Virus record (IMG/VR): IMGVR_UViG_3300005289_000016
Location: 62,001 to 126,000 of that record
DNA length: 64,000 nt
Direction: 5' to 3' (one strand)
Shown here: one piece after another, positions 1 through 64,000 of the stretch
Position numbering within the stretch: the stretch's first letter is position 1
Layout: the number at the start of each line of letters is the position of its first letter
The notes under the pieces: model-generated
What the model saw: the letters and a program-made list of their open reading frames with translations, nothing else
What the model was told of the DNA's origin: nothing
Database searches by the model: none
Position numbers and translations under genes: made by a program

Positions 1-20
1 TTCACTAAGACCTGCACTGG

Positions 21-46
21 GGGAGAGCTTCGGCTCTCCCTCTTTT
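21..46 (+). terminator. Rho-independent terminator
   Basis: GGGAGAGC-TTCG-GCTCTCCC stem with a cUUCGg loop, followed by TCTTTT. Confidence 0.8.
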
Positions 47-60
47 ACGGAGAGACTCCC

Positions 61-657
61 ATGCAGCTTACCGACGATGATTTCAAACGGCTCGATGAAA
101 TGGATAAAGAAGCCAATGCTCGCATGTCCGAGCGTGACTTCACCCAGCGTCTCCTGCCGCACCTTGTGCCGAATGGTCGGGGTGAAAACGTCCGTGTTGA
201 CATTTATGTAGCCGCTGCTGGTCATGCCAACCGCATGATCGACGTCTTCGAGAATGGCAACCCAGGCAAGATCCTGTTCACCGTTCCACCGCTGATCTCC
301 CCGACTCCGATGACCATCCGCTCAATCCATGCGCGGCCTGAAACGGACATCGGTGAACTCAGCGCAGAGTACGACGCCCAAGTGACCACCAACGCCCCAG
401 GCATGGTGATTGACGGTTTCGTGCAGCGCCTCATGGCTTTGAACTACACTCCGGCTGACGCGATCTCCGCTGTCTACGGGTTGATGTGGGCCAAGATCTA
501 CCGTCGTTACAACATCCCACTGGAATTGATGTTCGGTGAAGCCGCTCCTGAAGTCGCCAAGCAATTGGGTCAGATCAGCGGTGAAGCGGATGTCGATACC
601 GGCCAGGCCAGGAAGACCCTCGATGACATTGCTGAAGACGACATCGAACCGCTCTGA
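61..657 (+). CDS. Conserved hypothetical protein of the phiKZ-like core block, 198 aa, acidic C-terminus EDDIEPL
   Basis: GGAG RBS upstream; codon usage matches the rest of the phage; overlaps the next gene. Confidence 0.75.
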   Translation: MQLTDDDFKRLDEMDKEANARMSERDFTQRLLPHLVPNGRGENVRVDIYVAAAGHANRMIDVFENGNPGKILFTVPPLISPTPMTIRSIHARPETDIGELSAEYDAQVTTNAPGMVIDGFVQRLMALNYTPADAISAVYGLMWAKIYRRYNIPLELMFGEAAPEVAKQLGQISGEADVDTGQARKTLDDIAEDDIEPL

Positions 658-1777
658 AAGACTCATGGCGTTCATCTCGGACATCCACTTAGCCCATCCA
701 CGTACCAACACGTACCACATCATCCAGAACCTCCGCAAGGCGTTTCCCGATGATGAGCAGACGGGCAAGCTCGATGTCATTTTCTTTGCAGGCGACGTCT
801 TTGACCGCCTGATGAGTTTGCCTCAGGATGAGGTGGACGCCATCCAAGAGTGGATCGGTGATCTTCTTCGCATCTGCGCGAAACGCAACATCCTCGTGCG
901 GGTTCTCGAAGGTACACCAAGCCATGACTGGCGCCAGTCGAAACAGTTCGTCAACGTCAACAACACGCTGGACAATCCCGCTAACCTGCGCTACGTCGAT
1001 ACATTGAGTATTGAGGTGATACAGGAGCTGGACAACCTGAGCGTGCTGTACGTGCCGGACGAGTGGAACGCTGACGCCAGTGTTACCTGGGCTCAGGTCC
1101 AAGAACTCCTTTCGATCCATGGGTTGGAAAAGGTTGACGTGGGCTGTATGCACGGCTCCTTCGACTATCAGTTGCCCATTGAGTCGAGCAAGAACCACAA
1201 CAGCGACGCGTACATGTCCATCGTTCGCCATTACATCGGCATCGGGCACGTACACATCCGCACAGAGCGAAACGGCAAGATCTTGGCCCAAGGGTCCTTT
1301 GATCGCCTGTCGCACGGTGAGGAAGCCGCTAAGGGTCATTACAGGGCATGCATCTCGCCTGCCGGTAATTACCACTGGTTCGTTGAAAACACCGGTGCCC
1401 GCATCTATAAGACGCTGGACTGCCGGGATCAGGTCATTGAGGAAACCATTGACCTGTTAGCGCAATACGAGAACGAACCCGATCAGTCGAACTTCCGACT
1501 GATGATCCAACGGGGCGGTACGGTGCACCACGGCTTGAAGGATTTGCGTAAGCGCTTCCCTCAGTTCCGGTTGACCACACAGCTTGATGATCTGAAGACC
1601 CAGGAAGAAGTCCAACTGGCTCAACAGCAGGCTCCGGTGGTGAAACCGATCAGCATCACGCCTACCAACATCACGCACCTTGTGGCTGAGCGAATGGCCC
1701 GTCAGGGAACTGACGTGACAGATCCTCGGGCATTGAAGGTCCTGGCTGTCTTGGACAAATATAAAGAGGCAGCATAG
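623..1777 (+). CDS. sbcD: SbcD/Mre11-like metallophosphoesterase nuclease (phiKZ gp65-like)
   Basis: Motifs ISDIHL, FAGDVFD, LEGTPSHD, MHG, IGHVH. Start is uncertain (623 or 665; the ORF track extends it to 536). Confidence 0.85.
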   Translation: MTLLKTTSNRSERLMAFISDIHLAHPRTNTYHIIQNLRKAFPDDEQTGKLDVIFFAGDVFDRLMSLPQDEVDAIQEWIGDLLRICAKRNILVRVLEGTPSHDWRQSKQFVNVNNTLDNPANLRYVDTLSIEVIQELDNLSVLYVPDEWNADASVTWAQVQELLSIHGLEKVDVGCMHGSFDYQLPIESSKNHNSDAYMSIVRHYIGIGHVHIRTERNGKILAQGSFDRLSHGEEAAKGHYRACISPAGNYHWFVENTGARIYKTLDCRDQVIEETIDLLAQYENEPDQSNFRLMIQRGGTVHHGLKDLRKRFPQFRLTTQLDDLKTQEEVQLAQQQAPVVKPISITPTNITHLVAERMARQGTDVTDPRALKVLAVLDKYKEAA

Positions 1778-1785
1778 GAGGTTGC

Positions 1786-2655
1786 ATGATTACTGATCCC
1801 AGCGCCCAAGCGGCGCTGTCGAGCCGTGAGCTGGGGCAGATCCCCATCTCCATCGGTACCAGTCTGGCCCTTGAGGGTGCCTTCGGCATCCTTGAGGACA
1901 ACCACAACCCAAAGCCAATCATCCATAATGTTGACGTCTTGTATGTCAACATCCGGACGTTGATCCGGAACATGGTGGGGGCAATCGACAACGAGCAACT
2001 GAGCGCGGTCTTCCCTGAGGACCTGGCCCACATCCTCGTGAATGAACTGACGACCATTGAGCAAGCCGTGTCACTGGTGTCCAAAGGCCGGGTGAAAGTC
2101 CAGCCTTACCTGTGCAACTACCGGGACCTGCCTCGCAAGTTCCAGTATGGCATCCTCAAGAACGCTAACACGGATCGGCAGCGGTACGCTGCCCTTCGTG
2201 AAGAGAACACGGTCATCGAGTTCAAGCGCATCCTGCACGAGCATCCGAACATTCGCCCTATCGAAACCGATATGGAGTTGCCACCCGATGCCCGCAAGGT
2301 GCTGCTGCTGTCTAACTACGCGGTAGACCTTCTACAGCGGTATAAGTTTGCAGCGATCACGCTACTGGAATCGCACACCGGCGCCACTAAGCCTCCAGCC
2401 CTGTGGTACACCAAGCTTACCAACGGTAAAGAGCTGGAGAACATTCCGTTTGATCGGATGACTCTGCAATTCTTCGGTGACAACGGTAACCTGTTCACAG
2501 GCTTCCCGATCAAGTTCCGCAGGATCATGCTCGACATCGCTCAGAAAAACCGCTGGCATGCCATGACGACGAAGGATTACATCATCGGTTGCGTCAAGAA
2601 GGCTTACGAGCCTGAACTGGAGCGACTGGTCATTAATCTGTACTCGAAAGGTTAG
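1786..2655 (+). CDS. Conserved phiKZ-like core protein (gp66-like), possible PIN/flap-nuclease-like fold
   Basis: GGAGG RBS; lies between the SbcD-like and ChmC-like genes; the fold guess rests on YVNIRTL and LLESHTG segments. Confidence 0.6.
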   Translation: MITDPSAQAALSSRELGQIPISIGTSLALEGAFGILEDNHNPKPIIHNVDVLYVNIRTLIRNMVGAIDNEQLSAVFPEDLAHILVNELTTIEQAVSLVSKGRVKVQPYLCNYRDLPRKFQYGILKNANTDRQRYAALREENTVIEFKRILHEHPNIRPIETDMELPPDARKVLLLSNYAVDLLQRYKFAAITLLESHTGATKPPALWYTKLTNGKELENIPFDRMTLQFFGDNGNLFTGFPIKFRRIMLDIAQKNRWHAMTTKDYIIGCVKKAYEPELERLVINLYSKG

Positions 2656-2738
2656 GGGAACCGGCGGGTAAAAAGAAACACCTGGGTCCTATCTTTTGAA
2701 TAGAAGCCGATCACACTTTTTGGTTTGGAGTAACACAG

Positions 2739-3521
2739 ATGAGTGAACAGAACGCGCGTCCAGAAACGATTCTGGACGACCCTTCCCTGGCCCTCAAAGC
2801 AAAGAAGCAAGACGGCATGGAAGGCGAGCCTACTCTGCGTCCGGCTTACTACGAAAACAACCCACGTCTGGTCGTGAAGACCCGCGTACCGAACGACAAG
2901 AACCACGGCAAGATCGAAGCAGCGCTGTCAAACCGCGCCTTCTTCTCGGTCCTGCGTGCTCTGGAACTCGTGGCTGAATCCACCGGCCCGATCCAAGTGT
3001 TCCTGGACAACAAAGGCCACCGCTTCGTCGATAAGAAGCGTGACCCGAACCCGTCCATCATGAGCATGATCAAGCTCGAGAAGAACAACGAAGGCGTGAT
3101 CTCGATCTGCATCAGTGCAGGCAAGAACCGTCCTTTGATCGAGTTCCCGTTCCTCGACTGCACCTACCATCAGTTCCGTGATGGCCAAGGTAGCATGCCG
3201 GTAGCGGTAGCTTCCAAGCTGTACTGCCTGGGTTGGATCGACGTCGTTCGTGAATACCTGCCAGTGGTCATCGAGAAGAACTACGCCAAGCCGGCGTGGA
3301 TGCAGCGCCGTGAGCAGAACAACGGCGGAGGCGGTGGTCAGTGGGGTGGCAACAACGGTGGTAACCGTCAAGGTGGCGGTGGCAACAGCTGGGGCGGCAA
3401 CAACAATGGCGGCGGTAATTCCGGCGGCAATAGTTGGGGCGGTAACAGTGGCGGTGGTCAACCTGCTCCTCAGGTATCTGGTGGAACCGGTTTTGACTTC
3501 AGCGATGATGTGCCTCTATAA
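2739..3521 (+). CDS. chmC: ChmC-like nucleus-associated nucleic-acid-binding protein with G/N-rich low-complexity tail (phiKZ gp67 position)
   Basis: Directly upstream of the gp68-like gene; folded N-domain, then a GGNNGG/WGG-repeat tail ending DFSDDVPL. Confidence 0.65.
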   Translation: MSEQNARPETILDDPSLALKAKKQDGMEGEPTLRPAYYENNPRLVVKTRVPNDKNHGKIEAALSNRAFFSVLRALELVAESTGPIQVFLDNKGHRFVDKKRDPNPSIMSMIKLEKNNEGVISICISAGKNRPLIEFPFLDCTYHQFRDGQGSMPVAVASKLYCLGWIDVVREYLPVVIEKNYAKPAWMQRREQNNGGGGGQWGGNNGGNRQGGGGNSWGGNNNGGGNSGGNSWGGNSGGGQPAPQVSGGTGFDFSDDVPL

Positions 3522-3543
3522 AACGAGCCCGACATAGCCAGCA

Positions 3544-3575
3544 TCGACACAGGACCCCACGCGGTCCTGTGTCGA
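3544..3575 (+). terminator. Strong hairpin, probable terminator
   Basis: 13-bp stem TCGACACAGGACC/GGTCCTGTGTCGA just after the stop of 2739..3521. Confidence 0.65.
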
Positions 3576-3599
3576 CTCTTATACCCTGACGACTATCCG

Positions 3600-3626
3600 T
3601 TCGACGTCTTTTCGGCGATACATTAT
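3600..3626 (+). promoter_or_regulatory. Putative phage early promoter TTCGA-N14-TACATTAT
   Basis: The motif recurs with identical spacing at six intergenic sites in the window. Confidence 0.7.
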
Positions 3627-3661
3627 CTTTGTGAATCAGTAACCATCGAGGTTGTACCAAC

Positions 3662-5227
3662 GTGCAGATTCAGCTTAATGAACTGTCGAGTAAGGGAATC
3701 ACATCCCTGACTCTGGATCACCGCGGCAATTCAATGAAGTTGTCAGCAGGCAGCTATCATTCCGCTGCGATCATCAACCGTGAAACACTGTTCAAGGAGA
3801 CCAATGACTTCCTCTCAAGCCTGCCGGCGGAGGATCAAGCCAAGCTTTGGGACTTGTATCTCAAGGTAAACGAGTACCTTTCGTCCGAAGAGATCCGGTC
3901 GTCGTACTTCATCCGCGCTGAAATTGAAGCGGTGGTGAAGCAGATGTACAAGATCATCACTTGGCCGGTGGTACGGGATTGGGTTGAGAAAGCCCGTCTG
4001 GAAATCCCAAGCGACGTCAATGAGAAGTTCGAAGAGTACAACGAGCGCGGTCGTAACTACCGCAGTCGGACGTACATCAAGTCGGACTACATCGACCTGC
4101 AAGCGTTGGCACTGGGGTTGCGGATGATTGTGCCTGTATGGGGCATGTACATCCAGAACGTGGCGTCCACCCACGGCAACGGGTACAAGGAATCGGAAGC
4201 TGTCAAGCTGATCGAGCTGGCTGGTGTGAACCAGTGGCCTCCTTATGTCCGCATGATGGAGTACATCGAGGCATCGGTGGACAAAGAGATCAGCATGACC
4301 ATGGTCATGGCCGGTCTGTCGAGTGAAGAAGTACCACGTCACTTGATGGCTATGGCATTGGTGCGCAAGATCTCCATCGGGCCGTTGTCCACTCCGGTGG
4401 ATCGGGACAGTCTGGCCCGGATTCTGTTCAACTACGTGACTGGCACTCACCTGCGCATGGACGGTCGCTTCCAAAGCGTCACCGGCGTAGTGCAGGCTAA
4501 ACGGTCCCGCAGTCTGGACAAAGGCGACGAAGACAACAGCTCGGTCTGGGACGACTACGGTCAAACCACCGAGATCACCGAAGGCGACCGGCAATTGCTG
4601 GAAGTGTTCAGTGAGAACACCAACGTCATCGTCGTACGTGCTGACCCAACTCTGGACATTGCTCGTGTGCAGCAATGCGTCGCCATCTGTTCTCGTCACG
4701 AAGAGCGCAAGGTGGAAGACTTCCAGAAGGCGATCATCTTCTGGGTTATCCGGACGATCTCGCCAGAAGCACGTGAGCTGCTGCTCAAGCGGACTGAGTT
4801 CCGTTTGATGGGTGTCGCTCAGGCAATCCTGGATCACTGGGGTTTCCACGAGCTGGCCATCCTGGTATCGGCGGAAGAGTACGTCAGCGATGAAGGTGAG
4901 ACCTACATCCCGACTGAAACCCGCAACAAGATCACCAAGCAGCAAGCAGAGGTATTGGACAAACAGTACCCGCACTGGCGCCAGGAAACGAAACGTCAGG
5001 AACCGGGCAAGCGTGGCAACGTAGCCGTGACTGCGATCGACATGGTCGTGGACTGGATGAGTGGCCGTGCTTGGAAACCACACGCACCTCGAGACATCAT
5101 TGAACGTGTGCCGATGCTTAATCAGACCGGCTACATGTACATCTCGGGCGACATCAGACGTCAACTAGCAGACATGATCATTCATGTCAACAACACTATC
5201 GGGAGCCGTACCCATGCAACTAATTGA
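3662..5227 (+). CDS. Non-virion RNA polymerase promoter-specificity (sigma-like) subunit, phiKZ gp68-like
   Basis: 521 aa, GTG start with GAGG RBS; size and position in the gp65-gp75 core block. Confidence 0.7.
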   Translation: MQIQLNELSSKGITSLTLDHRGNSMKLSAGSYHSAAIINRETLFKETNDFLSSLPAEDQAKLWDLYLKVNEYLSSEEIRSSYFIRAEIEAVVKQMYKIITWPVVRDWVEKARLEIPSDVNEKFEEYNERGRNYRSRTYIKSDYIDLQALALGLRMIVPVWGMYIQNVASTHGNGYKESEAVKLIELAGVNQWPPYVRMMEYIEASVDKEISMTMVMAGLSSEEVPRHLMAMALVRKISIGPLSTPVDRDSLARILFNYVTGTHLRMDGRFQSVTGVVQAKRSRSLDKGDEDNSSVWDDYGQTTEITEGDRQLLEVFSENTNVIVVRADPTLDIARVQQCVAICSRHEERKVEDFQKAIIFWVIRTISPEARELLLKRTEFRLMGVAQAILDHWGFHELAILVSAEEYVSDEGETYIPTETRNKITKQQAEVLDKQYPHWRQETKRQEPGKRGNVAVTAIDMVVDWMSGRAWKPHAPRDIIERVPMLNQTGYMYISGDIRRQLADMIIHVNNTIGSRTHATN

Positions 5228-6710
5228 TCTCGTATTCCGTGAGCGTTCGGGCTACAAGGACATGCAGCTCCGTCCTTATTACGCCGATGCCACCAAAGAT
5301 TTGATCGGTGAGTTGGACCGCGATACCCGTGGTGGTGATGACCTGACTCCTGCGGCCCTGAGCCGTGTGGCAGGCCGTATCATCCGCCCGGCCGCCCAGC
5401 ACCAAGGCGCAGCTATTATCGCCAACGGCTGGGGCGAGAAGCGGTTCATGTTCATGATGACCGTTCTGGTCCGCAAGAGCCGTACCGACATCCGGACCCT
5501 GGAGATCTCCGGTTATACCGACTACGTGGGTGCTTCCCAAGGCATCCGTGGCGTCAAGCTTGATGAGAACATGGCGCTGTACTTCAACTCGGTCACAGAG
5601 CTGAACCAGAGCTACATGGATACCCCGACCCGTCGCGGTTGGCAGACCCAGATCGCCAGTTCGAACCACCTGATTGCGCCTCAAGTCATGCCGGACTTCA
5701 GCCGTGATCGGATGTCCGCCGGGACACTGGTAATGCGTCCAGAAGACGTGTTCCACAATAACCCGAAGAACGTGGTGTCTAACGCGTTCAACCGCCGTGC
5801 CGAGAAAGAGAACTACCTGGACATGCGCCATGGGTTCACCGGCAAAGGCCTGCGGATGTCCAACCGCCTCAATGACTCGTCCACTCGTTACTTGCACCGC
5901 TCGATCAAAGCGCTGGCAACTGCAAACGAAGGCGAAGTGTTTGGCCAAGGCAATGCGTTCGACCGGGACACCGGCTCGATCCTGAAGGATGCCCGTTCTC
6001 AGGTCCGTGAGAAGACCGTGAGCAGCATCCCAGTCCTGGCTGACATTGCTCGTGAGACCAACATCCTCGAGCAAGGCTTCATCACCTACGGTGAGCTGAT
6101 CGCCATGAACCCGGACTATGTCTGGGACGACGTCAAGGTGTTCTTCGAGCGCCCTGAGACTGTGGACACCTTCCACAACCGTTCTGGTTGGTCGGGTCGT
6201 GACAACAGTACCATCGCTGCGATCCAAGTGGTTCGTGCGTTGCCAGCGTTCATGGCGTTCCACCACATTGCGTACGTCGAATTCACGGCGGACAACATGT
6301 CGGCATTGGGTGAGCCAGTCATCATCATCCCGCAGTGCCTCCCGATCATTGGCAAGCAGATCACCGATCGCTCGCTGATGGCATTCGAAGAGCGCATGGT
6401 CACTGAGCTGTTCTACGACATGCTCCCGTGGCCAGACTGCATGTTTGAGATCGAAGTCCGTGCCGGTCTGGCCAACGACATCGTGATCAAGCTCAAGCTG
6501 GAAGGCGAAGATCCGTTCGAGGACACCTTCCCAGTCTTCTGTGACTCCTTGGTACCACCGGTCATTGTGAATGATCAGGACACCATCGGAGCCATGAGTT
6601 CCTCGCTGACCGACATCGTCGAAAGCCTGGGTGCTGGCCGTCGTGGCCGGGACGATCCAGACTACGCCGATGCACCGGTCCTCAGCAACAGCGGCAATTT
6701 CAATTTCTAA
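5214..6710 (+). CDS. picA: PicA/Imp1-like phage-nucleus protein import factor (phiKZ gp69 position)
   Basis: About 500 aa, directly after the gp68-like gene; ATG 5214 follows GGGAG; N-terminal IANGWGEKRFMFMM segment. Assignment is mainly by synteny. Confidence 0.65.
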   Translation: MQLIDLVFRERSGYKDMQLRPYYADATKDLIGELDRDTRGGDDLTPAALSRVAGRIIRPAAQHQGAAIIANGWGEKRFMFMMTVLVRKSRTDIRTLEISGYTDYVGASQGIRGVKLDENMALYFNSVTELNQSYMDTPTRRGWQTQIASSNHLIAPQVMPDFSRDRMSAGTLVMRPEDVFHNNPKNVVSNAFNRRAEKENYLDMRHGFTGKGLRMSNRLNDSSTRYLHRSIKALATANEGEVFGQGNAFDRDTGSILKDARSQVREKTVSSIPVLADIARETNILEQGFITYGELIAMNPDYVWDDVKVFFERPETVDTFHNRSGWSGRDNSTIAAIQVVRALPAFMAFHHIAYVEFTADNMSALGEPVIIIPQCLPIIGKQITDRSLMAFEERMVTELFYDMLPWPDCMFEIEVRAGLANDIVIKLKLEGEDPFEDTFPVFCDSLVPPVIVNDQDTIGAMSSSLTDIVESLGAGRRGRDDPDYADAPVLSNSGNFNF

Positions 6711-6721
6711 GGGAGTAAAGC

Positions 6722-8161
6722 ATGGATCTCCATGAGTTCAATCCCCGTGTGCTCAATGCTATCGGGATCATCGACGAAACGGGCAAGGGTCACCTCAGCC
6801 GTGTGTTGGGCGAGAACCGTTACAGCCCGTTCATGATTGGTGAGAAGCGCGTGGTGCTGCCTACTTCCGAGCACCTGCGTAGTGACGACAAAGGGGTGGT
6901 GGTTTACCATCCCCTGTCCGAGAACATCACCCGTGGCGAATCGGACATGATCAAGTCCATGCGTGACCAGATCATGTTCAAGCTGACCGTAATCGCGGTG
7001 CAGTTGATCTCCGAGCTGGGCCGTGTGGCTGCTACTGACAGCGAGCATGGTCGCCTGGATGCAGCGTCGTCCAAGTACCTGAAGCAGGTCTCCGGCATGG
7101 ACGCTCGTTCGTACGAGTTCCTGAAGAAGGTCATCCTGCGTATCGGGCCTGAGCCTGAGAAGCGCCTGATCTCCATCAGCCTGCGTAAAGGTAACAAGGA
7201 CGGCGTCCTGCGCGCCGCCAAGTTCAAGTTCCCGGTTCTCGATCAGCTGCTGACCGACGAGCACGAACTGCTGGGTATGAAGTACCCGTCCAAGAAAGCC
7301 CGTCAGAACCTGATCGCGCTGTTCGAAATCGTGTTGGGCGACGAAGACACTCGTGCCAGCTACGACTACGGCAGCAAGAACATGGCAGCGCCGTACTTCC
7401 ATGCGCTGATGATGGGCTTCAATGCATTCGCGACGCATCTGAACGATGTGATCAAGAAGCACAAGAAGCTGCTGGGTAAAGCAGTTGACGAAGACGGCAA
7501 GGAAACTGGCCGCTGGATGTCCGACGACCTGCACATCGACCTGAGCTGGGTCGAAGGCATGGACGACCTGGCCGAGATGCGTCGCATCGTGCCTCCGCAA
7601 GAAGGTAACGAAGGCAGCATCATCGTGGCTGAGCCGAAAGACGTAGCCAAGACTGCCGAGAAGATCAGCAGCCGCATTGCGCCACCGACCCGCAGTTCTA
7701 CTGAAGGTCGTCGTGCTGAGCGTGCTGACGAAATGGATCTGCCGTTCGATGTGGACGACGATACCAATCAAGGCGCTCGCAGTGCACGTGGCGAAGTTCC
7801 TCCACCACCGCGCCGCAATGGGGCCAAGTCGCTGGACGATTACCTGTCCGGTGGCCGTGACCGTGATGACCGCCGTGGCGGTGGTGATCGCGATCGTGAT
7901 GATCGTGGTTCGAGCTGGAGTCGTGACCGTGGTCGTGATGACGACCGTCGTAGCTGGGGACGTGACCGCGATACCCGCGGTGGCCGTGACGATGATCGTC
8001 GTGGTCGTTACGATCTGGGTCTGGATCGTGATCGTGGCCGTGAAGAAGAGCGTGGCACCAGCTGGAGCCGCACTGACTTCCGTCGTGAAGAGCGTAGCAG
8101 CTCGGGTCGTCGTCCATTCGGTAGCGGTTCGCAGCAGACACAAGGCCGCGGTCGCTTCTGA
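6722..8161 (+). CDS. Conserved core protein (phiKZ gp70-like) with Arg/Asp-rich disordered C-terminal tail
   Basis: GGGAG RBS; position between the PicA-like gene and the RNAP beta gene; RDDDRR repeats. Confidence 0.7.
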   Translation: MDLHEFNPRVLNAIGIIDETGKGHLSRVLGENRYSPFMIGEKRVVLPTSEHLRSDDKGVVVYHPLSENITRGESDMIKSMRDQIMFKLTVIAVQLISELGRVAATDSEHGRLDAASSKYLKQVSGMDARSYEFLKKVILRIGPEPEKRLISISLRKGNKDGVLRAAKFKFPVLDQLLTDEHELLGMKYPSKKARQNLIALFEIVLGDEDTRASYDYGSKNMAAPYFHALMMGFNAFATHLNDVIKKHKKLLGKAVDEDGKETGRWMSDDLHIDLSWVEGMDDLAEMRRIVPPQEGNEGSIIVAEPKDVAKTAEKISSRIAPPTRSSTEGRRAERADEMDLPFDVDDDTNQGARSARGEVPPPPRRNGAKSLDDYLSGGRDRDDRRGGGDRDRDDRGSSWSRDRGRDDDRRSWGRDRDTRGGRDDDRRGRYDLGLDRDRGREEERGTSWSRTDFRREERSSSGRRPFGSGSQQTQGRGRF

Positions 8162-8171
8162 CTGACGGCAT

Positions 8172-8207
8172 AGAGAGGAGGCCACCACGGCCTCCCCTCT
8201 TTCTTTT
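8172..8207. terminator. Bidirectional terminator between convergent genes
   Basis: AGAG-GAGGCC/GGCCTC-CCCTCT stem plus TTTCTTTT. Confidence 0.7.
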
Positions 8208-8208
8208 G

Positions 8209-8547
8209 TCAGATTCGCCCTGGTGTTTGCAGGTAAAGGCTCTTGAGGGTATTGACAACTCCCAAGTCCGGCAACCGCATTTCCTTGAAGTCTCTGGTCA
8301 TCTGTGTAGGGCAGTCGAGGTCGTTTACCACCATGAAGATCAGCAAATTCTCGATCGGGTACTTCAATTCGACGATGAGCGACATGAAGTTGTATTCGAA
8401 CTTGTGAACCATCCCTGGATCTAGAGGGGTCTTTACACAGTTCGCCTTGAGGTATGCTTCGTGGGTGTGAATAAAGCTCAAGAACTCTGGTGAATGGAAG
8501 GTGGTATCGCCGTCGACCACCATCAGGTTGTTCAGTAGCTGGCTCAT
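8209..8547 (-). CDS. Small hypothetical protein, 112 aa (MSQLLNNLMVVDGDTTFHSPEF...TPGRI)
   Basis: C-terminal part of the track's antisense 1044-aa ORF. ATG at 8547 has a GGAG RBS, fills the 420-bp gap and ends at the bidirectional terminator. Confidence 0.7.
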   Translation of the reverse strand: MSQLLNNLMVVDGDTTFHSPEFLSFIHTHEAYLKANCVKTPLDPGMVHKFEYNFMSLIVELKYPIENLLIFMVVNDLDCPTQMTRDFKEMRLPDLGVVNTLKSLYLQTPGRI

Positions 8548-8561
8548 GCCCGTGCTCCTCG

Positions 8562-8588
8562 TTTGAATTTTCTTCAGTGATACATTAT
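8562..8588 (+). promoter_or_regulatory. Putative phage early promoter TTTGA-N14-TACATTAT
   Basis: Copy of the recurrent motif upstream of the nvRNAP beta gene. Confidence 0.7.
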
Positions 8589-8634
8589 CTAGTTGGTAAG
8601 CGAGTGCTAACCTGTAGTGTAATGGGAGTAATCG

Positions 8635-10869
8635 ATGTTCAACGACAGTACCCCGTCCGTGCAAGAGCAGTTGGCCCGGCTCTACGCGCAGCAAGAATGG
8701 CACAATCCAGTCGAGCTGCACCCTGAGCTGATGTCGCTGTACGGACTCAACCCATTTATCCGGCACATCTCCGCTAGCCGAGCGGCGATGTTTACTGGTA
8801 ACTTGGCGCAAATGGTGGTTATCAAGAACCCCATGCGCAAACGCATCCGTTCTGGGATGGAGCGCCCATTTGGCGAAGCCACGTTCTCTATTGAGTTCGC
8901 TGACGACGTCGAGGTGCTCGAGATCATCCCACGCTTTGGCCATACGGCAGGCGCTAACCGCATCCGTCACTCGCCTCAAACGGCAGTCATCTACGAGAAC
9001 CTTCGCACGAAGGAACTTGGCGTGACCATGTTGACGGACTACCATGTCACTCACCAGCACTTCGGCACCGAGTTCAAGCGCAACCGTGATGCGCTGGACA
9101 AGATGCGTAAAGGTGTCCGGTTCAAGAAAGGAACCCGACTGGCGCACAGCCCGTTGATCGACGAACACAAGAACTACATGTACGGCCGCGAGACTAACGT
9201 GCTCATGGCGTCCGACGTGGCAGGGACTGAAGACGGCGTGAAGGCGCGCAGAGGCTATCTGGCCGCGCTGGCTCCCACAGGATTTGAGACCCGCGTGTTC
9301 GAATTCGGGCGAGAGTTCTTCCCAACCAACCAATCGACCGTTCCCGGCATCTACAAGATCATGCCGGACCTGGGCGAGAAAGTAAGCAGTACCGGACTGC
9401 TGGTGGCACTGCGCCGCTACGATCCGATCAGTGCCGTGGCAAACATGACTGTCGACGCACTGATGCAGCCGGACTACATCTTTGACCGCAAGCGCTTCGT
9501 GCAACATATCGATGCCGAAGTGGTGGACATCCGAGTTGAGCGTAACACCTCGATCCCGATCCCGCCGTTGCCTGTGGGCATGGACGAGCAGTTGCTCAAG
9601 TATTACAACGCCGATACCGAGTTCTACAAGAAGATCGTAGACTTCTGGACCGAGCGTCGTAAGGATGCTCGCCGCCGTGGGTATCAAGAGCTGCCGATGG
9701 AACCAGAGCTGAGCCATCTGGTGTTCGAGGCCATTGGCCGCGTGACGCCGGACTACATCCGCCCTGACGGTGGCTTCAACAAGAAGTACGATGACAACGG
9801 CAAGGTCGACAAGGTCTACCGTGGGCTGAAGTTGGATGCTTGGCGGGTAGAGATTACCTTCAAGTACCTCTCGGTACCCAACAAAGGCTATAAGATCACC
9901 GACATCAACGGGAACAAGTCGGTAGTCGTTGAAGTAGTAGATGACGAAGACATGCCGGTCGATGAGAACGGTATCGTTGCGGACATCGTGGTTGACCCGA
10001 ACAGCCGCTGGAACCGGGTAACTCCGGCCTCCCCGATCGAGATGATCATCTCCGGGGCAGCGCGTGACTTGGGTAAACGGATTCAGGCATCGTTCGGCTT
10101 CCCGCTGAATGACCAGATCTCTGAGGAAGAAGCCACAGACGTGGTGTACGCCCCAGAGAACCGTGACTTGGTAGATGCAGCCTTTAATGAGCTGCTGGAG
10201 TTCTACAAGGTTGTGGTGCCGTTCCACTGGCAAGACCTGACTGACCCCGAGTACCACCGGTTCAATCCGGAGTACAAGTACTCGCAAGTGGCCGCGGTAA
10301 TCTACGACCACATGTTCGGGCTCGACATGGAAATGCCGACCAACAACCCGATCCACATGCCGGACGTGATCCGTACCATCAAGGAGCGCTGGCCGCCGTT
10401 CATTACGCCGGTGCGTTTCCGTGGTCGTGATGGCAACATGAAGGTTTCTCGTGAACCGATGTTGATTGCCCCGTCCTATTACATCAACCTGGAAAAGACC
10501 GCAGAAGACTCGTGGATGGCGGCATCGTCTGCGAAGTGCAACGTCTTCGGTACAACTGCGCGTCTGAGCAACAATGACAAGTACGACTCTCCCGGTCGTC
10601 AGTCGTCTATCCGTGTCGGTGAGTCTGAGTTCCGGTCCGAAGCTGCCGTGTGCGGCGGTGAAGCGATCGCAGATCAGAAGGATGCGTCCAACAACCCAAT
10701 CGCGCACAAGTTCGTGCTGCGGCGGTTGTTGACCCACCCTACACCCACAAACGTCGAAGAAGTACTCGACCGTGCCGTGGTGCCTGTTGGGGGACATCGA
10801 CCGTTGGCCTACATGCGCAACATGTTCGAATGCTCCGGCAAGCAACTCACCAACGAATACGCGGAGTAA
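8635..10869 (+). CDS. rpoB: Non-virion RNA polymerase beta subunit, C-terminal part (phiKZ gp71-73-like), uninterrupted
   Basis: RAAMFTGNLAQ, EDG, GYKITDINGNKSVV, DMPVDENG..DIVVDPNS and YINLEK correspond to conserved beta motifs. Confidence 0.85.
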   Translation: MFNDSTPSVQEQLARLYAQQEWHNPVELHPELMSLYGLNPFIRHISASRAAMFTGNLAQMVVIKNPMRKRIRSGMERPFGEATFSIEFADDVEVLEIIPRFGHTAGANRIRHSPQTAVIYENLRTKELGVTMLTDYHVTHQHFGTEFKRNRDALDKMRKGVRFKKGTRLAHSPLIDEHKNYMYGRETNVLMASDVAGTEDGVKARRGYLAALAPTGFETRVFEFGREFFPTNQSTVPGIYKIMPDLGEKVSSTGLLVALRRYDPISAVANMTVDALMQPDYIFDRKRFVQHIDAEVVDIRVERNTSIPIPPLPVGMDEQLLKYYNADTEFYKKIVDFWTERRKDARRRGYQELPMEPELSHLVFEAIGRVTPDYIRPDGGFNKKYDDNGKVDKVYRGLKLDAWRVEITFKYLSVPNKGYKITDINGNKSVVVEVVDDEDMPVDENGIVADIVVDPNSRWNRVTPASPIEMIISGAARDLGKRIQASFGFPLNDQISEEEATDVVYAPENRDLVDAAFNELLEFYKVVVPFHWQDLTDPEYHRFNPEYKYSQVAAVIYDHMFGLDMEMPTNNPIHMPDVIRTIKERWPPFITPVRFRGRDGNMKVSREPMLIAPSYYINLEKTAEDSWMAASSAKCNVFGTTARLSNNDKYDSPGRQSSIRVGESEFRSEAAVCGGEAIADQKDASNNPIAHKFVLRRLLTHPTPTNVEEVLDRAVVPVGGHRPLAYMRNMFECSGKQLTNEYAE

Positions 10870-10872
10870 GCA

Positions 10873-12975
10873 ATGCGTCGAATCAAAGCACGTGAGTTCA
10901 TGAACCGCGACATCGTCGCGGAGTGGCCACTGGACGATGAGCGGCTGGAGATTGAGTTCGACGACGGTATCCTTGAGACCACCACTCGCCGGACTGCGTT
11001 GAGCTGGTTCTGCTGGGAGTTGCACCGTCAGTTCCCACGCACCCCGCTGAACATGAACCACCACATTGGTAATGCGTTCCCAAGTGCCGACATGGTACCG
11101 AAGACGCTGTCCAACATCGTTCGGTCGCTGCACTACACCTACTTCACCCCTGGCATTGAAATGGCCAACCACGACCTGTGCTACGACCGGGAGGACGTGT
11201 GGCGTGTGGTCAAAGATGTAGGCAACGAAATCTACAACGTGTTGTCGATCAACCTCGAAGAGTGGCATGTGCACATCAACGGCTTCCACTTGCTGGAGCT
11301 GTACGATTACCCACCGCTGGTGGCGATCCGTGGCACGCTGCAAGAGAACCAGCTATCCATCAGTAACGCGATGGATAAGACAGCCGAAGTCTTGATGAAA
11401 GACCCGGCTATTCTGCACAACCCAATCGTGCGGGGCCTGCGTTCCAAGCAGATCAAGATGGGCCAGTTCATGCAGATCATCCTCTGCTTGGGCTACCGGA
11501 CTGACCTCGACCAGGTGATCTTCCGTAAACCGATCACGGTGGGCTTCTTCGAAGGCCTGACCAAGATGCACGACATCATGATCGAGTCGTGCTCCGCGAA
11601 GAAGGCTTTACTGTTTACCAAGAAGCCCCTGCGGATCGTTGAGTACTTCAACCGGAAAATGCAGCTGTCCACTACTGTTGTGGATAAGCTCATCTGGAAC
11701 GACTGTGGCTCGGATGAATACGCCGAGATCGTAGTCGACTCCAGCCTCTGGTCTCACCTCGACGGTAAGTTCTTCTTGAACGAGAAGACCAACAAGCTCA
11801 CCCCAATCCATGCCGATAACACGGCACAGATGAAGGCGCTGAAGGGTCAGACCATCAAGATGCGGTCTGGCATGTTCTGTCGTTACCGCGGCAATGGTGA
11901 AGTCTGCCATGTCTGCTTCGGCGAACTGGCTTGGTCCATCCCTCGGGAAACCAGTCTGGGCCACGTGTGTGCTACTGAACTGTGCCGGGAAGGTTCCCAG
12001 CGAACGCTGTCCGTGAAACACTTGGACGGCTCGTCGGTGGTGGAAGAGATCGTGATTGCGGAGGAACACTTGCCGTACATCGACGTCTGTGCCAGCGACC
12101 CGGCCATGAACGACAACGCAGATGTGGAAGTGATGTCGAACGTCACGGAAGAAGCACTGGGCGAAGCAATTCCTCAGACTGCCCGTGAATCGTCGTTGCT
12201 GAAGTTCAACCCACGTCTGAAGAAGATGAAGCCAATTCTGATCCTTCAGGCATCTGCGGACAAGAACACCGACAACGGGACCGAGCTGGCAGGTATCAAC
12301 AAAGATACCGTCATCGAACGTCTGAACATCCACCGCTTCACTGCCTTCCGGGAAGTGCAGATCCGGACCACCAACTTGCGGGAAGAAACCCACGATGCTT
12401 GGATTCCGGTTTGCCAAGGTGCACGTCTGGGCTCGCTGTCGCGGCTCATGCTGTACTACATCCAGGAACACGGGTACACCATCAACGAGAACGGTGACTT
12501 CTGCATCGACCTGAGCGATTGGGACTTCGGTGCACCGGCGTTCTCCCTGCCACGCCGCCATGCCAGTACGCTGGACTTCATGGCAGCAGTTGAGGCCTTC
12601 ATCCGATCTCCGGCGAAGAAGTCGGAACGGAATGGGTTCTCGGGCAAGATGCTGACCAGCTACACGGACCCCGTGGCAGCCTTGTTGGACTTCAGTGACT
12701 TGGTGAACTCGCAGCTGCGGGTATCCATCAGCCACCTTGAAGTGATCCTGCTGTCGCTCATGCGCCCAGCCGATGACCCGGACGACTACTGCCTGCCACC
12801 GTTTGGCCGGCCAACGAAGTTCGAGGAACACCGGACCCTGATGCAGTACCGCTCCGGCGGACAGCAACTGGCGTACGAGCGTCAACCGGACATGATCGAA
12901 GACCCAGACAGCTACTTGATTACCAAGCGGCCTGCTGGACTCCTCGATCCGTTCGTGTTCCCAGAAGTGATCTGA
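10873..12975 (+). CDS. rpoC: Non-virion RNA polymerase beta' subunit, C-terminal part (phiKZ gp74-like)
   Basis: GFFEGL, Zn-site CRYRGNGEVCHVCFG, trigger-loop-like EGSQRTLSVKH. Confidence 0.85.
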   Translation: MRRIKAREFMNRDIVAEWPLDDERLEIEFDDGILETTTRRTALSWFCWELHRQFPRTPLNMNHHIGNAFPSADMVPKTLSNIVRSLHYTYFTPGIEMANHDLCYDREDVWRVVKDVGNEIYNVLSINLEEWHVHINGFHLLELYDYPPLVAIRGTLQENQLSISNAMDKTAEVLMKDPAILHNPIVRGLRSKQIKMGQFMQIILCLGYRTDLDQVIFRKPITVGFFEGLTKMHDIMIESCSAKKALLFTKKPLRIVEYFNRKMQLSTTVVDKLIWNDCGSDEYAEIVVDSSLWSHLDGKFFLNEKTNKLTPIHADNTAQMKALKGQTIKMRSGMFCRYRGNGEVCHVCFGELAWSIPRETSLGHVCATELCREGSQRTLSVKHLDGSSVVEEIVIAEEHLPYIDVCASDPAMNDNADVEVMSNVTEEALGEAIPQTARESSLLKFNPRLKKMKPILILQASADKNTDNGTELAGINKDTVIERLNIHRFTAFREVQIRTTNLREETHDAWIPVCQGARLGSLSRLMLYYIQEHGYTINENGDFCIDLSDWDFGAPAFSLPRRHASTLDFMAAVEAFIRSPAKKSERNGFSGKMLTSYTDPVAALLDFSDLVNSQLRVSISHLEVILLSLMRPADDPDDYCLPPFGRPTKFEEHRTLMQYRSGGQQLAYERQPDMIEDPDSYLITKRPAGLLDPFVFPEVI

Positions 12976-12980
12976 CCATT

Positions 12981-13011
12981 AGAGGAGCCTTCGGGCTCCT
13001 CTTCTTATTTT
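12981..13011 (+). terminator. Rho-independent terminator
   Basis: AGAGGAGCC-TTCG-GGCTCCTCT plus a T-rich tail. Confidence 0.85.
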
Positions 13012-13017
13012 GTTTGA

Positions 13018-13052
13018 TGGACCTCCGTGGACGTCTATGGACGTTGGTGGAC
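13018..13052. repeat. Four TGGAC direct repeats at an exact 10-bp period
   Basis: TGGAC at 13018, 13028, 13038 and 13048. Confidence 0.85.
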
Positions 13053-13117
13053 AGTTTTTAATCATCTAAATGAGGTTTGTTATGTAACAGTCGTATGCCG
13101 CCAGTTAGGGATGTCCC

Positions 13118-14674
13118 ATGAAAATCGATGTCTATAGTCACGGTTTGAGGGTTACGGATGTAATCAACGACCGTGATCTCCAGGCGATGTTGGCGTTTTG
13201 CAGGCCCCTGATCGAGATGGGATATGAGAAGCAGGGCAGGCGATTCGTCCCCAAAGGCCTCCGTACATTTGCCTCCGCTACACGGAATCGAAAAGAGTTC
13301 TACTTCCACCGGAACCAACTCGATGCCCTGAAGCGCCACCTTTTCGGGAATCTGGGCTACGCGCAGCATCTGGTTCCAATCACTCACCACGTCGTTGCCA
13401 AGGACATCTTGCCCAAGGTAGAGTTCGACGTCCGTAAGATGTTCCCACCGCGTGAGCGCCAAGTCGGGATCATCGAATACGTCCTTGATGACCAGAACCC
13501 CAAGTGGGACCCGATCATCAAGATGGTTACATTGCAGACAGGCGGCGGTAAGACCTACGTTGCCCAGTACTGCATGAACAAGCTGCAACTGCGTACGGCT
13601 ATTCACTTTAAAGGCGGTTACGTCTCACGGTGGAAGGATGACCTTGAAGAGACGTTCAAGTTCAAGCGCGGTGAGTTCCTGATTGTCCGTGGTGGTAAGG
13701 ACATGATTGCCCTTCAGCAAATGGCGCTGGACGGTGATCTAGACAAGCTGAAAGTCGTGATCATCACGGCTGCTACCATGCGCGACTACATCAAGAACTA
13801 CGAGGAGTCCAACGGTAACAGCAAGCTGTACCCGATCAAGCCTATCGACTTCTACCCGAAGACCGGTATTGGCTTCCGGGTCACGGACGAACTGCACCAA
13901 GAGTTCCACAACAACTACCGCATCGACCTGTACACTCACACGTACAAGACGCTGGGCCTGTCCGCTACCATGGTCAGCTCGGATGCGTTCAAGAACCGGA
14001 TGTACGACATTGGCTACCCGACGTCTCAGCGACACGACGGTGGCGGTTACAACGTCTACATCGGTGTGACAGCGATCCTCTACCACATGGACCCGGATGT
14101 TCGGATCAAGTTCATGGGGGCTCAGGGTTACTCGCACACCACGTTCGAAGAATCCGTCATGCGGCATAAAGGGCTCCTGAAGTCCTACCTCAAGATCATT
14201 GACCACGCGATCTACAATCGCTTCGTGTCGGTGCGTGAGGAAGGACAGAAGGCACTGGTGTTCTTTGCCCGTGTAGACCTCTGTACGCTCATGGTAGAAC
14301 GTCTGAAGAAGATGTACCCAGAACTGAACGTCGTTCGGTACGTGGGCTCTGAAGGCGACTCCTACGATGAATTGCTGGAAGCCGACATCGGCGTGACCAC
14401 CATTGGTTCTGGTGGTACCGCGATCGACATCAAGAACCTGCGTTGCTCGTTCATGTCGACGGCTATCGATTCGCGTCAATCCAACGAACAGGTACTGGGT
14501 CGTACCCGCCCCCTGATCGGCTGGCCAGACGTGACACCTGAGTTCATTTACTTCGGGTGCCTCGAGATCGAACAGCATTGTAAATACCACCGTAACAAAA
14601 TCGAGTTCTTCAAGGGCAAAGTTGTTTCGCACATGGAAGTCATGTCGAAATACGTCCTGACACTCGCTGGGTGA
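13118..14674 (+). CDS. Superfamily 2 DNA helicase (phiKZ gp75-like)
   Basis: Walker A LQTGGGKT, DELH, GLSAT, motif VI QVLGRTR. Confidence 0.9.
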   Translation: MKIDVYSHGLRVTDVINDRDLQAMLAFCRPLIEMGYEKQGRRFVPKGLRTFASATRNRKEFYFHRNQLDALKRHLFGNLGYAQHLVPITHHVVAKDILPKVEFDVRKMFPPRERQVGIIEYVLDDQNPKWDPIIKMVTLQTGGGKTYVAQYCMNKLQLRTAIHFKGGYVSRWKDDLEETFKFKRGEFLIVRGGKDMIALQQMALDGDLDKLKVVIITAATMRDYIKNYEESNGNSKLYPIKPIDFYPKTGIGFRVTDELHQEFHNNYRIDLYTHTYKTLGLSATMVSSDAFKNRMYDIGYPTSQRHDGGGYNVYIGVTAILYHMDPDVRIKFMGAQGYSHTTFEESVMRHKGLLKSYLKIIDHAIYNRFVSVREEGQKALVFFARVDLCTLMVERLKKMYPELNVVRYVGSEGDSYDELLEADIGVTTIGSGGTAIDIKNLRCSFMSTAIDSRQSNEQVLGRTRPLIGWPDVTPEFIYFGCLEIEQHCKYHRNKIEFFKGKVVSHMEVMSKYVLTLAG

Positions 14675-14698
14675 GAGGGAGGGCTTCGGCCCTCCCCT
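14675..14698 (+). terminator. Hairpin/terminator followed by TATGCCG
   Basis: GAGGGAGGGC-TTCG-GCCCTCCCCT, then TATG at 14699. Confidence 0.7.
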
Positions 14699-14763
14699 TA
14701 TGCCGCCTGTCAAAGAAAATGAACTCTGTCTATTATCTGAACGCACCACACCGAGACCTCACC

Positions 14764-15453
14764 ATGGATAACAACATCGTAGATTTCACTACTCGTTTCC
14801 AGCTAAAGAAAGAACTGGCTGAGAAGCCTGTACCGCTGGAAGGCTACCAGTTACCTAACAGCGAGATTCTGATGGACCCGAGCCTCAAGCTCAACGTCCT
14901 GCTCCAGCACACCGCTGATAAGTTTCTTGATGGCGATATGGATGCCTACAAGATCCATCGCCTGTTGTCACTCATGGAGCACGTCTACGCAGGGTTCGTT
15001 CCCACGTTCGACCTCAAGACTTCCATGGTCATCCGTAAGCTCCCGACCGAAACCTCCCCGACAGACTTCTCGGTCTATTCGTGGGGCATTGCCATGGACC
15101 GCATGATCGGCAAAGATCACGAGCCAGCGACTTCATTCCGTCCCAGCTATCAACTCGAAGCGCAGCTGATCGAAGTCGATGAAGGCACCGTGACCAAAGT
15201 GGGCACCATTTACCCTGACGAGTGGATGGACTTCACCTTTGCGGAGGATGACATCATCACCGCTCGCACTCCGAAGCATTTCATCCGCCGAATGAACGAT
15301 CTGGTGAAGATCAATGGCGGTAAAGGCATCGTCACTTCCGATGGTGGTTATCTCGTGGCGTTGCCTTATGGTGGACGTCTTGCGTACATGATCGCTCTTG
15401 TGCTCGAGAGCCCAATCGTACTGCTCCCTCCAGACCAACGCAAACCATTGTAA
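14764..15453 (+). CDS. Hypothetical protein
   Basis: ORF with phage-like codon usage. ATG 14764 preferred over the track start, which overlaps the terminator. Confidence 0.65.
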   Translation: MDNNIVDFTTRFQLKKELAEKPVPLEGYQLPNSEILMDPSLKLNVLLQHTADKFLDGDMDAYKIHRLLSLMEHVYAGFVPTFDLKTSMVIRKLPTETSPTDFSVYSWGIAMDRMIGKDHEPATSFRPSYQLEAQLIEVDEGTVTKVGTIYPDEWMDFTFAEDDIITARTPKHFIRRMNDLVKINGGKGIVTSDGGYLVALPYGGRLAYMIALVLESPIVLLPPDQRKPL

Positions 15454-15462
15454 GGACGTTCC

Positions 15463-15951
15463 ATGGCTATTCCAGAGTACGCTGATAAACGTGCCCACAA
15501 GCACTTCACACGCGGTTTCGTCGGTAGTCGGCACGGTGACAACGGTACGCAGTACAGCACGTCGTGGGACGCCTTGAGCGAAGCCGTACCTACGACTTAC
15601 CACGTCTACGACAACGGTCACGGTCGTGTCTGTGTCTACTGTGGCAATCGTCCATTTCCCATCCAAGACCACGTAGGCGGAGCAGTCCTTGACCATGCTT
15701 GTGTCTGCGCTGATGCAATGGATGAAGTGGAATGGAAGAAGGAGTTCAACGCCCTGCTAATGAAGCAGAACCGGGAACGTGAAGAGCTGCGTAAGAAGGC
15801 TCCGAAGACTAACCCGGAAGTGTTGACCAAACTCGTCAGTCGTGTGTCTGCCAAGATCGTTGAAGAAGTCGAGCGTGGCTGGGGCCACTCCGAACTCAAG
15901 CGACTTGGCGTAAACTTCGCCGCTCCCTGTGATCAATTCGATAAGGACTAA
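15463..15951 (+). CDS. Hypothetical protein with possible Zn-binding Cys motifs
   Basis: AAGGA RBS; CVYCG and ACVC motifs; C-terminal coiled coil. Confidence 0.7.
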   Translation: MAIPEYADKRAHKHFTRGFVGSRHGDNGTQYSTSWDALSEAVPTTYHVYDNGHGRVCVYCGNRPFPIQDHVGGAVLDHACVCADAMDEVEWKKEFNALLMKQNREREELRKKAPKTNPEVLTKLVSRVSAKIVEEVERGWGHSELKRLGVNFAAPCDQFDKD

Positions 15952-15953
15952 CC

Positions 15954-16949
15954 ATGCTCCCTAGCAACGAGAACATCGTCTACCACATGGCCGAACAGTT
16001 GGCTGCTAACCTCATGAATAACAATGTGGGGCACGCATACCCGCAACTGGTGCCTGTGCTCCAGACCATGGGCTTCGACCTGCGTAACGTCTTTTCCCAG
16101 CTGCTGGGAGCGCAACGTCAGGAGCTGTTCTTCGGTGAGGCACCGTGGGCCAAGCTGTACGAACTCCAGACCGGCAGAACGATTTGCGTGCCGGATCGCA
16201 CCATCCTCAAGAACCTCTGCCCAGAGCGTGGCTCGATGGTCGGTGACCGTCCTTGGGAGGAGATCCTCAAGTATTTCCTGGCTGGCTGGGAGAACCCTGA
16301 GGGCGATGAGGAGTGGCACTTCTTCCTCGGTGGACCGACGGACTACGACAACCAGGTCGTCATCAATTTCAAGAATATGTGCGCTACGTACTACTGGGCC
16401 AACAACGACATGTGCCTGACGCTGCCGGTGTTCTCTCACAGTCGTGGTCAGTTGACCTGCCCACTGTTCCATGAGCCGTATGACGTGGATGTCGAGTACC
16501 CTTACATTCAGCGTACACTACTCGATCAATTGATGGCGGGTATGTTGACGATCTGGGACAAGGCCAACCTCGACCCTGTCGACAGTGATCTACTCGTTCA
16601 TCAGTGCTATTACGGCATTGATGGTAAGGAAGTGAAGGACGAAGACAACGTCAAGCAACTGGCCGTGTTGTTCAATGGCAACATGTACAGCAAGTACGGT
16701 AAGGCGTACGGGTACGTGGATTGGAACGGCTACCGTCTTCAGTTCTCTACCAAGCGCGATTGGAACAGCGATCCGTCCATCGTTCTGAAGGTGGCGGTCA
16801 TGCATCCAATTGACGACAAGAACCCCCACGATCGTTCTGTTTACAACTGGCACAAGAACCCATTGTTGGTAGCGGACCTGCGGGCGGACATGGACACGAT
16901 CCTGGATCAGTTGATCACGCAGCATGAACTCTCGATGAAGGAACAGTAA
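15954..16949 (+). CDS. Hypothetical protein, 331 aa
   Basis: AAGGA RBS; operon-coupled; ends at a terminator. Confidence 0.7.
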   Translation: MLPSNENIVYHMAEQLAANLMNNNVGHAYPQLVPVLQTMGFDLRNVFSQLLGAQRQELFFGEAPWAKLYELQTGRTICVPDRTILKNLCPERGSMVGDRPWEEILKYFLAGWENPEGDEEWHFFLGGPTDYDNQVVINFKNMCATYYWANNDMCLTLPVFSHSRGQLTCPLFHEPYDVDVEYPYIQRTLLDQLMAGMLTIWDKANLDPVDSDLLVHQCYYGIDGKEVKDEDNVKQLAVLFNGNMYSKYGKAYGYVDWNGYRLQFSTKRDWNSDPSIVLKVAVMHPIDDKNPHDRSVYNWHKNPLLVADLRADMDTILDQLITQHELSMKEQ

Positions 16950-16955
16950 TAAGGC

Positions 16956-16983
16956 GAGGGCTCCGGCCCTCCCTTTCTTTTTT
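16956..16983 (+). terminator. Rho-independent terminator
   Basis: GAGGGC-TCCG-GCCCTC plus a long T tract. Confidence 0.8.
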
Positions 16984-16985
16984 GA

Positions 16986-17012
16986 TTCCAAGAATCTGAA
17001 ACCCTACATTGT
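16986..17012 (+). promoter_or_regulatory. Putative phage early promoter TTCCA-N14-TACATTGT
   Basis: Variant of the recurrent motif with the same spacing. Confidence 0.6.
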
Positions 17013-17045
17013 AATGATGAGACAACCAATAACCAAGGAGTCACC

Positions 17046-17639
17046 ATGGGCATTGCCGAGCAGCGTATCCAAATCGTTAATGCGTTTGAAGATAAATGGC
17101 AGATCAATGATGCTGCGCATCGAGCCAATCACTTCGAAGCGGTGTTTCAGTGTGCGTTGAAGATCAGTGAACGGTTAGGGATCAATTACGATCACAAGCC
17201 GATGCTGTTCACTGCGTACTTCCATGATCTGTTTGCATGGAGTCGATTCAATCACCATGAGTTGAGTTTCCATTGGATGATGACTACGGATCATCCGGTG
17301 ATCTGTGATAACTTGAAGCCAGCGGAAATGATGCTGGTGGCGTGGGCGTGTCATCAACATCGGGCATCATTCAAAGGCAAGTTCAAGTATGAGTTCTGTG
17401 AGTTGATGAACTCTGCTGATCGGGAAGAGCCGGGTGATGTGGGTCGGATGTTGGAACGGGCGATCATGTATCGGGTCGGGAATCATCCGGAACAATCGGA
17501 TGATGAGCGGTATGCTGAATCGGTGAAGCATCTGAAAGAGAAGTTCGGGAATGGCGGTTATGCACGCTATCCTGAAATGTATCTGAAGTGCTTCAAAGAA
17601 GAGCTGCAAAAGCAGCGTGATGAAATTGCGATGTTGTAA
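17046..17639 (+). CDS. HD-domain phosphohydrolase-like protein
   Basis: AHRANH...AYFHDL...HH...CHQHR...SAD pattern of HD superfamily metal ligands; AAGGAG RBS. Confidence 0.75.
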   Translation: MGIAEQRIQIVNAFEDKWQINDAAHRANHFEAVFQCALKISERLGINYDHKPMLFTAYFHDLFAWSRFNHHELSFHWMMTTDHPVICDNLKPAEMMLVAWACHQHRASFKGKFKYEFCELMNSADREEPGDVGRMLERAIMYRVGNHPEQSDDERYAESVKHLKEKFGNGGYARYPEMYLKCFKEELQKQRDEIAML

Positions 17640-17650
17640 GGGGAAAGTTA

Positions 17651-17989
17651 ATGAGTGCTTATGGATTCAGGACGTTGCACGTTTACGGCATCTCCGAAAA
17701 GCAGGGGATGGCACAGGTGCTGGCCAAGTGTGAGGAACTTGGCTTGCAAAACACAGGCATTCACACCTGTGCACCGAACGGAGGGCAGTATCTGTCTGTC
17801 CTTCCTCGGGACAGCAAGCTGGGCTGGCCTGAAGTCGAAGAGCAGCGTCTCAAACTCTACGAGGTGATGTCCGTGTGTCATCGCTATAACGAAGAGAGTG
17901 GATGCAGAGACCTGCACTTCACGCTGCTGTACAGTTACGAGCATGAACAATTGAACAAGTGGCAATCGATCATCGAAATTTCGATCTGA
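17651..17989 (+). CDS. Hypothetical protein, 112 aa
   Basis: AAGGGG RBS; ends at a terminator. Confidence 0.65.
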   Translation: MSAYGFRTLHVYGISEKQGMAQVLAKCEELGLQNTGIHTCAPNGGQYLSVLPRDSKLGWPEVEEQRLKLYEVMSVCHRYNEESGCRDLHFTLLYSYEHEQLNKWQSIIEISI

Positions 17990-17996
17990 CGGAATA

Positions 17997-18040
17997 GAGA
18001 CAGGAGCCCTAGGGCTCCTGTCTCCTTTCTTTTTTCTTTT
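17997..18040. terminator. Bidirectional terminator
   Basis: Perfect 28-bp palindrome GAGACAGGAGCCCTAGGGCTCCTGTCTC plus a T tract, between convergent genes. Confidence 0.85.
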
Positions 18041-18052
18041 GCCGCTAACGGA

Positions 18053-20944
18053 TTAGCTCAACCCGTAGTATGCCAACAGATTTTGTCTGGTCTTCTCGTT
18101 GGTGATTTCCTTCAGAGAAGCGTTCCACTCGATGACCTTGATGGAGCGGTCACGAGTAGCTGGGTCAGCGGTCTGCATCAGCACAGCGGTCATGTTGTTG
18201 AAGATGCGCAGGCCTTTTGGAGTGATGGTCATTTGACCCACACCAGTGTAGACCTTCTTCGGCGACATGATGCCGTTGCTGTTCTTGTGGAAGAAGTTCA
18301 GCAGCTCGGTCCAGCCCTGCACGAAGTCTTCACCGTCCAGACGCAGGACACGGTTGATGCAACGATCCAGCATGGTCTGGTATGGTGCAGCAAGGGCGCT
18401 GTTGTCAGCAGCCTTGTTGCGGCCATCCTCGTACGCCTTCAGGTCTTCGGTAACAAACAGAACGGTCATGGTCATGGATTCCTCAGTAATGGCACTGATA
18501 CGTTTCTTGATCGCATCAGCATCGAGCAGGGTAGTTACCCCAAAAAGATCAGCAGCACGCTTGATCATGACTTCAGGACTTGCAGTGATCGCAGGCATGA
18601 TCTGTCCACGGCACCAAGCCTTGATTTCACGACGGGTCCAATGCTTCACCGGACGTGCATCACGGTTACGGTCACGTATCCAGATACCCGATGGCGTAGC
18701 AGGGACTTGTCTGCCGGTTAGAACATACGATTTGGCATCCTCGCGGTACCAGAACAACGGAACACGGAAGCGCACGTAGATTTCGTCCCACAGGGCGTCC
18801 TCAGGTGCCTTCACGGTTTCGGTGATCTCACCACGCAACCATGCTTTCAATTCCGCATCACGCCATTCGATCGCTTGCTTGAGCGGTCGGGTCGGGTCGT
18901 TGATGAAGACGCCGTTCTCCAGCGACTTGGGTTTGGAGTTGGTCAGCAGGTACTGAACGCAATCTTCATCCGACCAGTGCGCAGGGCTCACGCCAAACTG
19001 CACATCAATCAAACGACGAACGCGGAGCATTGCATCGGAGATGGAGAAGTCAGCAGTAATCTCGCCAGCAGCCAGAGCACGCAGTTCCTTCCACGACCAG
19101 TTGGTGTATTCGTCCGAACACCTCATCCGATCTTCCACCAGCGTCCCGTCAGCCAACCGCTTAGGCGAAGAGCCATTGCGAATGTAGGCCAGCAAGTGGG
19201 CATTGGTCCAATGGATATCAATGCCGTACGCTTGGCGAGCTTGGACGAAGAGGCGCTCTTCTTCTGCTTTCTCAGCAGGAAGTTCACCTTTCAACCACGC
19301 ATCCAGTTGACGCTTGGACACGGGCTTGCCGGATTCGATCGGAGGAATCGTGTCGTCGGGCAGGATGCCTGTCACGATGTACTCCTTGACTTCTTCGTCG
19401 TTCAGGCGATCAGGGATCTTGAAGCGGTTACGAGCAGCCAGCAGGATACGATCAGCGTTCACCGTAGTGCGCACTTTACCGTCAGCCCATGCCCTCAGCT
19501 CTTCCTCTCTCCAATCCCCAGGGTGCATCTTGTCACGGATGCAGTCCTCGACCAGAACCCCTGTCTCAATGCCCTCAGGAAGCTCCTGAGAGACGACAAA
19601 GGCCTTGACCGCACTGTCAGACCAGTTGATGACGAAGGCACCCAGAGCGACTCGTAGAGCCGTAATGAGAGTCTCGTCCGTGGTGTTCAGGCTGTTAGGG
19701 ATTTCACCCCGAGCCCAACCAATGAGTTCAGCCAGAGTCCACTTGGACGCACTGAGCAAACGCCGACGATCGGTGTCTGCGATTACGACATCAGGTGTCC
19801 CAGCGACAAGTGCTTCATAGACCGGCGAACCTTCCGGCACCAGATCCGTCCAGAGCACCGCAGGCGGTTCCTCCACATCCGGTTCCGGCGTCTCCGGGCT
19901 ATGATCCTCATCGCTAGGTGCATCCGGTCCAGGTTCAGGTTCTTCAGGCTCGTCAACAGGTTCTCCGTCTTCTGGATCAGAGCCTGTCTCTGGCTCTCCT
20001 CCGCCGTCGACCGGGAGTTCGGGAGGAGTGGGTACTGGGGTTGGTTCATCTTCGTCTTCCTTGGGTGGGTCGAACGCAGGATGGCGACTCAGTAGTTCAT
20101 ACTGAGCCTCTTTGTCGTTGTCTTGTTCAGCCAACACCGTCAGCTGTTCGTCACTGTACTGTTTGTAGTTGATGTCAGGGTACACATCACGGATGACGTA
20201 ATCCTTGACCATGTCCTTGGTCCAGTAGCGGCCCACATTGAACAACTGAATGGCGCGTTCCAGTACGCGCTTATCCAGACGTTCGTTGTCGATCACCAAC
20301 TCGTCCAGCAACCACGCCTCAACTTCAGCCTCAGTCCACTGATCAATCGTCTTGGCTTTGCGGTTACGGTCATTGACCAGCAGGCCGTTGGAGGTCAGAG
20401 CGGGTTTGACCTTCGTGGTGATGTACGTGCAGAAGTCTTCCCACGTGATCCCGACAGGCAGGTCGAAACGCTCACTGGCTTCGTCGAGGATGTAGAGCTG
20501 GCTCTTCTCCGGCTCACCGAAATAGCCTGCACCAAGATCCGCCAACTCAGTGTCGTTCCACTTGCTTGCATCTTTGACCCAACGATCTGGATCATTGATG
20601 TAGTAACCGTTCGGGCTCTTCGCAGGAGGACGCTCAAACAGCAGCCAGTTGTACAGATCCTCCTCACCCCACTTGACCGCATCGCGATCATCAAGTACGG
20701 CCTTGCCACGAACAGCGTCGTAGAAGTCACCTGTGCCCGTGGTGTGGAAAGAATACAGTTCACCGTTGCCCAATGCGAACAATTCAGCCAGAGTCCAGTC
20801 CTTCAACTCCTTGGCTTCACGTTCCCCGTCAGTGACCCACAGTCCATTGGAGGACTTTGGCGGCTCACGACCGGTCTCCACATAGGCTTGGGTCTCTTGC
20901 TCCGTCCAGGCCTTGGGATAATTGCCGTTGTATTTGTCAGTCAT
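18053..20944 (-). CDS. 963-aa tandem-repeat protein (about 9 copies of a ~75-aa Trp-rich module, acidic Pro/Glu linker)
   Basis: Repeats of W..E...Y..TG..P....G....D..R......W...EL.AW..GE; co-transcribed with the virion RNAP beta' gene. Confidence 0.8.
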   Translation of the reverse strand: MTDKYNGNYPKAWTEQETQAYVETGREPPKSSNGLWVTDGEREAKELKDWTLAELFALGNGELYSFHTTGTGDFYDAVRGKAVLDDRDAVKWGEEDLYNWLLFERPPAKSPNGYYINDPDRWVKDASKWNDTELADLGAGYFGEPEKSQLYILDEASERFDLPVGITWEDFCTYITTKVKPALTSNGLLVNDRNRKAKTIDQWTEAEVEAWLLDELVIDNERLDKRVLERAIQLFNVGRYWTKDMVKDYVIRDVYPDINYKQYSDEQLTVLAEQDNDKEAQYELLSRHPAFDPPKEDEDEPTPVPTPPELPVDGGGEPETGSDPEDGEPVDEPEEPEPGPDAPSDEDHSPETPEPDVEEPPAVLWTDLVPEGSPVYEALVAGTPDVVIADTDRRRLLSASKWTLAELIGWARGEIPNSLNTTDETLITALRVALGAFVINWSDSAVKAFVVSQELPEGIETGVLVEDCIRDKMHPGDWREEELRAWADGKVRTTVNADRILLAARNRFKIPDRLNDEEVKEYIVTGILPDDTIPPIESGKPVSKRQLDAWLKGELPAEKAEEERLFVQARQAYGIDIHWTNAHLLAYIRNGSSPKRLADGTLVEDRMRCSDEYTNWSWKELRALAAGEITADFSISDAMLRVRRLIDVQFGVSPAHWSDEDCVQYLLTNSKPKSLENGVFINDPTRPLKQAIEWRDAELKAWLRGEITETVKAPEDALWDEIYVRFRVPLFWYREDAKSYVLTGRQVPATPSGIWIRDRNRDARPVKHWTRREIKAWCRGQIMPAITASPEVMIKRAADLFGVTTLLDADAIKKRISAITEESMTMTVLFVTEDLKAYEDGRNKAADNSALAAPYQTMLDRCINRVLRLDGEDFVQGWTELLNFFHKNSNGIMSPKKVYTGVGQMTITPKGLRIFNNMTAVLMQTADPATRDRSIKVIEWNASLKEITNEKTRQNLLAYYGLS

Positions 20945-20953
20945 GGGTCACCC

Positions 20954-22300
20954 TTAGGTAAATGCAGCCATCACATCGAGTTTGGCCGTCTTCAGTTCCT
21001 TGGCGTGAGCCGAGGCCATCATGATGTCCATGAACTTCGATGCAACGGAGGTACTTTCAGCACCGATAGCGAACGGAATGGCTGCCAGAGCATCGCCCAC
21101 GCACTTGGCACAGAAGTCGGTACCGCCCGTTTTGCAGAATTGAGGAGAACGGGTACGGATGGTCTTGCCTTCGAGACTCTTGGCACGGTCTTCGGTCAGT
21201 AGAGCGATGCCAGTGGACGTGATTTCCCACAATCCAGCGTAGTACTCGCCTTGACCTTTCTCGATAGTGCGTTCGATACCCAGCCGAGCACCGCAATCGT
21301 CCTCAGAAATGGCCACGTTCTGGAACACACGCATGAAGAACTTCACCGCTTCCCCGCCGAGCGCTGTCAGAGCACCCCGGTAGAAGGAACCTGCACGTGT
21401 GGAGTTGAACATCGCCACCAGTTTGTCGGTATCCCAACCTTCTTCCAGCGAGTTGACCACGAGTTCAGCGTTACCGCCCTCGTTAAAGCCCGCTTCAGGA
21501 CCGTGAATGAGGAACAAACGCTTACGTGCCGTACCCCAAGTCTTGTTCGACAGGAGGAAACCTTCAGACGGGTCGTCTTTGAGCCACGCTTTGTCTATGT
21601 CGATGAGTTCGTTCTGGATCTTAGCCACGACAACAGGGTCGTGGAGACGATCCGCGTGCTCCTCCAGCAGCTCTGCACGGCGCACACGCACCGCAGGGTC
21701 AGTCTGGAGCGACTTGGGTGTCAGTGTAGGGACGAAGACCTGTGTAAAGCCTGCCAGAGCACCTACGCAACGACCAAAGCGCATGTACATCTTCACTGGG
21801 ATCTGATCAGGACCAGGTTCGATACCCGAGATCTCAGGATCATCCACCAGTTTCTTGGCAATGATGCGTTCGATGTTGCCAATCTTCACCGGACCGACCT
21901 GATAGTCGATGCGATCATGGAAAGGTTCGACCAAAGCGATCCAGTTGAATAGCAAATCGCCAAACGTGGAGTCCACGGCAGCCTTGCAGTTCGGAATCAT
22001 GGCTGGAGTGACGTTAAGGTCATCACCTGGGTAGAACAACGGCGTCATAGCCACGGTATCTTGAATGGAGACCCACTCATTGCCACCCGAAGTCGGAACG
22101 TAGACCTCAGTGGACTCACGACCGTAGCGAATCGAGTACAAATCCCACGGTACTACGACGCCTTCGCCCATTTGCGACTCGGGAACCGGGCCTGTGAAGG
22201 ATTCCTGATCCCGTACCACCGAGAAAGCACTGATTACCCAGTCTTTCCGGCGGTATGCACCGGCTTGCAGTGCATCAATGTAAAAGTCAAGCTTCTTCAC
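20954..22300 (-). CDS. rpoC: Virion RNA polymerase beta' subunit, middle part (phiKZ gp80-like)
   Basis: EEGW..MFNSTRAGSFYRGALTALGG (bridge-helix region), ISEDDCG, RSPQFCK...FCAKCVG Zn site. Confidence 0.85.
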   Translation of the reverse strand: MKKLDFYIDALQAGAYRRKDWVISAFSVVRDQESFTGPVPESQMGEGVVVPWDLYSIRYGRESTEVYVPTSGGNEWVSIQDTVAMTPLFYPGDDLNVTPAMIPNCKAAVDSTFGDLLFNWIALVEPFHDRIDYQVGPVKIGNIERIIAKKLVDDPEISGIEPGPDQIPVKMYMRFGRCVGALAGFTQVFVPTLTPKSLQTDPAVRVRRAELLEEHADRLHDPVVVAKIQNELIDIDKAWLKDDPSEGFLLSNKTWGTARKRLFLIHGPEAGFNEGGNAELVVNSLEEGWDTDKLVAMFNSTRAGSFYRGALTALGGEAVKFFMRVFQNVAISEDDCGARLGIERTIEKGQGEYYAGLWEITSTGIALLTEDRAKSLEGKTIRTRSPQFCKTGGTDFCAKCVGDALAAIPFAIGAESTSVASKFMDIMMASAHAKELKTAKLDVMAAFT

Positions 22301-23133
22301 GGGGTATTCTCCGGCGGCAGCTCAGTCAAACGCTTGCTGACGCGCTTGTAAGCCTTCTGAACCATGAACGGGTCCTGGATAATGTTCTCTGCGAAGAACA
22401 TCACTTCGTCTTGCATGGCATCGCGTGGAGTCTTGGCCACGATGGCGATGGACAGGAGCTGATCAGCCAACTCTTCCGGTGGCAACTCTGCCAGACGGCC
22501 TTGAGATTGACGCACCAGCTCTTCAGCCGAACTACCGACCTCAGTACCAGACTGCAACGACTCCATACCGACCGTGAGTTTCTCACCCACGAGGCTCTGG
22601 TGGTGGTTGAGCAGTTGGACTGCTTCCTGGACGCCTTCTTCAGCCTTCTCGAGGTAGCTGAGGTTACGCTCAACGACTTCCCGGATGGCCACGATCACCG
22701 CACCATCACACCCAGTGACGTATTCCATCAATTCGACGGCATCGCACTGCATGTAGATGGCCAGAACCTCTTGCAAGGTCTCTTCTGAATCCTCACCTGC
22801 ATCCAAAGCAGCCAGATACTCTGAATCATTATCGCTAGGTGCAAAGACCAGACACTCCAGAATCATGGATAGTTTGTCCATGCTCAGAATGTCCAGATCC
22901 AACTCGATCTTCATCTGTTGGGTCAGGGCACGCACTTGGTCGTAGACGATCGAGATCGCTTCGTCGGCCAGAGTGATAGGTTCGCGGTTATTCGCATCCA
23001 TCCGCAATTGAATGATGCGCTCTTTGTACTGGACAGCTTGATGCTTCTCCAGTGCTGCACTGAGTGACACCATTCCACTGTAGATGGCAGGGTGCACAGT
23101 GTCCTGAAGAATGTCAGAGAGTTCTTGGAACAT
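22297..23133 (-). CDS. Probable virion structural protein (phiKZ gp79-like)
   Basis: 278 aa, upstream of and overlapping the gp80-like gene; assigned by synteny. Confidence 0.55.
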   Translation of the reverse strand: MFQELSDILQDTVHPAIYSGMVSLSAALEKHQAVQYKERIIQLRMDANNREPITLADEAISIVYDQVRALTQQMKIELDLDILSMDKLSMILECLVFAPSDNDSEYLAALDAGEDSEETLQEVLAIYMQCDAVELMEYVTGCDGAVIVAIREVVERNLSYLEKAEEGVQEAVQLLNHHQSLVGEKLTVGMESLQSGTEVGSSAEELVRQSQGRLAELPPEELADQLLSIAIVAKTPRDAMQDEVMFFAENIIQDPFMVQKAYKRVSKRLTELPPENTP

Positions 23134-23170
23134 TGTGATTTCCTAATAAAAAAAGTTTAGCCGACCTACT

Positions 23171-23614
23171 ATGAGTAAAGTACAAATAATTGGCCAGTCC
23201 ATTTTCCATATTACTGGGGTTCAAAAGATCATGTCCACACTGACGAAGAGCCAGGGTCTTCAAGCCCTGCACCAGCAGTCGCTGAAACTACTGCTGAGTC
23301 TTGCTAAATCCACTGTCGATGCTGCTCGCTACGACTGGACCCGTTCTCCTCACGGTAAACGTGTTGCAGAACTGACCCGCATCATCAAGCGTGATCTCGA
23401 AGAGATGAAGAAACGTCTCAATGGGATCAAGGCTAAGCACGACAAGGAGATCACCTCCGCCGTGCTGAATAATCCCAATCACCCTGTGCTTCTGAAAGCC
23501 GGTGGTGATTATTACGATTTCATTGACCAGACCACTTCGACCATTACTCCCCATTCCGGTGAGCTGATGGATCTGATTGCTGATCTGGTTCGTTCCGAAA
23601 AGCAGACGGCTTAA
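23171..23614 (+). CDS. Hypothetical helical protein
   Basis: Divergent from the gp79-like gene; start may be ATG 23230. Confidence 0.65.
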   Translation: MSKVQIIGQSIFHITGVQKIMSTLTKSQGLQALHQQSLKLLLSLAKSTVDAARYDWTRSPHGKRVAELTRIIKRDLEEMKKRLNGIKAKHDKEITSAVLNNPNHPVLLKAGGDYYDFIDQTTSTITPHSGELMDLIADLVRSEKQTA

Positions 23615-23627
23615 ATAAGGCAGAGTC

Positions 23628-25226
23628 ATGAGCGACGACCAGAAACCCCAGAATGAAGGAATGGACGAGGTAGAGTTGGATACGTCTAACCTGATCCCAA
23701 ACGTAGATGCTTCGGCTGAATCGTTTGCTCAGGCGACCCAACAAGCAGCGGCCACTGCTAAAGCACCTCAAGAAGCACATGTACCTGAAGTCACCATGGA
23801 AATCGAAGGGCTGTGGAATGAGTTCGACATCCCGAACACTCACGTCACCATGCCAGAACCGATGTTCAAGCGCCAAGCCATCGACCCGCGTCGTCCGGGT
23901 TTGGTAGCGTTGAAAGTCGGTATGGATGAGATGGGGATGATCATGGAACACCGTGGTCTGAACGAACTCTCCGACGAAAAGGCCAAGGCCCTGTCTCCTG
24001 AAGACAAGCGTCTGGTCAACCTGTCCCGTAGTCTGTCGGCCATCTGGCAAGACTTGTACTTCGACGGCATCGACAAAGAAGGCGACTGGCACAACACCGT
24101 GCTGCACAACGAAACCAAACTGGGTGCTGGTAAGGTCAAACCTGCCAACATGAAAGACCCGGTCATGGCAATCCGTGCTACCTTCGGCCAAGGCTCGATG
24201 GTACAGGTTCCGTTGTGGAACACTGGTCTGTGGATCACCTTCCGTGCTCCGACCATCCAGGCCCTGCTGGACTTCGAACAGAAGACCCGCATGGAGAAGA
24301 TGAACCTCGGTCGTTCCTCCAACGGCATGGTGTTCTCGGCAGTGGAAGTCTACACTGTTGAAACCTACATGCGCTTCGCTCTGGAGCACGTGGTCTCTGT
24401 GAACTATGCGTTCGAGACCGGTGAGACCGTGGACGAACTGTTGCAGGTCATTCGCAGCCGTGACTACCAGCAAGTGCTGTGGGGTCTGGCCTGTGCAATG
24501 TACCCAGACGGCTACCCACTGCGTCAGCCATGCGTGGCCGATCCAGACAAGTGCAAGCACGTCGACGAAGTACTGATCAACTTTGCTCGTATGGGCTTCG
24601 TGGATCGTTCGAAGATCTCGGCAAGCCAAGCACTGAAGATGGCTTCGCGTAACAGCAAGCGTGATGCCAAGTGGCTGGCTGAATACCAGGCCGAGTTCAC
24701 CTTCTTCGAGAAGCGTGTCGCACTGGGCAACAACCTGACGGCTGTTCTGCGCGTGGCTTCGCTGGGCGATCAGATCGACTCTGGCCACATCTGGGTCGAC
24801 GGTATCTCCAAGGCCACCAACGATGCGTTCGGTGCACGTCTGTCCGAGATGGACCGCGTCCGACACATCATGCGCAGTGGTGCGTTGACGAACCTGCGTC
24901 AGTACAGTCACTGGATCGCTCACTTCGAGCATGCGCTTGACCCCGATAGCGCCCCGGTGATCTACGATGACCTGGTCAACAAAGACCGTATCCTCGAGAT
25001 GCTGTCCGAAGACCCGGAAGTCGGTGACAAGTTCACCACCGAGATCCTTGACTGGATCAAGAAGTCGACTGTCTCGTACATCGGCTTGCCGAAAGTCAAG
25101 TGCCCGGCCTGCCAGAAGATGCCTGAGGACCAGACGCACCCGCACCTGATCCCCATCGACATCGGTTACGTTTTTTTCACCCTAGCCGCACTGAAGATCA
25201 GCCAAGTAGAAGGCGCGGCAGTCTAA
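23628..25226 (+). CDS. Conserved 532-aa protein with Cys motifs, possibly a baseplate-hub/tail assembly chaperone; slippery site near its 3' end
   Basis: CVADPDKCKH and CPACQK motifs; GTT TTT TTC at 25170-25178. Confidence 0.7.
   Translation: MSDDQKPQNEGMDEVELDTSNLIPNVDASAESFAQATQQAAATAKAPQEAHVPEVTMEIEGLWNEFDIPNTHVTMPEPMFKRQAIDPRRPGLVALKVGMDEMGMIMEHRGLNELSDEKAKALSPEDKRLVNLSRSLSAIWQDLYFDGIDKEGDWHNTVLHNETKLGAGKVKPANMKDPVMAIRATFGQGSMVQVPLWNTGLWITFRAPTIQALLDFEQKTRMEKMNLGRSSNGMVFSAVEVYTVETYMRFALEHVVSVNYAFETGETVDELLQVIRSRDYQQVLWGLACAMYPDGYPLRQPCVADPDKCKHVDEVLINFARMGFVDRSKISASQALKMASRNSKRDAKWLAEYQAEFTFFEKRVALGNNLTAVLRVASLGDQIDSGHIWVDGISKATNDAFGARLSEMDRVRHIMRSGALTNLRQYSHWIAHFEHALDPDSAPVIYDDLVNKDRILEMLSEDPEVGDKFTTEILDWIKKSTVSYIGLPKVKCPACQKMPEDQTHPHLIPIDIGYVFFTLAALKISQVEGAAV
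25172..25178 (+). other. Candidate -1 programmed ribosomal frameshift site T_TTT_TTC
   Basis: X_XXY_YYZ heptamer in frame. The -1 frame is open from TGA 25124-26 through ATG 25268 to the stop at 25678; hairpins lie downstream. Confidence 0.7.
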
Positions 25227-25267
25227 CCCTTCCGTTAGGCTACCATGCTGGCGATCGTCGCTTTGGG

Positions 25268-25678
25268 ATGGAGAAGCTGGAGAACAAAGAGGACATCACT
25301 GCCCTCGATGAAGTGTTGTCGAAGTTCGATGGGACTCTCGACAGCATTCCAGCCCAGATCATCATCACAGAGTGCTACGACGATTACTTCGGTGTTTACG
25401 AGCAAAGCTCCCAGGGCTCTAGTCCTTACGCTCTGGTTGCGATGCACGAGGCTGAAGACCTGGCATTGGTTGACCCGTTTGATGTGTACCTTGAACGATA
25501 CTTGGTCGCCAACGTACTCAAGTACACCGGGATGTCACTTGAAACATTCATGAAGATGCCCCGCGATCGTGCGGAAGCAGTCCTCAAGCGATGTGACAGC
25601 GTGTCGACGAAAGAAGACACAGAGGTCAGCAAGTTGATGAACGGTGTCCCGGGTCCTGCCGGTGGAAAGAAAAAGTAA
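25268..25678 (+). CDS. Small protein, probably the C-terminal extension of the upstream gene via -1 frameshift
   Basis: No obvious RBS before ATG 25268; the frame is open from the slippery site; KYTGMSLETFMKMP segment resembles tail-chaperone extensions. Confidence 0.7.
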   Translation: MEKLENKEDITALDEVLSKFDGTLDSIPAQIIITECYDDYFGVYEQSSQGSSPYALVAMHEAEDLALVDPFDVYLERYLVANVLKYTGMSLETFMKMPRDRAEAVLKRCDSVSTKEDTEVSKLMNGVPGPAGGKKK

Positions 25679-25680
25679 GG

Positions 25681-25702
25681 GGAGGGCTTCGGCCCTCCTT
25701 TT
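25681..25702 (+). terminator. Rho-independent terminator
   Basis: GGAGGGC-TTCG-GCCCTCC-TTTT. Confidence 0.85.
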
Positions 25703-25703
25703 A

Positions 25704-25730
25704 TTCGATTTGGTTAAGACGATACATTAT
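25704..25730 (+). promoter_or_regulatory. Putative phage early promoter TTCGA-N14-TACATTAT
   Basis: Exact consensus copy. Confidence 0.7.
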
Positions 25731-25756
25731 CAAGTTGTATACCAGAGGCCATCTCA

Positions 25757-26218
25757 ATGTCATTAACGATCGTGGAACAAGACCTGTTTGACGTCCCTGC
25801 CGACACCCGTGTGATCACGATCAATCTGGTCGGGGCAATGGGAGCCGGTGTGGCTCGAACTGCCCGTAACACGGTCCCAGGGCTTCACAAGCACTATCGC
25901 AAGATGTACCCAACGATTGAGCCAGGGAACATCATCACGTATAAACACGAAGACATGCGTTACCTGCTGGTGCCTACCAAACTGGACTGGAGAGATTCTT
26001 CTCCACGGAGTCTGGTGATTCATCACATCAACAAGTTAGCCGTCTTGGCCAGCCGGCACAGACTCGGACGCATTGTCTTACCACCATTAGGTTGCGGTCA
26101 TGGCGGGTTGAGTTGGGAAGACGATATTCAGTACGTCTACCGGGCTCTCTATCCGTTCATTGAAGCAGACATCACAGTCGCTCTAGGCGACAGCAGGAGA
26201 AAGAATGGAAGGTCCTAA
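25757..26218 (+). CDS. Macrodomain protein, DarG/Poa1p-like ADP-ribosylhydrolase
   Basis: INLVGAMGAGVA, LVPTKLDWR and LPPLGCGHGGLSW match the DarG-type macro motifs. Confidence 0.8.
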   Translation: MSLTIVEQDLFDVPADTRVITINLVGAMGAGVARTARNTVPGLHKHYRKMYPTIEPGNIITYKHEDMRYLLVPTKLDWRDSSPRSLVIHHINKLAVLASRHRLGRIVLPPLGCGHGGLSWEDDIQYVYRALYPFIEADITVALGDSRRKNGRS

Positions 26219-27098
26219 CTATTTCCGCACGGCGTATGAATTCCTTCATCGTGGGAACGTCAAACGAGTGCCCGGTAGTCCTGATCAAGTGGCGTTGCTG
26301 AAGAGTGCTCTTACTGCACCCAAGTTCGCCTTGCCTGAAGGTGGTCGAATCCTCGATAACAACCTACGCTGCCTGCCGAACGTCATTCGGTTGCCGTACC
26401 CGGTTGTGGTCCTCGAGTATTTCCACAATGAGAACTACCTAAAAGGGATTGCGGAAGAAGCCACCCGTGAAGGTATCCCAGACCGTGTCTTGCAGTTGAT
26501 GACTCATGGCATGTACACCCGGGACAAGATCATCGTCATTGCTAGCCAGCCTGTATCTGGAGGCCCTATCAGCGTTGGAGTGATCAGTCACATCCCTGCA
26601 CAGAAAGATTGGGTAGTGGCTCCGTTCATTTGCAGCATGCCTGCCGATAAGGGCGATATGCTCCAGCACCTCGAGTCAGGTCGTATCCCGACCGAATTGT
26701 TCTCCGAGACTAGCCTGAGCAAGGTGTGGTTCGAAAAGCTGTCGTCGGCTACCCTGACTGGTCCGGTTAAGGCCATCTGTGAGTTGTGTGAGGCCTTTGC
26801 ATTCAGCAACATCTCTGAACAGGAAATCCCTGCCAAGAAGATGACCTTCACCGAACAGCGCAAGAAGGCACTTCCTTACGACAGCTACCGTGTGCTGGTC
26901 GTCAACAAGAAAGAGCGCATCGTGTCTGCTGGTCGGACCGAGACTGGTCCGTGTGGAGAACGTCGTCAGAGCCGTGAGCACGACCGTCGTGGCCATGACC
27001 GGACTTATAAACGCTCTGGCAAGATCATCTGGATCAACCCCATGATTGTGAACGCCGGAGTGGGCGGACGCATCATCAAAGACTACCAACTGAAGTAA
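26205..27098 (+). CDS. Hypothetical phage protein with basic C-terminal REHDRRGH motif
   Basis: RLPYPVVVLEY and RQSREHDRRGHDRTYKRSGKIIWI, a pattern I recall from uncharacterised phage proteins. Confidence 0.7.
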   Translation: MEGPNYFRTAYEFLHRGNVKRVPGSPDQVALLKSALTAPKFALPEGGRILDNNLRCLPNVIRLPYPVVVLEYFHNENYLKGIAEEATREGIPDRVLQLMTHGMYTRDKIIVIASQPVSGGPISVGVISHIPAQKDWVVAPFICSMPADKGDMLQHLESGRIPTELFSETSLSKVWFEKLSSATLTGPVKAICELCEAFAFSNISEQEIPAKKMTFTEQRKKALPYDSYRVLVVNKKERIVSAGRTETGPCGERRQSREHDRRGHDRTYKRSGKIIWINPMIVNAGVGGRIIKDYQLK

Positions 27099-27113
27099 CC
27101 CTAGGAGAAACGC

Positions 27114-27542
27114 ATGACCCGTCTCGTTAACATCAGCAAGAACCGCCTGCAACAAGTCGACCCCAAGGCCCCTGTGATCTCGATCACCGACCGTTACAGC
27201 AACGGCGTAGCCATCCCCGGCAAGGACCAACGTCCGCTGCTGCAAGTGATGTTCTTCCCTCGTGACCATGCTCCAGAACTCGACCCGGAAGGTTGCATGA
27301 CCCAAGAGCGTGCAGAAGAGATCTTCAAGTTTGCTGAAGAGCAACGCGATGCCGGTGCTGAAGTGATCTACGTCCAGTGTGGTGAAGGCCGTATTCGTTC
27401 GTTCACCATCTGTGCCACCCTCGCACAACTCGATGGCTTCGAACACGACCATGCCAACAGCTGCATCAAGTCCGGCATTCTCGATCGTTACACCTACAAC
27501 ATCCTGGGTGACGAGCTGGACAAGCGTCTCCGGGCCGAGTAA
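27114..27542 (+). CDS. Cys-based (PTP/DSP-like) phosphatase
   Basis: CX5R motif VQCGEGRIRS; N-terminal VISITD. Confidence 0.7.
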   Translation: MTRLVNISKNRLQQVDPKAPVISITDRYSNGVAIPGKDQRPLLQVMFFPRDHAPELDPEGCMTQERAEEIFKFAEEQRDAGAEVIYVQCGEGRIRSFTICATLAQLDGFEHDHANSCIKSGILDRYTYNILGDELDKRLRAE

Positions 27543-27568
27543 AAAAGTCCGGTTTGGAAGTAGTCTAT

Positions 27569-27683
27569 GAAACACCGGTGGTGGCACATCGCCGGTACTT
27601 TTAGGGGGTCTGTAGAAGGCCTATTCTAGCCTGCTCCGAGACTAGCGTACCCGTCCGCAACATGGCTCGGCTATGAGACCCCC
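27569..27683 (+). ncRNA. Candidate structured leader or small RNA
   Basis: TATG at 27566; ACCGGTG/CGCCGGT hairpin; GGGGGTCT/AGACCCCC stem enclosing TAGAA/TTCTA and CCGAG/CTCGG stems. Confidence 0.45.
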
Positions 27684-27714
27684 GCCTATTTCAATAACCG
27701 GTAAGGAACTACCG

Positions 27715-28578
27715 ATGCAACTGAATTCTTTCTACACTGGCAGCAAAGTGGTTGGCGCTATCCCAATGTCTCACGACGATTTCTGTCGTTACGTTGGCCG
27801 TGATATCGACCCAGAAGCACTGGACCTCACTGGTTATCTGGTGGAGTACCTGGACGGCGGCAAAGCCAACCACCCGGGCCACGTTGGTTACATCAGCTGG
27901 TCTCCTTCCGAAGTGTTCGAGAAGAACTACATCAGCATCGGTGACATTACCGGCCTAGCGCCGTTCATCATCCGCTTGAAGGCTGAGCGGGCTGAGAACT
28001 ACGACCGCCTCCAGAAGCTGCGTAGCTTCCTGGACATCCAGGACGAGAAGACTCGTGACGAACCTCGTACTGACGAGCGTCAAGCGTTCCTCGACAAGAT
28101 CCCGACCCTGGACATCCAGCATCTGGCCCTGCAACAAGAGCAACTGCGCCTGATGCAAGGTCTGGAAGAAGTTCTGACCCAGCGCTTGGAATTACTGGTA
28201 CCAGAAGCCCGTGTCGAGCACAAAGCCTCGATCCGTTTCTCGGTAGCCAACGGCACTCGCTTCGACATCATGCCACGCGTCTTCAAAGCGCTGGAAGGTC
28301 AGATCGACGCCTGCTGCTACACCGGCACCATCTACAACATCCCGGTCAACTCCATCAAGGTCTTCGGCCAGAATGGCGATCAACTCGATGACGCTACTGT
28401 GCGTGTTGAGAAGATGGTTCGTGGTTTCGGCATCTCTGGCGACATCGGTGAAGAACTGTTGTTCGACATCGGCATGGACGTCCAGCGCGGCATCACTCAC
28501 GTGACCAGCTCGTTCTCGGAAGACTTCCAGATCGAGATCGAAGTACAACTGGCCGACATCAATCGTCGTCTGGTGTAA
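27715..28578 (+). CDS. Phage protein with N-terminal YLVEYLDGGKANHPGHVGYISWSP domain and coiled coil
   Basis: AAGGA RBS before ATG 27715; the N-terminal motif is common in uncharacterised phage proteins. Confidence 0.7.
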   Translation: MQLNSFYTGSKVVGAIPMSHDDFCRYVGRDIDPEALDLTGYLVEYLDGGKANHPGHVGYISWSPSEVFEKNYISIGDITGLAPFIIRLKAERAENYDRLQKLRSFLDIQDEKTRDEPRTDERQAFLDKIPTLDIQHLALQQEQLRLMQGLEEVLTQRLELLVPEARVEHKASIRFSVANGTRFDIMPRVFKALEGQIDACCYTGTIYNIPVNSIKVFGQNGDQLDDATVRVEKMVRGFGISGDIGEELLFDIGMDVQRGITHVTSSFSEDFQIEIEVQLADINRRLV

Positions 28579-28592
28579 CACCCTCCTGCATA

Positions 28593-28615
28593 GCGCCGTG
28601 CTTAGTGCACGGCGT
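28593..28615. terminator. Hairpin flanked by CATA/TATG
   Basis: GCGCCGTGC-TTAGT-GCACGGCGT, then TTATGCCCC. Confidence 0.6.
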
Positions 28616-28685
28616 TTATGCCCCGTCTTTCAACTAAGTCCTTGTATTCGTGTAAAAAAATACACGATGGTTATAGTCTATGTGA

Positions 28686-28737
28686 AGTGCCCTTGTCCCT
28701 TGACTTTCGGTCGTAAGCGGAAAACGTCCTGGGCACT
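28686..28737 (+). ncRNA. Candidate three-way-junction RNA at the start of the non-coding island
   Basis: AGTGCCC/GGGCACT closing stem, GAC-TTTCG-GTC hairpin; TATG at 28679 just upstream. Confidence 0.45.
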
Positions 28738-28745
28738 GAAGCGTT

Positions 28746-28853
28746 TGAGAAAGGGCCTGGCCGCCTGCGGCCGTGATCCGTGCAGCCTTTGAGCAAGCAG
28801 AGGGATCGGCAGCCTTGTGCAGCCACTTGCCGCCGGCGCTGGGCCCTTTCTCA
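28746..28853 (+). ncRNA. Candidate 108-nt structured RNA with a long terminal stem
   Basis: Perfect 12-bp TGAGAAAGGGCC/GGCCCTTTCTCA, internal GGCCG/CGGCC and GATCC/GGATC stems, three GCAGCC copies. Confidence 0.55.
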
Positions 28854-28861
28854 TCCTATCC

Positions 28862-28950
28862 GGAGAGATTTCTGAGCGGTCAAAAGAATCAGACTGTAAA
28901 TCTGACGTGCGTAGCGCACTTCGTAGGTTCGAATCCTTCTCTCTCCACCA
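28862..28950 (+). tRNA. tRNA-Tyr(GUA)
   Basis: GGAGAGA/TCTCTCC acceptor, TCAGA-CTGTAAA-TCTGA anticodon arm, long variable arm, GGTTCGAATCC, encoded ACCA. Confidence 0.95.
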
Positions 28951-28957
28951 TTTCAAT

Positions 28958-29013
28958 GACGGTCGCAGCAATGCGAGGTTGACCCCGCACTGAATCAACA
29001 GTGCCTGTCGCCA
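28958..29013 (+). ncRNA. 56-nt tRNA-like mini RNA ending in GCCA
   Basis: GACGG/CTGTC terminal stem plus GCCA; TCGCA/TGCGA and GCACTG/CAGTGC hairpins; no T-loop consensus. Confidence 0.55.
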
Positions 29014-29015
29014 TA

Positions 29016-29092
29016 GGTTCTATAGCTCAGTTGGTTAGAGCACCGGCCTGTCACGCCGGGGGTCAGGGGTTCAAGTCCCCTTAGAGCCGCCA
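29016..29092 (+). tRNA. tRNA-Asp(GUC)
   Basis: GGTTCTA/TAGAGCC acceptor, CCGGC-CTGTCAC-GCCGG, GGTTCAAGTCC, GCCA. Confidence 0.95.
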
Positions 29093-29097
29093 CATTT

Positions 29098-29176
29098 AGG
29101 GGTGTAGCCAAGTCTGGCCTAAGGCAACAGGTTTTGATCCTGTCATTCTCTGGTTCGAATCCAGATGCCCCTTCCA
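29098..29176 (+). tRNA. tRNA-Gln(UUG)
   Basis: AGGGGTG/TGCCCCT acceptor, ACAGG-TTTTGAT-CCTGT, GGTTCGAATCC, TCCA. Confidence 0.93.
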
Positions 29177-29185
29177 TGTTGTATA

Positions 29186-29287
29186 GTTCACTGCCCATTG
29201 GCCGCATAGTCCCGCAAGCCCCTTCAAGGCGAAGCGAATGGGACTGGCAGCGCAGGGGTTCTGGGTACAGCCCAGCAGTGAACGCCA
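29186..29287 (+). ncRNA. 102-nt tRNA-like RNA with an 8-bp acceptor stem and GCCA end
   Basis: GTTCACTG/CAGTGAAC plus GCCA; CTGGG/CCCAG arm stacked on it; central arm AGTCCC/GGGACT ending in GCC-CCTTCAA-GGC. Confidence 0.6.
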
Positions 29288-29288
29288 T

Positions 29289-29364
29289 TCCGCGATAGCT
29301 CAGTTGGTAGAGCATACGGCTGTTAACCGTAGTGTCCCTGGTTCGAGTCCAGGTCGTGGAGCCA
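29289..29364 (+). tRNA. tRNA-Asn(GUU)
   Basis: TCCGCGA/TCGTGGA acceptor, TACGG-CTGTTAA-CCGTA, GGTTCGAGTCC, GCCA. Confidence 0.95.
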
Positions 29365-29367
29365 TAC

Positions 29368-29550
29368 GCGCTCGAAAGAGCCAAACAGTAAGGTTGGTTA
29401 AATTCCGACACGCTGACCGTGGGCAGTTGCGAAGGGAGTGCGGTTCGATCCCGCATGATAAGTCTCAGAGGCAATAACCTCTGAGTAACTCTGGTGAGAC
29501 AAATGGTCAGGCCGACCCGGCCTTTAAACGCACTGGCGTAATCCAGTCGA
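29368..29550 (+). ncRNA. Candidate multibranch ncRNA containing T-arm modules
   Basis: GCTC-GAAA-GAGC; GTTGG-TTAAATT-CCGAC; TGCGG-TTCGATC-CCGCA; CTCAGAGG/CCTCTGAG; long-range CTGACCGT/ATGGTCAG. Confidence 0.55.
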
Positions 29551-29563
29551 GGGGTGGAGATAT

Positions 29564-29674
29564 AGTCCTGTAGCTCAGTTGGTTAGAGCGCTGCCTTTTC
29601 AGGCCGGACCCTTCGGGGTCGTCGGCCTAACAGACACGGCGGAGGTCGGTAGTTCGAATCTACCTAGGACGACC
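29564..29674 (+). tRNA. Atypical tRNA (Glu-UUC-like) with a 35-nt insertion in the anticodon loop; functional status unknown
   Basis: Intact D arm TAGCTCAGTTGGTTAGAGC, anticodon stem CTGCC/GGCGG, AGGTC, T arm GGTAG-TTCGAAT-CTACC. The 42-nt loop holds a cUUCGg hairpin; 6-bp acceptor pairing; no CCA. Confidence 0.75.
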
Positions 29675-29680
29675 CTTTCA

Positions 29681-29735
29681 ATCAGCGGCATTCATGCGCG
29701 GCGCGCATGGTGTACTCGGACGAGGTCCCGCTGGT
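29681..29735 (+). ncRNA. Candidate small structured RNA
   Basis: ATCAGCGG/CCGCTGGT stem enclosing CATGCGC/GCGCATG and GGAC/GTCC hairpins. Confidence 0.4.
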
Positions 29736-29750
29736 TGGATTCAGTTAGAC

Positions 29751-29902
29751 GATGATATAGCTCAGTGGTAGAGCGGTGAGGGTAAAGACGAGACTCGGGT
29801 TCGATTCCCGGAGGACTGTGCTAGAACACAGGCCTTAGCTCAGTGGTAGAGCGCGGTCGTGCACCTTGCAGGCGTCGGTTTGATTCCGGCTATCGTCGCA
29901 CC
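29751..29902 (+). ncRNA. Twin, strand-swapped tRNA-like RNA with two D arms and two T arms
   Basis: Two identical TAGCTCAGTGGTAGAGCG D arms, two T arms, outer 7-bp GATGATA/TATCGTC acceptor, inner loop-capped AGGACTG/CAGGCCT acceptor. Confidence 0.7.
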
Positions 29903-29904
29903 TA

Positions 29905-30050
29905 CACGTCTCATGGGTGTGCACGCCCAGTGAGCTGACTCTACTCGAGGTCCGTCTGAGTAGATGTCAGAGTGTTACCTGATGGACTGCTGTACGATCT
30001 GGCTCATGCCAGCCGCAGCATGTGACTCGACCGAACAGTGGTCGACAAAG
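29905..30050 (+). ncRNA. Candidate multi-hairpin RNA at the end of the island
   Basis: CTCA-TGGGTG/CGCCCA-G-TGAG; CTGAC-TCTACTC/GAGTAGA-T-GTCAG; CTGGC/GCCAG; TCGACC/GGTCGA. Confidence 0.45.
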
Positions 30051-30141
30051 CCTCTAGCTTGCTCGCTTGTCTTTTAAGGCAGGCGGGCAGTTATGCCGTT
30101 TCACTATCGCTTGGGGAAGCGATCCAACTAGGGAGCGTTAC

Positions 30142-30525
30142 ATGCACTACTATCTGTTTCATCCATCGATCCACGGTGCGTACGATGATAGCCCTGAACT
30201 GCTGAAGTGGTTCATGGGCATCGGGAAGTCGTACAGCCATGCTTTAGAAGTGGGGGCTGCAAAGGTCAAGCAACTAGAGAACCATGAAAGCGACAGCGAC
30301 ATGATGGCGTTGGTCAATGGGTTCACTGTTACCCAGATCGACCAAGTCCATGCCCGCGTCGTCGAGAAGGTCATTGCGTTGTTTGGCCATGATCTACGGA
30401 CAGCAGAACCTAATGCGAAGGCTTCGCTGTCAATGATCACCCTGCTGCTTAACCGTGGCCGGTACGATGTGATCGATCAGATCATCGGCGGTACACCGAT
30501 ATCTGCCACAGAGTTCAGTGCATGA
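30142..30525 (+). CDS. Hypothetical protein
   Basis: GGGAG RBS before ATG 30142; ends at a hairpin. Confidence 0.65.
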   Translation: MHYYLFHPSIHGAYDDSPELLKWFMGIGKSYSHALEVGAAKVKQLENHESDSDMMALVNGFTVTQIDQVHARVVEKVIALFGHDLRTAEPNAKASLSMITLLLNRGRYDVIDQIIGGTPISATEFSA

Positions 30526-30528
30526 CTA

Positions 30529-30544
30529 GGAGGCTTCGGCCTCC
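30529..30544 (+). terminator. Hairpin followed by TATGCCG
   Basis: GGAGGC-TTCG-GCCTCC, TATG at 30548. Confidence 0.6.
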
Positions 30545-30588
30545 GCTTATGCCGCCACCATTATAATTAAACCATTGGGAAATACACC

Positions 30589-31029
30589 ATGCTCATGCGT
30601 AACTCGCAATACACCCGTGAAGAATGTAACGCCATCCGTTCGATGTTGCTGAATGACATCAACCGTAAGATCCAAGCCCAACTCAAATTGGACAAAGAGT
30701 TCCTCAAGCAGTTTGGGCGGGTCTATTACCTCGTGAAGATCCACAACCCTAACAAGGTAGAAGTCACTCTGTTGGCCGGTGAAGCACCTCTGAGTGTGGC
30801 ACGTAGCACGTTGCAGAATAAGCAGCTCTACGGTCAGAACTCTTACTTCGGTCGGGTCAACTGGGATGGCAAGCAGTGCCGCTTTGCACGCGAACTTAAA
30901 ATCAATGACGCGACCACGTACGCGTCTGAACGTAAGCTCCTGACGTTCTGGTTGAATGTTGGCATCGTTGCTAAGCGTCACTCGCCTGAGAACATCAAAG
31001 CTGCCTTCAAATACTACCGAGGAAAGTAA
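30589..31029 (+). CDS. Hypothetical protein
   Basis: 146-aa ORF with phage-like codon usage. Confidence 0.65.
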   Translation: MLMRNSQYTREECNAIRSMLLNDINRKIQAQLKLDKEFLKQFGRVYYLVKIHNPNKVEVTLLAGEAPLSVARSTLQNKQLYGQNSYFGRVNWDGKQCRFARELKINDATTYASERKLLTFWLNVGIVAKRHSPENIKAAFKYYRGK

Positions 31030-31030
31030 G

Positions 31031-31507
31031 ATGCAAAAGCCACAATACTACGTTGGTCTGGTCTACGGATACTTCGTGGGCTACTTCACGGGGGTACGTT
31101 CAGCTCAGAAGTTTCTGAAGCTCAATGAGCAGTACGGAGGCATCCAGCACATCCCTACACGCGATTTGGAGAAGCTTGGACGGTCAGCCGGTATGTTCGT
31201 CGGGCGTCAACGTCTCATGCTTGCAGCGATCGCTCTGCGCCATCTGACGGGCAAGTACGTCAACAACGAGTTGCCGCACACCATCAATGTAGTCGCTAAC
31301 TATCTGGACTTCAAAGACATCGGCGCTGCCAGTCAGTCCCGCATGGAGTCCATTGCCAAATCAACGAGTGTAGTGCATGCATTGGCCACCTACGCTTCAA
31401 CTTATGATGCGTTGGACATCCCTGAGTTGCACAAGGCGATGATGGCTCAGCAACACCTGCATCTGTGGCACATGTTTGAAGACAATGTGCTACTGCGTGT
31501 GAACTAA
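31031..31507 (+). CDS. Hypothetical protein
   Basis: GAGGA RBS before ATG 31031; ends at a palindromic terminator. Confidence 0.65.
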   Translation: MQKPQYYVGLVYGYFVGYFTGVRSAQKFLKLNEQYGGIQHIPTRDLEKLGRSAGMFVGRQRLMLAAIALRHLTGKYVNNELPHTINVVANYLDFKDIGAASQSRMESIAKSTSVVHALATYASTYDALDIPELHKAMMAQQHLHLWHMFEDNVLLRVN

Positions 31508-31512
31508 GGATC

Positions 31513-31539
31513 GAGGGGGTGCACCCCCTCTTTCTTTTT
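31513..31539 (+). terminator. Rho-independent terminator
   Basis: Palindrome GAGGGGGTGCACCCCCTC plus a T tract. Confidence 0.8.
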
Positions 31540-31544
31540 GTTGA

Positions 31545-31571
31545 TTCGAATATTTTTCAACAATACATGAT
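31545..31571 (+). promoter_or_regulatory. Putative phage early promoter TTCGA-N14-TACATGAT
   Basis: Variant of the recurrent motif with the same spacing. Confidence 0.6.
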
Positions 31572-31626
31572 TGCGGAGAGTAGGAAGAACAATCTACCTA
31601 CCGACCTAACCTTGTAAGGAGTCGCC

Positions 31627-32418
31627 ATGAAGACTAATCACGAGTTCTATGAAAACGGTGCTGGTTGCGTGATCGTGACCAATGAAGACGATCTGGAAAT
31701 CGACTACGGTCGTATCCGTACCTTCGAGACCGAGTCAGGTTTCAAGATCGTATCGGACATCACCAACTACGGTGATCTGGTTGAGACGTTCCGTCTCGAA
31801 TCCATGGCCATGGGCAAGTTCGACGGGTGTGCCAACTTCGATCTGCTCATCATTGTTGGCGATACTGTCACCAGCAATATCCGCATCTGGCCAACTGACA
31901 ATGCAGACGTCGATCGTCTGTGCCGTCTGCTGACCGTGGAGATGGGTGAGGTGGTCACCGTTGAATCGAAGTCCCGCATCCTGGCGGTCTACGATCGCAC
32001 CGAGCAGAAAGAGAAGGCTCACGGGCTCGATCACTTCTACCTCGACGTTGATCCGGCTGACATCGAAGCCACCACCTGGCCTCGCATGGAAATGACCTAC
32101 GACGAAGCTGTCAAGGTTCTTTCCGCTGCGACGCGTGATGAGCTGCGAGATCATGCGTTTGGTGATCGGGAAATCTACTGGACCAACAGCTACGAGCAAT
32201 CGGTGGCAACGGGCTACGTGGGCAGTGGTGGTTGTGAGATCGACTTCACTGGGTTTGACTTGACCCTCGAAGAAGATCAATATCGTGATCTCATCAACTT
32301 GGGCCAGATTGGGAACGTGGAACGTAACGACTCCACTGGGCCGGATGAGTTCGAAGAAGGTGCGTGCTTGCCAGGGCTTACTCTGGAAGGCGTCCGCAAG
32401 GAGTTAGAAGGCGAATAA
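31627..32418 (+). CDS. Acidic hypothetical protein
   Basis: AAGGAG RBS; 263 aa. Confidence 0.7.
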   Translation: MKTNHEFYENGAGCVIVTNEDDLEIDYGRIRTFETESGFKIVSDITNYGDLVETFRLESMAMGKFDGCANFDLLIIVGDTVTSNIRIWPTDNADVDRLCRLLTVEMGEVVTVESKSRILAVYDRTEQKEKAHGLDHFYLDVDPADIEATTWPRMEMTYDEAVKVLSAATRDELRDHAFGDREIYWTNSYEQSVATGYVGSGGCEIDFTGFDLTLEEDQYRDLINLGQIGNVERNDSTGPDEFEEGACLPGLTLEGVRKELEGE

Positions 32419-32497
32419 AAACTTGCCTTCGAATCGTTATGGGGATATACTCCCCAACAATAAGAAACAACACTAACCAGTACAAGGAAGATACACC

Positions 32498-32863
32498 ATG
32501 GCTCAACAAATGTCCGCTAAGCAACTGAACCAGAAGTTCATCGAACGTCTGAATCAATTGGCAGCCGCTAACATCATCGATGACACCGGCTGTGACACAA
32601 TGGGGCAATACTTCCACATCGAGTATTCGAAGGAAGATGGGGAAGTGCGTTTTGACCAGTATGGCCGTGTGGTCTGCCGGGCAAAACAAACTGACATGGG
32701 CTTTGGCAAGATCGAGATCCTCGATCCTGAGATTCATGTGATGGATCTTATCGAAGCTACCTGCGATGTCTTGAACGTAGGTCCGACCATGTTGGACATG
32801 TACGGCGTCAAGCAGCGTTGGTTCACCACCAAAGGAGCTGGGGCTCTCGGCCTCAGTTTCTAA
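32498..32863 (+). CDS. Hypothetical protein
   Basis: AAGGA RBS; ends before a terminator. Confidence 0.65.
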   Translation: MAQQMSAKQLNQKFIERLNQLAAANIIDDTGCDTMGQYFHIEYSKEDGEVRFDQYGRVVCRAKQTDMGFGKIEILDPEIHVMDLIEATCDVLNVGPTMLDMYGVKQRWFTTKGAGALGLSF

Positions 32864-32877
32864 GCAGCGTAAATAGG

Positions 32878-32907
32878 AGAGGGGCATTTGCCCCTCTCTT
32901 TTATTTT
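32878..32907 (+). terminator. Rho-independent terminator
   Basis: AGAGGGGCA/TGCCCCTCT plus a T tract. Confidence 0.75.
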
Positions 32908-32928
32908 CTAACCAAGGGATACATCACC

Positions 32929-34278
32929 ATGAATCGCGAAGAACTGAAGAAACACATCACCAACTTCCGCCTGAACCTGCCACACGGCATGAAGTTCGCT
33001 GTCATCGCACAATCTGCTGCCGTGCTGGAATCATCTAAGGACCTGCACTGCGATTACCTGTACGTCGCCATGGAACGCACTGGCCACTTCTGGGCCCTGC
33101 AAACCTACGGTGATGTGGAAACCCGCATCGAAGGGACGTGGACTGGTAACTCTTGGTTGAAGGTCTATCCATGCTACGACGAGGAACACCTTGTCATGGT
33201 CGATGGCATTCCTTGCCAGTATGTCGGAGAGACCAACCCGTTCATGGACGATCCGATGCTGGAGCGTCCCATCCCGAACATCACCGACTACATGAAGCAC
33301 CCTTCTAAGCAGAGCAGGGCGATACATGAGATGGCGAACATCCTTCGGGAAGGGATGACCGAACGTGATGGTCTTATCGACATCTCGCCAGAGGCCCTTC
33401 AGGCAGCTATGGATGTAGGTATCGACAAGCCGTCAATCCCGGTTGTAGTGACTGGGGCTGAACCGATGATCACTCGCAACACCTTGGAAACGCGTGAGCC
33501 TTTCCTACACAAAGGGATCATCGTTAGTCCTCCACCACTGGTGCTCACCGACAAGAACGTGGACTTCGCTGATGTCTGTGGCGACTACCTCGGTCTAGGT
33601 GGTCTGGTTGACGACATGATGGAAAGTCGTTCGGCAAGTAAGGCTCTTCTTCGGAGTCCTACCTCGCTGAAGGACACGCCACACGGTGAGTTCCAAGCGT
33701 GGCGTCGTCTTCCGTTCAACACGGCGGAGTACCGAGGTCGTTTGGTGCGGTGTTCTGAAGATCAGTTGAAGCTGACTGACGATCTAGAACAGAACCGTCG
33801 TCGTTACAACAGCGCTTCGCTGAAGGTCAAGGTGACCTACAAGCGTCGTCTGGCTGCCTGGGCTCGTGCACTGGATCGGGAGTCGATGACAGCTCAATGC
33901 ACGGTGCTATTAGACATCAACTCTGGCTGGATGACGCGTCGGACCCAAGCCGTCGTGAAAGATGACTCCGGCAATCTGCACGTTGGTTTCACTGGCAGTC
34001 ATCTGCTTCAGCCACCAGGGGGCCACATTGAACCTGAAGATCATACGGTCGATTCGATAGCCACGGCCGGCAGGTTCGGTGCACTCGTTCGCAAGCAATT
34101 GCTCGGTAAGGACTTCCATAAAGGCTACCGCATCCGCGGGCTAGACGAGGAAACAGGCCCGATCAAACAGACCGAAATGGGGGCAGACATCGATGGCGAT
34201 ATGGTAGATGGCGAGTTCTACCTTGACCCTGTCGGTAAAGCCGCTCTTGAGCGTCAGAAGAAGGAGGAAGATAAATGA
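32929..34278 (+). CDS. Hypothetical protein (~449 aa) with a C-terminal ADIDGDM motif
   Basis: AAGGG RBS before ATG 32929. Confidence 0.7.
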   Translation: MNREELKKHITNFRLNLPHGMKFAVIAQSAAVLESSKDLHCDYLYVAMERTGHFWALQTYGDVETRIEGTWTGNSWLKVYPCYDEEHLVMVDGIPCQYVGETNPFMDDPMLERPIPNITDYMKHPSKQSRAIHEMANILREGMTERDGLIDISPEALQAAMDVGIDKPSIPVVVTGAEPMITRNTLETREPFLHKGIIVSPPPLVLTDKNVDFADVCGDYLGLGGLVDDMMESRSASKALLRSPTSLKDTPHGEFQAWRRLPFNTAEYRGRLVRCSEDQLKLTDDLEQNRRRYNSASLKVKVTYKRRLAAWARALDRESMTAQCTVLLDINSGWMTRRTQAVVKDDSGNLHVGFTGSHLLQPPGGHIEPEDHTVDSIATAGRFGALVRKQLLGKDFHKGYRIRGLDEETGPIKQTEMGADIDGDMVDGEFYLDPVGKAALERQKKEEDK

Positions 34279-34505
34279 GTGACGATAAGAATCTTCCCAC
34301 ACGCCTCTCGAGTCCTCAGGCGGATTTCGATGGCGACATGTTGAACGGACTGCCGTTACCTAAGGTGCTCGACCCACGTCGTGAGCGTCAACGGTTCAAC
34401 AACAAGTCCCTCACCGCAAAGAACAAGGTAAGGAGAATCAGGAAGATGTTAAGGTACTCGAAACTCACCAAGAAACAGCGAAGGGAGATGTATCCCGCCA
34501 AGTAA
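34275..34505 (+). CDS. 76-aa basic mini-protein containing ADFDGDMLN
   Basis: AGGAGG RBS; 4-bp overlap with the upstream gene; followed by a hairpin. Confidence 0.7.
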   Translation: MSDDKNLPTRLSSPQADFDGDMLNGLPLPKVLDPRRERQRFNNKSLTAKNKVRRIRKMLRYSKLTKKQRREMYPAK

Positions 34506-34513
34506 ACCTGTGC

Positions 34514-34538
34514 ACTGGGGAGAGCGGTTCTCCCCAGT
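34514..34538 (+). terminator. Hairpin/terminator
   Basis: ACTGGGGAGA/TCTCCCCAGT. Confidence 0.6.
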
Positions 34539-34567
34539 CACCCCCCGTCAAAGCCGACGAACGGTCA

Positions 34568-34595
34568 TTGACATGTAACGGGGAAATGTTACACT
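34568..34595 (+). promoter_or_regulatory. Sigma70-type promoter with an overlapping operator-like palindrome
   Basis: TTGACA-N16-TACACT with an extended -10 TG; TGTAAC-N8-GTTACA inverted repeat at 34574-34593. Confidence 0.6.
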
Positions 34596-34622
34596 ATTAA
34601 TAAGGGCCACACGGAGGACCAC

Positions 34623-34889
34623 ATGAATGTAAACAACAATAAGAGAGGCGTTATGAAGAAAGTAGCAAACTGGATCACGAACCGATTAGACAAATGGTTC
34701 AAGTTCAAAACTGTCAAGCTGTTCAATTTTGAGGCTGAAGACATGAAGGTAGTAGGATACGGATTGATGGCACTGGCTTTTGCAATTGTCGTCAACGCTG
34801 GAGCCAACATCTACGCGGTACATGAAGGGAAGGACATCCACCAGAACTTCGAAGTCAACATCATCAAGAAGGAGGAACCAAAGTCCTGA
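34623..34889 (+). CDS. Small single-pass membrane protein
   Basis: GGAGG RBS; hydrophobic VVGYGLMALAFAIVVNAGANIYAV. Alternative start at ATG 34653. Confidence 0.65.
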   Translation: MNVNNNKRGVMKKVANWITNRLDKWFKFKTVKLFNFEAEDMKVVGYGLMALAFAIVVNAGANIYAVHEGKDIHQNFEVNIIKKEEPKS

Positions 34890-34910
34890 TTACGGACACA
34901 CGAAATAGAA

Positions 34911-34946
34911 CCCAGGCCATGACGGCCCGGGCTTTATTTTTTCTTT
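34911..34946. terminator. Terminator between convergent genes
   Basis: CCCAGGCC/GGCCCGGG plus a long T tract. Confidence 0.65.
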
Positions 34947-34948
34947 GT

Positions 34949-36673
34949 TTACGCAGCTTGACGCAGTTCTTCCTCGAAAGCTTCCAGCAGTTCGAACGGA
35001 TCTGGTGCCTTCATCACATCGGTCATGATCTCGATTGAGTTCACCGGCCCGCCTGTGAGGTTGATACCCACCAGTCGTTGCTTGCTTGCTGTGACCCCCG
35101 CAATCCGACAGACCTCGTACATGGTCGTCATCTTCGACAGGTTCATGATGATCTCGCCGTTCGGATACGTAGACCCGATGTCGGCGTCAGACGTGTACCG
35201 ACGTACGAATGAACGTACGCTTGGCAGGTCTTTGATCATGAACACGCCATTCGCTTCCACCAAACTGGTTGGCAGCGTAATGATCCAGTCTTCCTTCCCG
35301 AGCAGCAGACGATCCAACTCGTCTTCCATCCGGTCCGAGAGCGTGCCCGTCATCATTCCGTCTTTGAGCATGTCAAAGTAGAAGTCGTTGACGTTACGTT
35401 TCGGGTTGGAGTTGAAGATGCTGTATTCCGACGACCCGGACAAGATACCGATCTGGGTGTTCAGGTCAGTAACTTTCTCATCCAGTAGCTCTACACCCAA
35501 GCAGTCGTAAACGTTATACACGACGTACGGGATCTTGAAGTGCTTCTGCATCTGCATGTGCCATTCGACACTACCCGGGTGAGCACTGGAGTCCCCAGTC
35601 GGGAAGTACAGCTTGCCGAAGTCCTCACCGAGGTTCTTCTTCAAGATCTTGTCGAGGGCGTAGCTTGGCTCCTTACCCTTGGCCCGACGGATGTTCCGAT
35701 AAACAGCCGCACTGTCGATCCAGAAGTGACTGGATGGAGTGGTCACGGTGTGCCAACGATCGTACCATGCCAAGTTCTCAGACTTACCGTCAGCCTTGAC
35801 CTTCTGATCAGGACCACGCTTGTACTTGAAGTACTTGTACTCCTTCGGCACTTCCGGAGCACTGAAGACTTCAGCGAGGTTGTAGCCCTCGTTCTCCAGA
35901 GCACGGATCATTACGGTCATGTCGAAGTCCATGTTCCAGAAGGACACGAAGTCCGGCATCCAGTCATGGCACTTGTCGACACACTCCTTGACCATGGCCC
36001 CAGGGGACTTCATGATCTTGATCTCGAACTCAATCCCACGCGGCTTGACGATATGGCCCAAGTGCGTGTTCAGGGCTTCCTTGATCTGGTTGATCGCATC
36101 GGGAATGCCTTCGATCCATGTGTCGAGGATCGTCACAATCGCCTTGTTCTTGAACGTCACCGTGGAGATGATGATGTCCTTACCGTCACCGTTCCACATG
36201 TCGGTCTCGGTATCGAGTACAGCGACTTGGTTGGCATAGAACAGACCAGGCCACTTCTCTTGGTACTGGCGTTTCAGCAGAGTGGCTGGGGCAATGTCTG
36301 CCCCGTAGATGTACTGGTTACGGCATAAGGTGCGTAACTGCTGCTTGGGGTTGCCGTACCCCATACGACGGACGATCTGGTTGTTGAGGTCTCGCTGAGT
36401 GGTCTCGCAGAGGATCAGCTTATCGAGGTCCTCTACTTCTTTTTTGTCTTTGTGGTTACGGTATTTTTCTTTTGTGATGCCGAATGGACGCTTGCGGTTA
36501 GGGTAGAACCGAAGTCGTGGCACACGAGTCCCGTCTTTCAGCCATACCAGCTCCTTTACTGTCAGGAGGTCATCGGTATCGTTGAGCTGATGTTCGGTGT
36601 AGATCGCGTGCTTGCACTCAAGACCTAATACGTCCTCTTTGTTGAACAGAGGAGCTTTCTTCACAGCTGTCAT
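34949..36673 (-). CDS. Split family-B DNA polymerase, 3'-5' exonuclease subunit including palm motif A (phiKZ gp82-like)
   Basis: ExoI VLDTETD, ExoII FWNMDFD, ExoIII YNVYDC; C-terminal DADIGSTYPNGEIIMNLS resembles PolB motif A. Confidence 0.85.
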   Translation of the reverse strand: MTAVKKAPLFNKEDVLGLECKHAIYTEHQLNDTDDLLTVKELVWLKDGTRVPRLRFYPNRKRPFGITKEKYRNHKDKKEVEDLDKLILCETTQRDLNNQIVRRMGYGNPKQQLRTLCRNQYIYGADIAPATLLKRQYQEKWPGLFYANQVAVLDTETDMWNGDGKDIIISTVTFKNKAIVTILDTWIEGIPDAINQIKEALNTHLGHIVKPRGIEFEIKIMKSPGAMVKECVDKCHDWMPDFVSFWNMDFDMTVMIRALENEGYNLAEVFSAPEVPKEYKYFKYKRGPDQKVKADGKSENLAWYDRWHTVTTPSSHFWIDSAAVYRNIRRAKGKEPSYALDKILKKNLGEDFGKLYFPTGDSSAHPGSVEWHMQMQKHFKIPYVVYNVYDCLGVELLDEKVTDLNTQIGILSGSSEYSIFNSNPKRNVNDFYFDMLKDGMMTGTLSDRMEDELDRLLLGKEDWIITLPTSLVEANGVFMIKDLPSVRSFVRRYTSDADIGSTYPNGEIIMNLSKMTTMYEVCRIAGVTASKQRLVGINLTGGPVNSIEIMTDVMKAPDPFELLEAFEEELRQAA

Positions 36674-36791
36674 GAGCTAATCCTGAAATCTGTTGGTGGG
36701 TATATACAAATCAATACCGAGTCTTTGTAAGAAATAACGCCAATCTCTATGATTGGGTACCTACGCCAAGCCACCTTCACGAGACTCTGTC

Positions 36792-38108
36792 ATGAATCCA
36801 GCCCTCATTGCCTCGATGGAAGCAATTGACTTCCAACGCGACTCCACTCTTCTCAAAGAGATGGCGTTCCAGATGGATGCCTGCCTCCGCGATCCGTCGA
36901 AAGACACCTTCAACAAAGCCAGTGCGGCTCTGCATGACATTGCACAGAAAGCCACTGGCATGAACTTCCGTTTCAACTTCGCACGACTGGGCGGTCCTAA
37001 CGCCTTCGTTCTGCCACCGCAGGCTGACATCGCCAACCCGATGCGTCCTGATGAGATCGCCACCAAGGTTAAACGCTTTGGTCGTCCGATGTCCGAACAG
37101 GAACTCTTCAAGGGTACTGTGGACATCAAGACCGGCAAGGTCTCTGGCATCTACTGCGAAATCCCGATCGACATCTTCATCGCTACCGAGTTCTTCACTG
37201 ACCGTAGCATGGTAGGTATCCAAGGCATTCACATTGCGGCCATTGGTTGCCACGAGATGGGCCATGGCTTCACCTACCTGCGTTACCTCGGTCGCATGGT
37301 CATGTCCAACGTCGTGGTCTCCGAGATCACCCGCCGTCAGCACGAAGGTGCCGATGACAAGATCATTCAGGAAGTGGTCAAGGTCGCTGAGCAACGTACT
37401 GGCTGGCGTCTGCGTGATCTGGGCGAGATCAACGGTTCCACCGACCCACTGCTGATCCAGCAAGTGGTCATGGCCGGCATGGTTGAGAGCATCCGTTCTG
37501 AACTGGGCACCAAGTTCTACGACCTGCGTGCATTTGAGTTCTCCTCGGACCAGTTCGTGGCCCGTCATGGCGGTGCTCAGTACATCGTGGAAGCACTGGA
37601 CTACATGTACAAGTCCTTCCCGGCGTACTTCAAGGAATATCGTGGTCGCAAAGCCAACATCATGGCCTCCATCACCGGCTACGGCATTGCCATGCTGGGT
37701 GCGTTGGGCGTGGTAGGTGGGGTCATGACTGGCCTGATCCCCATCGCAGTCATCGGTATCTTCATGGTCTTCATGACCCTGTTCAGCGGCAGTGATGACG
37801 GCGTCTATGACCCGATCCCGAAACGTTACGAAGCCATGCGTCGTGAGCTGATCGCCTCTTCCAAGGAAGCGTACCTCTCGGTCAAGCAGCGTCAAGAGAT
37901 CATCAACCAGATTCAGGCCATCGACCAGATCCTGTCCGAAATCACCCGCAACTCCAAGGGGTACTTCGGTCCTGATGTGATCGTCGAGTACATCGCCGGT
38001 ATCTTCTCGGGCAAACCGGCAGAACAGAAGTTCCAACGCATGTTGGAAAACCTGGTCAACAACCGCCTGTTCGAACTCTCCAACCAACTTCAAGCCAAGA
38101 CGGTGTAA
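36792..38108 (+). CDS. Virion head protein with an HExxH zincin-like motif
   Basis: N-terminal SMEAIDFQ processing site; CHEMGH; C-terminal hydrophobic segment. Confidence 0.7.
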   Translation: MNPALIASMEAIDFQRDSTLLKEMAFQMDACLRDPSKDTFNKASAALHDIAQKATGMNFRFNFARLGGPNAFVLPPQADIANPMRPDEIATKVKRFGRPMSEQELFKGTVDIKTGKVSGIYCEIPIDIFIATEFFTDRSMVGIQGIHIAAIGCHEMGHGFTYLRYLGRMVMSNVVVSEITRRQHEGADDKIIQEVVKVAEQRTGWRLRDLGEINGSTDPLLIQQVVMAGMVESIRSELGTKFYDLRAFEFSSDQFVARHGGAQYIVEALDYMYKSFPAYFKEYRGRKANIMASITGYGIAMLGALGVVGGVMTGLIPIAVIGIFMVFMTLFSGSDDGVYDPIPKRYEAMRRELIASSKEAYLSVKQRQEIINQIQAIDQILSEITRNSKGYFGPDVIVEYIAGIFSGKPAEQKFQRMLENLVNNRLFELSNQLQAKTV

Positions 38109-38110
38109 GC

Positions 38111-38545
38111 ATGAACATCATTCGCCTCAATGAACTCCTCGGGGCCGTTGCGAACCCTGCGGAACGCAAACCCTTCCTGGAAACTGCTCTGGCTGTCGAG
38201 CTGGGCTACAGCTTCCCACTGCCATCCTCCAAGGTCGACTCGGTCGTGGTTCACTTCGAGCAGTTCCATGCCGACGTGACCAAAGAAGTCATCGGTCGCC
38301 TCAACGAGATGTACCCGTTCTCCGTGAACGTGACCTACAACATGGTCGTGGACATCTACAAGAACCGCTACGTGCTTTGCCACGAGCCTCGCCTGCTGAC
38401 CGTCGAAGACATCTGCGCACAACTGCGCCGTTCGGCCTTCGAAGCTTCGGTTGATGAAGTGCATGCCAACGTCCTCAACAACAGTGTTGGTGGCCTGATG
38501 CGCAGCGACCTGAGCGACTACATCCGTCGTTTCATCGTGGCCTGA
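38111..38545 (+). CDS. Probable virion protein
   Basis: Operon-coupled within the structural cluster. Confidence 0.6.
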   Translation: MNIIRLNELLGAVANPAERKPFLETALAVELGYSFPLPSSKVDSVVVHFEQFHADVTKEVIGRLNEMYPFSVNVTYNMVVDIYKNRYVLCHEPRLLTVEDICAQLRRSAFEASVDEVHANVLNNSVGGLMRSDLSDYIRRFIVA

Positions 38546-38551
38546 CACCAC

Positions 38552-38575
38552 CGAGAGGGGCTGCGGCTCCTCTCG
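38552..38575 (+). terminator. Hairpin followed by TATG
   Basis: CGAGAGGGGC/GCTCCTCTCG, TATG at 38579. Confidence 0.6.
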
Positions 38576-38593
38576 CTTTATGAGGATAACCTA

Positions 38594-39787
38594 ATGCCAA
38601 TGATTTCCGAATCCGGTGCGATCAGGGACATCAATGAACTCGCGGCTGCTTTGGAACTGACTCCACAAGTAACCGAAGAGATCAATGCCCTCTCGCTCGA
38701 GCAGATCTTTGACGAAGTCGACAAGTTCGTGGTGGATCAGAACCTGAGCGATGAAGACGCCGTCATCCTCACTCCGGCACTTGAAAGCCTGCGTCATGTC
38801 TACCACAGCGTGCGTGACTCCGGTCACATCTCGCGGGCTGACGCTCAGGTATTGATGGGTATGACGACGTCGCTGGAGAACTTCCGCGATCCGTTTGAAA
38901 CCATGCCTGCCAACAGCTTTACCGAGCTGCCGTCCAAGGTCAACTACACTCCGGCAATGGAAGGCATTCTGTCGTCTATCCTGCGCAAGATCTGGGAAGC
39001 CATCAAGGCGTTCGTTGCCAAGATCAAGGGTTACTACTCTGGGTCGGCCATGATGGAAACCCGCAGTGCGGTCATGGAACAGAAGGTCGAAACCGAACTG
39101 GCCAAACGGGTCATCAAGGTCGACTTCAAGAAAGTGGAGAAGGTTACGGCCCTCCCACAAGTCGATACCAAGGTCTGGAAGGACGTCAATGCCTTCTTCG
39201 ACACTGCGATCAAAGACAACCGTCTGGTCACCGTGGTGTACGCCTACGAACCATTCCTGAACTCTGCCTTGCAGAACATGGACGGTGCTCTGGCTGCTCT
39301 GTTCGATGCGAACTCCAAAGTCGCTGCTATGTTCTCGGTCGAGTTCGGCCCTGTAGAACCAAGCTGGGACCAATGGAACATCGCTGTACGGCAGATGCTT
39401 GACATCATCAAGCACTTCAATACCCTGAAAGCAACGCCTGTCAAATACAGCGTTTCTGACATGCCTACCGTGCTGCGTCAGGTTGACACTGCTGCTCAGC
39501 AGACCAAGAAGTTCGGTGTGCTGCGTATCTTTGCCCTGTGGAAGAAAGTCTGGGCGAAGTTCAATGCTGAACAACGTGAATACAACCAACAGTACCGCGA
39601 AGCCGAAGAAGCCGGCAATGAAGAGAAGGCCAACCAGTTGCTCGATTTCATCAGCAGCCGGTACTCCATCTCCCATGCGCTGGCCAACTTCAACACCATT
39701 CGTAACCTGATGGCCGGCGTCAAGCTGGACATGGCTCGTCTGGTCGATGGCGTGGAAACGCAAGTGGATGAGCTGCTCGCAGCATAA
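38594..39787 (+). CDS. Internal head protein (processed paralog family)
   Basis: Acidic propeptide with SLE/ALE/AME sites, then SILRKIWEAIKAF, shared with the paralogs at 46936-51058. Confidence 0.7.
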   Translation: MPMISESGAIRDINELAAALELTPQVTEEINALSLEQIFDEVDKFVVDQNLSDEDAVILTPALESLRHVYHSVRDSGHISRADAQVLMGMTTSLENFRDPFETMPANSFTELPSKVNYTPAMEGILSSILRKIWEAIKAFVAKIKGYYSGSAMMETRSAVMEQKVETELAKRVIKVDFKKVEKVTALPQVDTKVWKDVNAFFDTAIKDNRLVTVVYAYEPFLNSALQNMDGALAALFDANSKVAAMFSVEFGPVEPSWDQWNIAVRQMLDIIKHFNTLKATPVKYSVSDMPTVLRQVDTAAQQTKKFGVLRIFALWKKVWAKFNAEQREYNQQYREAEEAGNEEKANQLLDFISSRYSISHALANFNTIRNLMAGVKLDMARLVDGVETQVDELLAA

Positions 39788-39794
39788 GGCCCAA

Positions 39795-39828
39795 CATAGA
39801 GCGCAGGGCAATTGCCCTGCGCTCTATG
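39795..39828. terminator. Perfect 34-bp palindrome between convergent genes with TATG on both strands
   Basis: CATAGAGCGCAGGGCAATTGCCCTGCGCTCTATG. Confidence 0.75.
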
Positions 39829-39831
39829 CCG

Positions 39832-42753
39832 TTACGCCGAGTGTTTCACGAACTGGATCTCGATGCTGTCAGCCACACCGAAGGTGGCGTTAGGCAGGGT
39901 CACCAGCTTCTTGCCAATGCACAGACGAGACGATTCATCTGCCATGGTGATCACACTGAAGTTGCGAGATGCACCGAGACCTGAGATGGATACGCCGGTC
40001 ACGTCATCGCCCATCGTGGTCTTCAGAAGGTTCTCAAGGCCGTTACGGGTCACTTGAAGTTCCTTGAAGGCTGCGGTAAGGGTCTTACGTGTCGCCTTAC
40101 GGATCTCTTCCTGGAGGGCCAAGTCCTTATGGACCGTGTCGGATACAAAGTACTCGACGTACAGGTGTTGAGCCGCTTGCATGTTGACTGCCAGACTGTC
40201 ATCCACGATAGCACTGATCAGACCCACCGTCGATTTCGGATGGAACCACAGTTTGGTCTTCTCCAGCAATTTCTTGCGGGTTGGGGCCAAGGTGATGTTG
40301 ACCCATTCCACGATCTGGTTAGGGACCGTGTCGCGGTAGTTGACATCCGTGGTGTTGGTCACGAAGTAGTAGGCACCGTCAAACAAGCACAGCTCTACTT
40401 GACGCAGGACCGAACGAGGAGACGAGACGATCGGTTCACCGTTTTGGTAAATGATCGAGTTGGCAGCATGAAGGATCTCAGGTCTGCCGGTCTCTTCATT
40501 GATCTTGACGTCGCCCACGCGGTGCTTGTACACCACGTACGGACGGTTCTGAGCATCGTAGGCAATCTTCACTGCCCCAGTGTCAGTCTTTTCAGGTACG
40601 TCAGAGGCCCACAGTTCGTAGACATCGTCTTCGTAGCGCAGGTATTGCTCTTCACCCACAGTCGAGCGTGCACGTGCCCACAGACCGTCGAGGACAGCGC
40701 CCAGCACGATAGTGACCTGCTCATGGTACAGGCCCATGACGGCTTCTTCGTACTTGAACTTGCCCATCAGCTGATCGATGGTGGTGTACTCGCCTGGAAT
40801 GACCAGATCCTGCAACACACCGAAGAAGATGTCGAACACGGTGGTCATGGCTGCTGGGTATGCATGCGGTGAAATCTGATCCGCTTCAAACCCATTCAGG
40901 TAGACGTTGTGCTCAGGGTCTACGTCCCAGTTCGATTCAAACTCGAACTCGAAGATCCATTCCTTGGTCTGTGGATCACGGCCCATCAAGGTACCGTTCA
41001 GGTAGACGCGTGTCACTTCACCTGGTGGAATGTACGCCAACTGAGCCACCAGCACTTCATCGTCCATTTCTTTCAACGTGTCAGTGCTGTCGGTCATCAC
41101 CTGCAACTTCCAGCCCTTTTCAGTGCGCATGAAGTTGTGGTTGTTGGAGTTCACCCCGATGCCCATGGTGCCGTTGTCTTCCACAAAGAAGCGACGGGTC
41201 AACTGTGGGTTACCGAAGTAGTACGGACGCACTTCCAGAACGTTGTCAGAGACGTCGTAGACGTAATGGAACGGCGTGTAGAAGTAATCCCCGCCTGTGA
41301 TGCGTTCGACCAGCACATCAGGCGTCAGGGCCTTCAGAGCGTCACGGTCTTCGTTGTCCACCACCGACAGGTAACCGCCTTCATCCTTGTACAGCGTGCT
41401 TGGTAGGATGGTGATCCGCTGACCGTTGTCCATCACGTCGGCCGTGGCCAAGATCTGGTCCATGGTCTTGCTCAAAGTCACGACGTTGGCACCCATCCCG
41501 GTCGACACTTCCTTGATGTCAGGGGCTGGCAGTTCACGCGACGCAGCGTACAGACGGTTGGTCACGTTGTCGATGTCAGTAACGCAACTGAAACCGGCAT
41601 CGGTCAGCAGGTCCAGTTGAGTCTGAATCTGGACGTTGGTGATCGGTACGTCGATACGACCCAGTGCGTTGTTGATGACACGCTCTTTCAGCTTCTCGAA
41701 GCTCAGGGCATTGGAACCGCCCGTTGCAGGAGCCGAGGCCATGAAGTAACCACTGACCAACTTCTGGATCGGCGAGGTGTACTTGCCGTTGTCATCGTTG
41801 TCGTAGTCATTATAGACCGCTTTGAACATGTCAGAGCTGTAACCCTGAACAGCCAACTCCAACGCACCCCGAGTGGTGTACACGTCAACACGCAGCGTCC
41901 GGTTCATTTGACCGGTGCTGTAGTAGACTTGCGGGATGGAGACGTTCAGTTGGTTGTTGTCGAGGACCTTGAGCACGGCAGTTGGGGTCAGGGGATCGTA
42001 CACCTGATCGCTGTGCGTGGTCTTGATCTCTTTCCAGCCACCGTTGCCATCACTCATGTAGACCCGGCAGAAGTAGTACTGGTCAGCGTAAGGGTAGGTC
42101 TTGTTGAAGACCCGCGAAGCCGTCAGAGGAGCCGTGTAGCTCTTCATCTCGAACTGTTGCACCGGGACTTCCAGTTGGATGTATTCCTCGTGGCCGATGT
42201 TGTAGTTCTCGATGGTCGACTTGACCTTGTTGGATTCCAACGCCATCAGTGGCGAAGGCTTCCCGTTGTCGTAAACGATCTGCAAACCGCCGTGAGGCAG
42301 CACACGCAGTTCGATCGGGTACTGCAACGTGAACGGTACATCGCCAGCCAGGATCTTGGTGTGACGCGGGATCACCAGCTTACGCATCCCAGCTTCACCC
42401 GTAGCCACAGCCTTCTCCAAGATCTCGTCCTTATGGTAGACGAGTAGGAGTGTGGTCTGAGAAGCACCAGAGAACACGTTGATGTAATCCACGTCGCTCA
42501 TGTGGTGATACAGGTCAGAACGGGTCTGAGCCAGCTCTGGGTATTGCAGACGGTTGAGGAACTCGTCCTTACGTGCCCCGTTAGCAAACAGGGTCGAGGC
42601 AAATTCCATCAAGTACACCATGGCGTTACTGGCGTCAACGATCTCGACTTCGCCATTACGGACGCGTTCGAGGTATTCGATGCCAGCACGTTGTACAGCC
42701 ATTGGATTGAGCTTGGCCAGCTCAATCATGGTATTCAGGTCGGACCTGGACAT
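39832..42753 (-). CDS. Large virion structural protein, baseplate-wedge-like (phiKZ gp87-like)
   Basis: 973 aa; APATGGSNALSFEKLKERVINNA resembles baseplate J/wedge motifs; synteny. Confidence 0.65.
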   Translation of the reverse strand: MSRSDLNTMIELAKLNPMAVQRAGIEYLERVRNGEVEIVDASNAMVYLMEFASTLFANGARKDEFLNRLQYPELAQTRSDLYHHMSDVDYINVFSGASQTTLLLVYHKDEILEKAVATGEAGMRKLVIPRHTKILAGDVPFTLQYPIELRVLPHGGLQIVYDNGKPSPLMALESNKVKSTIENYNIGHEEYIQLEVPVQQFEMKSYTAPLTASRVFNKTYPYADQYYFCRVYMSDGNGGWKEIKTTHSDQVYDPLTPTAVLKVLDNNQLNVSIPQVYYSTGQMNRTLRVDVYTTRGALELAVQGYSSDMFKAVYNDYDNDDNGKYTSPIQKLVSGYFMASAPATGGSNALSFEKLKERVINNALGRIDVPITNVQIQTQLDLLTDAGFSCVTDIDNVTNRLYAASRELPAPDIKEVSTGMGANVVTLSKTMDQILATADVMDNGQRITILPSTLYKDEGGYLSVVDNEDRDALKALTPDVLVERITGGDYFYTPFHYVYDVSDNVLEVRPYYFGNPQLTRRFFVEDNGTMGIGVNSNNHNFMRTEKGWKLQVMTDSTDTLKEMDDEVLVAQLAYIPPGEVTRVYLNGTLMGRDPQTKEWIFEFEFESNWDVDPEHNVYLNGFEADQISPHAYPAAMTTVFDIFFGVLQDLVIPGEYTTIDQLMGKFKYEEAVMGLYHEQVTIVLGAVLDGLWARARSTVGEEQYLRYEDDVYELWASDVPEKTDTGAVKIAYDAQNRPYVVYKHRVGDVKINEETGRPEILHAANSIIYQNGEPIVSSPRSVLRQVELCLFDGAYYFVTNTTDVNYRDTVPNQIVEWVNITLAPTRKKLLEKTKLWFHPKSTVGLISAIVDDSLAVNMQAAQHLYVEYFVSDTVHKDLALQEEIRKATRKTLTAAFKELQVTRNGLENLLKTTMGDDVTGVSISGLGASRNFSVITMADESSRLCIGKKLVTLPNATFGVADSIEIQFVKHSA

Positions 42754-42764
42754 TGATTACTCCG

Positions 42765-43946
42765 TTATACAGTCGTTGAGGCAGTGGACGATGGATCGCC
42801 AGCGAAGACCAACGAATCTGGATCACTGGTATCGGCAGGCAACGCAGTCAGGGTCGCATTGAAGTTACCCTTGGTCACGGTGGCGTACTCGGCTTTGTCC
42901 ATCCACCACTCCAGCTCGTTGTTAGCTGCAAGGTTGATGAAAGGGAAGCCTTTGTAGTTGAGCAGTTTACGCTCATCAGCCGTGATCTTGACCATGTTGC
43001 TCTGGCGTACACCATCACCCATGTCAGGGTTGAACATGACCACCAACTTGTTGAATTCCCACAAGGTGATTGGGTCGTTGTATTCGGCCACTGTACATTC
43101 AAACGTGGTCTGAATGGACTTCTGGCTTTCGTTGTACGGATTGTCCCGGGAGTAGTTGAACGCACTACCCATCGACAGACCTGCTGGGAACCCTGCCCCA
43201 CACGCTGCCCACTTCTGAATGTACCGACCAGACCAATCCATCACGAAACGATAGATGCGGGTGTTGTAGTCCATCTCGTTCTGCACGATGCTGTAACCAG
43301 CCGGCTGAATCTTGGTGCCGATGTAGACACCACCGATGTACAAAAGCCACGCAAACAGCGTCAATGATATAGGATCGCCTAAGGTATTTTCGAATGTGCA
43401 GTCCAGGGAGTAGCGCCCATTGATCTCTGCAATGGTGTCGTTCATCATCCAGGATTCTTTCGCCATCCCCTCCGATGTGCTGTATGCATGGAGGGTCAGG
43501 TCAGGCCACCCGGACATGTTTGTCAGGGCGTTGCTCAACAGCGGCATAAAGGCTTGACGGTTATCGAAGATGGTGTTGTCTTTCTTTATATCTGATTCGT
43601 AACTGTCCGGCCAGAGCATCCTTCGGATGATCCGGCTGTAGCTGCGAGGGTTATCGCTGGCCAAAACCGACAATTGCCGGTACGCCATGATGTTATCGTA
43701 TGACAGGTTCAAATTCGGACGTGAGAAAAACGTCAAGCCCTGCATGTCAGTGTTAGCTGGCACCGCAGAACCCTGCTGTGTACGGTTGAAACCTCCGAGC
43801 AAATCATGGAATCGGCCGCCAATGGCACCGGTGCCTTGTTCGCGGGTCAAACGGCGCATCAAGGCGTCATCGCTGTCGAAACCTCCGTGCTGGGCAATAG
43901 TGTCCAGCACTTGTTTCATCACCTTATAATCGCTCATTTCTGGCAC
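42765..43946 (-). CDS. Virion structural protein (phiKZ gp88-like)
   Basis: GLTFFSRPNLNL motif; co-transcribed with the gp87-like gene. Start may be ATG 43937. Confidence 0.6.
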   Translation of the reverse strand: MPEMSDYKVMKQVLDTIAQHGGFDSDDALMRRLTREQGTGAIGGRFHDLLGGFNRTQQGSAVPANTDMQGLTFFSRPNLNLSYDNIMAYRQLSVLASDNPRSYSRIIRRMLWPDSYESDIKKDNTIFDNRQAFMPLLSNALTNMSGWPDLTLHAYSTSEGMAKESWMMNDTIAEINGRYSLDCTFENTLGDPISLTLFAWLLYIGGVYIGTKIQPAGYSIVQNEMDYNTRIYRFVMDWSGRYIQKWAACGAGFPAGLSMGSAFNYSRDNPYNESQKSIQTTFECTVAEYNDPITLWEFNKLVVMFNPDMGDGVRQSNMVKITADERKLLNYKGFPFINLAANNELEWWMDKAEYATVTKGNFNATLTALPADTSDPDSLVFAGDPSSTASTTV

Positions 43947-43959
43947 GCCTTAAAGGGAA

Positions 43960-45360
43960 ATGTTCATGGACAAAAAACTCACGTCGTACCAAGTCTCGCA
44001 AGAGTTCCTTGGTACGGGACTTCTGGTCACCGCCGGTATCGGCCTTCTTGCCAAGTACACCCCTCAGGTCGTCGCTGCTCTCACCAACAAAATCGGCGAG
44101 AAAGCAGCAGGCAAAGTCATCGAAAGTGCGAAGACTGTGCTGGCCGGTAGCAAGGAAGGCGACTTGGTTCGCTTCACACAATCTGCGCGTGTTGAGCCCA
44201 TCTTGCTGATGGACAAGCGTGCTGTGAACATCCCGTTCATTCAAGACGTGGTTCACACGGCGTACAACATGTTCACTGGTTACTGGCTTCTGGCCGTCTC
44301 TCTCGACACCAAGATCAACGGTGTGTCGGTAGGTCGTCGCCTGGACAAGTTCGCCACTGACCGTGACTTGGCTGATGCCACGCTCACCATGCTGACTGAA
44401 TCGCCTTCCATGGAATCCTTCGCCGCCTCGATGGCTGACTTCGGTCTGCCGTTCATCGACGAGATTCTGGCTGAGCAACATCAAGTCGCTATGGAATCGG
44501 TCAGCAACGGCGACATGTCCGCTGCCAACGTCGTAGCCGACATCCTCGAAGACGACCCTGTCAAAGCTGGCGCTGAAGCTTCGAAGTACGGTCAGAAGAA
44601 AGCCGAAGCCGCTGATGCTGCCTCTGCTGCTGATGCCAAGCGTAAAGCTGAAGAAGCTGAACGCAATGCCAAGATGAAGAACGGCACCGGTGTTACCAAC
44701 GCTGCCAAGTACGTCGAGAAAGTCAACAACCTCGCTGTGGGTAACGTTATCGACGTGACCATCAGTGAAGACGGCAAAGACGCTGTGGTTCCTGTGACCA
44801 TCCGTCTGCGTGTGGCTTCCATGCCTTCTGACGTCATGACTCAGACGCTGGCCGTTGGCGGTACCGACGTGACCATGCGTAGCCGCTGGAGAGCCTGGCG
44901 TGCTGGCGAGATCGGCTTCTGGTCCGACTTCGTGCTTCAGATGGACCGTGTGGATGCTCACCGTGCCGCGATGATGAAAGACGAGACTGGCTACTACAAG
45001 ACCGTCTATGCTCGCGCTGCCAAGAACTCCGCTGCCTCGGCCATGGCCGGTGGTCCTTCGCTGGGCACTGCTTCGGCAATCCTGGTAATGGACGTCAAGA
45101 CTGCTACCGACCTCGAGCGTCGGATCGGCGGTCAGCTCAGCAACTTCAAGACCCGTCAGGGCATCTTCGGTCACACCTACTCGATGCTGATGATCGTGGT
45201 GGACCCGGATTGGGAATCGGTCACCATCTACACCCGCGGTATCGAAATGCCGTCCAAGCTGAGCAAGAACGACATCAAGTCGTCGGGCAAGTCTGACAGC
45301 AAAGAGCTGATGGACATCCTGAAATCTTACCAGCTCGGCAAAGCACCAGGCCGTATCTGA
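43960..45360 (+). CDS. Inner-body/head protein (phiKZ gp89-like)
   Basis: SME/AME processing sites; strongly biased codons; synteny. Confidence 0.65.
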   Translation: MFMDKKLTSYQVSQEFLGTGLLVTAGIGLLAKYTPQVVAALTNKIGEKAAGKVIESAKTVLAGSKEGDLVRFTQSARVEPILLMDKRAVNIPFIQDVVHTAYNMFTGYWLLAVSLDTKINGVSVGRRLDKFATDRDLADATLTMLTESPSMESFAASMADFGLPFIDEILAEQHQVAMESVSNGDMSAANVVADILEDDPVKAGAEASKYGQKKAEAADAASAADAKRKAEEAERNAKMKNGTGVTNAAKYVEKVNNLAVGNVIDVTISEDGKDAVVPVTIRLRVASMPSDVMTQTLAVGGTDVTMRSRWRAWRAGEIGFWSDFVLQMDRVDAHRAAMMKDETGYYKTVYARAAKNSAASAMAGGPSLGTASAILVMDVKTATDLERRIGGQLSNFKTRQGIFGHTYSMLMIVVDPDWESVTIYTRGIEMPSKLSKNDIKSSGKSDSKELMDILKSYQLGKAPGRI

Positions 45361-45388
45361 TCCCCCATCCGTTTAAAGGAAGATAGCA

Positions 45389-46276
45389 ATGCGTATCCTT
45401 GATTTCCTGCGCCGTATGGCGTCGTCCTTCACCAAGGATGAACTGAAAGAGAAGCTGAGAATCCTTTCTCAAGCTTTGCAAAAGTCGCTCGAGACGTTCA
45501 TGAACGCCGAAGGCACACTGAACTCGTTCAAGTCCAAGGCCGGTAAGCAGTTCGAAACCGACTTGGGCAAGACCGTGCGTCTGCCCCCACGCATGACCGC
45601 CATCGGCTTCGTCCGTCAAGTCCTGACGAATATGTCGGTGACGCTGGAACTGCTCTCCTCGATCGCTGAGAAGAGCTACGGCAAGGACATCGTCGTGGAA
45701 GGTATCACCTACCGCCGGGCTGAGCTGCTGCGCACTATCGGGTACATGGACTTCGTGGTCTCGTATTCGATGCAGTTGCTGCATTACCTGCTGGTCGCTG
45801 AAGCCTGCGTCGTTTCGAAAGAGCACTCTGAAGGTGCTGAGCGTCCTCGTCCTGAACTGGCGTGGCTCAAGGCCAACCAACTGGCGTTCTTCACGCTGCT
45901 GGTGACCTTCTCGAAGCCTAGTCGTGAAATCGCCTCGCTGATCGAATCCATCCCGGACATCGTGATCGGCGAAGACGACGACAAGATCATCGCCCCTCAA
46001 GTGGGCATCCTGAAGCTCGACCCGCTGAAGAACAACTTCATCCCGGGCGTCTCCAGTGTAGCGCTGGCCATCGGTATCTGGTGGTCGACGTTGCAGGTGG
46101 CCAAGTACGAACGTCTGAAAGAAGACGCGCGTTCTATCCAGCTGCGCCTGGAGCAGCTTCGCCTTCAGAACGAAGGCAAGAACGATGCTCAACTGGAGCG
46201 GACCATCTCGAAGTATGAGGACTACCTCAACGCTACTTCCGAGAAGATCATGAAGATGGAGGCGAAGAACGCATGA
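45389..46276 (+). CDS. Head protein (phiKZ gp90-like)
   Basis: 295 aa with a C-terminal coiled coil; synteny. Confidence 0.6.
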   Translation: MRILDFLRRMASSFTKDELKEKLRILSQALQKSLETFMNAEGTLNSFKSKAGKQFETDLGKTVRLPPRMTAIGFVRQVLTNMSVTLELLSSIAEKSYGKDIVVEGITYRRAELLRTIGYMDFVVSYSMQLLHYLLVAEACVVSKEHSEGAERPRPELAWLKANQLAFFTLLVTFSKPSREIASLIESIPDIVIGEDDDKIIAPQVGILKLDPLKNNFIPGVSSVALAIGIWWSTLQVAKYERLKEDARSIQLRLEQLRLQNEGKNDAQLERTISKYEDYLNATSEKIMKMEAKNA

Positions 46277-46800
46277 GCCTGACCACTCATCGCGGCTTCA
46301 TCATGAGCACCGACGGTCGGCATGGTTACGTTGATCTCCCTGTGATCGATACGATCTATCATCATATGGAGACCAACAACCACTTTGCCGACGACTGGTC
46401 GTACGTGCAAGATGTGTTGAAAGCTGCCAAGCAAATCCTGTTCGACCGCAATGGCCAGTTCTTGCTGGCCAAGCAGTTGAACACCCCGTGCTCCCATTGG
46501 GTGTTCAACTTCACTGTGTCGACACTGGCGTTCCTTTCTGGTCAGCCCCGCAAGCTCTCTCTGGAGAACTACCGGGACCTGCTGATCTTCCATCCTGAAG
46601 ATTTGGTTTCGGTCGACTCCAAGCGTGTGGTCCGTGAACAAGATCTGGGCTGGGTGTTCGGCGCTGATGCGAGCACGATCCTTTCCCGTTGGCTGTCTCA
46701 AGAAGACGGCCTCACCGATCTGGTCATGTCGTTGAACCTGATCGGCGGTAGCCTGCCGAAAGGTTGGTACCATCAGACCGAGGCACGTCCTCCAAGCTGA
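46273..46800 (+). CDS. Conserved hypothetical protein (phiKZ gp91-like)
   Basis: Overlaps the upstream gene; synteny. Confidence 0.6.
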   Translation: MSLTTHRGFIMSTDGRHGYVDLPVIDTIYHHMETNNHFADDWSYVQDVLKAAKQILFDRNGQFLLAKQLNTPCSHWVFNFTVSTLAFLSGQPRKLSLENYRDLLIFHPEDLVSVDSKRVVREQDLGWVFGADASTILSRWLSQEDGLTDLVMSLNLIGGSLPKGWYHQTEARPPS

Positions 46801-46935
46801 TGGTTGCAGTTCACTTCGGGGCGGCTAGACCGCCTCGTTGTCAAAAAACACCGTATGGTGTGCAGAGATGCGGAACTGTCCTAGGCTCCGTCTGCGTCTC
46901 ATTCCTTCTGTTTGCAAACACGGAGTTTTATACTC

Positions 46936-48240
46936 ATGCGTAACTCGATTCTGCACAGTGCTCTGAACGTCTCCATGGAAGGCATTGACCCGAATGCCAG
47001 CCAAGAAATCAACCCGGTAACCGAAGAAACCATCGTCCAAGTGGACGAGGTTCTGGAAGAAGCCCGTGGTGATTCCGCAGTCGTTGACCAGCACGACGAA
47101 GCTGTTGAAGAACTGTCGCAAGCTGCCGACTCCATGGAAAGCCTGATCGCTTCCCTGGAAAGCGCCATCGCCGACGGCGGCATGAGCCCTCAGTCCGCTG
47201 ACATCCACGGCCGCGCTCTGGCAATCGCCACCCGTCGCCTGCCGATCGATGCTGCTGAATTCACCGTTTCCACCGAATCCTTCGGCGGTACCGGCGACAA
47301 GCTGCAAGCCTCGATGGAAGCTCTGGAAGGCGCCAAAGCCCTTCTGAGCAAAATCTGGGAAGCGATCAAGAACGCCGTTCAAGGCGCCTGGGCCGCTGTG
47401 AAGAACTTCTTCGCCACCATGGGCAAATCCGGTCCTGCCGTAGTTGCTGCTGGTCAGTCCCTGAAGCAACGCGCTGCTGCTGCCAAAGGCCAAAACCCTT
47501 CGGCTGGCAAGATCAACCTGGGCTCGGCTCTGAACTTCGTCGTCGTTGACGGCAAGCTCGCTCCTGCTCAAGCCCTGGCCGCCATCAACCATGGCTACGA
47601 CGTGGGCGTGAAGACCTACACCAACAAGATCCTGGCCGCGCTGAACCCGCTGTACCAGTCGATCCAGAAAGGTGAAGTTCATCCTGACCGTCTGAAGCAA
47701 GTTGCTGCCTCGATCAACGTCGAAGCCTGCCTGACCGAAGACATGAAGGGCAAGCTGCCTGGCGGCTACTTCTTCGACCTGACCGTCAGCGACAAAGAAG
47801 GCCTGGACGGCTTGGCCGATGCCAGCCTGAAACTGTCGCAAGACAAAGGCGCCAAAGTGGCTGCTGCTGAAGGCGACATCCCTACCGTTGACGAAATCAG
47901 CAAACTGGCTGACCAGATCGTCAACATGGGCAAGCTGATCATCTCGTCCAAGGCCGTTGCTGGCATGGCCGAAAAAGGTATCAACGACGCGGTCAAAGCT
48001 GGTAACAGCCTGGTCTCGAAAGGCGATACCCTGGACAAAGCAGAAGCTGGTTCCGCCAAAGCCGTTCTGGCCAAGCTGAACAAAGCCGCTCGCCTGACCA
48101 CTGGTTGCTCGCACCAGTATCTGTCCTTCATGGGCAGCGCTGCCAAAGCCTCCGCATCGTTCGGCGCCAAGGTGCTGTCGATGTACGGCAAAGCAGCCAA
48201 GAAAGCTGACGCCGCTGCGGCCGCTGCTCCGGCAGCCTAA
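46936..48240 (+). CDS. Abundant internal head protein, Ala-rich (phiKZ gp93-family-like)
   Basis: GGAG RBS; multiple SME/SLE/STE sites; LLSKIWEAIKNA; very strong codon bias. Confidence 0.75.
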   Translation: MRNSILHSALNVSMEGIDPNASQEINPVTEETIVQVDEVLEEARGDSAVVDQHDEAVEELSQAADSMESLIASLESAIADGGMSPQSADIHGRALAIATRRLPIDAAEFTVSTESFGGTGDKLQASMEALEGAKALLSKIWEAIKNAVQGAWAAVKNFFATMGKSGPAVVAAGQSLKQRAAAAKGQNPSAGKINLGSALNFVVVDGKLAPAQALAAINHGYDVGVKTYTNKILAALNPLYQSIQKGEVHPDRLKQVAASINVEACLTEDMKGKLPGGYFFDLTVSDKEGLDGLADASLKLSQDKGAKVAAAEGDIPTVDEISKLADQIVNMGKLIISSKAVAGMAEKGINDAVKAGNSLVSKGDTLDKAEAGSAKAVLAKLNKAARLTTGCSHQYLSFMGSAAKASASFGAKVLSMYGKAAKKADAAAAAAPAA

Positions 48241-48257
48241 GTAGCACTCGGCTTTAG

Positions 48258-48294
48258 AGATGTCCACCTGGCTTCGGCTGGGTGGACATCTTTT
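48258..48294 (+). terminator. Rho-independent terminator
   Basis: AGATGTCCACCTGGC-TTCG-GCTGGGTGGACATCT-TTT. Confidence 0.85.
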
Positions 48295-48355
48295 ATTCCG
48301 TTTGAACGAATTCTATGGTGAATTATCCTCCTCCATCCTTTAAAGAGCATTTGTC

Positions 48356-49624
48356 ATGTCTGATGAAGAACTGCCAGCAATGGCGGGCAACGAGAGTGAG
48401 GGGTTCGTAGACGTCCTTGAAGCCGAGCGTGATCTGGTCCAAGGAAAGGCTCAACTCGAATCACTGCTCAATGCCACCGACGCAATGGAGTCCTTGATCC
48501 ATCATCTTGGTCACCATGATGTTGTTACTCCGGGCCACAAGGCCGCCATTACTGTTAGCTTCGAGAACCTCATCGGTAACGTTGGCCTCACGGTCGCTGA
48601 CATTATTCCCGAGTTGGAAGGCCATGAGAATGGTCAGGTCTCCACCGAATCCCTGAAGGATCGTCTGAAGGAATTGTGGAAGCGGTTGGTCTCTGTGATC
48701 CTGTCCATCCTGAAGTCCCTGAGAGGCTTCTGGGGCAAGATCTCGACTTACCGTGGCCGTCTGCGCATCTCGGCTCAACAACTCGCTAAGCACGCTGCTG
48801 TAAGGCGTTACGCCACAGTCCGTACACCGAACATTGACTTGGGGCTGGAGATCAAATCGCTGATCACTGGTAACTCGGTCATGCAAGATCCCGACGCCAT
48901 CATTCGGTCGATCAGTGCTGCACTGGAACAGTACCGGATCTTCACTGATGCTTACGGTCCCGGCATGCTGGAGATCGGTAAGCAGTTCGAGCGTATGCTG
49001 ACTGAGGGCAGTACTGGCAACAGCAAGTTGAACGAGGTGTCCAACCTGTTCTCCCAGATGCCAGTGGATCAGATCGCATCCAAGATGAAGGCCATGGTGT
49101 ACCGTGACCCTCGCTTCGGTCGTCGTCTGACCCTGACCGCTCCTCCGATCATCGGTGGTTGGTCTCTGTTCTTCCTGACGCTGGAGCCTGAACAGCGAGG
49201 TCTGGGTGCAACTAATCCATTGGCCTTCGCTCAAGCAGTTCGTACCACTGGCGTGAAGTTCGCCATGACCAACGTCAACACCAGCAGCATCACCTCAGGC
49301 ATGGTCAAGGCTGCCAGCGGGATGCAGGTCGAGATCTTGGCCAAACGGGTCATTGAGATCCTGGACGTCATAGAGGCTCAGGAGCGGGCGATCGGCTTCA
49401 GTCGTGTCGAGGCCCAGATCAAGAACGTCTTGCGTGCTGGCGAGCGTTACCAAGCCTCTGCATCGTCGTATGGCGACAGTGCAGGCGCTGACGAAAGTGT
49501 ACTTCGGTTTGTACGCAACTATTCCGGTTGGGCCATTGGTCCGGTGGATCAAATGACCACCAACTTGCTCACCGTTTCCCGTAACCTGCTGACCTATGGT
49601 CGCAAGTCTCTGACTGCTCAATAA
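48356..49624 (+). CDS. Internal head protein paralog
   Basis: AMES/SFEN/VSTES sites, LKELWKRLVSV. Confidence 0.7.
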   Translation: MSDEELPAMAGNESEGFVDVLEAERDLVQGKAQLESLLNATDAMESLIHHLGHHDVVTPGHKAAITVSFENLIGNVGLTVADIIPELEGHENGQVSTESLKDRLKELWKRLVSVILSILKSLRGFWGKISTYRGRLRISAQQLAKHAAVRRYATVRTPNIDLGLEIKSLITGNSVMQDPDAIIRSISAALEQYRIFTDAYGPGMLEIGKQFERMLTEGSTGNSKLNEVSNLFSQMPVDQIASKMKAMVYRDPRFGRRLTLTAPPIIGGWSLFFLTLEPEQRGLGATNPLAFAQAVRTTGVKFAMTNVNTSSITSGMVKAASGMQVEILAKRVIEILDVIEAQERAIGFSRVEAQIKNVLRAGERYQASASSYGDSAGADESVLRFVRNYSGWAIGPVDQMTTNLLTVSRNLLTYGRKSLTAQ

Positions 49625-49633
49625 GGTAAAGTC

Positions 49634-51058
49634 ATGAAAGCCAGCTTGGAATCCCTGCTTGCCGATTCGCTGAATGGTGTCACTCAGCCTGTCGCCACCA
49701 ACACCGATGACCAAGGTCCTGTTGAAGGCCTGTCGCTCATCACCTCCGAACAGATCTCGGCTGATGTGGTCGAGCACATGAAGGACGATCGTTACAAGGA
49801 CCCGGAGTTCCTCTCCGAGACCTGCCGTGACTTCCTCGAGCAGAACGAACTGGAACACGCTGAATTGCGCAGTTCGATCAATGAGATCCGTGACGCGGTC
49901 GGCGGCACCATGGCTTCCATGGAAATGCTTGCCACCCTCGCTTCGATGGAAAGCATTGACTCGACGGCACTGACCACTGCCAATGGCGCGATCAGCAGCA
50001 TCAACTCGCAGTACGGCATCGGCGCTGACGTCCCGGTGCTGGTCTCCGAGAACAACGTCCTCACCACGGCCTCGATGGAAGGTCTGGTGGACTGGGTCAA
50101 GAAAGGCCTGCTCGCGATCAAGAAGTGGATCGTCGAGAAGTTCCAGAACATGGCGATCAACCAGCGTCGTTCGGTCATCAGTCGCGAATCCCTGTTGGCT
50201 CGTGCTGAAGCCGTGCGTAAGCGTATGGAATCGCTGGGTGATGACTACGGCATCCCGGCCAAGCAAATGCGCTACAACCCGAAAGCAGTGTTCTCCTGCT
50301 ATCGTGAAGGTGCATTCATTCCGTTCGAAGCGGCTGCCATGTCTGCTGCGGTGAAAGAAGCTTCCGAGATGATGGTCTTCGCCAACGAGACCCTCTACAA
50401 GGACGCTATCACTCGTTCTGACGCGATTGGTGACGTCATTGCTGACGTACTGGTGGCTCGTGACGAAATCGCCGCTGAAGAAAAGATGCGCGGTATCTTC
50501 AAGCAGGCTACTCAGCCGATGCCAATCGACACCTACATGGCTCAGCACAACGTGCGTGAACGTGAGATCGTCGGTGGTATCACCTTCATGGACCCAGCAC
50601 GCCAGTACCGTTCCAACTACCGCGATGCGGAATGGATCATGGAACTGGTGCGCATGGTCGACATGAACCAGGCGATGCTGAAGTACCGTCAAGTGGGTTC
50701 CGTACCGAACAACGTCAATGACCTGCCAGTGCTGGCAGACATCCTGAACGCTGTCGGCGACATCCTCGACAACCCAGCCATGTCCGACATGACGTTCTAC
50801 AACGAACTGGGTCAGGCATGGGGTCAGGCCAACAAGGTCTACGGTCGTCTGTATCAGATGGTCGTGTCGATGGACTTCCCGCACATGAACAACGAGCTGT
50901 GGCGTGCTCTGGACGTAGGCTGCACCGCCATGTTCATGTTCCTGGACAAAGCCTACTACCACACGCACATCCTGCGCTCGCCGATGTACCGCTACGCGGA
51001 TGGCCTGCTCTACGTGCTGGAAGAGCAGCTGAAAGCCTACGTGGCTGTCAACCGCTGA
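49634..51058 (+). CDS. Internal head protein paralog
   Basis: SLE/SME sites, GLVDWVKKGLLAIKKW. Confidence 0.7.
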   Translation: MKASLESLLADSLNGVTQPVATNTDDQGPVEGLSLITSEQISADVVEHMKDDRYKDPEFLSETCRDFLEQNELEHAELRSSINEIRDAVGGTMASMEMLATLASMESIDSTALTTANGAISSINSQYGIGADVPVLVSENNVLTTASMEGLVDWVKKGLLAIKKWIVEKFQNMAINQRRSVISRESLLARAEAVRKRMESLGDDYGIPAKQMRYNPKAVFSCYREGAFIPFEAAAMSAAVKEASEMMVFANETLYKDAITRSDAIGDVIADVLVARDEIAAEEKMRGIFKQATQPMPIDTYMAQHNVREREIVGGITFMDPARQYRSNYRDAEWIMELVRMVDMNQAMLKYRQVGSVPNNVNDLPVLADILNAVGDILDNPAMSDMTFYNELGQAWGQANKVYGRLYQMVVSMDFPHMNNELWRALDVGCTAMFMFLDKAYYHTHILRSPMYRYADGLLYVLEEQLKAYVAVNR

Positions 51059-51064
51059 CATCCG

Positions 51065-51086
51065 GGGGAGGGCTTCGGCTCTCCCC
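51065..51086 (+). terminator. Hairpin followed by TATGCCG
   Basis: GGGGAGGGC-TTCG-GCTCTCCCC, TATG at 51088. Confidence 0.7.
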
Positions 51087-51140
51087 TTATGCCGAATCGA
51101 CTGATTTTATGACAAAGATCATCCACCCGGGGGAGCCCCC

Positions 51141-52802
51141 ATGCCTAACCTACTTATCCCGTTACCAAACACCTACGATACCGTCACACGCCGTGTGGCC
51201 AAGTCGGTGATCGATAACGTCGTGCGCATCTCTCGAATCCCCGACACTCGTATTGAGATCAGGGGTGACTCGGGTGTTGCAGCACAACCCGGTACTGAAC
51301 TGGGTGACACCAAACTCATCAACCGTTGGCAACATGACGGGCGTGTGATTGTCTCTCTGCGTGAAACTTACGTGGACTCCGAGGTGATCAACAGCGAAGT
51401 CCGTCACCCGTACGCCCAGCCTATTTTTGCTGACCCAGAAATTGGCGTGCACATCAAGCCCATCTATAGCAACACCGAGATGGAGCTGAACTTCACCTAC
51501 CGTGCCAAATCTAAACAGGAAGCGGCGGTGTGGCGTGACGACATCAAGGTGCGTATGGCGGACAACCGTCAATCCCACCTGCACCAAGCCGAGTACTTCT
51601 TTGCAGTGCCTGACTTCTGTGCAGCGTTGTTGCTCCACATGCACGAGTTGCGTGAGAACGTAGCTGGCTACGGTGAAGAGCTGGGTCCCTACCTGCGTCG
51701 GTATTACACCAAGCGGGCCAAGGTACTGACCAACCAAGCCGGTAATGAGAACGTTACTCTGTTGGTCATCGGTGAAACGCAGATCGGTATCCAAGGCTGG
51801 TTTGATTTCGACCTGCCGGTGGAAGAAGAGAAGCAGGAAGACGGCCCAAGCTACCTCGTGCAGTTCAACTACAAGTTCAGTTACCTGAAACCGGTTGAGT
51901 TGAACATCGTCTACCCGCAGATCGTTCACAACCAACTCATCAAGCCTGACTTCCTCGTCGTCAAAGCGAAGACCGAAGACCCGATGCAGTTGCCGAGCTA
52001 CAAGAGTGACTACCGGTTTGCATTGGATCACTTCGACTACCTCGCCCGTATTCCGAAGAAGCCTATCGGCGGGATCATGATCCCTGACTTCGATGAGTGG
52101 ATTCCGAAATCGGTCATGCCGTACACCACATCGTTCATCAACTGGATGACGGTGATCGAACCGGCTGACTTGACCTTGGTCCTGTCGGAGAAGGACATCC
52201 TCGATGTGGGCTTCTTGCCAGAGTTCATCGAATGGATGCAGCGTCAAGGCAACAAGATGGCGACACTGGGCCGTAGCCCGATCCATTTCAGCCTGTTCCG
52301 CGGTGACGAGTTCATCGATGACGGTGACATGGAAGTGACGGTCACGGACAAAGCGTTCGAGATCCGTTGCAAGACGCCTGCTAACCTGCGCCAGACTTAC
52401 CATGTCCGCATGGGCTTCTGCACTGAGCTGGCCAAGTATACCGAAGACGCTTTGATGGGCATGCACGAAGAGGGTTACAACACCCTGCGCCTGTTCCAGA
52501 CTGTCGTGAACCGTCTGGATGTGGAAGATGCTCAGCTCAACCACATGACCGAAGATGGCAAACTCAGCATCTCGTACATCAAGCGCTTCTTTGGCTTCCT
52601 GCAAGACCAACGCATCGGTTCTGAGAACGTCGGACCGGGTCCTTCGGGCAGCAACAACAACGATCGTCACCCTAGCGAGAGCTGGTATGACAATGATGAC
52701 AACTTCGGCTTCCGTCTGGACATCCCGTACGTGATGTACTTGACGGTCATTGCTGGTAACCGTAACAGGGTGAATGAAGATGCCAGTTCCAGTAATTCCT
52801 AA
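51141..52802 (+). CDS. Virion structural protein (phiKZ gp98 region)
   Basis: GGGGAG RBS; 553 aa; synteny. Confidence 0.6.
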   Translation: MPNLLIPLPNTYDTVTRRVAKSVIDNVVRISRIPDTRIEIRGDSGVAAQPGTELGDTKLINRWQHDGRVIVSLRETYVDSEVINSEVRHPYAQPIFADPEIGVHIKPIYSNTEMELNFTYRAKSKQEAAVWRDDIKVRMADNRQSHLHQAEYFFAVPDFCAALLLHMHELRENVAGYGEELGPYLRRYYTKRAKVLTNQAGNENVTLLVIGETQIGIQGWFDFDLPVEEEKQEDGPSYLVQFNYKFSYLKPVELNIVYPQIVHNQLIKPDFLVVKAKTEDPMQLPSYKSDYRFALDHFDYLARIPKKPIGGIMIPDFDEWIPKSVMPYTTSFINWMTVIEPADLTLVLSEKDILDVGFLPEFIEWMQRQGNKMATLGRSPIHFSLFRGDEFIDDGDMEVTVTDKAFEIRCKTPANLRQTYHVRMGFCTELAKYTEDALMGMHEEGYNTLRLFQTVVNRLDVEDAQLNHMTEDGKLSISYIKRFFGFLQDQRIGSENVGPGPSGSNNNDRHPSESWYDNDDNFGFRLDIPYVMYLTVIAGNRNRVNEDASSSNS

Positions 52803-54198
52803 TATCGACACCGTCATCGCCAAACCGGTCAATGAGCCTGTCAAGGTCCAGCCCAAGGCATACGTCGGTGCTACGGTCGACACGAGCGAGACTACGTTCG
52901 ATCAGCTGACCAGTTACATCGCTGGCCAGTCGTGGCACATCGACTACTTCTGGCTGATCCGTGGTCGCGATGATGACAACCGTCTGCAAGAGCGGGACAC
53001 GCACCCGATCTTCCAACAGTACAAGCTCATCAAGGGCTTCGAACTGAAGGTCACTCAGGCATTGCAACCGTCTCAGGTCGGTGACACCAAAGACATGACC
53101 CTCAAAGGGTCGGCAAACGTCTACGGTGTCCTGATCCCGAAGGAAGGCGACATCTTCCTGGGTGACATCGGCGATGGTCGTGAAGGCATGTTCGGGGTCA
53201 CCTCCTCGAACCGTCTGACGCACTACACCTCGACAGTCCATGAGATCGAGTACAGCCTCATCTCGCCTGTGGACCAAGAGCTGCACGACAAGCTCTACAA
53301 CTTCAGTGCCCAAGAGACCACGATCTTCCACAAGGACTTCTTGGACACTGGCAACGATCCGATGATCTCTGAGGCTCAGACGGAACTCGTCAACAACCTC
53401 AAAGAACATTACGAGCGTTTGATCACGTTGTACTTCCACGACTTCTTCTCCCGTGAGCGTAACTCGCTCCTCGTGCCGAACCAGCGTATCGCCGGAAGGC
53501 CTCGGGTGACGTACGATCCATTCATCGTGCGCTATCTGAAGACCATCCTGACCACGCAAGATCATCCTGCCATCCGCCACATGGTGGAGTTCAACGTGCA
53601 GGGCGATCAGAAGATGTACGAGTTCACCTTCTGGAACTGCTTGGAGACCATGGACCATGCCATGCTGTCGATGAGTGTCCATGAAGCAGGCATCGTTGAC
53701 GTCAAGCAGTTCTACAACCGTCGTCCGACGTTGAACAGCGTGTATTACTCGGGTGTAGAGGCTGTCGTCTACCCTGACATGACTCGGACCGATGTTGACG
53801 GCGGTTACTATGCGTGTAACACCGATCCTGAGTTGGAACGGATCGTACGTGGTTCCGCACGTTTCAGCGACCTGGGCCGACTGGTCAAAGATACGTTGGA
53901 CATGGACCGTTCGTTGGAGATCTACGAAGCCATCTCGCCTGAGCGTACGCCTCAGATCAAGCGGGTGTCTGTCGATGACTACTACGTGCTGAGTAAAGAC
54001 TTCTATCTCCACAAGCCGGACACGAAGTTGAGTAAGCTGGAGACCTTGACCTTGGCAGCCTTGAAAGGGGAAGCCATTGACATCGCCACTCTGGACTACC
54101 TCTGCACCAACGCCATCAAGTGGGACAACGTCGAACGGTTCTATTACTTCCCGATTCTGTTCACGCTGCTGCGCGTGTTCAAAAGGAGATTCAAGTGA
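52774..54198 (+). CDS. Virion structural protein (phiKZ gp99 region)
   Basis: 474 aa; PKEGDIFLGDIGDG; synteny. Confidence 0.6.
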   Translation: MKMPVPVIPNIDTVIAKPVNEPVKVQPKAYVGATVDTSETTFDQLTSYIAGQSWHIDYFWLIRGRDDDNRLQERDTHPIFQQYKLIKGFELKVTQALQPSQVGDTKDMTLKGSANVYGVLIPKEGDIFLGDIGDGREGMFGVTSSNRLTHYTSTVHEIEYSLISPVDQELHDKLYNFSAQETTIFHKDFLDTGNDPMISEAQTELVNNLKEHYERLITLYFHDFFSRERNSLLVPNQRIAGRPRVTYDPFIVRYLKTILTTQDHPAIRHMVEFNVQGDQKMYEFTFWNCLETMDHAMLSMSVHEAGIVDVKQFYNRRPTLNSVYYSGVEAVVYPDMTRTDVDGGYYACNTDPELERIVRGSARFSDLGRLVKDTLDMDRSLEIYEAISPERTPQIKRVSVDDYYVLSKDFYLHKPDTKLSKLETLTLAALKGEAIDIATLDYLCTNAIKWDNVERFYYFPILFTLLRVFKRRFK

Positions 54199-54791
54199 CG
54201 AACAAGACCATGTTTCCCGGTCTGGACTTGACCAACATTGATTCGGTGCGCAAGCACATCTTCAATGCGACCTACCTGTACGCCATTCCCGGCTACTATC
54301 GTTACTCCAAGGAGTACAACGAGAAGGTCGGTCACCTGAGTACCGGGTCGAAGAAAGGCGATGCTGATGCCTTGTCCGAATACGTCAACGTCGGTGGCAC
54401 CATCATCGACATCCTCAAGCTGTACGAGAAGGGTGCCGACATCCTGATGCAGCACCGTGAAGACCTCGTGACCATCTACGAAGTCCTCGTGGCGCACTTG
54501 GGCTTCTGGTCGACGCACATCGACCGTGACCCGAACGTGAAGGATGCTCCGCTTCAGTCGTTGTACTTGATGTCCGACTACTGCAAGACCATCCAGGCGC
54601 AGGTCATGGGCTTCAAGCCTAAGGTGGACGATGTCCCTCAGCTCAAACGCATGTCGTCGTTGTTTGGCGGTATCGTGGGTGCGGAAGAACTGTTCAATCC
54701 ATCGGGTGTCGGCAATGCGGTGCAAGAGACTGCTCCAATCATGAGCCGTATCGAGCGTTTGCTGGCTGAACGTAACCAGAACAAAAAGTAA
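54195..54791 (+). CDS. Conserved hypothetical protein
   Basis: AGGAG RBS before GTG 54195. Confidence 0.65.
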   Translation: MTNKTMFPGLDLTNIDSVRKHIFNATYLYAIPGYYRYSKEYNEKVGHLSTGSKKGDADALSEYVNVGGTIIDILKLYEKGADILMQHREDLVTIYEVLVAHLGFWSTHIDRDPNVKDAPLQSLYLMSDYCKTIQAQVMGFKPKVDDVPQLKRMSSLFGGIVGAEELFNPSGVGNAVQETAPIMSRIERLLAERNQNKK

Positions 54792-54806
54792 TCGCAAGGG
54801 GTTGCC

Positions 54807-56189
54807 ATGGAATTCTCCCAGACGACCCTCAGCGCTGAATACGACCTGATCCGCCGTGATGGGCAAGAAACCTATTACAGCTACGAGGCCACCTTCGTCA
54901 CCGAAAAGGAAGAGATTCCGGTGATGATGGTGGTCAGTAGCGATTTCATCCGTGACTACCGCCATGCGGCAGCCGATGAGATCCTGATCAGTGTCGTAGT
55001 GCCCTGGGGACAATACCTGCACCGCGTTCTCCCGTTCAAGGAGAACCTCAAGATGACAGTGACGCGTACACGAGTCGGCCAACAAGGCGAACCGTCTGCT
55101 GATGCTGTCATGGTGCAGACCTTTACCGCTCACCTGCCCATTGAAGGCGAAACCGCTACAATGGCAGACAGCCCCGAGACGTCCACCGAATACGCGGCAG
55201 ACCTCTCGGGCATGAAAAAGATTCAGGTGCAGTTGCAAGAAGAAGCATTTGCCCTCAGTCGGTCTGAAATGATCGGTGGGGTCTTCCGAGACAGCACGCC
55301 GTTTGATATCCTGATCTCCGTACTCAATCGTTCGATCAAGGAAATGGATCTGGAAGTCGAACAAGCCATCCTTGGTATTGACAGCGTTCCGCCGAACAAC
55401 ACGACCAAGCGCAGCACCACGTTGATCCAGCATGGTACGCCGCTTGTATCGCTCGCTGAGAAGCTTCAGAAGCAGTTCGGTGGTATCTATACCTCGGGCA
55501 TCGGTTGCTACCTCCAGAAGGGCTTCTGGCACGTCTGGCCGCTGTACAACTACAAGCGGTACGATGAAGCCGAGTACACCGCATTGTTCGTTCTCGCTCC
55601 CTCTCAGCAGTATCGGGGCGTGGAGAAGACATGGCGCATGGTCGACAAGCATCTGACGGTGTTTGTTACCGGCGGGGTGCAGCGTCAAGACCCGTCTGAG
55701 CTGCGTTTGCTCAACGAAGGTAACGGCGCGCGGTTTGCCAACACCGATGCCATGATGGAAGGGTTCTTTGAGGTCAGTAACAACAAGGCCGTGGCAAAAA
55801 GAACAAACAATGCAAATGAGTACGAGGCAGTCAATCGAAAAGCTAACCCAATGTCCCGTGTAAGCGGTGATATGATGTCCTCCAACGCATTCAACGAAGC
55901 AAGCAAGATCGCTGAACGCAATGGTGCATTCCTGACTATGAACTGGGAGAACAGTAACCCAGACGTCATTAAGCCAGGGCTGCAAAGTGAGATCGGCTTT
56001 ATCGTGAACGGCACTCCAGCGTTTGTGAATGCAGTAGTCGTGCATGCACACTCGTACTCAGCAGTAGCAGGGACAGGGCTGCACCAGAAGATCCATCAGA
56101 TCACCACCGAGGTGGTCGTGATGGTCGACAGGACTAACCCGGCCTACCAACAATACCTGGATTCGGCAAGCGATTCGACGCAATCGTAG
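54807..56189 (+). CDS. Virion structural protein, possibly baseplate-hub-like (phiKZ gp101 region)
   Basis: 460 aa; GGIYTSGIGCYLQ and WENSNPDVIKPG; synteny. Confidence 0.55.
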   Translation: MEFSQTTLSAEYDLIRRDGQETYYSYEATFVTEKEEIPVMMVVSSDFIRDYRHAAADEILISVVVPWGQYLHRVLPFKENLKMTVTRTRVGQQGEPSADAVMVQTFTAHLPIEGETATMADSPETSTEYAADLSGMKKIQVQLQEEAFALSRSEMIGGVFRDSTPFDILISVLNRSIKEMDLEVEQAILGIDSVPPNNTTKRSTTLIQHGTPLVSLAEKLQKQFGGIYTSGIGCYLQKGFWHVWPLYNYKRYDEAEYTALFVLAPSQQYRGVEKTWRMVDKHLTVFVTGGVQRQDPSELRLLNEGNGARFANTDAMMEGFFEVSNNKAVAKRTNNANEYEAVNRKANPMSRVSGDMMSSNAFNEASKIAERNGAFLTMNWENSNPDVIKPGLQSEIGFIVNGTPAFVNAVVVHAHSYSAVAGTGLHQKIHQITTEVVVMVDRTNPAYQQYLDSASDSTQS

Positions 56190-56200
56190 CCGTACATTAT
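56174..56200 (+). promoter_or_regulatory. Putative phage early promoter TTCGA-N14-TACATTAT
   Basis: Exact consensus copy at the start of the downstream accessory cluster. Confidence 0.65.
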
Positions 56201-56234
56201 TCAGGCGTAGTAACTCAACCTGAGGTCCACAGCT

Positions 56235-56942
56235 ATGCAGGAAAATCATACGCTGGGGAGGATTGTCGTCAGGGCAGGAGAAATACTCACCTTCACATTC
56301 GACGAATCTGTTTCTGGACATAAACGTCACCTCACAGTCGTGGCCATCGCTGACATCGAATTGAGTCGAGAGATGGCCCTGTTCTGTGAAGCGACTGATA
56401 GGTCGGGCAAGGACATCTACACGGAGAATGCTCTTCCAGAGTTTCTCCAGTCCTTGTCAGAGAAGCAGTTGATTCACGTCGGGAAAGAGATCAGCGTGCA
56501 CTTTGGCGATAGAGGTCGTCCTGCTGCACGTCTGATGAACGAGTATCGGTTCCGGATCAATCCTGAGTCTTACTGGGAGGACAAGCTAGTCAATCGCTAC
56601 ACGACTGGCTCGTTCACGGTCTTTAACCACCAACACCACTGTTTGACAGTGATGCAGGGCACAGACGCACCGTTCACTGCCCACGCTGTTATTGTGGATA
56701 TGCAAGGGGAGTATTTAGGGCACCTTCGGTTGTCCGTTCTGCCAGATCAACGACATTCTTTCATCAGTGACGAAGACATCGAACGAATCCGTCTAGCCCT
56801 ACAGGCTGACATAACCCTCAACGTTGAAGAGATCAGCGTCATGGTGGAACGAGTCACAGTGACATCCAACCCTGACTTTGGTCAAAATGTATTCAAGAAG
56901 CACTCCGCTCCACTCAAACATTCCTCAGAGAAAACAACTTAA
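56235..56942 (+). CDS. Hypothetical protein
   Basis: GAGG RBS; 235 aa. Confidence 0.6.
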   Translation: MQENHTLGRIVVRAGEILTFTFDESVSGHKRHLTVVAIADIELSREMALFCEATDRSGKDIYTENALPEFLQSLSEKQLIHVGKEISVHFGDRGRPAARLMNEYRFRINPESYWEDKLVNRYTTGSFTVFNHQHHCLTVMQGTDAPFTAHAVIVDMQGEYLGHLRLSVLPDQRHSFISDEDIERIRLALQADITLNVEEISVMVERVTVTSNPDFGQNVFKKHSAPLKHSSEKTT

Positions 56943-56955
56943 AGGTACCCTTGTA

Positions 56956-57279
56956 ATGGCTCAACAAAACTCGTGGAAAGGTTCTCGCCCATCCGCTACT
57001 GTGGATCGTCGTCCTAAGCCCGTCGGCAACTCCCTGAGCAGCCTCGAAGCTCTGCGTGACCTCACCGTCCCAGAGCGTAAGCCTCAGGTCCAGCCGGCTC
57101 CGCTGAAGTTCGAAGGGGCGTTGAATGCTTGGTACAAGACTGTGCGCAACGGTGTCACGTCGAAGATCTTCCTGGTCGAAATCCGTAAGGACGTCGCCCT
57201 GTTCAAGGACAAGGAAGAAGACAAACACACCCAAAGCCTGTCGCTGGCCAAATTCATGAAGTTCTACGTGGCAGCCTGA
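56956..57279 (+). CDS. Hypothetical protein
   Basis: AAGG RBS before ATG 56956; ends at a hairpin. Confidence 0.65.
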   Translation: MAQQNSWKGSRPSATVDRRPKPVGNSLSSLEALRDLTVPERKPQVQPAPLKFEGALNAWYKTVRNGVTSKIFLVEIRKDVALFKDKEEDKHTQSLSLAKFMKFYVAA

Positions 57280-57284
57280 CATAC

Positions 57285-57306
57285 AGGGAGGGCTTCGGCC
57301 CTCCCT
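57285..57306. terminator. Hairpin flanked by CATA and TATGCCC
   Basis: AGGGAGGGC-TTCG-GCCCTCCCT. Confidence 0.7.
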
Positions 57307-57366
57307 TATGCCCGTTAGAACAAGTTAAAACATACAAACTCGATAGATGGTTTGTATGTAAGGAGT

Positions 57367-57552
57367 ATGCAAATGAAACCTGTACCGATCAGCGAGACTT
57401 TGGAGTTCGACTCTCGTGATGATCTTGAAAAGGCTTACTTCCAAGGTAAGCTGCACCGTGGTCAAAGCTACCACGTCAAGAACAAGAACGCCACCTATCG
57501 CCTTAGCGTCTGTCGCAAAGGCTTTATCGAAATGAACAACACTCAGAGGTAA
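57367..57552 (+). CDS. Small hypothetical protein
   Basis: AAGGAG RBS. Confidence 0.6.
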   Translation: MQMKPVPISETLEFDSRDDLEKAYFQGKLHRGQSYHVKNKNATYRLSVCRKGFIEMNNTQR

Positions 57553-57554
57553 GT

Positions 57555-57899
57555 ATGGACCACATCTTCATCTGGTGGTTGGACAAATGGCATCTGATGG
57601 CAACCGAGATGGTGCTTGAAGAAGCCGAAGCGGCAAATGTCAACACGCCTGTCCTGCCCGGCCATATCCAGATGGCGTTGCGGCAGGCTAAAGGCCACTA
57701 CTACGGTGGCCAGCTCTATCCTCCCGTCACCCTGAGTATCATCGACCGGGATCACTTGAACTTCGTTGAGCATGAAGCGACTTTGGTTGCCATTCTGTCC
57801 AACGGTTGGTTCGGTATCCCGTTCGAAGAAGTACACCTACCTACGATGCGCCAGTACCCGGGCATCCTCACCACTTTCGGCCTAAAGGCGATCAAATAA
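57555..57899 (+). CDS. Hypothetical protein
   Basis: GAGG RBS; operon-coupled. Confidence 0.6.
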   Translation: MDHIFIWWLDKWHLMATEMVLEEAEAANVNTPVLPGHIQMALRQAKGHYYGGQLYPPVTLSIIDRDHLNFVEHEATLVAILSNGWFGIPFEEVHLPTMRQYPGILTTFGLKAIK

Positions 57900-58510
57900 T
57901 GCGCTTTCTCGACTTCCTCGTAAACACTGACAAACAACGTACCCTCAACGCACCTCAGGCTGTGGAAACCGGCCTGCTCCGTGCCAACATCACCGCACAG
58001 ACTGCCCAGCAGATCAAGGCCCGTTACGACGTCTTGTTCACCCCGGGCAACAGCTTCGGCCACATGACCGGTGGCTTCGATCTGGCAGTGGTAGATGTCT
58101 TCGGTCGTGAAGTGCAGACCAAAGTGCTGCGCGCTATCCGTGAGAAGTACTCCGGCATGATGCCTGTCGGTTACGCTGAAGTTGTCGTGGTCGATGACAA
58201 GGCTGTGGTCTACGTGCCCACCATGTTCGCCCCGACCTCCAACGTCGATCCGATTGCCCCGTACATGGCGATGCACATCGCGCTGCGTGCCTTGGCTGAG
58301 TACGAAGAAGAGAACGACGCGTACTTCGACCGTGCGCTGGTTCCGCTGTTCTGCACCGGGACTGCGAACATCCCTCATGAAGTGGCACTGTTCCAGCAGA
58401 ACGAAGCCCTTGTGGAATTCCAACGTGCCCGTCACCAGGAAGACCTCGGCTGCGTGCATCTGTTCGACGACGGCATGGCGCGCTACAACGCTCTGATCCA
58501 ACCACGCTAA
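57899..58510 (+). CDS. Macrodomain (ADP-ribose-binding/hydrolase) protein
   Basis: TPGNSFGHMTGGFDLAV, YVPTM, PLFCTGTA; TAATG coupling gives the start at 57899. Confidence 0.8.
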   Translation: MRFLDFLVNTDKQRTLNAPQAVETGLLRANITAQTAQQIKARYDVLFTPGNSFGHMTGGFDLAVVDVFGREVQTKVLRAIREKYSGMMPVGYAEVVVVDDKAVVYVPTMFAPTSNVDPIAPYMAMHIALRALAEYEEENDAYFDRALVPLFCTGTANIPHEVALFQQNEALVEFQRARHQEDLGCVHLFDDGMARYNALIQPR

Positions 58511-58518
58511 GGACAGCT

Positions 58519-58839
58519 ATGACAGCGCCTCTTAACCTCTCGGACTTCTGGGGTCCGTACACCGCTACCATTTGTGAGCTGTTCAATTGGTTGGGTGGTG
58601 GCGGTGTTCTTGTATTCGGCGTCATCATGTTGATGTTCATCCCATCGGCAATTGACGACGATGAGCATCACAGCTACTGCACTCGGTTCTGCAAGCCGTA
58701 CAAGATGAGTATTTGGCGCAAGTTCGGTATCTGGGCTGGCTATGCTTGTGGTGGCTGTGCAGCTATCTGGGCGCTGTACTTTATTGCGGCGATGTTGACG
58801 CATGCGTTTCTGATCATCAAGTTCATTGTTTGGGGGTAG
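58519..58839 (+). CDS. Small membrane protein, 2 predicted TM segments
   Basis: Two hydrophobic stretches; AAGGA RBS. Confidence 0.65.
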   Translation: MTAPLNLSDFWGPYTATICELFNWLGGGGVLVFGVIMLMFIPSAIDDDEHHSYCTRFCKPYKMSIWRKFGIWAGYACGGCAAIWALYFIAAMLTHAFLIIKFIVWG

Positions 58840-58841
58840 GG

Positions 58842-59486
58842 ATGGATTTCTGGAAGGCGATCGGATGGAACTGGCGTTTCACTTGGTGCGGTGTAGGTAG
58901 CCGCAATGACTTACCTGCCGAGTGGGAGCCATTACTGCGCTGGGTTGGGCAGTGTATGGCCATGCTGGGCGGTGTGTTGTGTACAGGTGATGCTCCGGGT
59001 TCTGACACCGTCTTCTGGGAAGGCTACGAGCTCGGTAAAGGTCCCATGATGCCTCCGGCTCAGATCTACTACACCAAACTCAAGAACATGCGGAACCTGA
59101 AACAGGATCACCTGAAGGGACACCATGAAGCGGAGTGGTACGGTACGTACGATGAAGCCCAAGCAATGGCCTTCAAAGCGCGTGGGAGCTTCAATGGCCT
59201 GTTCCCCTCTGGGATAGCCCTGCATACTCGCAATGCCTTTCAGGTGTTGTCTGAGGACCTCGATAAGCCACGGTGGATCACGGTCTTCTGGGCTGTACCA
59301 ACCGGCAAGAAAGGTCTCGTGAAGGGCGGCACCAACACCGCAGTACAATTGTCCATCATGAACCACATCCCGATTGTGAACCTCTACGTAGAGGAACAGC
59401 GGACTCAGTTCATCGAGTGGATCAAAGCACAAATGACTAAGCAGGGTCTTGAGATCCCGCCTTTAGAACTACCCGTAGCGGCTTAA
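58842..59486 (+). CDS. SLOG/DprA-like (Rossmann) protein
   Basis: CGVGSR, CTGDAPGSD, HTRNAFQV, KGGTNTAV. Confidence 0.7.
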   Translation: MDFWKAIGWNWRFTWCGVGSRNDLPAEWEPLLRWVGQCMAMLGGVLCTGDAPGSDTVFWEGYELGKGPMMPPAQIYYTKLKNMRNLKQDHLKGHHEAEWYGTYDEAQAMAFKARGSFNGLFPSGIALHTRNAFQVLSEDLDKPRWITVFWAVPTGKKGLVKGGTNTAVQLSIMNHIPIVNLYVEEQRTQFIEWIKAQMTKQGLEIPPLELPVAA

Positions 59487-59511
59487 ATGCCGCATCACCA
59501 AGGAATTCACC

Positions 59512-59991
59512 ATGGCCACTGTCAAGCTGACTCAGACAATCACAACCACCGTCCACATGAGCAAGGTAACCATCGGTCCCCAGTCATCGGTCAAGACATT
59601 CTTTGAATCCAAGGACGACGAGTTGGTCTTGTCCTCATGGAGCCTGGACGTCGATCTGGAAAAGAACGATTACTGGAACCTGTACGACGAGCGCGACAAC
59701 CGTCGCTATCTCGTTGAGTTCCCTAAGGGGACTTTCAAAGGCAACCCGCAATTGGTCACCAGTGCGTTGCTCAAGGAGTATGTTGAGTGGAAGAGTCTGG
59801 TCTTCGGCGAATGGTACAACAAGTTCCACGGGAAGGTTGTCCAGATCCTCAATAACACCTTGACTCACCATACTGACGTGGAACCTATTCCGGATAGAGA
59901 CCGTATCTATTACTGGACTCGACCTGGTAATGATCGTGTGTTTAACCGCAGGGCAGTCAAGAAACATAAACGATACACCACGACCATCTAG
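59512..59991 (+). CDS. Hypothetical protein
   Basis: AAGGA RBS. Confidence 0.6.
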   Translation: MATVKLTQTITTTVHMSKVTIGPQSSVKTFFESKDDELVLSSWSLDVDLEKNDYWNLYDERDNRRYLVEFPKGTFKGNPQLVTSALLKEYVEWKSLVFGEWYNKFHGKVVQILNNTLTHHTDVEPIPDRDRIYYWTRPGNDRVFNRRAVKKHKRYTTTI

Positions 59992-60001
59992 GAGATCTGC
60001 C

Positions 60002-60136
60002 ATGGAACCTAAATACAAACTGACTGACATGCACGGTTGCAGAGGGGTTCTTGTCGAGGTCAAAGAACCCGTCCGTGTAAAAGGCTTCACCTTCGCCCAG
60101 TTGTTCAACCTCGCCCACTACAACACCAGGAGCTAA
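60002..60136 (+). CDS. 44-aa hypothetical protein
   Basis: AGGAG RBS; fills the gap before tmk. Confidence 0.5.
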   Translation: MEPKYKLTDMHGCRGVLVEVKEPVRVKGFTFAQLFNLAHYNTRS

Positions 60137-60137
60137 C

Positions 60138-60818
60138 ATGCTGTTACCGCACCACAAGGGCTTCTTGCTCGCAATCGAAGGACCAGATGGGGCTGGCAAG
60201 ACCACCCTGCGTGAATGGCTGAAAGAGTGGTTCCTGACCCACAGCATCACCCCAATCATCACCCGTGAGCCAGGCGGTACTCCGGAAGCTGAGATGATCC
60301 GTCAGGACATCCTGCGCAAACGTAAGATCCATGAAGAACCTGTCTGCGCCCTGACTCAGACGCTCAAGTTCATGGCTGCTCGTGCTCAGCACATTGAGAC
60401 GCTCATCAAGCCTCGTTTGGCAAACGGTGAGCTGATCATCACGGATCGGTTCTGTGACAGTACGTTTGCCTACCAGACTCAAGAGGGCGTCCCTACCAGC
60501 AAGCTGCGTGTGCTGCACGACGTGGCGTTCGATAACTTCAAGCCGGATTTGACGATCCTACTCGATGGCAATCCTGAAGTATTCCGTGAGCGTATGGCAG
60601 AACGAGGCGAAGATGCCTTGAACTTCTACGACCTCAAGCCGATCGAGTTCCATCACGCTACGCGCAAGGTATACAACGAATGTGCGTGGATGGATGCCAA
60701 CCGTTACGCGGTCATCGACGCTGAGCAGAACTTCGAACAGGTGCAGGCTCAGTTGATCCCGTACCTGATGCAGATCGACGCGCACATGCGCAAGCGTCCT
60801 GTTAACGCAACTGCATAA
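60138..60818 (+). CDS. tmk: Thymidylate kinase
   Basis: IEGPDGAGKTT, TREPGG, DRFCDSTFAYQ. Confidence 0.95.
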   Translation: MLLPHHKGFLLAIEGPDGAGKTTLREWLKEWFLTHSITPIITREPGGTPEAEMIRQDILRKRKIHEEPVCALTQTLKFMAARAQHIETLIKPRLANGELIITDRFCDSTFAYQTQEGVPTSKLRVLHDVAFDNFKPDLTILLDGNPEVFRERMAERGEDALNFYDLKPIEFHHATRKVYNECAWMDANRYAVIDAEQNFEQVQAQLIPYLMQIDAHMRKRPVNATA

Positions 60819-60825
60819 CCCCGCG

Positions 60826-60847
60826 AGTGGTGGCTTCGGCCACCGCT
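60826..60847 (+). terminator. Hairpin followed by TATGCCC
   Basis: AGTGGTGGC-TTCG-GCCACCGCT, TATG at 60849. Confidence 0.65.
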
Positions 60848-60867
60848 TTATGCCCGAGGAGGGTAGC

Positions 60868-61182
60868 ATGACCATCATCATGACCACTATCTTGGCTGGT
60901 GAAGAAGAGCCGATGCAACCTGTCGGGGTTGACCCACATGGCGTACACCGTTTCCTTGAGAACCGTATCGTTCGTGATCTTCTTGATAAGAGCAGTCAAG
61001 TGGGCTTCTCTTTGAACGAAATCGCGGTGGGTAACTACAGCCAAGCGGAACGCCGTCAAGTAGCCCAGCTCATTGGCTACAGTGTCAGCGGCTACTCCGA
61101 TCTGTCGTACGTGGATGACGATTCATACTTCCGTGCGACCGAACGGTCAGAGGCATTGCTGGAAGATTCAAACGAGTCCTGA
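60868..61182 (+). CDS. Hypothetical phage protein
   Basis: GAGGAGG RBS; QVAQLIGYSVSGYSDLSYV, a motif I recall from phage hypotheticals. Confidence 0.65.
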   Translation: MTIIMTTILAGEEEPMQPVGVDPHGVHRFLENRIVRDLLDKSSQVGFSLNEIAVGNYSQAERRQVAQLIGYSVSGYSDLSYVDDDSYFRATERSEALLEDSNES

Positions 61183-61217
61183 GCCTACATTACAAGAGTA
61201 CATACACCTAGGAGACA

Positions 61218-61619
61218 ATGATGTCGAACACCAACGCAAAGAAGCTGGCTGACGCAGTTAAAGCTGTCGAAGTCAACATCAACACCATCGAAGAACTCGT
61301 AGCCCAATCCTTCGCCAACGCCGACTTTAACTTCGTCGATCAGTTCCGCGGTGCGCGTGGTGCAACGCTGGAAGAGTCCGGCCTCATCATGAAGATGCTG
61401 GTTGGCAAGATGCAGGACAAGTTGGGCACCCTGGCCAACGTGCTGTATATCCGCGAGCTGGAATCTACTCGTGGCTACACAGATCCGTGGCGTGAAGCCG
61501 CAACTGAAGGTCGTCGTGTTGAGGCCATCGCTCTGTTGCGTAAGTTCGCCCAGTCGCGTGCCTTTGACATCTCGGAAGCTCGGGATGTCGTTGACGCATT
61601 CCTCAAACACCCGTTCTAG
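61218..61619 (+). CDS. Hypothetical protein
   Basis: AGGAG RBS. Confidence 0.65.
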   Translation: MMSNTNAKKLADAVKAVEVNINTIEELVAQSFANADFNFVDQFRGARGATLEESGLIMKMLVGKMQDKLGTLANVLYIRELESTRGYTDPWREAATEGRRVEAIALLRKFAQSRAFDISEARDVVDAFLKHPF

Positions 61620-61627
61620 GAGGCGGT

Positions 61628-62068
61628 ATGGTTCAGCAAGATCAGTACCCTGTGCTCGTCGCCGAGGCCATCGAGCAACTGAAAACAGAAGATAAATTTG
61701 GAATGAGTCTCCTGAACATCAGTAACCCGAAGGGTGGCTACTTGGAGATTGCAATCACCAAGGAACGTCATCGAATGGAAGGCTGGCATGCCGTGTTTCA
61801 TGGCGGACCAGATCCTCGCTACTGTGACAGTACCCTTGAAGAGGTAGCTGCATCGTTTGATTCTGTCCGGTTCGACACGAAGAACCTGATGGCAGTCGAG
61901 CAGTTCACCACGCTCATGGGTAACAACTTCCACGTCAAGAAGTTTGTGGACGTAGAACATCAGTTCATCGGAATGAGCGATGATCGTCTCGTGCTCTTCC
62001 ACATCAGCAATGATTGGGGTCACGTACGTGACACTGTCGGTCAACACGTAAGCTTAGCCATTAACTAA
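61628..62068 (+). CDS. Hypothetical protein
   Basis: GGAGG RBS. Confidence 0.65.
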   Translation: MVQQDQYPVLVAEAIEQLKTEDKFGMSLLNISNPKGGYLEIAITKERHRMEGWHAVFHGGPDPRYCDSTLEEVAASFDSVRFDTKNLMAVEQFTTLMGNNFHVKKFVDVEHQFIGMSDDRLVLFHISNDWGHVRDTVGQHVSLAIN

Positions 62069-62078
62069 GGGAATCATC

Positions 62079-63539
62079 ATGCATACTTCTCAAACGACCC
62101 ATCACCGCATCTTCTTCGCCAACGTTACCAAACCAGACTACCTTGAAGGTCTGTGTCTGGACCTTGGCTTCGAGAAGGTGAGCGACACCATCTACGACCT
62201 CGTTCTGGACGAAGGCCACTCGATGAGCGTGGAAGGCGCCTGCCGTATCGCCGTCAAGGTAGCTGCACTGGGCAACGCCGAAGGCGATCCGGAAGACCTG
62301 CAATTCATGCTGGGTGCGCTGGCACGCTTGCTCGCTGAACGTGGCTACACGCCTCACAGCACCACCTTCGACGCTGACGTCGATCTGGAACTGTTGGTCG
62401 ATCAAGACATCTCGTGCCTGGAACTGTTCGACCTGCTGTCGGCATTGTCTTACGGGTACGAAGTGCGCGGCATCTACTCTCAATGGGCCATGAACAGCAG
62501 CAAGGCAGAGTTCGGTGCTCATGCTGGCGGAACCCGCATCACCATGCGCGATTTCTCCATCCCGTGCCAAGTGTATCCGAACGATGCAGAAGGTCTGATC
62601 CACCTGCTCGCTCAGCACAGTCCTGAGAACATCGGCGACATCTACCTCATGAAGCTGATCCTGCCTCTGATCGAGATGCCGGGTATCTTGAACAAGACCA
62701 TGGAGCTGTCTGTCCATGCTGCCCTAGCCCGTTTCTTGGGCGGTGTGCCTCAGATAAAGTTGTACCACGAACGCCCCAACGCACCGGTCCCGGATATTGG
62801 ACCCGACCCACTGGCTCGTGAGTACACCCCACCGATCGCTCCAGCGTTGATCGCTCAGACGTTTGCGAGTATGCAGCGTCAAGGCATCGACCCGAAAGAC
62901 ATCGAGATCAAGGGTGTAAAGTTCCGTGATTCCAAGCCTCTTACTCCGAACGACTTCCGCAACTTCCAGCCGGCACCATTGAGCGGTATTCCGGTCGACC
63001 TGCAATTCTACCTGCTGTGGTACGGCTACTCACCACTGAGCTACATCCGCGGTGAGCTGGAGATCGCTTGCGACATGGAGAAGATCTCTGCTCAGGTGCA
63101 GGCAATTCGTGAAAGTCTGGAATGTGGCGATGATTCGAAGATCCCGCCGATGGGCCGGTTCAACGAGCAGTACATCTCCTCGCCGAAAGACCCGGTCCTG
63201 CGTCCTGACGACGTTCTGGAACGCGGTCGTTCGACCATGCTGTCTCAGACTGGTTTCGAGCAGGATGCGGTGCCGTTTGACCGTGGAGTTTTGCAAGACA
63301 TCCACAATGAAGCCGCAGGCATGGCACGCAGCAGTCAACGTGACGTGATCGACCGTGAAACCCATCGCCCTACCTCGCAGAGTGAGCCGGGTATTCCAAG
63401 TGTCATGGTTCTAGAGAAGACCGGCCCAGACTATTCGGAAGTGTCTTCTTCACGCCAGTCGTTTGCTGAACCTTCCCCGTCACCGTCTCCAGACAACAGC
63501 CCAAGCAGCAGCGACAACAGCACTTCGTCGTTCGACTAA
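62079..63539 (+). CDS. Hypothetical protein with a Ser-rich acidic C-terminal tail
   Basis: AAGGG RBS; 486 aa; ends SPSSSDNSTSSFD. Confidence 0.7.
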   Translation: MHTSQTTHHRIFFANVTKPDYLEGLCLDLGFEKVSDTIYDLVLDEGHSMSVEGACRIAVKVAALGNAEGDPEDLQFMLGALARLLAERGYTPHSTTFDADVDLELLVDQDISCLELFDLLSALSYGYEVRGIYSQWAMNSSKAEFGAHAGGTRITMRDFSIPCQVYPNDAEGLIHLLAQHSPENIGDIYLMKLILPLIEMPGILNKTMELSVHAALARFLGGVPQIKLYHERPNAPVPDIGPDPLAREYTPPIAPALIAQTFASMQRQGIDPKDIEIKGVKFRDSKPLTPNDFRNFQPAPLSGIPVDLQFYLLWYGYSPLSYIRGELEIACDMEKISAQVQAIRESLECGDDSKIPPMGRFNEQYISSPKDPVLRPDDVLERGRSTMLSQTGFEQDAVPFDRGVLQDIHNEAAGMARSSQRDVIDRETHRPTSQSEPGIPSVMVLEKTGPDYSEVSSSRQSFAEPSPSPSPDNSPSSSDNSTSSFD

Positions 63540-63551
63540 CCAAACATAACC

Positions 63552-63571
63552 GGAGGGGCGTGTGCCCCTCC
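63552..63571. terminator. Hairpin/terminator
   Basis: GGAGGGGC/GCCCCTCC, with CATA 3 nt upstream. Confidence 0.55.
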
Positions 63572-63605
63572 ACCTTAACCGTATAGACAACTAGGAGTTT
63601 CACCC

Positions 63606-64000
63606 GTGGACGAAACCACCAAAGCAGTTGACAATATCGAATTCGATACTCTGAAACAAGAGTCGGCCATCTTGGACATGTTCGAGGCGATCAAGAACCC
63701 GAACTACAAGAAGGTCAAGAAGTTTGCTGCTCGCATGTACAACGAGTGCACCCTCGAGATCCAGAAGCGTCTGTGCCGGGACATCTACCGCGCTGACGAT
63801 CCGGTCAAGTACATGCGTTCGTGCATCAACAAGATTCGTGACTGTGCCATTCTCGTGGAACAGTTCATCGAAGACGGTTGCCACGGCATGATCTTCACCG
63901 GCGCCAACGGTACTGACGTGTGGCCTGTCCAACTGACCACTCGCATTGCCGTGAGCTGGTTGGAAGACGGCAAGCGTTGGGACGAAGAGCAGGAAATGAT
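63606..64000 (+). CDS. Hypothetical protein, truncated by the window end
   Basis: AGGAG RBS, GTG start, open to the end (MDETTKAVDNIEFD...). Confidence 0.65.
   Translation, partial: MDETTKAVDNIEFDTLKQESAILDMFEAIKNPNYKKVKKFAARMYNECTLEIQKRLCRDIYRADDPVKYMRSCINKIRDCAILVEQFIEDGCHGMIFTGANGTDVWPVQLTTRIAVSWLEDGKRWDEEQEM

What the first reader, a model, noticed from the sequence alone, without database searches (positions are those of the whole stretch)
29186..29287. 102-nt GCCA-ending RNA with an 8+5 acceptor/T-like domain and a UUC-centred 7-nt loop
Seen: an 8-bp terminal stem GTTCACTG/CAGTGAAC, then G and CCA, with a 5-bp CTGGG/CCCAG arm directly abutting it. A long irregular central arm (GCC/GGC, AGTCCC/GGGACT, GC/GC) ends in GCC-CCTTCAA-GGC. 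It fills the gap between tRNA-Gln and tRNA-Asn almost exactly. Established: an 8+5 acceptor-T domain with G73 is the bacterial tRNA-Sec geometry, and non-canonical allo-tRNAs exist. Here the D arm and T-loop consensus are missing. Inference: a chargeable tRNA-like RNA or an acceptor-end decoy. It is the second UUC-bearing oddity in the island.
Basis: partly seen in the sequence, partly recalled or inferred. Interest (0 to 1): 0.72.

Follow-up and report, generated by a model that had tools for sequence, protein, structure and literature searches.

The report
Conserved tRNA-end-like phage small RNA
A small folded RNA gene sits just before the asparagine tRNA gene of a group of giant Pseudomonas-type phages; its ends imitate the acceptor end of a tRNA, but comparison with relatives argues that it neither decodes nor needs to carry an amino acid, so it is a new and still unexplained phage small RNA, not a new tRNA.

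Summary
Window 29186-29287 (+) folds into an 8-bp terminal stem, a long arm and a short hairpin that abuts the 3' strand of the terminal stem, followed by GCCA.

It is a real, conserved RNA. Homologs lie 4-10 nt upstream of tRNA-Asn in four distinct related jumbo-phage sequences, once per genome where whole genomes were searched. They keep the fold: 98.8% of cells paired, 7 pairs with compensatory changes, including two in the terminal stem.

The tRNA reading does not hold.
- ARAGORN and Rfam find nothing, even at E<=10.
- There is no D arm and no T-loop.
- The UUC-centred loop is replaced in one relative, and the whole distal arm is deleted in another (a 60-nt mini form).
- The 3' tail is GCCA, GCCA, ACCA, ACA or AACG..., whereas 21 of 21 Tyr/Asp/Gln/Asn tRNA genes in these islands encode CCA.

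The selected core is the terminal stem, the base of the long arm and the short hairpin. It is 85-95% identical across relatives, as conserved as the tRNAs.

Best reading: a clade-specific stable small RNA of the phage tRNA operon, probably released by tRNA-processing enzymes through acceptor/T minihelix mimicry, and acting through its invariant core. Its function is unknown. The closest analogue is T4 RNA C.

The parts
29186..29193 (+). P1, 5' strand of the 8-bp terminal (acceptor-like) stem, GUUCACUG
   Evidence: Pairs with 29276-29283. Exactly 8 bp in all five homologs. Pairs 2:97 and 8:91 covary.
29194..29205 (+). P2 base, 5' strand (CCCAUUGGCCGC), part of the conserved core
   Evidence: The first 20 nt of the element are 85-95% identical in all relatives. 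This strand pairs with 29248-29258.
29206..29247 (+). Distal part of the long arm P2, including the apical hairpin GCC-CCUUCAA-GGC (29218-29230); dispensable and replaceable
   Evidence: Kept, with compensatory changes, in L005 and L129. Replaced by another sequence with a 4-nt loop in L004. Reduced to a 5-nt loop in L131.
29248..29258 (+). P2 base, 3' strand (CAGCGCAGGGG) with one bulged G, part of the conserved core
29259..29260 (+). Two-nucleotide linker between P2 and P3 (UU; GU or AU in relatives)
29261..29275 (+). P3 hairpin CUGGG-UACAG-CCCAG (T-arm position but no T-loop). The stem is invariant; the loop is UACAG or UAUAG.
   Evidence: Six pairs never vary in the five sequences. The loop C/U difference is seen in L005, L129 and L131.
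29276..29283 (+). P1, 3' strand (CAGUGAAC), directly continuous with P3
29284..29288 (+). 3' tail GCCA plus one U, which is also the whole 5' leader of tRNA-Asn
   Evidence: The tail up to tRNA-Asn is GCCAU (window, L004), ACCAU (L129), ACAU (L005) and AACGCUUUAC (L131).
29289..29364 (+). tRNA-Asn(GUU), the invariable downstream neighbour
   Evidence: ARAGORN and Rfam. It follows the element in every lineage seen.
28746..28853 (+). Leader element of the same tRNA operon, with the same topology (terminal stem, long arm, short hairpin); a possible distant paralogue
   Evidence: Folds. Conserved in 8 loci. Shares 11-17-nt strings of the arm apex with the element. Covariance models do not link the two significantly.

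Best explanation
The element is the gene of a small structured RNA about 98-102 nt long (60 nt in its minimal form). It is specific to one clade of jumbo phages related to Pseudomonas phage pPa_SNUABM_DT01.

Shown:
- It lies on the same strand as the phage tRNAs, inside a tRNA island with no sigma-70-type promoter or intrinsic terminator on that strand.
- It folds as a three-way junction.
- The fold, and a 56-nt core (P1, P2 base, P3), are under purifying selection as strong as that on the tRNAs.

Inferred:
- The island is a single transcription unit, so the element is made as part of the polycistronic tRNA precursor.
- P1 stacked on P3 gives 13-14 bp, with a purine plus CCA tail in most lineages. 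This imitates the acceptor/T branch of a tRNA well enough for the host tRNA-processing machinery to excise it.
- RNase P cleavage at the start of tRNA-Asn, 4-10 nt downstream, would free its 3' side. RNase P or RNase E, cutting in the A/U-rich upstream linker, would free its 5' side. 3' exonucleases would trim back to the CCA or to the stem.
- The released RNA works in trans through the invariant P2-base/P3 surface, most likely as a binding site for a host or phage protein.
- It is not a decoding tRNA, and aminoacylation is not an essential property.

Its biological role is not known.
For: - Anatomy and stability.
- Homologs: L004/L003 and L005, L129 and the 60-nt L131 form. One copy per genome in the four whole phage records searched.
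- Close variants in four public runs, two of them RNA libraries. These include C29196T, which keeps a U.G pair only on the + strand.
- Covariation: 98.8% of cells paired, 7 doubly changed pairs, 0/500 shuffles, slid controls 31-43%.
- Core identity of 85-95% matches that of the neighbouring tRNAs. In the most distant relative the core is 89% identical, against 82% for tRNA-Asn and 79% for tRNA-Tyr.
- The distal arm is replaceable or deletable.
- No promoter-like or terminator-like site on the + strand within 28400-30300.
- Precedent for unexplained stable RNAs in a phage tRNA cluster: T4 RNAC and RNAD (PMC3014915, PMC9697503). T4 rnaC folds with an acceptor-like stem abutting a T arm plus long arms.
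Against: - No direct evidence for a processed 29186-29287 species. The RNA-library contigs span the neighbouring tRNAs, so they show at most a precursor, or DNA.
- P3 has a 3-5-nt loop instead of a T-loop, so recognition by RNase P or the CCA-adding enzyme is only an inference.
- CCA is absent in two lineages.
- The constant position right before tRNA-Asn also fits a purely cis-acting role.
- No partner protein was identified. The phage has no Ro (TROVE), CCA-adding or RtcB gene.
- Free energy alone does not favour the + strand in the window: -45.2 kcal/mol on both strands.
Confidence: 0.5

Rival explanations
1. A cis-acting leader structure for tRNA-Asn. The junction is not a product in its own right. 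It is a folded 5' leader that guides or insulates folding and 5' processing of the tRNA-Asn precursor, or protects the processed upstream fragment. It is degraded after cleavage.
For: - The element is always 4-10 nt upstream of tRNA-Asn, while its upstream neighbour changes: tRNA-Gln, a 120-nt hairpin module, or tRNA-Asp.
- In the more distant phages DT01 and L133, another junction of the same topology (the leader element) sits right before tRNA-Asn.
Against: - The other tRNAs of the island, and the tRNA-Asn genes of other jumbo phages, do without it.
- A spacer would not need an invariant hairpin stem and loop and an invariant P2 base, 89% identical where tRNA-Asn itself is 82% identical.
- The distance to the tRNA is not fixed.
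Confidence: 0.25
2. An acceptor-end decoy, a special case of the trans-acting reading. The minihelix with an RCCA end soaks up a host enzyme that attacks or modifies tRNA 3' ends or acceptor stems during phage defence.
For: - Acceptor-like 8-bp stem with G or A plus CCA in the window, L004/L003 and L129, and in the run variants X17, X18 and X23.
- The island's tRNAs all read NAN codons (Tyr, Asp, Asn, Gln, His, a Glu-like one). From general knowledge, this is the set typically hit by anticodon nucleases, which suggests a counter-defence island.
Against: - CCA is lost in L005 (ACA) and L131 (AACG...), although the rest of the core is kept.
- The invariant parts are P3 and the P2 base, not the tail.
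- No defence target is known.
Confidence: 0.1
3. One reading: a chargeable non-canonical tRNA (tRNA-Sec-like 8+5 or allo-tRNA-like) that decodes through the UUC-centred loop.
For: - 8-bp stem plus 5-bp arm with G73 and CCA in the window.
- A 7-nt apical loop CCUUCAA, kept in L005 and L129.
Against: - ARAGORN finds nothing, and Rfam has no hit at all, even at E<=10 on the 111-nt stretch.
- No D arm and no T-loop.
- Loop position 33 is C, not U.
- The loop is absent in L004 and the arm is deleted in L131, while the core is kept.
- CCA is not conserved, against 21/21 in true tRNAs.
Confidence: 0.04
4. A decaying tRNA pseudogene or other non-functional relic that merely still folds.
For: Its position inside a tRNA array and its acceptor-like ends. 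The island also contains other degenerate-looking tRNA-like pieces.
Against: - Compensatory changes in P1 and P2.
- A core as conserved as the functional tRNAs across phages whose neighbouring protein is only 66-86% identical.
- The deletion in L131 removes the distal arm cleanly and re-closes the helix.
Confidence: 0.04

Closest known systems
Bacteriophage T4 RNA C (species 1 RNA, rnaC) and RNA D, the small stable RNAs of the T4 tRNA gene cluster
   Same: - Encoded among phage tRNA genes on the same strand.
- Not a decoding tRNA, and function unknown (PMC3014915, PMC9697503).
- T4 rnaC folds with its 5' and 3' ends paired next to a hairpin in the T-arm position, and with long arms in place of the D and anticodon arms.
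   Different: - No sequence or covariance-model similarity: R2 gives 4.6 bits, E about 5.
- T4 rnaC has a true T-loop (GGUUCGAAUCC); this element has a 3-5-nt loop.
- T4 rnaC has two long arms and 139 nt; this element has one arm and 60-102 nt.
Bacterial tRNA-Sec (8+5 acceptor/T branch, G73)
   Same: A 13-bp acceptor/T-type stack made of 8 + 5 bp, with G before CCA in the window.
   Different: - No UCA anticodon, no 6-bp D stem, no long variable arm, no T-loop.
- No Rfam match of any family to the element.
- The loop and the CCA are not conserved.
Allo-tRNAs (8/4 and 9/3 tRNAs, PMC5389517)
   Same: A longer-than-normal acceptor stem, found in a phage or metagenomic setting.
   Different: From the abstract of PMC5389517 and general knowledge, allo-tRNAs are novel cloverleaf tRNAs with a 12-bp acceptor/T branch. 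Here the D arm is absent and the putative anticodon arm is dispensable.
tRNA-like domain of tmRNA, and other non-tRNA RNase P substrates with an acceptor-like stem and RCCA tail (for example the C4 RNA of phages P1/P7; from memory, not checked here)
   Same: Paired 5' and 3' ends followed by purine-CCA, with a hairpin stacked on the terminal stem. Maturation is expected to borrow tRNA enzymes.
   Different: - No G3.U70, no T-loop, no tag reading frame.
- ARAGORN and Rfam tmRNA models are silent.
- CCA is not universally kept.
Bacterial and phage Y RNA-like RNAs (YrlA)
   Same: A tRNA-mimicking non-coding RNA. A weak YrlA-like hit and tRNA-like pieces lie elsewhere in the same island.
   Different: - From general knowledge, in Y RNAs the tRNA-like part is apical and the paired ends bind Ro. 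Here the paired ends are themselves the acceptor-like part.
- The phage has no Ro/TROVE gene.
- No Rfam hit on the element.

Membership tests
Canonical tRNA (Rfam RF00005, ARAGORN) | Cloverleaf with a D arm, recognised by tRNA models | tested here: not met
   ARAGORN calls the four neighbouring tRNAs but not this element. Rfam gives no hit at E<=10 on 2.6 kb or on the 111-nt stretch alone. The folds show a three-way junction with no D arm.
Canonical tRNA (Rfam RF00005, ARAGORN) | 7-nt T-loop of the UUCRANY type on a 5-bp stem | tested here: not met
   P3 is CUGGG-UACAG-CCCAG, with a loop of 5 nt, or 3 nt if U.G closes it.
Canonical tRNA (Rfam RF00005, ARAGORN) | Conserved 7-nt anticodon loop with U33 | tested here: not met
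   The loop CCUUCAA has C at position 33. It is replaced by a 4-nt loop in L004, and the distal arm is deleted in L131.
Canonical tRNA (Rfam RF00005, ARAGORN) | Encoded 3' CCA, as in all tRNA genes of these phages | tested here: not met
   21 of 21 Tyr/Asp/Gln/Asn genes in seven islands end in CCA. The element has GCCA, GCCA, ACCA, ACA and AACG.
Bacterial tRNA-Sec | 8-bp acceptor stem plus 5-bp T stem | tested here: met
   P1 is exactly 8 bp in all five homologs. P3 is 5 bp plus an optional U.G.
Bacterial tRNA-Sec | UCA anticodon, extended D stem, long variable arm | tested here: not met
   None is present in the folds. Rfam, whose library includes tRNA and tRNA-Sec models, gave no match of any family to the element.
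Allo-tRNA (8/4, 9/3) | 12-bp acceptor/T branch within a full cloverleaf that has an anticodon arm | tested here: not met
   The branch here is 13-14 bp, there is no D arm, and the long arm is dispensable. Family definition taken from the abstract of PMC5389517 and general knowledge.
tmRNA tRNA-like domain | Acceptor stem with G3.U70, T arm with T-loop, tag peptide frame | tested here: not met
   Pair 3:96 is U:A and there is no T-loop. ARAGORN finds no tmRNA, and Rfam has no hit.
T4 RNA C-type stable RNA of a phage tRNA cluster | Located among phage tRNA genes, with an acceptor-like terminal stem abutting a hairpin | tested here: met
T4 RNA C-type stable RNA of a phage tRNA cluster | Sequence or structure homology to T4 rnaC or rnaD | tested here: not met
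   Model R2 on the T4 tRNA region gives a best score of 4.6 bits, E about 5.
T4 RNA C-type stable RNA of a phage tRNA cluster | Accumulates as a discrete processed RNA during infection | not testable with these tools
   Only assembled contigs from RNA libraries were available. They bridge the neighbouring tRNAs.
RNase P minihelix-type substrate | Coaxial acceptor/T-type helix of about 12-13 bp, G at +1, 3' RCCA | tested here: inconclusive
   The helix (8 + 5-6 bp) and G1:C pair are present in all five homologs. RCCA is present in 3 of 5. No T-loop.
RNase P minihelix-type substrate | Cleaved by RNase P at the 5' end of P1 | not testable with these tools
   Needs an in vitro cleavage assay or 5'-end mapping.
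Y RNA / YrlA | Ro (TROVE) partner gene and a match to the YrlA model | tested here: not met
   No TROVE domain in the 276-kb genome. No Rfam hit over the element.
Leader element of the same operon (window 28746-28853 and homologs) | Significant covariance-model match in either direction | tested here: not met
   R2 against leader elements: best E = 0.07 (L133), others 0.4-2. R3, the leader model, against the elements: only L129 at 9.5 bits, E = 2.9. The two share topology and 11-17-nt strings.

The most novel reading that the evidence does not exclude
The element, perhaps together with the similarly shaped leader element, is a trans-acting tRNA mimic used as a counter-defence. It would titrate or misdirect a host enzyme that attacks tRNAs, through either of two surfaces.
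- Its acceptor-like end.
- Its invariant P3 loop, UACAG or UAUAG. This loop is complementary to the C32-U33-G34-U35 stretch present in the anticodon loops of the island's own Tyr, Asn and Asp tRNAs, a stretch expected, from general knowledge, in GUN-anticodon tRNAs such as tRNA-His as well.

That would make it an RNA-based anti-defence factor embedded in a tRNA 'repair kit' island.
Probability: 0.12. Interest if true: 0.8.

Novelty: new variant of a known kind. Interest (0 to 1): 0.45.

Why it matters
Phage tRNA clusters are now seen as tools against host tRNA-cleaving defences. The non-tRNA RNAs inside them, such as T4 RNA C and D known since the 1970s, are still unexplained.

This element is a compact example of that kind, 60 nt in its minimal form.
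- Its core is clearly defined and strongly conserved.
- Its structure is supported by covariation.
- A natural deletion series shows which parts matter.

That makes the question testable: which protein binds the P2-base/P3 surface, and does the RNA depend on tRNA-processing enzymes?

It also warns against annotating acceptor-like, CCA-ending hairpins in phage tRNA islands as novel tRNAs.

Tried and rejected
- BLAST of the element against 50,697 phage records gave only one 24-nt chance match.
- The exact 14-mer scan CACTGCCCATTGGC in IMG/VR gave more than 119 chance hits and was useless.
- Three other pattern scans of IMG/VR returned only the same three contigs.
- The conserved 23-nt core pattern is absent from 185,579 bacterial and archaeal genomes, so it is not a host or prophage element.
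- Model R2, with filters off, found nothing in the tRNA islands of Pseudomonas phages Noxifer, D6, RVTF4 and DT01, Erwinia phage ChrisDB, or T4.
- Paralogy with the operon's leader element was considered, because of the shared topology and shared strings. Neither covariance model links them significantly, so it is kept only as a possibility.
- Self-cleaving ribozymes (hammerhead, HDV-like, twister and others), riboswitches, T-box, SRP RNA and 6S RNA were considered. There is no Rfam match, and the junction has almost no unpaired nucleotides.
- A coding reading was rejected. ORFs 29134-29298 and 29238-29477 overlap tRNA genes, and the homologs differ by arm replacement and a 38-nt deletion.
- No phage-encoded partner was found among Ro/TROVE, CCA-adding enzyme and RtcB.
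- Five literature searches found no description of this RNA.
- Free energy does not distinguish the strands in the window. The strand assignment rests on the tRNA context and on G.U pairs.

Full report
**Where it lies**

The window is bases 62001-126000 of a 276-kb IMG/VR virus record rated complete. Its nearest cultured relative is Pseudomonas aeruginosa jumbo phage pPa_SNUABM_DT01. A baseplate-hub protein is 72% identical at the amino-acid level, and the gene just upstream of the island is 31% identical.

Between about 28580 and 30140 lies a non-coding island on the + strand.
- ARAGORN and Rfam find tRNA-Tyr (28862-28950), tRNA-Asp (29016-29092), tRNA-Gln (29098-29176) and tRNA-Asn (29289-29364).
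- Rfam alone finds a tRNA-like gene with a 37-nt insert in its anticodon loop (29564-29672) and two partial tRNA-like pieces.
- The simple scans find no sigma-70-type promoter or intrinsic terminator on the + strand inside the island.

The island is therefore most simply one transcription unit.

**The observation**

The minimum-free-energy fold of 29186-29287 is a three-way junction with four parts.
- P1: 8 bp formed by the two ends.
- P2: a long irregular arm that starts directly after P1 and ends in GCC-CCUUCAA-GGC.
- A 2-nt linker.
- P3: the hairpin CUGGG-UACAG-CCCAG, which runs without a break into the 3' strand of P1. GCCA follows.

The z-score against shuffles is modest in the window (-2.6) and stronger in the homologs (-3.4, -4.4, -5.2).

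**Homologs**

The element has no match in GenBank phages. Its conserved 23-nt core pattern is absent from 185,579 prokaryotic genomes.

Using the neighbouring protein as a handle, I found related islands in IMG/VR (L003/L004, L005) and in metagenome contigs (L129, L131). In each, a homolog of the element lies immediately upstream of tRNA-Asn.

A covariance model finds one copy in each of the four whole phage records searched and none in DT01. It also finds none in the tRNA islands of Noxifer, D6, RVTF4, ChrisDB or T4.

Contigs from four public runs add near-identical variants.
- The runs are an invertebrate metagenome, a faecal metagenome and two RNA libraries of coded organisms.
- In the RNA-library phage, tRNA-Asp rather than tRNA-Gln precedes the element.
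- tRNA-Asn still follows it.

**What is conserved**

On the five distinct sequences, 98.8% of pair cells are standard pairs, against 31-43% when the 3' partners are slid. Seven pairs have changes on both sides, and no shuffle of 500 reaches that.
- P1 is exactly 8 bp in all five and covaries at two positions: U:A to C:G at 2:97, and G:C to A:U at 8:91.
- The P2 stem covaries at several positions.
- P3 never varies in its stem. Its loop is UACAG or UAUAG.

The first 20 nt and the last 36 nt of the element are 85-95% identical across all relatives. In the most distant relative (L131) this core is 89% identical, against 82% for tRNA-Asn, 79% for tRNA-Tyr and 69% for the operon leader.

Several pairs are G.U. 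One run variant, C29196T, turns a C:G pair into U.G. On the opposite strand that would be an A.C mismatch, so the + strand is the likely functional RNA strand. Free energy alone does not separate the strands in the window.

**What is not conserved**

The distal part of P2 is not required.
- L004 carries a different sequence there, ending in a 4-nt loop.
- L131 has lost the distal arm altogether. P2 is closed by a 5-nt loop just above its conserved base, which gives a 60-nt element.

The 3' tail varies as well. Up to the first base of tRNA-Asn it reads as follows.

| Sequence | Tail up to tRNA-Asn |
|---|---|
| Window | GCCAU |
| L004 | GCCAU |
| L129 | ACCAU |
| L005 | ACAU |
| L131 | AACGCUUUAC |

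In the same seven islands, all 21 Tyr, Asp, Gln and Asn genes encode CCA. In these phages, encoded CCA is therefore a reliable mark of a working tRNA, and the element does not carry it reliably.

**Not a tRNA**

ARAGORN does not call it. Rfam gives no hit for any of its 4227 families, even at E<=10 on the 111-nt stretch alone. Rfam's library includes tRNA, tRNA-Sec and tmRNA models.

There is no D arm, no T-loop, and no U33 in the apical loop.

The 8+5 geometry is real, but it is the only tRNA-Sec feature present.

**Best explanation**

It is a stable small RNA of the phage tRNA operon that borrows tRNA-processing enzymes.

The P1/P3 stack (13-14 bp, G1:C pair, purine-CCA tail in most lineages) is what a tRNA 'top half' looks like. 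RNase P must cut 4-10 nt downstream to make tRNA-Asn, which frees the element's 3' side. The upstream linkers are short and A/U-rich.

The parts under the strictest selection are the P3 stem and the P2 base with its unpaired A and bulged G. These are not needed for mere helix formation, so I infer a specific binding surface for a protein or another RNA.

None of these steps is shown. The RNA-library contigs bridge the neighbouring tRNAs, so they prove neither processing nor, strictly, transcription. I put 0.5 on this model.

The rivals and their weights are:
- a purely cis-acting leader for tRNA-Asn, 0.25;
- an acceptor-end decoy, 0.1;
- a chargeable or decoding tRNA, about 0.04;
- a relic, about 0.04.

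**Relation to the operon leader**

The first structure of the operon (28746-28853, just before tRNA-Tyr) has the same topology: terminal stem, long arm, short hairpin. It is conserved in eight loci. These include DT01 and L133, where it sits directly before tRNA-Asn.

Its arm apex shares 11-17-nt strings with the element's distal arm: AAGCGAAUGGG in L131 and CCCUUCAAGGC in L133.

Covariance models built from either family do not detect the other significantly. The best results are E = 0.07 and E = 2.9. A common origin, or an exchange of the arm module, is therefore possible but unproven.

**Closest known**

By context and design the closest known case is T4 RNA C (species 1 RNA). It is encoded in the T4 tRNA cluster and its role is still unknown (PMC3014915, PMC9697503). 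In the T4 record it folds with paired ends next to a T arm and with long arms elsewhere.

There is no detectable homology. T4 RNA C also has a genuine T-loop, which this element lacks.

The phage encodes no Ro, CCA-adding enzyme or RtcB that might point to a partner.

**Speculative lead**

The P3 loop UACAG/UAUAG is complementary to the CUGU (C32-U33-G34-U35) stretch present in the anticodon loops of the island's own Tyr, Asn and Asp tRNAs. The C/U difference would keep a G.U pair with G34.

With one substitution and a 4-nt match, this is well within chance. I record it only as something a binding test could address.

**Verdict**

The tRNA-Sec-like or chargeable reading is not supported.

This is a new family of a known but poorly understood kind: non-tRNA small RNAs embedded in phage tRNA clusters. 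Its interest is moderate. It is not surprising in kind, but it is unusually well delimited for experiments.

Noticed in passing
window 29564-29672 (also L129:5306-5417, L004:5888-6002, L005:5952-6063, L131:5021-5129): A tRNA-like gene (Rfam tRNA, 47-52 bits) with a 37-43-nt hairpin inserted in the anticodon loop after UUUUCA. The hairpin sequence differs between relatives but stays a hairpin. The gene ends in ACCC rather than ACCA and has an A1/G72 mismatch. ARAGORN does not call it. The insert is far too short for a group I intron.
   Followed up: partly
window 28746-28853 (homologs L129:4563-4673, L004:5050-5154, L005:5046-5149, L131:4519-4626, L002:5362-5470, L133:5295-5405, L134:~4560-4670): A conserved, strongly folding leader RNA (z -3.8 to -7.4). 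It consists of a long terminal stem, an arm with a U-rich apical loop and a short hairpin, followed by ACC(C/U) in six of the eight loci (AUCC in the window and L129). It lies before the first tRNA of the island, and directly before tRNA-Asn in phage DT01 and in L133. No Rfam match.
   Followed up: partly
window 29758-29811 and 29836-29890; L133:5845-5990: Two adjacent tRNA-like pieces with a normal D arm and T arm but no normal anticodon arm. Rfam tRNA gives 24 and 22 bits, below threshold, and there is a weak YrlA-like hit at 29792-29852. A similar pair exists in the distant relative L133. The genome has no Ro/TROVE gene.
   Followed up: partly
window 29365-29563; L005:5327-5560: Lineage-specific inserts of about 195-230 nt between tRNAs, each containing a perfect T-arm-like GCGG(G)UUCGA(U/G)(U/C)CCCGC. 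The L005 insert is closed by a 10-bp terminal stem. These may be further tRNA-like stable RNAs of the T4 RNA C type.
   Followed up: no
L129:4997-5118, L004:5581-5702, L005:5645-5766 (absent from the window between 29177 and 29185): A ~120-nt hairpin module with a 13-bp terminal stem (ACAUCUUCAAGUA / UACUUGAAGAUGU). It sits between tRNA-Gln and the element in three relatives and is cleanly missing from the window and L131. The island looks like a mosaic of exchangeable RNA modules.
   Followed up: no
window 28588-28626, 30060-30100, 30530-30560: A G+C-rich hairpin followed by (G/T)TTATGCC(G) recurs after the upstream gene, at the end of the tRNA island and after the next gene. It is conserved in the relatives. 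It is probably a phage-specific terminator or intergenic signal that the sigma-70 and intrinsic-terminator scans do not see.
   Followed up: no
window 27673-28578 (+): The 301-aa protein encoded just upstream of the island has an N-terminal region matching DUF2829 proteins. Some phage records label these as anti-CRISPR proteins. From general knowledge, this family includes Tad2-type anti-defence proteins. It is syntenic with the tRNA island in all relatives, including DT01.
   Followed up: no
window 29905-30035: A non-coding block (ctcatggg...gatggactgctgtacgatctgg...gtgactcg) is conserved in every relative, including DT01 and L133. It lies between the last tRNA-like gene and the terminal hairpin of the island. 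No Rfam match.
   Followed up: no
Read-laying runs X17, X18 and about 15 further runs of coded organisms B-F: A phage carrying a near-identical element (2 differences in 102 nt) turns up in many RNA and DNA runs of one coded organism, from at least ten studies. This suggests a laboratory-associated host or carrier culture in which the RNA could be studied.
   Followed up: partly

What the first reader, a model, noticed from the sequence alone, without database searches (positions are those of the whole stretch)
29564..29674. tRNA-Glu-like gene with a 35-nt cUUCGg hairpin inserted in the anticodon loop
Seen: perfect D arm, anticodon stem CTGCC/GGCGG, AGGTC and T arm, but a 42-nt anticodon loop: TTTTC-AGGCCG-GACCC-TTCG-GGGTC-GT-CGGCCT-AACAGACAC. 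Removing 35 nt after TT-TTC-A restores TT-TTC-AC (Glu, insertion at the 37/38 intron position). Removing 35 nt after TT instead gives TT-GAC-AC (Val). The GTCC...GGAC-G acceptor resembles bacterial tRNA-Glu but pairs only 6 bp and lacks CCA. Established: bacterial tRNA introns are group I/II ribozymes, far longer than 35 nt, while short 37/38 introns are archaeal or eukaryotic. Inference: either a protein-spliced mini-intron or an anticodon-masked decoy.
Basis: partly seen in the sequence, partly recalled or inferred. Interest (0 to 1): 0.78.

Follow-up and report, generated by a model that had tools for sequence, protein, structure and literature searches.

The report
Hairpin-interrupted valine tRNA gene in phage
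A giant bacterial virus keeps, under clear natural selection, a valine-type (not glutamate-type) transfer RNA gene whose anticodon loop holds a swappable hairpin; no known splicing system fits it, so it is either a new kind of tRNA intron or a tRNA look-alike that does not decode.

Summary
Window 29564-29675 is a full cloverleaf (Rfam tRNA, 50 bits) with a 42-nt anticodon loop holding a cUUCGg-capped hairpin, an A·G mismatch at 1:72, and ACCC instead of ACCA. It lies in the only tRNA cluster of a 276-kb jumbo phage, probably of Pseudomonas.

I recovered 12 distinct versions from related phage genomes and contigs. The cloverleaf is under strong selection: 14 of 22 pairs change on both sides, including the tertiary 19:56 pair. 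It is not a pseudogene.

The Glu reading fails. The 5' "anticodon" varies: UUC, UCA, AUC, UUA. The last four loop bases (A-C-R-Y) and A73-C74-C75 never change. The body is 79% identical to E. coli tRNA-Val(GAC). The insert therefore lies 5' of A35; in the window that is 33/34 (UU|35 nt|GACAC).

The hairpin is a module with about four sequence types shuffled among bodies. It sits at a different offset in one gene and is absent from one orthologue, whose loop still has 11 nt. There is no bulge-helix-bulge motif, no group I intron, and no RtcB, Rnl, EndA, RNase III, PNK or CCA-enzyme domain in the phage.

Best guess is an unspliced tRNA-Val mimic (0.4). The main rival is a novel spliced tRNA-Val precursor (0.33). 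No RNA data could decide between them.

The parts
29564..29675 (+). Whole interrupted tRNA-Val-type gene ('tRNA-X'), positions 1 to 76
   Evidence: Rfam RF00005 scores 50 bits over model positions 1-71. ARAGORN -i finds it. Twelve homologues show 96.6% of cells paired and 14 of 22 pairs changed on both sides.
29564..29597 (+). 5' body: acceptor 5' strand, D arm, anticodon-stem 5' strand CTGCC, then U32 U33
   Evidence: Read. This stretch has its best E. coli match in annotated tRNA-Val, at 88-91% identity, across about 5,490 records.
29598..29632 (+). 35-nt insert under the Val(GAC) reading: TTC + hairpin + AACA, lying between U33 and G34
   Evidence: Junction test across homologues. Alignment to E. 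coli tRNA-Val, whose loop is TTGACAT. The exact boundary is ambiguous by 1 nt (33/34 or 34/35).
29601..29628 (+). Hairpin module: 6-bp lower stem AGGCCG/CGGCCT, GU bulge, 5-bp upper stem GACCC/GGGTC, UUCG loop
   Evidence: Folds at -18.7 kcal/mol, z = -3.0. Unique in the genome. Nearly the same hairpin occurs in L080, L082 and in a different tRNA body, L086a.
29633..29637 (+). G34 A35 C36 A37 C38: the 3' end of the loop. A-C-R-Y is invariant in all 12 homologues
29638..29672 (+). 3' body: anticodon-stem 3' strand GGCGG, variable loop AGGTC, T arm, acceptor 3' strand, discriminator A73
   Evidence: T-loop position 56 covaries with D-loop position 19 (G:C to A:U).
29673..29675 (+). C74 C75 followed by C where A76 would be. 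A73-C-C is invariant and A76 is never encoded
   Evidence: The four canonical neighbours all encode CCA.
29676..29745 (+). Conserved three-helix structured RNA that always follows tRNA-X directly; possibly part of the same unit
   Evidence: Alignments A2 and A6 show compensatory changes in all three helices. No Rfam family matches.
28862..29364 (+). Context: canonical tRNA-Tyr, Asp, Gln and Asn of the same cluster, each with an encoded CCA

Best explanation
SHOWN. The locus is a selectively maintained RNA gene derived from a gamma-proteobacterial-type tRNA-Val. It keeps the whole L-shape: all four stems and the 19:56 elbow pair. It also keeps A35-C36-R37-Y38, G45 and A73-C74-C75. The 5'/middle part of its anticodon loop has been remodelled. 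The loop core is never 7 nt; it has 11-14 nt even when the hairpin is left out. It usually carries a 26-36-nt hairpin cassette. That cassette exists in a few sequence types, is shuffled among bodies, and can sit at different offsets or be missing.

INFERRED (my commitment, about 0.4). The RNA is not converted into an ordinary decoder. It is cut out of the polycistronic cluster transcript like a tRNA, by host RNase P at the 5' end and host 3' trimming down to ACC. It then acts unspliced, as a tRNA-Val mimic whose anticodon arm is capped. It can occupy proteins that recognise the tRNA L-shape and the 3'-stacked half of the anticodon loop. Candidates are a host tRNA-targeting defence nuclease, ValRS, or processing and modification enzymes. 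It cannot be cleaved at the usual 33/34-34/35 anticodon-nuclease sites and cannot decode. The hairpin types would then be exchangeable caps, shuffled by the frequent recombination in this cluster, which carries homing-endonuclease-like genes. The target protein is unknown.
For: Selection on the fold: 96.6% of cells are paired, against 33-51% when the partner columns are slid. Fourteen of 22 pairs change on both sides, and 0 of 500 shuffles reach the observed values. Pair 19:56 switches from G:C to A:U.

Valine ancestry: the 5' half has its best E. coli match in tRNA-Val, and 60 of 76 aligned positions match tRNA-Val(GAC) once the insert is removed.

Against a precise intron, and so for an unspliced role:
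- The 5' flank is 3, 4, 5 or 9 nt and the 3' flank is 5, 8 or 9 nt.
- In L086a the hairpin lies on the other side of the GCA motif.
- Orthologue L086b has no hairpin yet has an 11-nt loop with perfect, compensated stems.
- 1:72 is mismatched in 8 of 12 versions.
- A76 is never encoded, although all canonical neighbours encode CCA.
- The 276-kb genome has no domain of RtcB, Rnl1, Rnl2, EndA, ATP-dependent ligase, 2'-5' ligase, RNase III, CCA-adding enzyme, RlaP or PNK3P.

The same clusters keep other conserved non-canonical tRNA-like modules.

Literature: phage tRNAs are proposed to evade anticodon nucleases through anticodon-loop changes (PMC10264068).
Against: - No RNA or protein-binding data exist for this RNA.
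- The first two or three and the last four loop bases rebuild a canonical Y32-U33-N34-A35-C36-R37-Y38 loop in 11 of 12 versions (L086a has C33). That is what a spliced decoder would need and is not obviously required of a mimic.
- The invariant A35, C36, A73 and G45 are the ValRS identity set (established knowledge). This hints at charging, which most simply serves translation.
- No phage tRNA decoy of this kind has been demonstrated.
- The absence of Pfam hits does not exclude a novel enzyme among the roughly 300 mostly unannotated ORFs, or a host enzyme.
Confidence: 0.4

Rival explanations
1. It is a true interrupted tRNA-Val gene. The pre-tRNA is cut on both sides of the insert (5' of A35) and rejoined by a protein route that is neither archaeal bulge-helix-bulge/EndA nor group I self-splicing. 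This yields a decoding tRNA-Val with anticodon GAC in the window and UAC, AAC or CAC in relatives. A76 is then added by the host CCA enzyme.
For: - Keeping the first 3 and the last 4 loop bases gives Y-U-N-A-C-R-Y, always a valine anticodon, in all 12 versions. Indels fall only between these blocks.
- The window's UU...GACAC matches the E. coli tRNA-Val loop UUGACAU.
- A35, C36, A73, G45 and C74-C75 are invariant.
- All tertiary positions needed by a working tRNA are kept, including the covarying 19:56 pair.
- It sits among working tRNAs in the cluster.
- GUA makes up 15-17% of valine codons, unusually high for an A-ending codon in this phage.
- 'Enigmatic' introns have been reported in Lak megaphage tRNAs (PMC6784885).
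Against: - No known bacterial or phage machinery does this.
- No bulge-helix-bulge motif is present, and no ligase, endonuclease or repair domains are in the genome.
- Flank lengths and hairpin offset are inconsistent between versions. The hairpin-less L086b would need removal of just 4 nt.
- 1:72 is mismatched in most versions.
- With a fixed 3' junction most versions would carry A34, which is unusual in bacteria.
- The only contig spanning the site in an 'RNA?' run was unspliced, and these runs probably contain DNA.
Confidence: 0.33
2. One reading: a tRNA-Glu(UUC) with a 35-nt intron at the canonical 37/38 position.
For: ARAGORN -i calls Glu(ttc) for the window, L080, L081 and L102. The anticodon stem CTGCC/GGCGG and the bases TTTTCA resemble the bacterial tRNA-Glu anticodon arm.
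Against: - The same rule gives UCA (L006/7, L082/3), AUC (L084, L087) and UUA (L085) in orthologues.
- C11:G24, C13:G22, a 5-nt variable loop containing position 47, A73 and an unpaired 1:72 contradict the GluRS identity set (sequence; identity set from established knowledge).
- The best E. coli match is tRNA-Val, not tRNA-Glu.
Confidence: 0.03
3. It serves only as processing punctuation. The tRNA-like fold recruits RNase P and 3' processing enzymes to release the conserved structured RNA that immediately follows (29676-29745), or it is one RNA together with that element. The anticodon arm would be functionally irrelevant.
For: The downstream RNA follows tRNA-X within about 5 nt in every genome. 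In L009 an ordinary tRNA-Ser(GCT) occupies the slot in front of a diverged copy of that RNA. A73-C74-C75 are RNase P contacts.
Against: This does not explain the covariation-maintained anticodon stem, the invariant A-C-R-Y, or the maintained hairpin. Any canonical tRNA would do the job.
Confidence: 0.14
4. It is a decaying tRNA pseudogene that happened to receive a palindromic insertion.
For: It lacks CCA, has a 1:72 mismatch and a non-canonical loop. The cluster is mosaic, and tRNA content differs between relatives.
Against: There are twelve versions with 14 doubly compensated pairs. Outside the 1:72 position, only 1 cell in the remaining 21 pairs is unpaired. The hairpin keeps its fold through unrelated sequences. 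Loop ends and A73-CC are invariant.
Confidence: 0.05

Closest known systems
Archaeal/eukaryal protein-spliced tRNA introns (bulge-helix-bulge motif, EndA/TSEN endonuclease, RtcB or Trl1 ligase)
   Same: A short (tens of nt), structured insert in the anticodon loop of an otherwise complete tRNA gene. The insert sequence is free to vary while the exons are conserved.
   Different: There is no 3-nt bulge / 4-bp helix / 3-nt bulge geometry. The flanks are unpaired, 3-5 nt on the 5' side and 8-9 nt on the 3' side, around a 6-7-bp stem. The insert lies 5' of A35, not at 37/38. No EndA or RtcB domain is in the phage. The host is bacterial.
Bacterial and phage group I introns in tRNA anticodon loops (e.g. 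cyanobacterial tRNA-Leu(UAA), Azoarcus tRNA-Ile)
   Same: They are the only established tRNA introns in the bacterial world, and they lie in the anticodon loop.
   Different: Those are ribozymes of at least about 200 nt with helices P1-P9. Here the insert is 32-42 nt with a single hairpin, and there is no Intron_gpI match.
'Enigmatic' tRNA introns of Lak megaphages (Devoto et al. 2019, PMC6784885)
   Same: Phage-encoded tRNAs that are too long, with predicted anticodon-loop inserts of unknown removal mechanism, conserved between genomes.
   Different: They come from a different phage lineage and host (Prevotella). The Lak inserts were reported as near-identical between cohorts, and one may encode a tRNA. 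No covariation, isotype or modularity analysis was given there. No sequence relation was tested here.
Phage tRNAs with altered anticodon loops that escape host anticodon nucleases (van den Berg et al. 2023, PMC10264068)
   Same: A phage tRNA cluster with changes concentrated in the anticodon loop, at or next to the classic cleavage sites (33/34, 34/35).
   Different: Those are point changes in 7-nt loops of working decoders. Here the loop is expanded to 11-48 nt, so decoding without processing is implausible.
Valine-accepting viral tRNA-like structures (TYMV-type TLS) and stable non-tRNA RNAs in the T4 tRNA cluster (from my own knowledge, not tested here)
   Same: Virus-encoded L-shaped RNAs that keep aaRS and processing determinants without decoding. 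Structured non-tRNA RNAs co-transcribed with phage tRNAs.
   Different: The TLS is a pseudoknotted 3' UTR element of plant RNA viruses. The functions of T4 species 1 and 2 RNAs are unknown. There is no sequence or structural homology to either.

Membership tests
tRNA (Rfam RF00005) | Cloverleaf with acceptor, D, anticodon and T arms, plus conserved tertiary positions | tested here: met
   50.0 bits against a gathering score of 29, over model positions 1-71. Covariation in three of the four stems (the D stem is invariant) and at 19:56.
tRNA (Rfam RF00005) | 7-nt anticodon loop presenting a contiguous anticodon | tested here: not met
   The loop is 42 nt in the window and 39-48 nt in relatives. 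It is 11 nt in the hairpin-less L086b.
tRNA (Rfam RF00005) | Usable 3' end (N73-CCA, encoded or addable) | tested here: inconclusive
   A73-C74-C75 are invariant, but A76 is never encoded, and the phage has no CCA-adding enzyme domain. The host enzyme could add A76; this was not testable.
tRNA-Glu | Anticodon UUC conserved among orthologues | tested here: not met
   The 37/38 reading gives UUC, UCA, AUC or UUA in different orthologues.
tRNA-Glu | GluRS body identity elements (G1:C72, U2:A71, U11:A24, U13:G22..A46, no position 47) | tested here: not met
   The sequence shows A1·G72, G2:C71, C11:G24, C13:G22 and a 5-nt variable loop. The list of elements comes from established knowledge.
tRNA-Val | A35 and C36 (major ValRS determinants) plus A73 and G45 | tested here: met
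   The last four loop bases are A-C-R-Y, and A73 and G45 are invariant, in all 12 versions. The list of determinants comes from established knowledge.
tRNA-Val | Sequence relationship to canonical bacterial tRNA-Val | tested here: met
   The 5' half has its best match in annotated tRNA-Val in about 5,490 E. coli records at 88-91% identity. 60 of 76 aligned positions are identical to tRNA-Val(GAC) after removal of the insert.
tRNA-Val | Is actually charged with valine and decodes GUN codons | not testable with these tools
   This needs charging assays and tRNA-seq.
BHB-type (archaeal/eukaryal) tRNA intron | Two 3-nt bulges separated by a 4-bp helix at the splice sites | tested here: not met
   Folds of all anticodon arms show an asymmetric internal loop (3-5 nt on the 5' side, 8-9 nt on the 3' side) next to a 6-7-bp stem. 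There is no exon-intron helix.
BHB-type (archaeal/eukaryal) tRNA intron | Splicing endonuclease and ligase available | tested here: not met
   PF01974, PF01139, PF09414, PF09511, PF01068 and PF13563 are all absent from the phage genome. The host genome is unknown.
Group I intron in tRNA | Ribozyme core of at least about 200 nt; Rfam Intron_gpI match | tested here: not met
   The insert is 35 nt with one hairpin. No such match appears even at E up to 10.
Repeated palindromic or mobile hairpin element | Multiple copies in the genome or in other phages | tested here: not met
   There is a single copy in the genome and no match to the degenerate hairpin pattern in IMG/VR. However, the same hairpin type occurs in two different tRNA bodies of related phages.

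The most novel reading that the evidence does not exclude
This would be a third kind of tRNA intron: a short hairpin intron lying inside or just 5' of the anticodon of a phage tRNA-Val, removed in a bacterial cell by a protein cut-and-join pathway. That pathway would be unrelated to EndA/bulge-helix-bulge splicing and to group I self-splicing, and its enzymes would be still unidentified, in the phage or the host. The hairpin cassettes would behave as exchangeable, possibly mobile, modules.
Probability: 0.3. Interest if true: 0.9.

Novelty: new variant of a known kind. Interest (0 to 1): 0.62.

Why it matters
In bacteria and their viruses, the only tRNA introns with a known mechanism are self-splicing ribozymes.

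If this conserved, covariation-supported, hairpin-interrupted tRNA-Val is spliced, it points to an unknown RNA cut-and-join activity in a bacterial system. If it is not spliced, it is a selected non-decoding tRNA mimic in a phage tRNA cluster. That would add an RNA player to the current picture of conflicts over tRNA between phages and bacterial defence nucleases.

Either way, standard tRNA finders would miss or mislabel such genes. Here they called Glu, SeC, Stop, Ala or nothing. The twelve aligned versions give a concrete, testable model and define which bases matter.

Tried and rejected
1. RNA evidence. Two run searches and one read-laying on wastewater 'RNA-Seq' contigs gave only tRNAs of other organisms and one unspliced 242-nt contig (29519-29737). 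These runs probably contain DNA. Uninformative.

2. Collection scans.
- The intron-bearing pattern found only the same clade.
- An insert-free allele pattern (Val or Glu loop) found none in IMG/VR.
- The hairpin pattern found none.
- The downstream-RNA pattern found only chance hits in coding DNA.

3. GenBank phages. No homologue of tRNA-X. The cultured relative pPa_SNUABM_DT01 lacks it. Noxifer and D6 have other odd tRNA-like genes that do not match.

4. Splicing and repair enzymes. Thirteen Pfam family searches of the genome were all negative.

5. Genes present with tRNA-X and absent from the one genome without it (G001). There were 43 candidates; of the 19 largest scanned, one was an R2K ATP-grasp and none had an RNA-processing domain. 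No lead.

6. Codon usage with and without tRNA-X. The differences follow GC content only.

7. Cas6f/type I-F repeat mimicry by the CTGCC/GGCAG anticodon stem. Rejected: the stem sequence is not conserved (CCGCC, CCGTC, TCGTC, CAGTC), and the window's own copy has a G·U pair.

8. The idea that the hairpin plus NCCA mimics an acceptor minihelix. Only 2 of 11 hairpin-bearing versions read NCCA and most read AACA, so this stays speculation.

Full report
WHAT IS THERE

The window is bases 62001-126000 of a 276,032-bp viral record that CheckV rates as complete. All of its tRNA-model hits lie in one cluster: tRNA-Tyr(GTA), Asp(GTC), Gln(TTG) and Asn(GTT) at 28862-29364, then the object of the finding at 29564-29675.

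The finding's description is exact. Rfam's tRNA model matches end to end at 50.0 bits, with a 37-nt insertion in the anticodon loop. Default ARAGORN misses the gene. With introns allowed it calls Glu(ttc) with a 35-nt intron. The four canonical neighbours encode CCA; this gene ends A73-CCC. The hairpin (29601-29628) folds at -18.7 kcal/mol, z = -3.0, and is not repeated elsewhere in the genome.

The closest cultured relative by a baseplate-hub-like protein (72% amino-acid identity) is Pseudomonas aeruginosa phage pPa_SNUABM_DT01. The host is therefore probably a Pseudomonas. This is an inference.

RELATIVES

I recovered the same cluster from several sources:
- A neighbouring protein found four IMG/VR genomes.
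- A DNA pattern found two compost metagenome contigs.
- Homologues of the fast-evolving upstream ORF, traced to their contigs, gave ten more loci.

Eleven loci carry an orthologue of the interrupted gene directly or closely after tRNA-Asn. One genome (L009) has an ordinary tRNA-Ser(GCT) there instead. Together with a second, different interrupted gene in L086, this gives 12 distinct sequences.

IT IS UNDER SELECTION AS A tRNA-SHAPED RNA

On the 12-row alignment, 96.6% of cells in the cloverleaf pairs are standard pairs, against 33-51% when the 3' partners are slid by one to three columns. Fourteen of 22 pairs show changes on both sides, and no shuffle out of 500 reaches the observed values.

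The acceptor stem exists as GTCCTG/CAGGAC, GCCATG/CGTGGC, GCCCCG/TAGGGC and ATCGCT/AGCGAT. The anticodon stem exists as CTGCC, CCGCC, CCGTC, TCGTC and CAGTC, each with its complement. T-stem pair 51:63 is T:A, G:C or C:G. The tertiary elbow pair 19:56 switches from G:C to A:U in three lineages. A pseudogene does not behave like this.

IT IS VALINE-TYPE, NOT GLUTAMATE-TYPE

I tried every way of cutting the loop down to 7 nt. ARAGORN correspondingly calls Glu, SeC, Stop, Asp, Val and Ala for orthologues.

The last four loop bases are A-C-R-Y in all 12 sequences. The first two are U-U in 10 of 12. Keeping up to three 5' bases always gives N-A-C, a valine anticodon: GAC in the window. A73, G45 and C74-C75 are also invariant.

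The 5' half has its best E. coli match in annotated tRNA-Val throughout about 5,490 records. With the insert removed, the window's gene is identical at 60 of 76 aligned positions to E. coli tRNA-Val(GAC), whose loop TTGACAT matches the window's TT...GACAC.

The body lacks the GluRS identity elements; that list comes from established knowledge. In the window the insert is therefore 29598-29632 (TTC + hairpin + AACA), between U33 and G34, with a 1-nt ambiguity (34/35 gives UAC).

ANATOMY AND BEHAVIOUR OF THE INSERT

Each insert folds into a 6-7-bp G+C-rich lower stem, an internal loop or bulge, a 5-6-bp upper stem and a 4-6-nt loop, at -16 to -22 kcal/mol. The hairpins fall into about four sequence types:
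- The window's GGCCG-GACCC-UUCG type.
- A CCCC-UCCCUCC...GGGGGA type.
- Two further types.

These types do not follow the phylogeny of the tRNA body. The window's type also occurs in L082, which has a different acceptor and anticodon stem. It occurs again, about 90% identical, in L086a, an altogether different tRNA body from the most distant genome.

The unpaired flanks vary. The 5' flank is TTTTC, TTTC, TTATC, TTTT or, in L086a, CCCGCAGCT. The 3' flank is AACA(N)ACRY, GCCAACGT, ACCAACGT or, in L086a, TACAT. The orthologue L086b has no hairpin at all, yet its loop is CTTGCAAACGC (11 nt), and its stems are perfect and compensated.

So the hairpin is an optional, exchangeable module. Even without it the loop is not canonical.

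The clusters are mosaic. Other structured modules come and go, and relatives carry homing-endonuclease-like ORFs inside the cluster. This gives a plausible, inferred route for the shuffling.

WHAT IT IS NOT

- It is not a group I or II intron: it is too small, has one hairpin, and gives no Rfam match even at E up to 10.
- It is not an archaeal-type intron: there is no bulge-helix-bulge motif. The flanks do not pair with each other or with the exons.
- The phage genome holds no domain of RtcB, Rnl1, Rnl2, EndA, ATP-dependent DNA/RNA ligase, 2'-5' ligase, RNase III, CCA-adding enzyme, RlaP or PNK3P. Controls rang for all of these families except Rnl1.
- Comparing gene content with the one relative that lacks the gene gave 43 candidates. 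Of the 19 largest scanned, none had an RNA-processing domain.

RNA EVIDENCE

Public runs holding near-identical sequence were mostly DNA. Laying four of them gave one contig that runs through the insert unspliced and no credible joint across it. This decides nothing.

HOW IT MOST LIKELY WORKS

Two readings survive.

(a) A non-decoding tRNA-Val mimic. It is released from the cluster transcript like a tRNA and acts unspliced. The features under selection are the L-shape, the 3'-stacked half of the anticodon loop and A73-CC. The part of the loop where anticodon nucleases cut and where the U-turn forms is replaced by a variable cap. For this reading:
- The variable flank lengths and hairpin offset.
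- The 11-nt hairpin-less orthologue.
- The frequent 1:72 mismatch.
- The missing A76.
- The absence of any splicing toolkit.
- The company of other conserved non-canonical tRNA-like RNAs in the same clusters.

The proposed target, a host tRNA-directed nuclease or another tRNA-binding protein, is pure inference, guided by PMC10264068.

(b) A genuinely spliced tRNA-Val precursor that uses an unknown route. For this reading:
- The first three and last four loop bases rebuild a canonical loop in 11 of 12 versions (L086a has C33).
- The ValRS identity set is invariant.
- GUA is relatively frequent in the phage.
- 'Enigmatic' tRNA introns have been reported in Lak megaphages (PMC6784885).

I put (a) at 0.40 and (b) at 0.33. 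Pure processing punctuation for the downstream RNA gets 0.14, a pseudogene 0.05, and the Glu 37/38 reading 0.03.

NOVELTY

Over-long phage tRNAs have been noted before, in Lak phages. I found no report of a hairpin insert 5' of A35 in a phage tRNA-Val, of its modular behaviour, or of covariation evidence for such a gene. I rate it a new variant of a known kind. It would be categorically new if splicing were shown.

Noticed in passing
window 29676-29745: A conserved structured RNA of about 65 nt directly follows tRNA-X in every relative. Three helices show compensatory changes: CAGCGG/CCGCTG versus CAACGG/CCGTTG; CATGCGC/GCGCATG versus CCTGCGC/GCGCAGG; CTC-GGAC-GAG versus GGC-GGAC-GCC versus CCC-GGAT-GGG. 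No Rfam family matches.
   Followed up: partly
window 29747-29905: A 'double tRNA-like' element: two D-arm + T-arm units closed by one acceptor-like stem (GACGAT...ATCGTC). ARAGORN reads the L085 copy as a tRNA with a 72-nt intron. It is 88% identical in L085:5520-5681 and 85% in L009:16498-16652. In L085 it coexists with an intact tRNA-His, so it is not a decayed His gene.
   Followed up: partly
window 29365-29563: A 200-nt module lies between tRNA-Asn and tRNA-X. It is absent from L006 and L008 but present in L086:5133-5321 (87%) and L009:16339-16482. It holds a T-arm-like piece (about 29440-29458) and a mini-hairpin, AGGCCG-ACC-CGGCCT (29509-29523), that repeats the lower stem of the tRNA-X hairpin.
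   Followed up: partly
window 29177-29288: The spacer between tRNA-Gln and tRNA-Asn has a long-range stem, GTTCACTGC/GCAGTGAAC, that covaries in relatives: GCTCACTGC/GCAGTGAGC in L020 and GTTCACTAC/GTAGTGAAC in L019. From memory, its first 10 nt equal the 5' end of the Pseudomonas type I-F CRISPR repeat. In L020 and L102 it reads CACTGCC-CATT-GGCAGC. Possible repeat mimicry was not tested.
   Followed up: no
window 28700-28861: A large structured leader (GAGAAAGGGCC...GGGCCCTTTCTC) lies just upstream of tRNA-Tyr. It is preceded by a terminator-like hairpin and a conserved AT-rich hairpin (CGTGTAAAAAAATACACG). It is conserved at 80-100% in most relatives.
   Followed up: partly
window 28862-29364 and relatives: The canonical tRNA set is Tyr, Asp and Asn (plus His in L006, L020, L081, L085, L086 and L102), which is the queuosine-modified family, together with Gln(UUG). 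From my own knowledge, this is the target set of colicin-E5-type anticodon nucleases. All encode CCA.
   Followed up: no
L083:5031-5564; L082:7028-7612; L084:5108-5557: ORFs resembling homing endonucleases or nucleases (NUMOD4, faint; GIY-YIG; SNase) are inserted within or beside the tRNA cluster in some relatives. This is consistent with the mosaic shuffling of cluster modules.
   Followed up: no
window 25757-26218, 26205-27098 and 27673-28578: Upstream neighbours: a weak Macro-domain protein; a 297-aa ORF that hits AcrVA2-like weakly in L083; and a very fast-evolving 301-aa ORF with a crAss001_48/'Sequestin' domain (44-88% identity among relatives). This may be an anti-defence neighbourhood.
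   Followed up: partly
L013:3006-3086 (Pseudomonas phage D6) and L014:2983-3077 (phage Noxifer): Other Pseudomonas jumbo phages carry odd tRNA-like genes with expanded anticodon loops. D6's annotated 'tRNA-OTHER' has a 14-nt loop ending TACGT, the same N-A-C-R-Y ending. Noxifer has an unannotated tRNA-like sequence with a loop of about 23 nt after tRNA-Asn. Neither reaches the Rfam thresholds.
   Followed up: partly
L087:3113-3244: A second over-long tRNA-like gene (ARAGORN: Ala(ggc) with a 52-nt 'intron') lies downstream of tRNA-X in this relative.
   Followed up: no
G000:C1:238629-239369 (outside the window): An R2K-clade ATP-grasp protein (PF18299, 1e-28) is present in the three complete genomes that carry tRNA-X. 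tblastn finds it absent from the one complete genome that lacks tRNA-X. With 42 other such genes, this is probably coincidence.
   Followed up: partly

What the first reader, a model, noticed from the sequence alone, without database searches (positions are those of the whole stretch)
29751..29902. Strand-swapped twin tRNA: two elbows, one open acceptor and one loop-capped acceptor
Seen: order is 5'acc GATGATA(29751-57), D arm 1, X1, T arm 1 TCGGG-TTCGATT-CCCGG, AGGACTG-TG-CTAGAA-CA-CAGGCCT, an identical D arm 2, X2, T arm 2 GTCGG-TTTGATT-CCGGC, 3'acc TATCGTC(29891-97), GCACC. The first 5' strand pairs with the last 3' strand (7 bp). The two inner acceptor strands pair with each other (6 of 7 bp) and are closed by a loop. 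X1 and X2 form no normal anticodon arms on their own, but they cross-pair (GTGAGG/CCTTGC; GACG/CG-G-TC), each followed by a 4-nt variable loop (AGAC, AGGC). Inference: two tRNA bodies are joined through their anticodon stems, giving a double-elbow mimic with no anticodon. Simple decay of a tandem duplication would be expected to keep self-pairing, not swapped pairing. I know of no described RNA family with this fold.
Basis: partly seen in the sequence, partly recalled or inferred. Interest (0 to 1): 0.88.

Follow-up and report, generated by a model that had tools for sequence, protein, structure and literature searches.

The report
Twin tRNA-like RNA of large phages
A 148-base phage gene made of two interlocked tRNA bodies with no working anticodon loop is real, and it belongs to a conserved, apparently undescribed RNA family found in several unrelated large phages, so it is probably a new kind of tRNA mimic.

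Summary
At 29751-29898 the order is 5' acceptor strand, D arm, X1, T arm, closed 9-bp hairpin, D arm, X2, T arm, 3' acceptor strand. The first and last strands pair 7/7 and the inner strands 6/7 (+2), while each half's own acceptor strands pair only 2/7.

In this window alone the X1/X2 helix is no better than chance. A looser pattern scan then found the same architecture in other uncultured large phages: L114, L121, L117 with five syntenic relatives, and L119.

A covariance model built without the window scores the window's copy at 66 bits. The best of 98 control loci scores 48 bits. Across 10 distinct sequences, 29 of 42 pairs show compensatory changes (shuffles 11 ± 2), including both swapped acceptor helices and the X1/X2 rod. 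RNAalifold recovers the fold de novo.

The element always lies in a phage tRNA array. In four of five lineages its 3' end follows the host genome's habit of encoding CCA or not.

In the window's phiKZ-like phage it is a ~160-bp insertion that the closest relatives lack.

It is not a tRNA, a YrlA RNA or a permuted tRNA gene. I read it as a non-decoding, bivalent tRNA mimic. Its function is untested.

The parts
29744..29903 (+). Whole cassette: about 160 bp that is present in this phage and replaced by a single base in the closest relatives
   Evidence: The empty-site allele GGTTG-ATTCAC-ACACGTC occurs in run X1 (flanks over 99% identical) and in L106 and L107 (93% aa relatives). The filled allele is also present in an ENA assembly that is 100% identical over 6384 nt (L105).
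29751..29757 (+). Outer (open) acceptor, 5' strand GATGATA
   Evidence: Pairs 7/7 with 29891-97. Identical at 6 of 7 positions to L114 GAGGATA. Helix 1 has 5 of 7 compensatory pairs across the family.
29760..29774 (+). D arm 1 (part of body A)
   Evidence: Rfam tRNA partial match. The 18-nt block including this arm is repeated exactly at 29836-53.
29776..29794 (+). X1: rod strand 1 (GTGAG(G) = 5' strand of stem A; GGTAA anticodon remnant; GACG = 3' strand of stem B; AGAC variable loop)
   Evidence: Helices 3 and 4 covary in the family.
29795..29811 (+). T arm 1 (part of body B)
   Evidence: Rfam tRNA and YrlA partial matches.
29812..29835 (+). Closed inner acceptor: 9-layer hairpin AGGACTGTG / CACAGGCCT with a CTAGAA loop
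   Evidence: The equivalent 8-9 bp hairpin is present in the AT-rich members (longer and interrupted in L119). All 9 aligned pairs are compensatory.
29838..29852 (+). D arm 2 (part of body B)
29854..29873 (+). X2: rod strand 2 (CGGTC = 5' strand of stem B; TGCAC anticodon remnant; CTTGC = 3' strand of stem A; AGGC variable loop)
29874..29890 (+). T arm 2 (part of body A), with T-loop TTTGATT (U at position 56)
29891..29898 (+). Outer acceptor 3' strand TATCGTC plus discriminator G. No encoded CCA.

Best explanation
The element is a gene for a stable, non-decoding RNA of a previously undescribed family. I call it the twin tRNA. It occurs in the tRNA arrays of large phages.

Fold. The transcript forms a dumbbell with two complete tRNA cores, each a four-way junction with a D arm, a T arm and a 4-nt variable loop. 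Body A is closed by an ordinary open 7-bp acceptor stem made from the first and last seven bases. Body B is closed by an 8-9-bp loop-capped acceptor hairpin. The two anticodon stems are fused end to end into one rod of about 10-15 layers with a small internal loop, so there is no anticodon loop.

Likely maturation (inferred). The RNA is cut out of the tRNA-array transcript by RNase P and the 3'-end enzymes at the open acceptor and carries a CCA end.

Likely action (inferred). It acts as a bivalent tRNA mimic. It offers two elbows and one acceptor end to factors that recognise tRNA shape rather than the anticodon, to titrate, tether or block them during infection.

In the window's phiKZ-like phage it is a recently acquired cassette of about 160 bp.

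Shown here: the sequence anatomy, the family, the covariation, the genomic setting and the insertion polymorphism. Not shown: expression, processing, CCA addition and the decoy or adapter role.
For: Anatomy and non-randomness.

Family members found:
- L114 and L117.
- L121.
- L119.
- L123-L127, syntenic in phages whose flanking ORF is only 70-76% identical.

Covariance model R1 was built from L114, L117 and L121 only.
- It scores the window's copy at 66.0 bits over its full length (E about 1e-14).
- The best of 98 control loci (774 kb) scores 47.9 bits.
- The 14 long control hits that I checked are normal tandem tRNAs or a tRNA-like gene followed by a tRNA by ARAGORN. The five twins tested give no ARAGORN call.

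Covariation:
- Plain MAFFT alignment of 3 sequences: 9 compensatory pairs against 3.3 ± 1.4 in shuffles (0 of 500 shuffles reached it).
- 10 distinct sequences: 94% of cells paired against 79.5% in shuffles, and 29 of 42 pairs compensatory against 11.1 ± 2.3. Slid controls gave at most 8.
- RNAalifold de novo on a plain alignment returns the twin fold with 12 compensatory pairs.

Use as a tRNA-like end:
- Every member lies in a tRNA array on the tRNA strand.
- In L119's phage 13 of 14 tRNA genes encode CCA, and its twin ends with discriminator plus CCA.
- In the L114, L117, L121 and L124 phages tRNA genes mostly lack encoded CCA, and so do their twins.

Selection for two bodies: the direct D-arm repeats invite deletion, and L128 is exactly such a collapsed single body. 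Yet six L117-type phages keep the full form.

Non-decoding: only 5-6 loop bases per half, no U33, and no tRNA call.
Against: - There is no expression or end-mapping data for any member. No run holding the element itself was listed.
- In the window's lineage the element is dispensable. The near-identical strain in run X1 and the 93% relatives L106 and L107 have an empty site. More distant relatives carry tRNA-His and/or a small ORF there.
- The window's copy lacks CCA although all four canonical tRNAs of this phage encode it. It also has U56 in T-loop 2 and an A-G mismatch in the inner hairpin.
- The rod helix next to body B is weak: 81% of cells paired, and only 3-4 bp in some members.
- L119 scores only just above the controls (50.6 against 47.9 bits). 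A relative of its flanking ORF, L129, has no twin.
- The alignments used were fitted to the model.
- No partner protein is known, and no conserved neighbouring gene is shared between lineages.
Confidence: 0.6

Rival explanations
1. Selfish or neutral mobile tRNA-derived cassette. The twin spreads between phage tRNA arrays by recombination at conserved D/T sequences or with a homing enzyme acting in trans. Its fold is kept only because it makes the insertion harmless (it is processed out like a tRNA) or is needed for mobility, and it gives the phage no benefit.
For: There is a clean presence/absence polymorphism of about 160 bp between near-identical genomes. The element occurs in unrelated phages while the outer acceptor is nearly identical between the window and L114. 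The insertion slot is hypervariable. Lak megaphages carry tRNA-like insertions that are present or absent between strains and identical across cohorts (PMC6784885).
Against: The element is kept at a syntenic position with compensatory changes across L117-type phages whose flanking protein has diverged to 70-76% identity. That looks like vertical inheritance under purifying selection. No associated endonuclease or target-site duplication was seen.
Confidence: 0.15
2. Processing punctuation. The double tRNA-like fold serves only as an RNase P / RNase Z cleavage signal that separates neighbouring RNAs in the array transcript, and the excised RNA has no function of its own.
For: The element lies between conserved structured RNAs: 29680-29740 upstream and a conserved region of about 230 nt downstream. 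In L004, L005 and L112 an ordinary tRNA-His sits at this site.
Against: A single tRNA would do this job. The second, capped body and the rod are conserved with covariation, which punctuation does not require. The closest relatives manage with nothing at this site.
Confidence: 0.1
3. Accidental rearrangement relic. Two tRNA genes, one Thr(GGU)-like and one Ala(UGC)-like, were interleaved at their anticodon loops by illegitimate recombination, and the product is a decaying pseudogene pair.
For: In-silico un-swapping yields sequences that ARAGORN calls tRNA-Ala(tgc) and tRNA-Thr(ggt). The region holds other tRNA-derived debris: orphan T arms at 29391-29457. The window's copy has small defects (U56, an A-G mismatch, a weak stem B).
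Against: The same architecture recurs in at least four unrelated lineages, with 29 of 42 pairs compensatory. This was my leading reading until.
Confidence: 0.04
4. A YrlA-type Y RNA. Body B is the tRNA-like module of a bacterial Y RNA, and the RNA works with a Ro60/Rsr protein.
For: There is a partial Rfam YrlA match to T arm, closed acceptor and D arm at 29792-29852 (23.1 bits, E = 0.005). YrlA has the same permuted, loop-capped tRNA-like module, and M. smegmatis YrlA is cut by RNase P and receives CCA (PMC4201824).
Against: The score is far below the gathering score of 69. The GNCGAAN0-1G motif is absent (the sequence reads GACGAG). None of the window ORFs scanned, including all those within 4 kb, has a TROVE-domain match. 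The place of the Rsr-binding stem is taken by a second tRNA body. The YrlA authors themselves warn that tandem tRNAs give false YrlA hits.
Confidence: 0.05
5. Nested, permuted tRNA genes. The transcript is cut in the rod and re-ligated crosswise. This releases a linear tRNA A and a circular, then opened, tRNA B, as happens for permuted tRNAs in red algae, and both then decode.
For: Body B is in permuted order. Anticodon-like triplets GGT and TGC survive in the window's copy. Phage tRNA genes with unexplained insertions in the anticodon loop exist, both in this cluster (29564-29672) and in Lak phages.
Against: The rod holds only 11 unpaired or loop bases in the window and about 6 in the AT-rich members, against the 14 needed for two 7-nt loops. 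U33 is missing. There is no bulge-helix-bulge geometry. The 'anticodon' triplets are not conserved in the family (alignment). No splicing endonuclease or ligase was found among the ORFs scanned.
Confidence: 0.04

Closest known systems
YrlA, the bacterial and mycobacteriophage Y RNA (Rfam RF02553; Chen et al. 2014, PMC4201824)
   Same: Body B has the same permuted module: T arm, loop-capped acceptor hairpin, D arm, with the anticodon-stem equivalent leading out to the rest of the RNA. Both are non-decoding tRNA mimics. [quoted passage not shown]
   Different: YrlA carries one tRNA-like module on a Ro60/Rsr-binding stem and is encoded next to rsr. The twin carries a second complete tRNA core with an open acceptor in that place. 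It lacks the GNCGAA motif, has no rsr nearby, and scores 23 bits against a gathering score of 69.
Lak megaphage tRNA genes whose 'introns' contain a tRNA-like sequence (Devoto et al. 2019, PMC6784885, Table S6)
   Same: Both are large-phage tRNA genes with a second tRNA-like unit sitting where the anticodon loop should be. Both are present or absent between related strains and are unexplained.
   Different: In Lak phages the inner unit is in normal order, closed by its own acceptor stem. It follows a small hairpin at position 37/38, and the outer tRNA keeps a complete anticodon loop and is scored as a tRNA. In the twin the inner unit is permuted, joined anticodon stem to anticodon stem, and neither unit keeps a loop.
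Circularly permuted and split tRNA genes (Cyanidioschyzon merolae, some green algae, Thermofilum; Nanoarchaeum split tRNAs); from established knowledge
   Same: For body B the 3' half is encoded upstream of the 5' half. The acceptor strands are joined by a short linker.
   Different: Those genes yield decoding tRNAs through bulge-helix-bulge cleavage and ligation, and they occur in archaea and eukaryotes. The twin has no BHB motif and too few loop bases, and it is in bacteriophages.
Tandem (dimeric) tRNA precursors of phage tRNA arrays, for example T4; from established knowledge and the control loci
   Same: Two D arms and two T arms in about 150 nt, within a phage tRNA cluster, probably processed by RNase P.
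   Different: In dimeric precursors each tRNA pairs with itself: 77 of 77 controls had normal acceptors and ARAGORN calls two genes. In the twin the helices are exchanged between the halves, and ARAGORN calls none.
tRNA-like domain of tmRNA
   Same: A non-decoding RNA with an acceptor/T-arm end that is matured, and in tmRNA charged, like a tRNA. Phage tmRNA genes lie in the same arrays as the twin in L114, L117 and L128.
   Different: tmRNA has no D arm or second body and carries an mRNA-like reading frame. ARAGORN finds no tmRNA at the twin.

Membership tests
Canonical tRNA (Rfam RF00005) | An acceptor stem formed by the 5' and 3' ends of one unit of about 75 nt | tested here: not met
   Each half's own strands pair only 2/7. 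ARAGORN makes no call, even with relaxed thresholds on the halves.
Canonical tRNA (Rfam RF00005) | An anticodon stem with a 7-nt loop and U33 | tested here: not met
   X1 has no self-structure (0.0 kcal/mol) and X2 only a weak one (-4.0). There are 5-6 loop bases and no U33.
Canonical tRNA (Rfam RF00005) | A score at or above the Rfam gathering score (29 bits) | tested here: not met
   24.0 and 22.2 bits, covering the D and T arms only.
Canonical tRNA (Rfam RF00005) | D and T arms with the conserved elbow and tertiary nucleotides (U8, A14, G15/C48, G18 G19, T54 T55 C56, A58) | tested here: met
   Read directly. Both bodies have them, except U56 in T-loop 2.
YrlA (Rfam RF02553) | A tRNA-like module in the order T arm, capped acceptor, D arm | tested here: met
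   Partial model match to positions 28-81 at 29792-29852.
YrlA (Rfam RF02553) | A score at or above the gathering score (69 bits) | tested here: not met
   23.1 bits.
YrlA (Rfam RF02553) | The GNCGAAN0-1G Rsr-binding motif near the 5' end (PMC4201824) | tested here: not met
   The nearest string is GACGAG at 29787-92.
YrlA (Rfam RF02553) | Encoded within about 4 kb of a Ro60/Rsr (TROVE) gene on the same strand | tested here: not met
   No TROVE hit in the ORFs scanned from 23.6 to 34.3 kb, nor in 30 further ORFs of the window. The rest of the 276-kb genome was not scanned.
Permuted tRNA gene (C. merolae type) | The 3' half encoded upstream of the 5' half | tested here: met
   True of body B: T arm 1 and its 3' strand precede the 5' strand and D arm 2.
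Permuted tRNA gene (C. merolae type) | A bulge-helix-bulge motif at the junction, and a complete anticodon loop after joining | tested here: not met
   The rod geometry is 6 bp, a 1-nt bulge, 3 bp, a 2x1 loop and 3 bp in the window, and 4 + 2 + 4 bp in the AT-rich members. There are too few loop bases.
Lak-phage tRNA 'intron' containing a tRNA-like unit | An outer tRNA that keeps a full anticodon loop, with an inner unit in normal order closed by its own acceptor | tested here: not met
   Compared with Table S6 of PMC6784885. In the twin the inner unit is permuted and neither loop is kept.
Twin tRNA (family proposed here) | The order 5' strand A, D, X1, T, 3' strand B, loop, 5' strand B, D, X2, T, 3' strand A, with A/A and B/B pairing and no self-pairing of either half | tested here: met
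   Window: 7/7 and 6/7 against 2/7 and 2/7. L114, L117 and L119 show the same pattern.
Twin tRNA (family proposed here) | A full-length match to a covariance model built from other members, scoring above tandem-tRNA controls | tested here: met
   66.0 bits against a control maximum of 47.9-48.8 bits.
Twin tRNA (family proposed here) | X1 and X2 forming an inter-half rod supported by covariation | tested here: met
   Helix 3 has 4 of 5 and helix 4 has 5 of 5 compensatory pairs. The rod is predicted de novo. In the window alone it is inconclusive.
Twin tRNA (family proposed here) | Expressed as a stable RNA of about 140-150 nt with tRNA-like ends | not testable with these tools
   No run holding the element itself was listed. 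The only indirect support is that presence or absence of encoded CCA follows each genome's habit.

The most novel reading that the evidence does not exclude
Large phages encode a new class of bivalent tRNA mimic: two tRNA cores on one rod, one end open and CCA-tailed, one end capped. It engages two tRNA-binding sites at once, or tethers one tRNA-binding factor to another. Possible uses are to disarm a host tRNA-directed defence or sensor, or to re-programme the translation or tRNA-maturation machinery during infection.
Probability: 0.35. Interest if true: 0.9.

Novelty: new variant of a known kind. Interest (0 to 1): 0.82.

Why it matters
tRNA mimicry is a recurring strategy: tmRNA, Y RNAs, viral 3' tRNA-like structures, mascRNA. 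Every described mimic presents one tRNA-like body.

This is a conserved RNA with two complete tRNA cores built by exchanging strands between two tRNA units, in effect an RNA domain swap. It has no anticodon and sits in the tRNA arrays of several unrelated large phages.

It shows that standard tRNA finders and Rfam miss a class of phage 'tRNA-array' genes. It gives a concrete, small and easily synthesised RNA for structural work. Natural phage genomes with and without the cassette provide a ready genetic comparison.

If it proves to be a decoy or adapter for host tRNA-recognising defence, sensor or maturation factors, it would add a new RNA-based layer to phage-host conflict. It would also help explain why jumbo phages carry so many odd tRNA-like genes.

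Tried and rejected
1. Exact-motif scans for a second copy in IMG/VR, JGI metagenomes and GTDB genomes returned only the source contig or unrelated tRNA-like pairs. The patterns demanded an identical D arm and were too strict.

2. Scans for intact 'parent' tRNAs A and B found nothing.

3. blastn of the window element and of the L114 and L117 elements against 50,697 cultured phage genomes gave only generic tRNA arm matches or no match.

4. Syntenic relatives L004-L006 and phage DT01 lack the element.

5. Thermodynamics alone is uninformative: z = -0.35 for the element and -1.09 with its flanks.

6. The 'rearranged pseudogene pair' reading was my leading hypothesis. I dropped it.

7. A model in which the two 5' acceptor strands were swapped by recombination within the D arm gave an ARAGORN tRNA-Ala for one half but nothing for the other. 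It does not explain the rod covariation.

8. Run searches and read laying gave no expression evidence. The one read-laying run showed only relatives without the element.

9. A relative of L119's flanking ORF (L129) has no twin.

10. L116 and L120 are odd tandem tRNA-like pairs with partly swapped pairing. They score low (27-28 bits) and I left them unresolved.
Full report
**Observation.** Counting from 29751:
- outer 5' strand GATGATA (1-7)
- TA
- D arm (10-24)
- G
- X1 (26-44)
- T arm 1 (45-61)
- inner 3' strand AGGACTG (62-68)
- TG-CTAGAA-CA (69-78)
- inner 5' strand CAGGCCT (79-85)
- TA
- an identical D arm (88-102)
- G
- X2 (104-123)
- T arm 2 (124-140)
- outer 3' strand TATCGTC (141-147)
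- discriminator G (148)

The outer strands pair 7/7. The inner strands pair 6/7 and are extended by two pairs into a 9-layer capped hairpin. Each half's own strands pair only 2/7. Random 7-mers give 7/7 together with at least 6/7 about 1.5e-5 of the time.

Among 77 other tandem tRNA pairs with the same D arm sampled from IMG/VR, every one has normal, unswapped acceptors. ARAGORN calls nothing here. Rfam gives only two sub-threshold tRNA hits covering the D and T arms (24 and 22 bits) and a partial YrlA hit (23 bits) across T arm, capped hairpin and D arm. No ORF of 60 aa or more overlaps the element.

**What the window alone could not show.**
- The unconstrained MFE is not the twin fold and is no better than shuffles (z = -0.35).
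- The proposed fold costs -47.1 kcal/mol against -51.8 for the MFE. When the four D/T arms are enforced, the optimum (-50.4) is the twin fold with a nearly continuous rod.
- The X1/X2 duplex (-13.5 kcal/mol) is equalled by 13% of shuffles, so the swapped anticodon-stem helix was not significant in this one sequence.
- X1 and X2 contain anticodon-loop remnants, GGT+AA and TGC+AC, with positions 32-33 missing. X1 aligns with phage tRNA-Thr genes.
- Un-swapping the halves in silico yields sequences that ARAGORN calls tRNA-Ala(tgc) and tRNA-Thr(ggt), while the halves as they stand are not called.

At this stage a rearranged pseudogene pair was my leading reading.

**Setting.**
- The window is part of IMGVR_UViG_3300005289_000016 (276 kb). 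It is a phiKZ-like phage: it has PhiKZ_gp91, phiKZ internal head proteins, a tail tube protein and a split RNA polymerase beta-like fragment. Its nearest cultured relative is Pseudomonas phage pPa_SNUABM_DT01 at about 56% aa identity.
- The element ends a tRNA array on the + strand: Tyr, Asp, Gln, Asn, then a tRNA with a 37-nt hairpin inserted in its anticodon loop.
- It sits between two conserved structured segments.

**Insertion polymorphism.**
- A near-identical strain in run X1 joins 29737 to 29904 with six other letters.
- Two 93% aa relatives from other samples (L106, L107) have the same empty site, GGTTG-ATTCAC-ACACGTC.
- More distant relatives carry tRNA-His and/or a small ORF there.
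- An ENA assembly holds the filled allele and is 100% identical over 6.4 kb.

So in this lineage the twin is a derived, dispensable cassette of about 160 bp (29744-29903), most simply acquired from elsewhere.

**Finding relatives.** Strict pattern scans of IMG/VR, JGI metagenomes and GTDB genomes, scans for intact parent tRNAs, and blastn against cultured phages all failed. A looser pattern keeping only universal D-arm and T-loop positions, with a short D-to-T spacing, then recovered two more strand-swapped elements:
- L114, from a 238-kb contig.
- L117, from a 129-kb contig.

A pattern built on the outer 3' acceptor found L121, from a 248-kb contig.

A covariance model (R1) built only from these three and my structure scored the window's element at 66.0 bits over its full length (E about 1e-14). 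It also scored an element in L119 (168-kb contig) at 50.6 bits.

The flanking ORF of L117 led to five more phage contigs of roughly 170 kb (L123-L127). That ORF is only 70-76% identical in them, and the twin sits at the same position, scoring 140-144 bits.

Controls:
- Across 98 other loci (774 kb, rich in tandem tRNAs) the best hit is 47.9 bits.
- The best single tRNA in the member loci scores 48.8 bits.
- The 14 long control hits that I checked are ordinary tandem tRNAs, or a tRNA-like gene followed by a tRNA, by ARAGORN.
- The five twins tested give no ARAGORN call.

The window's outer acceptor differs from L114's at a single pair (GATGATA/TATCGTC against GAGGATA/TATCCTC), which argues for homology rather than convergence.

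**Covariation.**

| Alignment | Cells paired | Pairs with compensatory changes | Shuffles | Slid controls |
|---|---|---|---|---|
| A6: plain MAFFT, 3 sequences | 96.8% | 9 | 3.3 ± 1.4 (0 of 500 reached it) | 1-3 |
| A8: model-fitted, 5 lineage representatives | 96.5% (75.2% shuffled) | 28 of 42 | 13.3 ± 2.4 | 2-8 |
| A9: model-fitted, 10 distinct sequences | 94.0% (79.5% shuffled) | 29 of 42 | 11.1 ± 2.3 (0 of 500 reached it) | at most 8 |

By helix on A9, compensatory pairs number:
- 5 of 7 in the outer acceptor
- 4 of 5 in rod helix A
- 5 of 5 in rod helix B (81% of cells paired)
- 9 of 9 in the capped inner acceptor

A8 and A9 lean towards the model's structure. However, the acceptor and stem-A columns are fixed by the adjoining invariant D and T arms. 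RNAalifold run de novo on a plain MAFFT alignment of seven members also returns the same eight helices, with 12 compensatory pairs.

**Family anatomy.**
- Length is 139-150 nt.
- There are two D arms, which are near-identical direct repeats within a member: GCCAAGNGGTAAGGC in the AT-rich group, GCTCA(G/A)TGGTAGAGC in the window and L119.
- There are two T arms.
- The variable loops are 4 nt in most members.
- The inner hairpin is 8-9 bp with a 3-6 nt loop. It is longer and interrupted in L119.
- The rod has about 10 pairs in the AT-rich group, with a conserved AGA / CU-N interior. The interior is larger and A-rich in the window and L119.
- All members lie inside tRNA arrays on the tRNA strand. 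Three of these arrays also hold a phage tmRNA.

The 3' end follows the local tRNA convention. L119's phage encodes CCA in 13 of 14 tRNA genes, and its twin ends with discriminator plus CCA. The AT-rich phages mostly do not encode CCA, and neither do their twins. The window's phage encodes CCA in 4 of 4 tRNAs but not in the twin, which fits a recent import.

L128, a more distant L117-type contig, carries a 67-nt collapsed form. This is exactly the product of deletion between the two D-arm repeats. The structure is therefore intrinsically unstable at the DNA level, yet it is retained in six related phages.

**What it is not.**
- It fails the defining tests for a tRNA: no self-closed acceptor, no 7-nt anticodon loop, and a score below gathering.
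- It fails the tests for YrlA: 23 bits against 69, no GNCGAA motif, and no TROVE gene among the 40 ORFs scanned.
- It fails the tests for permuted or split tRNA genes: no bulge-helix-bulge and too few loop bases.
- The nearest published oddity is the Lak megaphage tRNA genes whose 'introns' contain a tRNA-like unit (PMC6784885). There the inner unit is in normal order and the outer tRNA keeps its anticodon loop.
- Full-text searches found no description of a twin or fused tRNA-like RNA. Rfam 15 has no matching family.

**Mechanism.**

Shown:
- a conserved RNA gene family with a dumbbell fold of two tRNA cores;
- one open and one capped acceptor;
- no anticodon loop;
- residence in a tRNA array;
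- horizontal mobility.

Inferred from established tRNA biology:
- RNase P and 3'-end maturation at the open acceptor, and a CCA end (indirect support);
- elbow formation in both bodies, since all tertiary-pair nucleotides are present;
- no decoding.

Speculative: the RNA acts as a bivalent tRNA mimic that titrates, tethers or blocks factors recognising tRNA shape.

I put about 0.9 on the family and fold, and about 0.35 on the decoy/adapter role. The remainder is split among a selfish cassette, pure processing punctuation, a Y-RNA-like role and nested decoding tRNAs.

**Limits.**
- There are no expression data.
- Only pattern scans of the large collections were possible, so the family's true size, host range and gene associations are unknown.
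- L119 is a weak member by score.
- L116 and L120 may be further variants and were left unresolved.
- The hosts of the other lineages are unknown, with no cultured relatives.

Noticed in passing
window 29564-29672 (also L004:7785-7899, L006:7952-8063): A tRNA (Rfam 50 bits) with a 37-43 nt hairpin inserted in the anticodon loop, far too short for a group I intron. It is conserved in three lineages, with compensatory changes in the inserted hairpin. It has no encoded CCA, unlike the four canonical tRNAs beside it. The loop reads TTTTCA or TTTCAA before the hairpin. It resembles the 'enigmatic' phage tRNA introns of Lak phages.
   Followed up: partly
window 29680-29740 (L004:7906-7966, L006:8070-8130): A conserved branched stem-loop element directly after that tRNA. 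It has 24 predicted pairs, 3 of them compensatory, in a three-sequence alignment. It is the left border of the variable cassette slot.
   Followed up: partly
window 29904-30141: A non-coding stretch of about 230 nt upstream of a 127-aa ORF. It is conserved in all relatives and even in Pseudomonas phage pPa_SNUABM_DT01 (L001:3750-3925), and ends in a GC-rich hairpin. It may be a structured RNA or a leader.
   Followed up: no
window 29365-29563: A 200-nt insertion absent from L004-L006 and from the relative in run X2, but present in the near-identical strain in run X1. It holds two orphan T-arm-like hairpins (about 29391-29411 and 29437-29457) and two further stem-loops. There is no Rfam match, and the fold z-score is -1.9.
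   Followed up: partly
L128:1504-1570: A collapsed single-body derivative of the twin (5' strand A, one D arm, X2, T arm 2, 3' strand A). It is the product expected from recombination between the two D-arm repeats of an L117-type twin.
   Followed up: yes
L087-L092 and L096-L101 (for example L096:813-907, L097:5418-5511): Bacterial MAGs (Hyphomicrobiaceae, Xanthobacteraceae, Flavobacteriaceae, Tolypothrix) and soil metagenome contigs carry a tRNA-like gene with a normal acceptor, a 4-5 bp 'anticodon' stem and only a 3-6 nt loop. A second tRNA or tRNA-like gene follows immediately.
   Followed up: no
L102:1486-1566, L103:129-285, L104:3817-3906, L116:4257-4386, L120:430-640: Other large-phage contigs carry tRNA-like genes with truncated or greatly expanded anticodon regions. 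L116 and L120 show partly swapped acceptor or anticodon pairing and may be further twin variants. L103 is a tandem pair of tRNA-like genes, and the first has a 4-nt 'anticodon' loop.
   Followed up: partly
L004:8195-8438 and L006:8279-8523: A small ORF of about 80 aa, beginning MCNRKGARRRR, occupies the cassette slot in the more distant relatives. In L004 and L005 a tRNA-His precedes it.
   Followed up: no
window 25757-26218: A 153-aa ORF with a weak Macro-domain match (E = 3e-4, just below the Pfam cut-off) and a PHROG 'phosphatase' match. It lies 3 kb upstream of the tRNA array.
   Followed up: no
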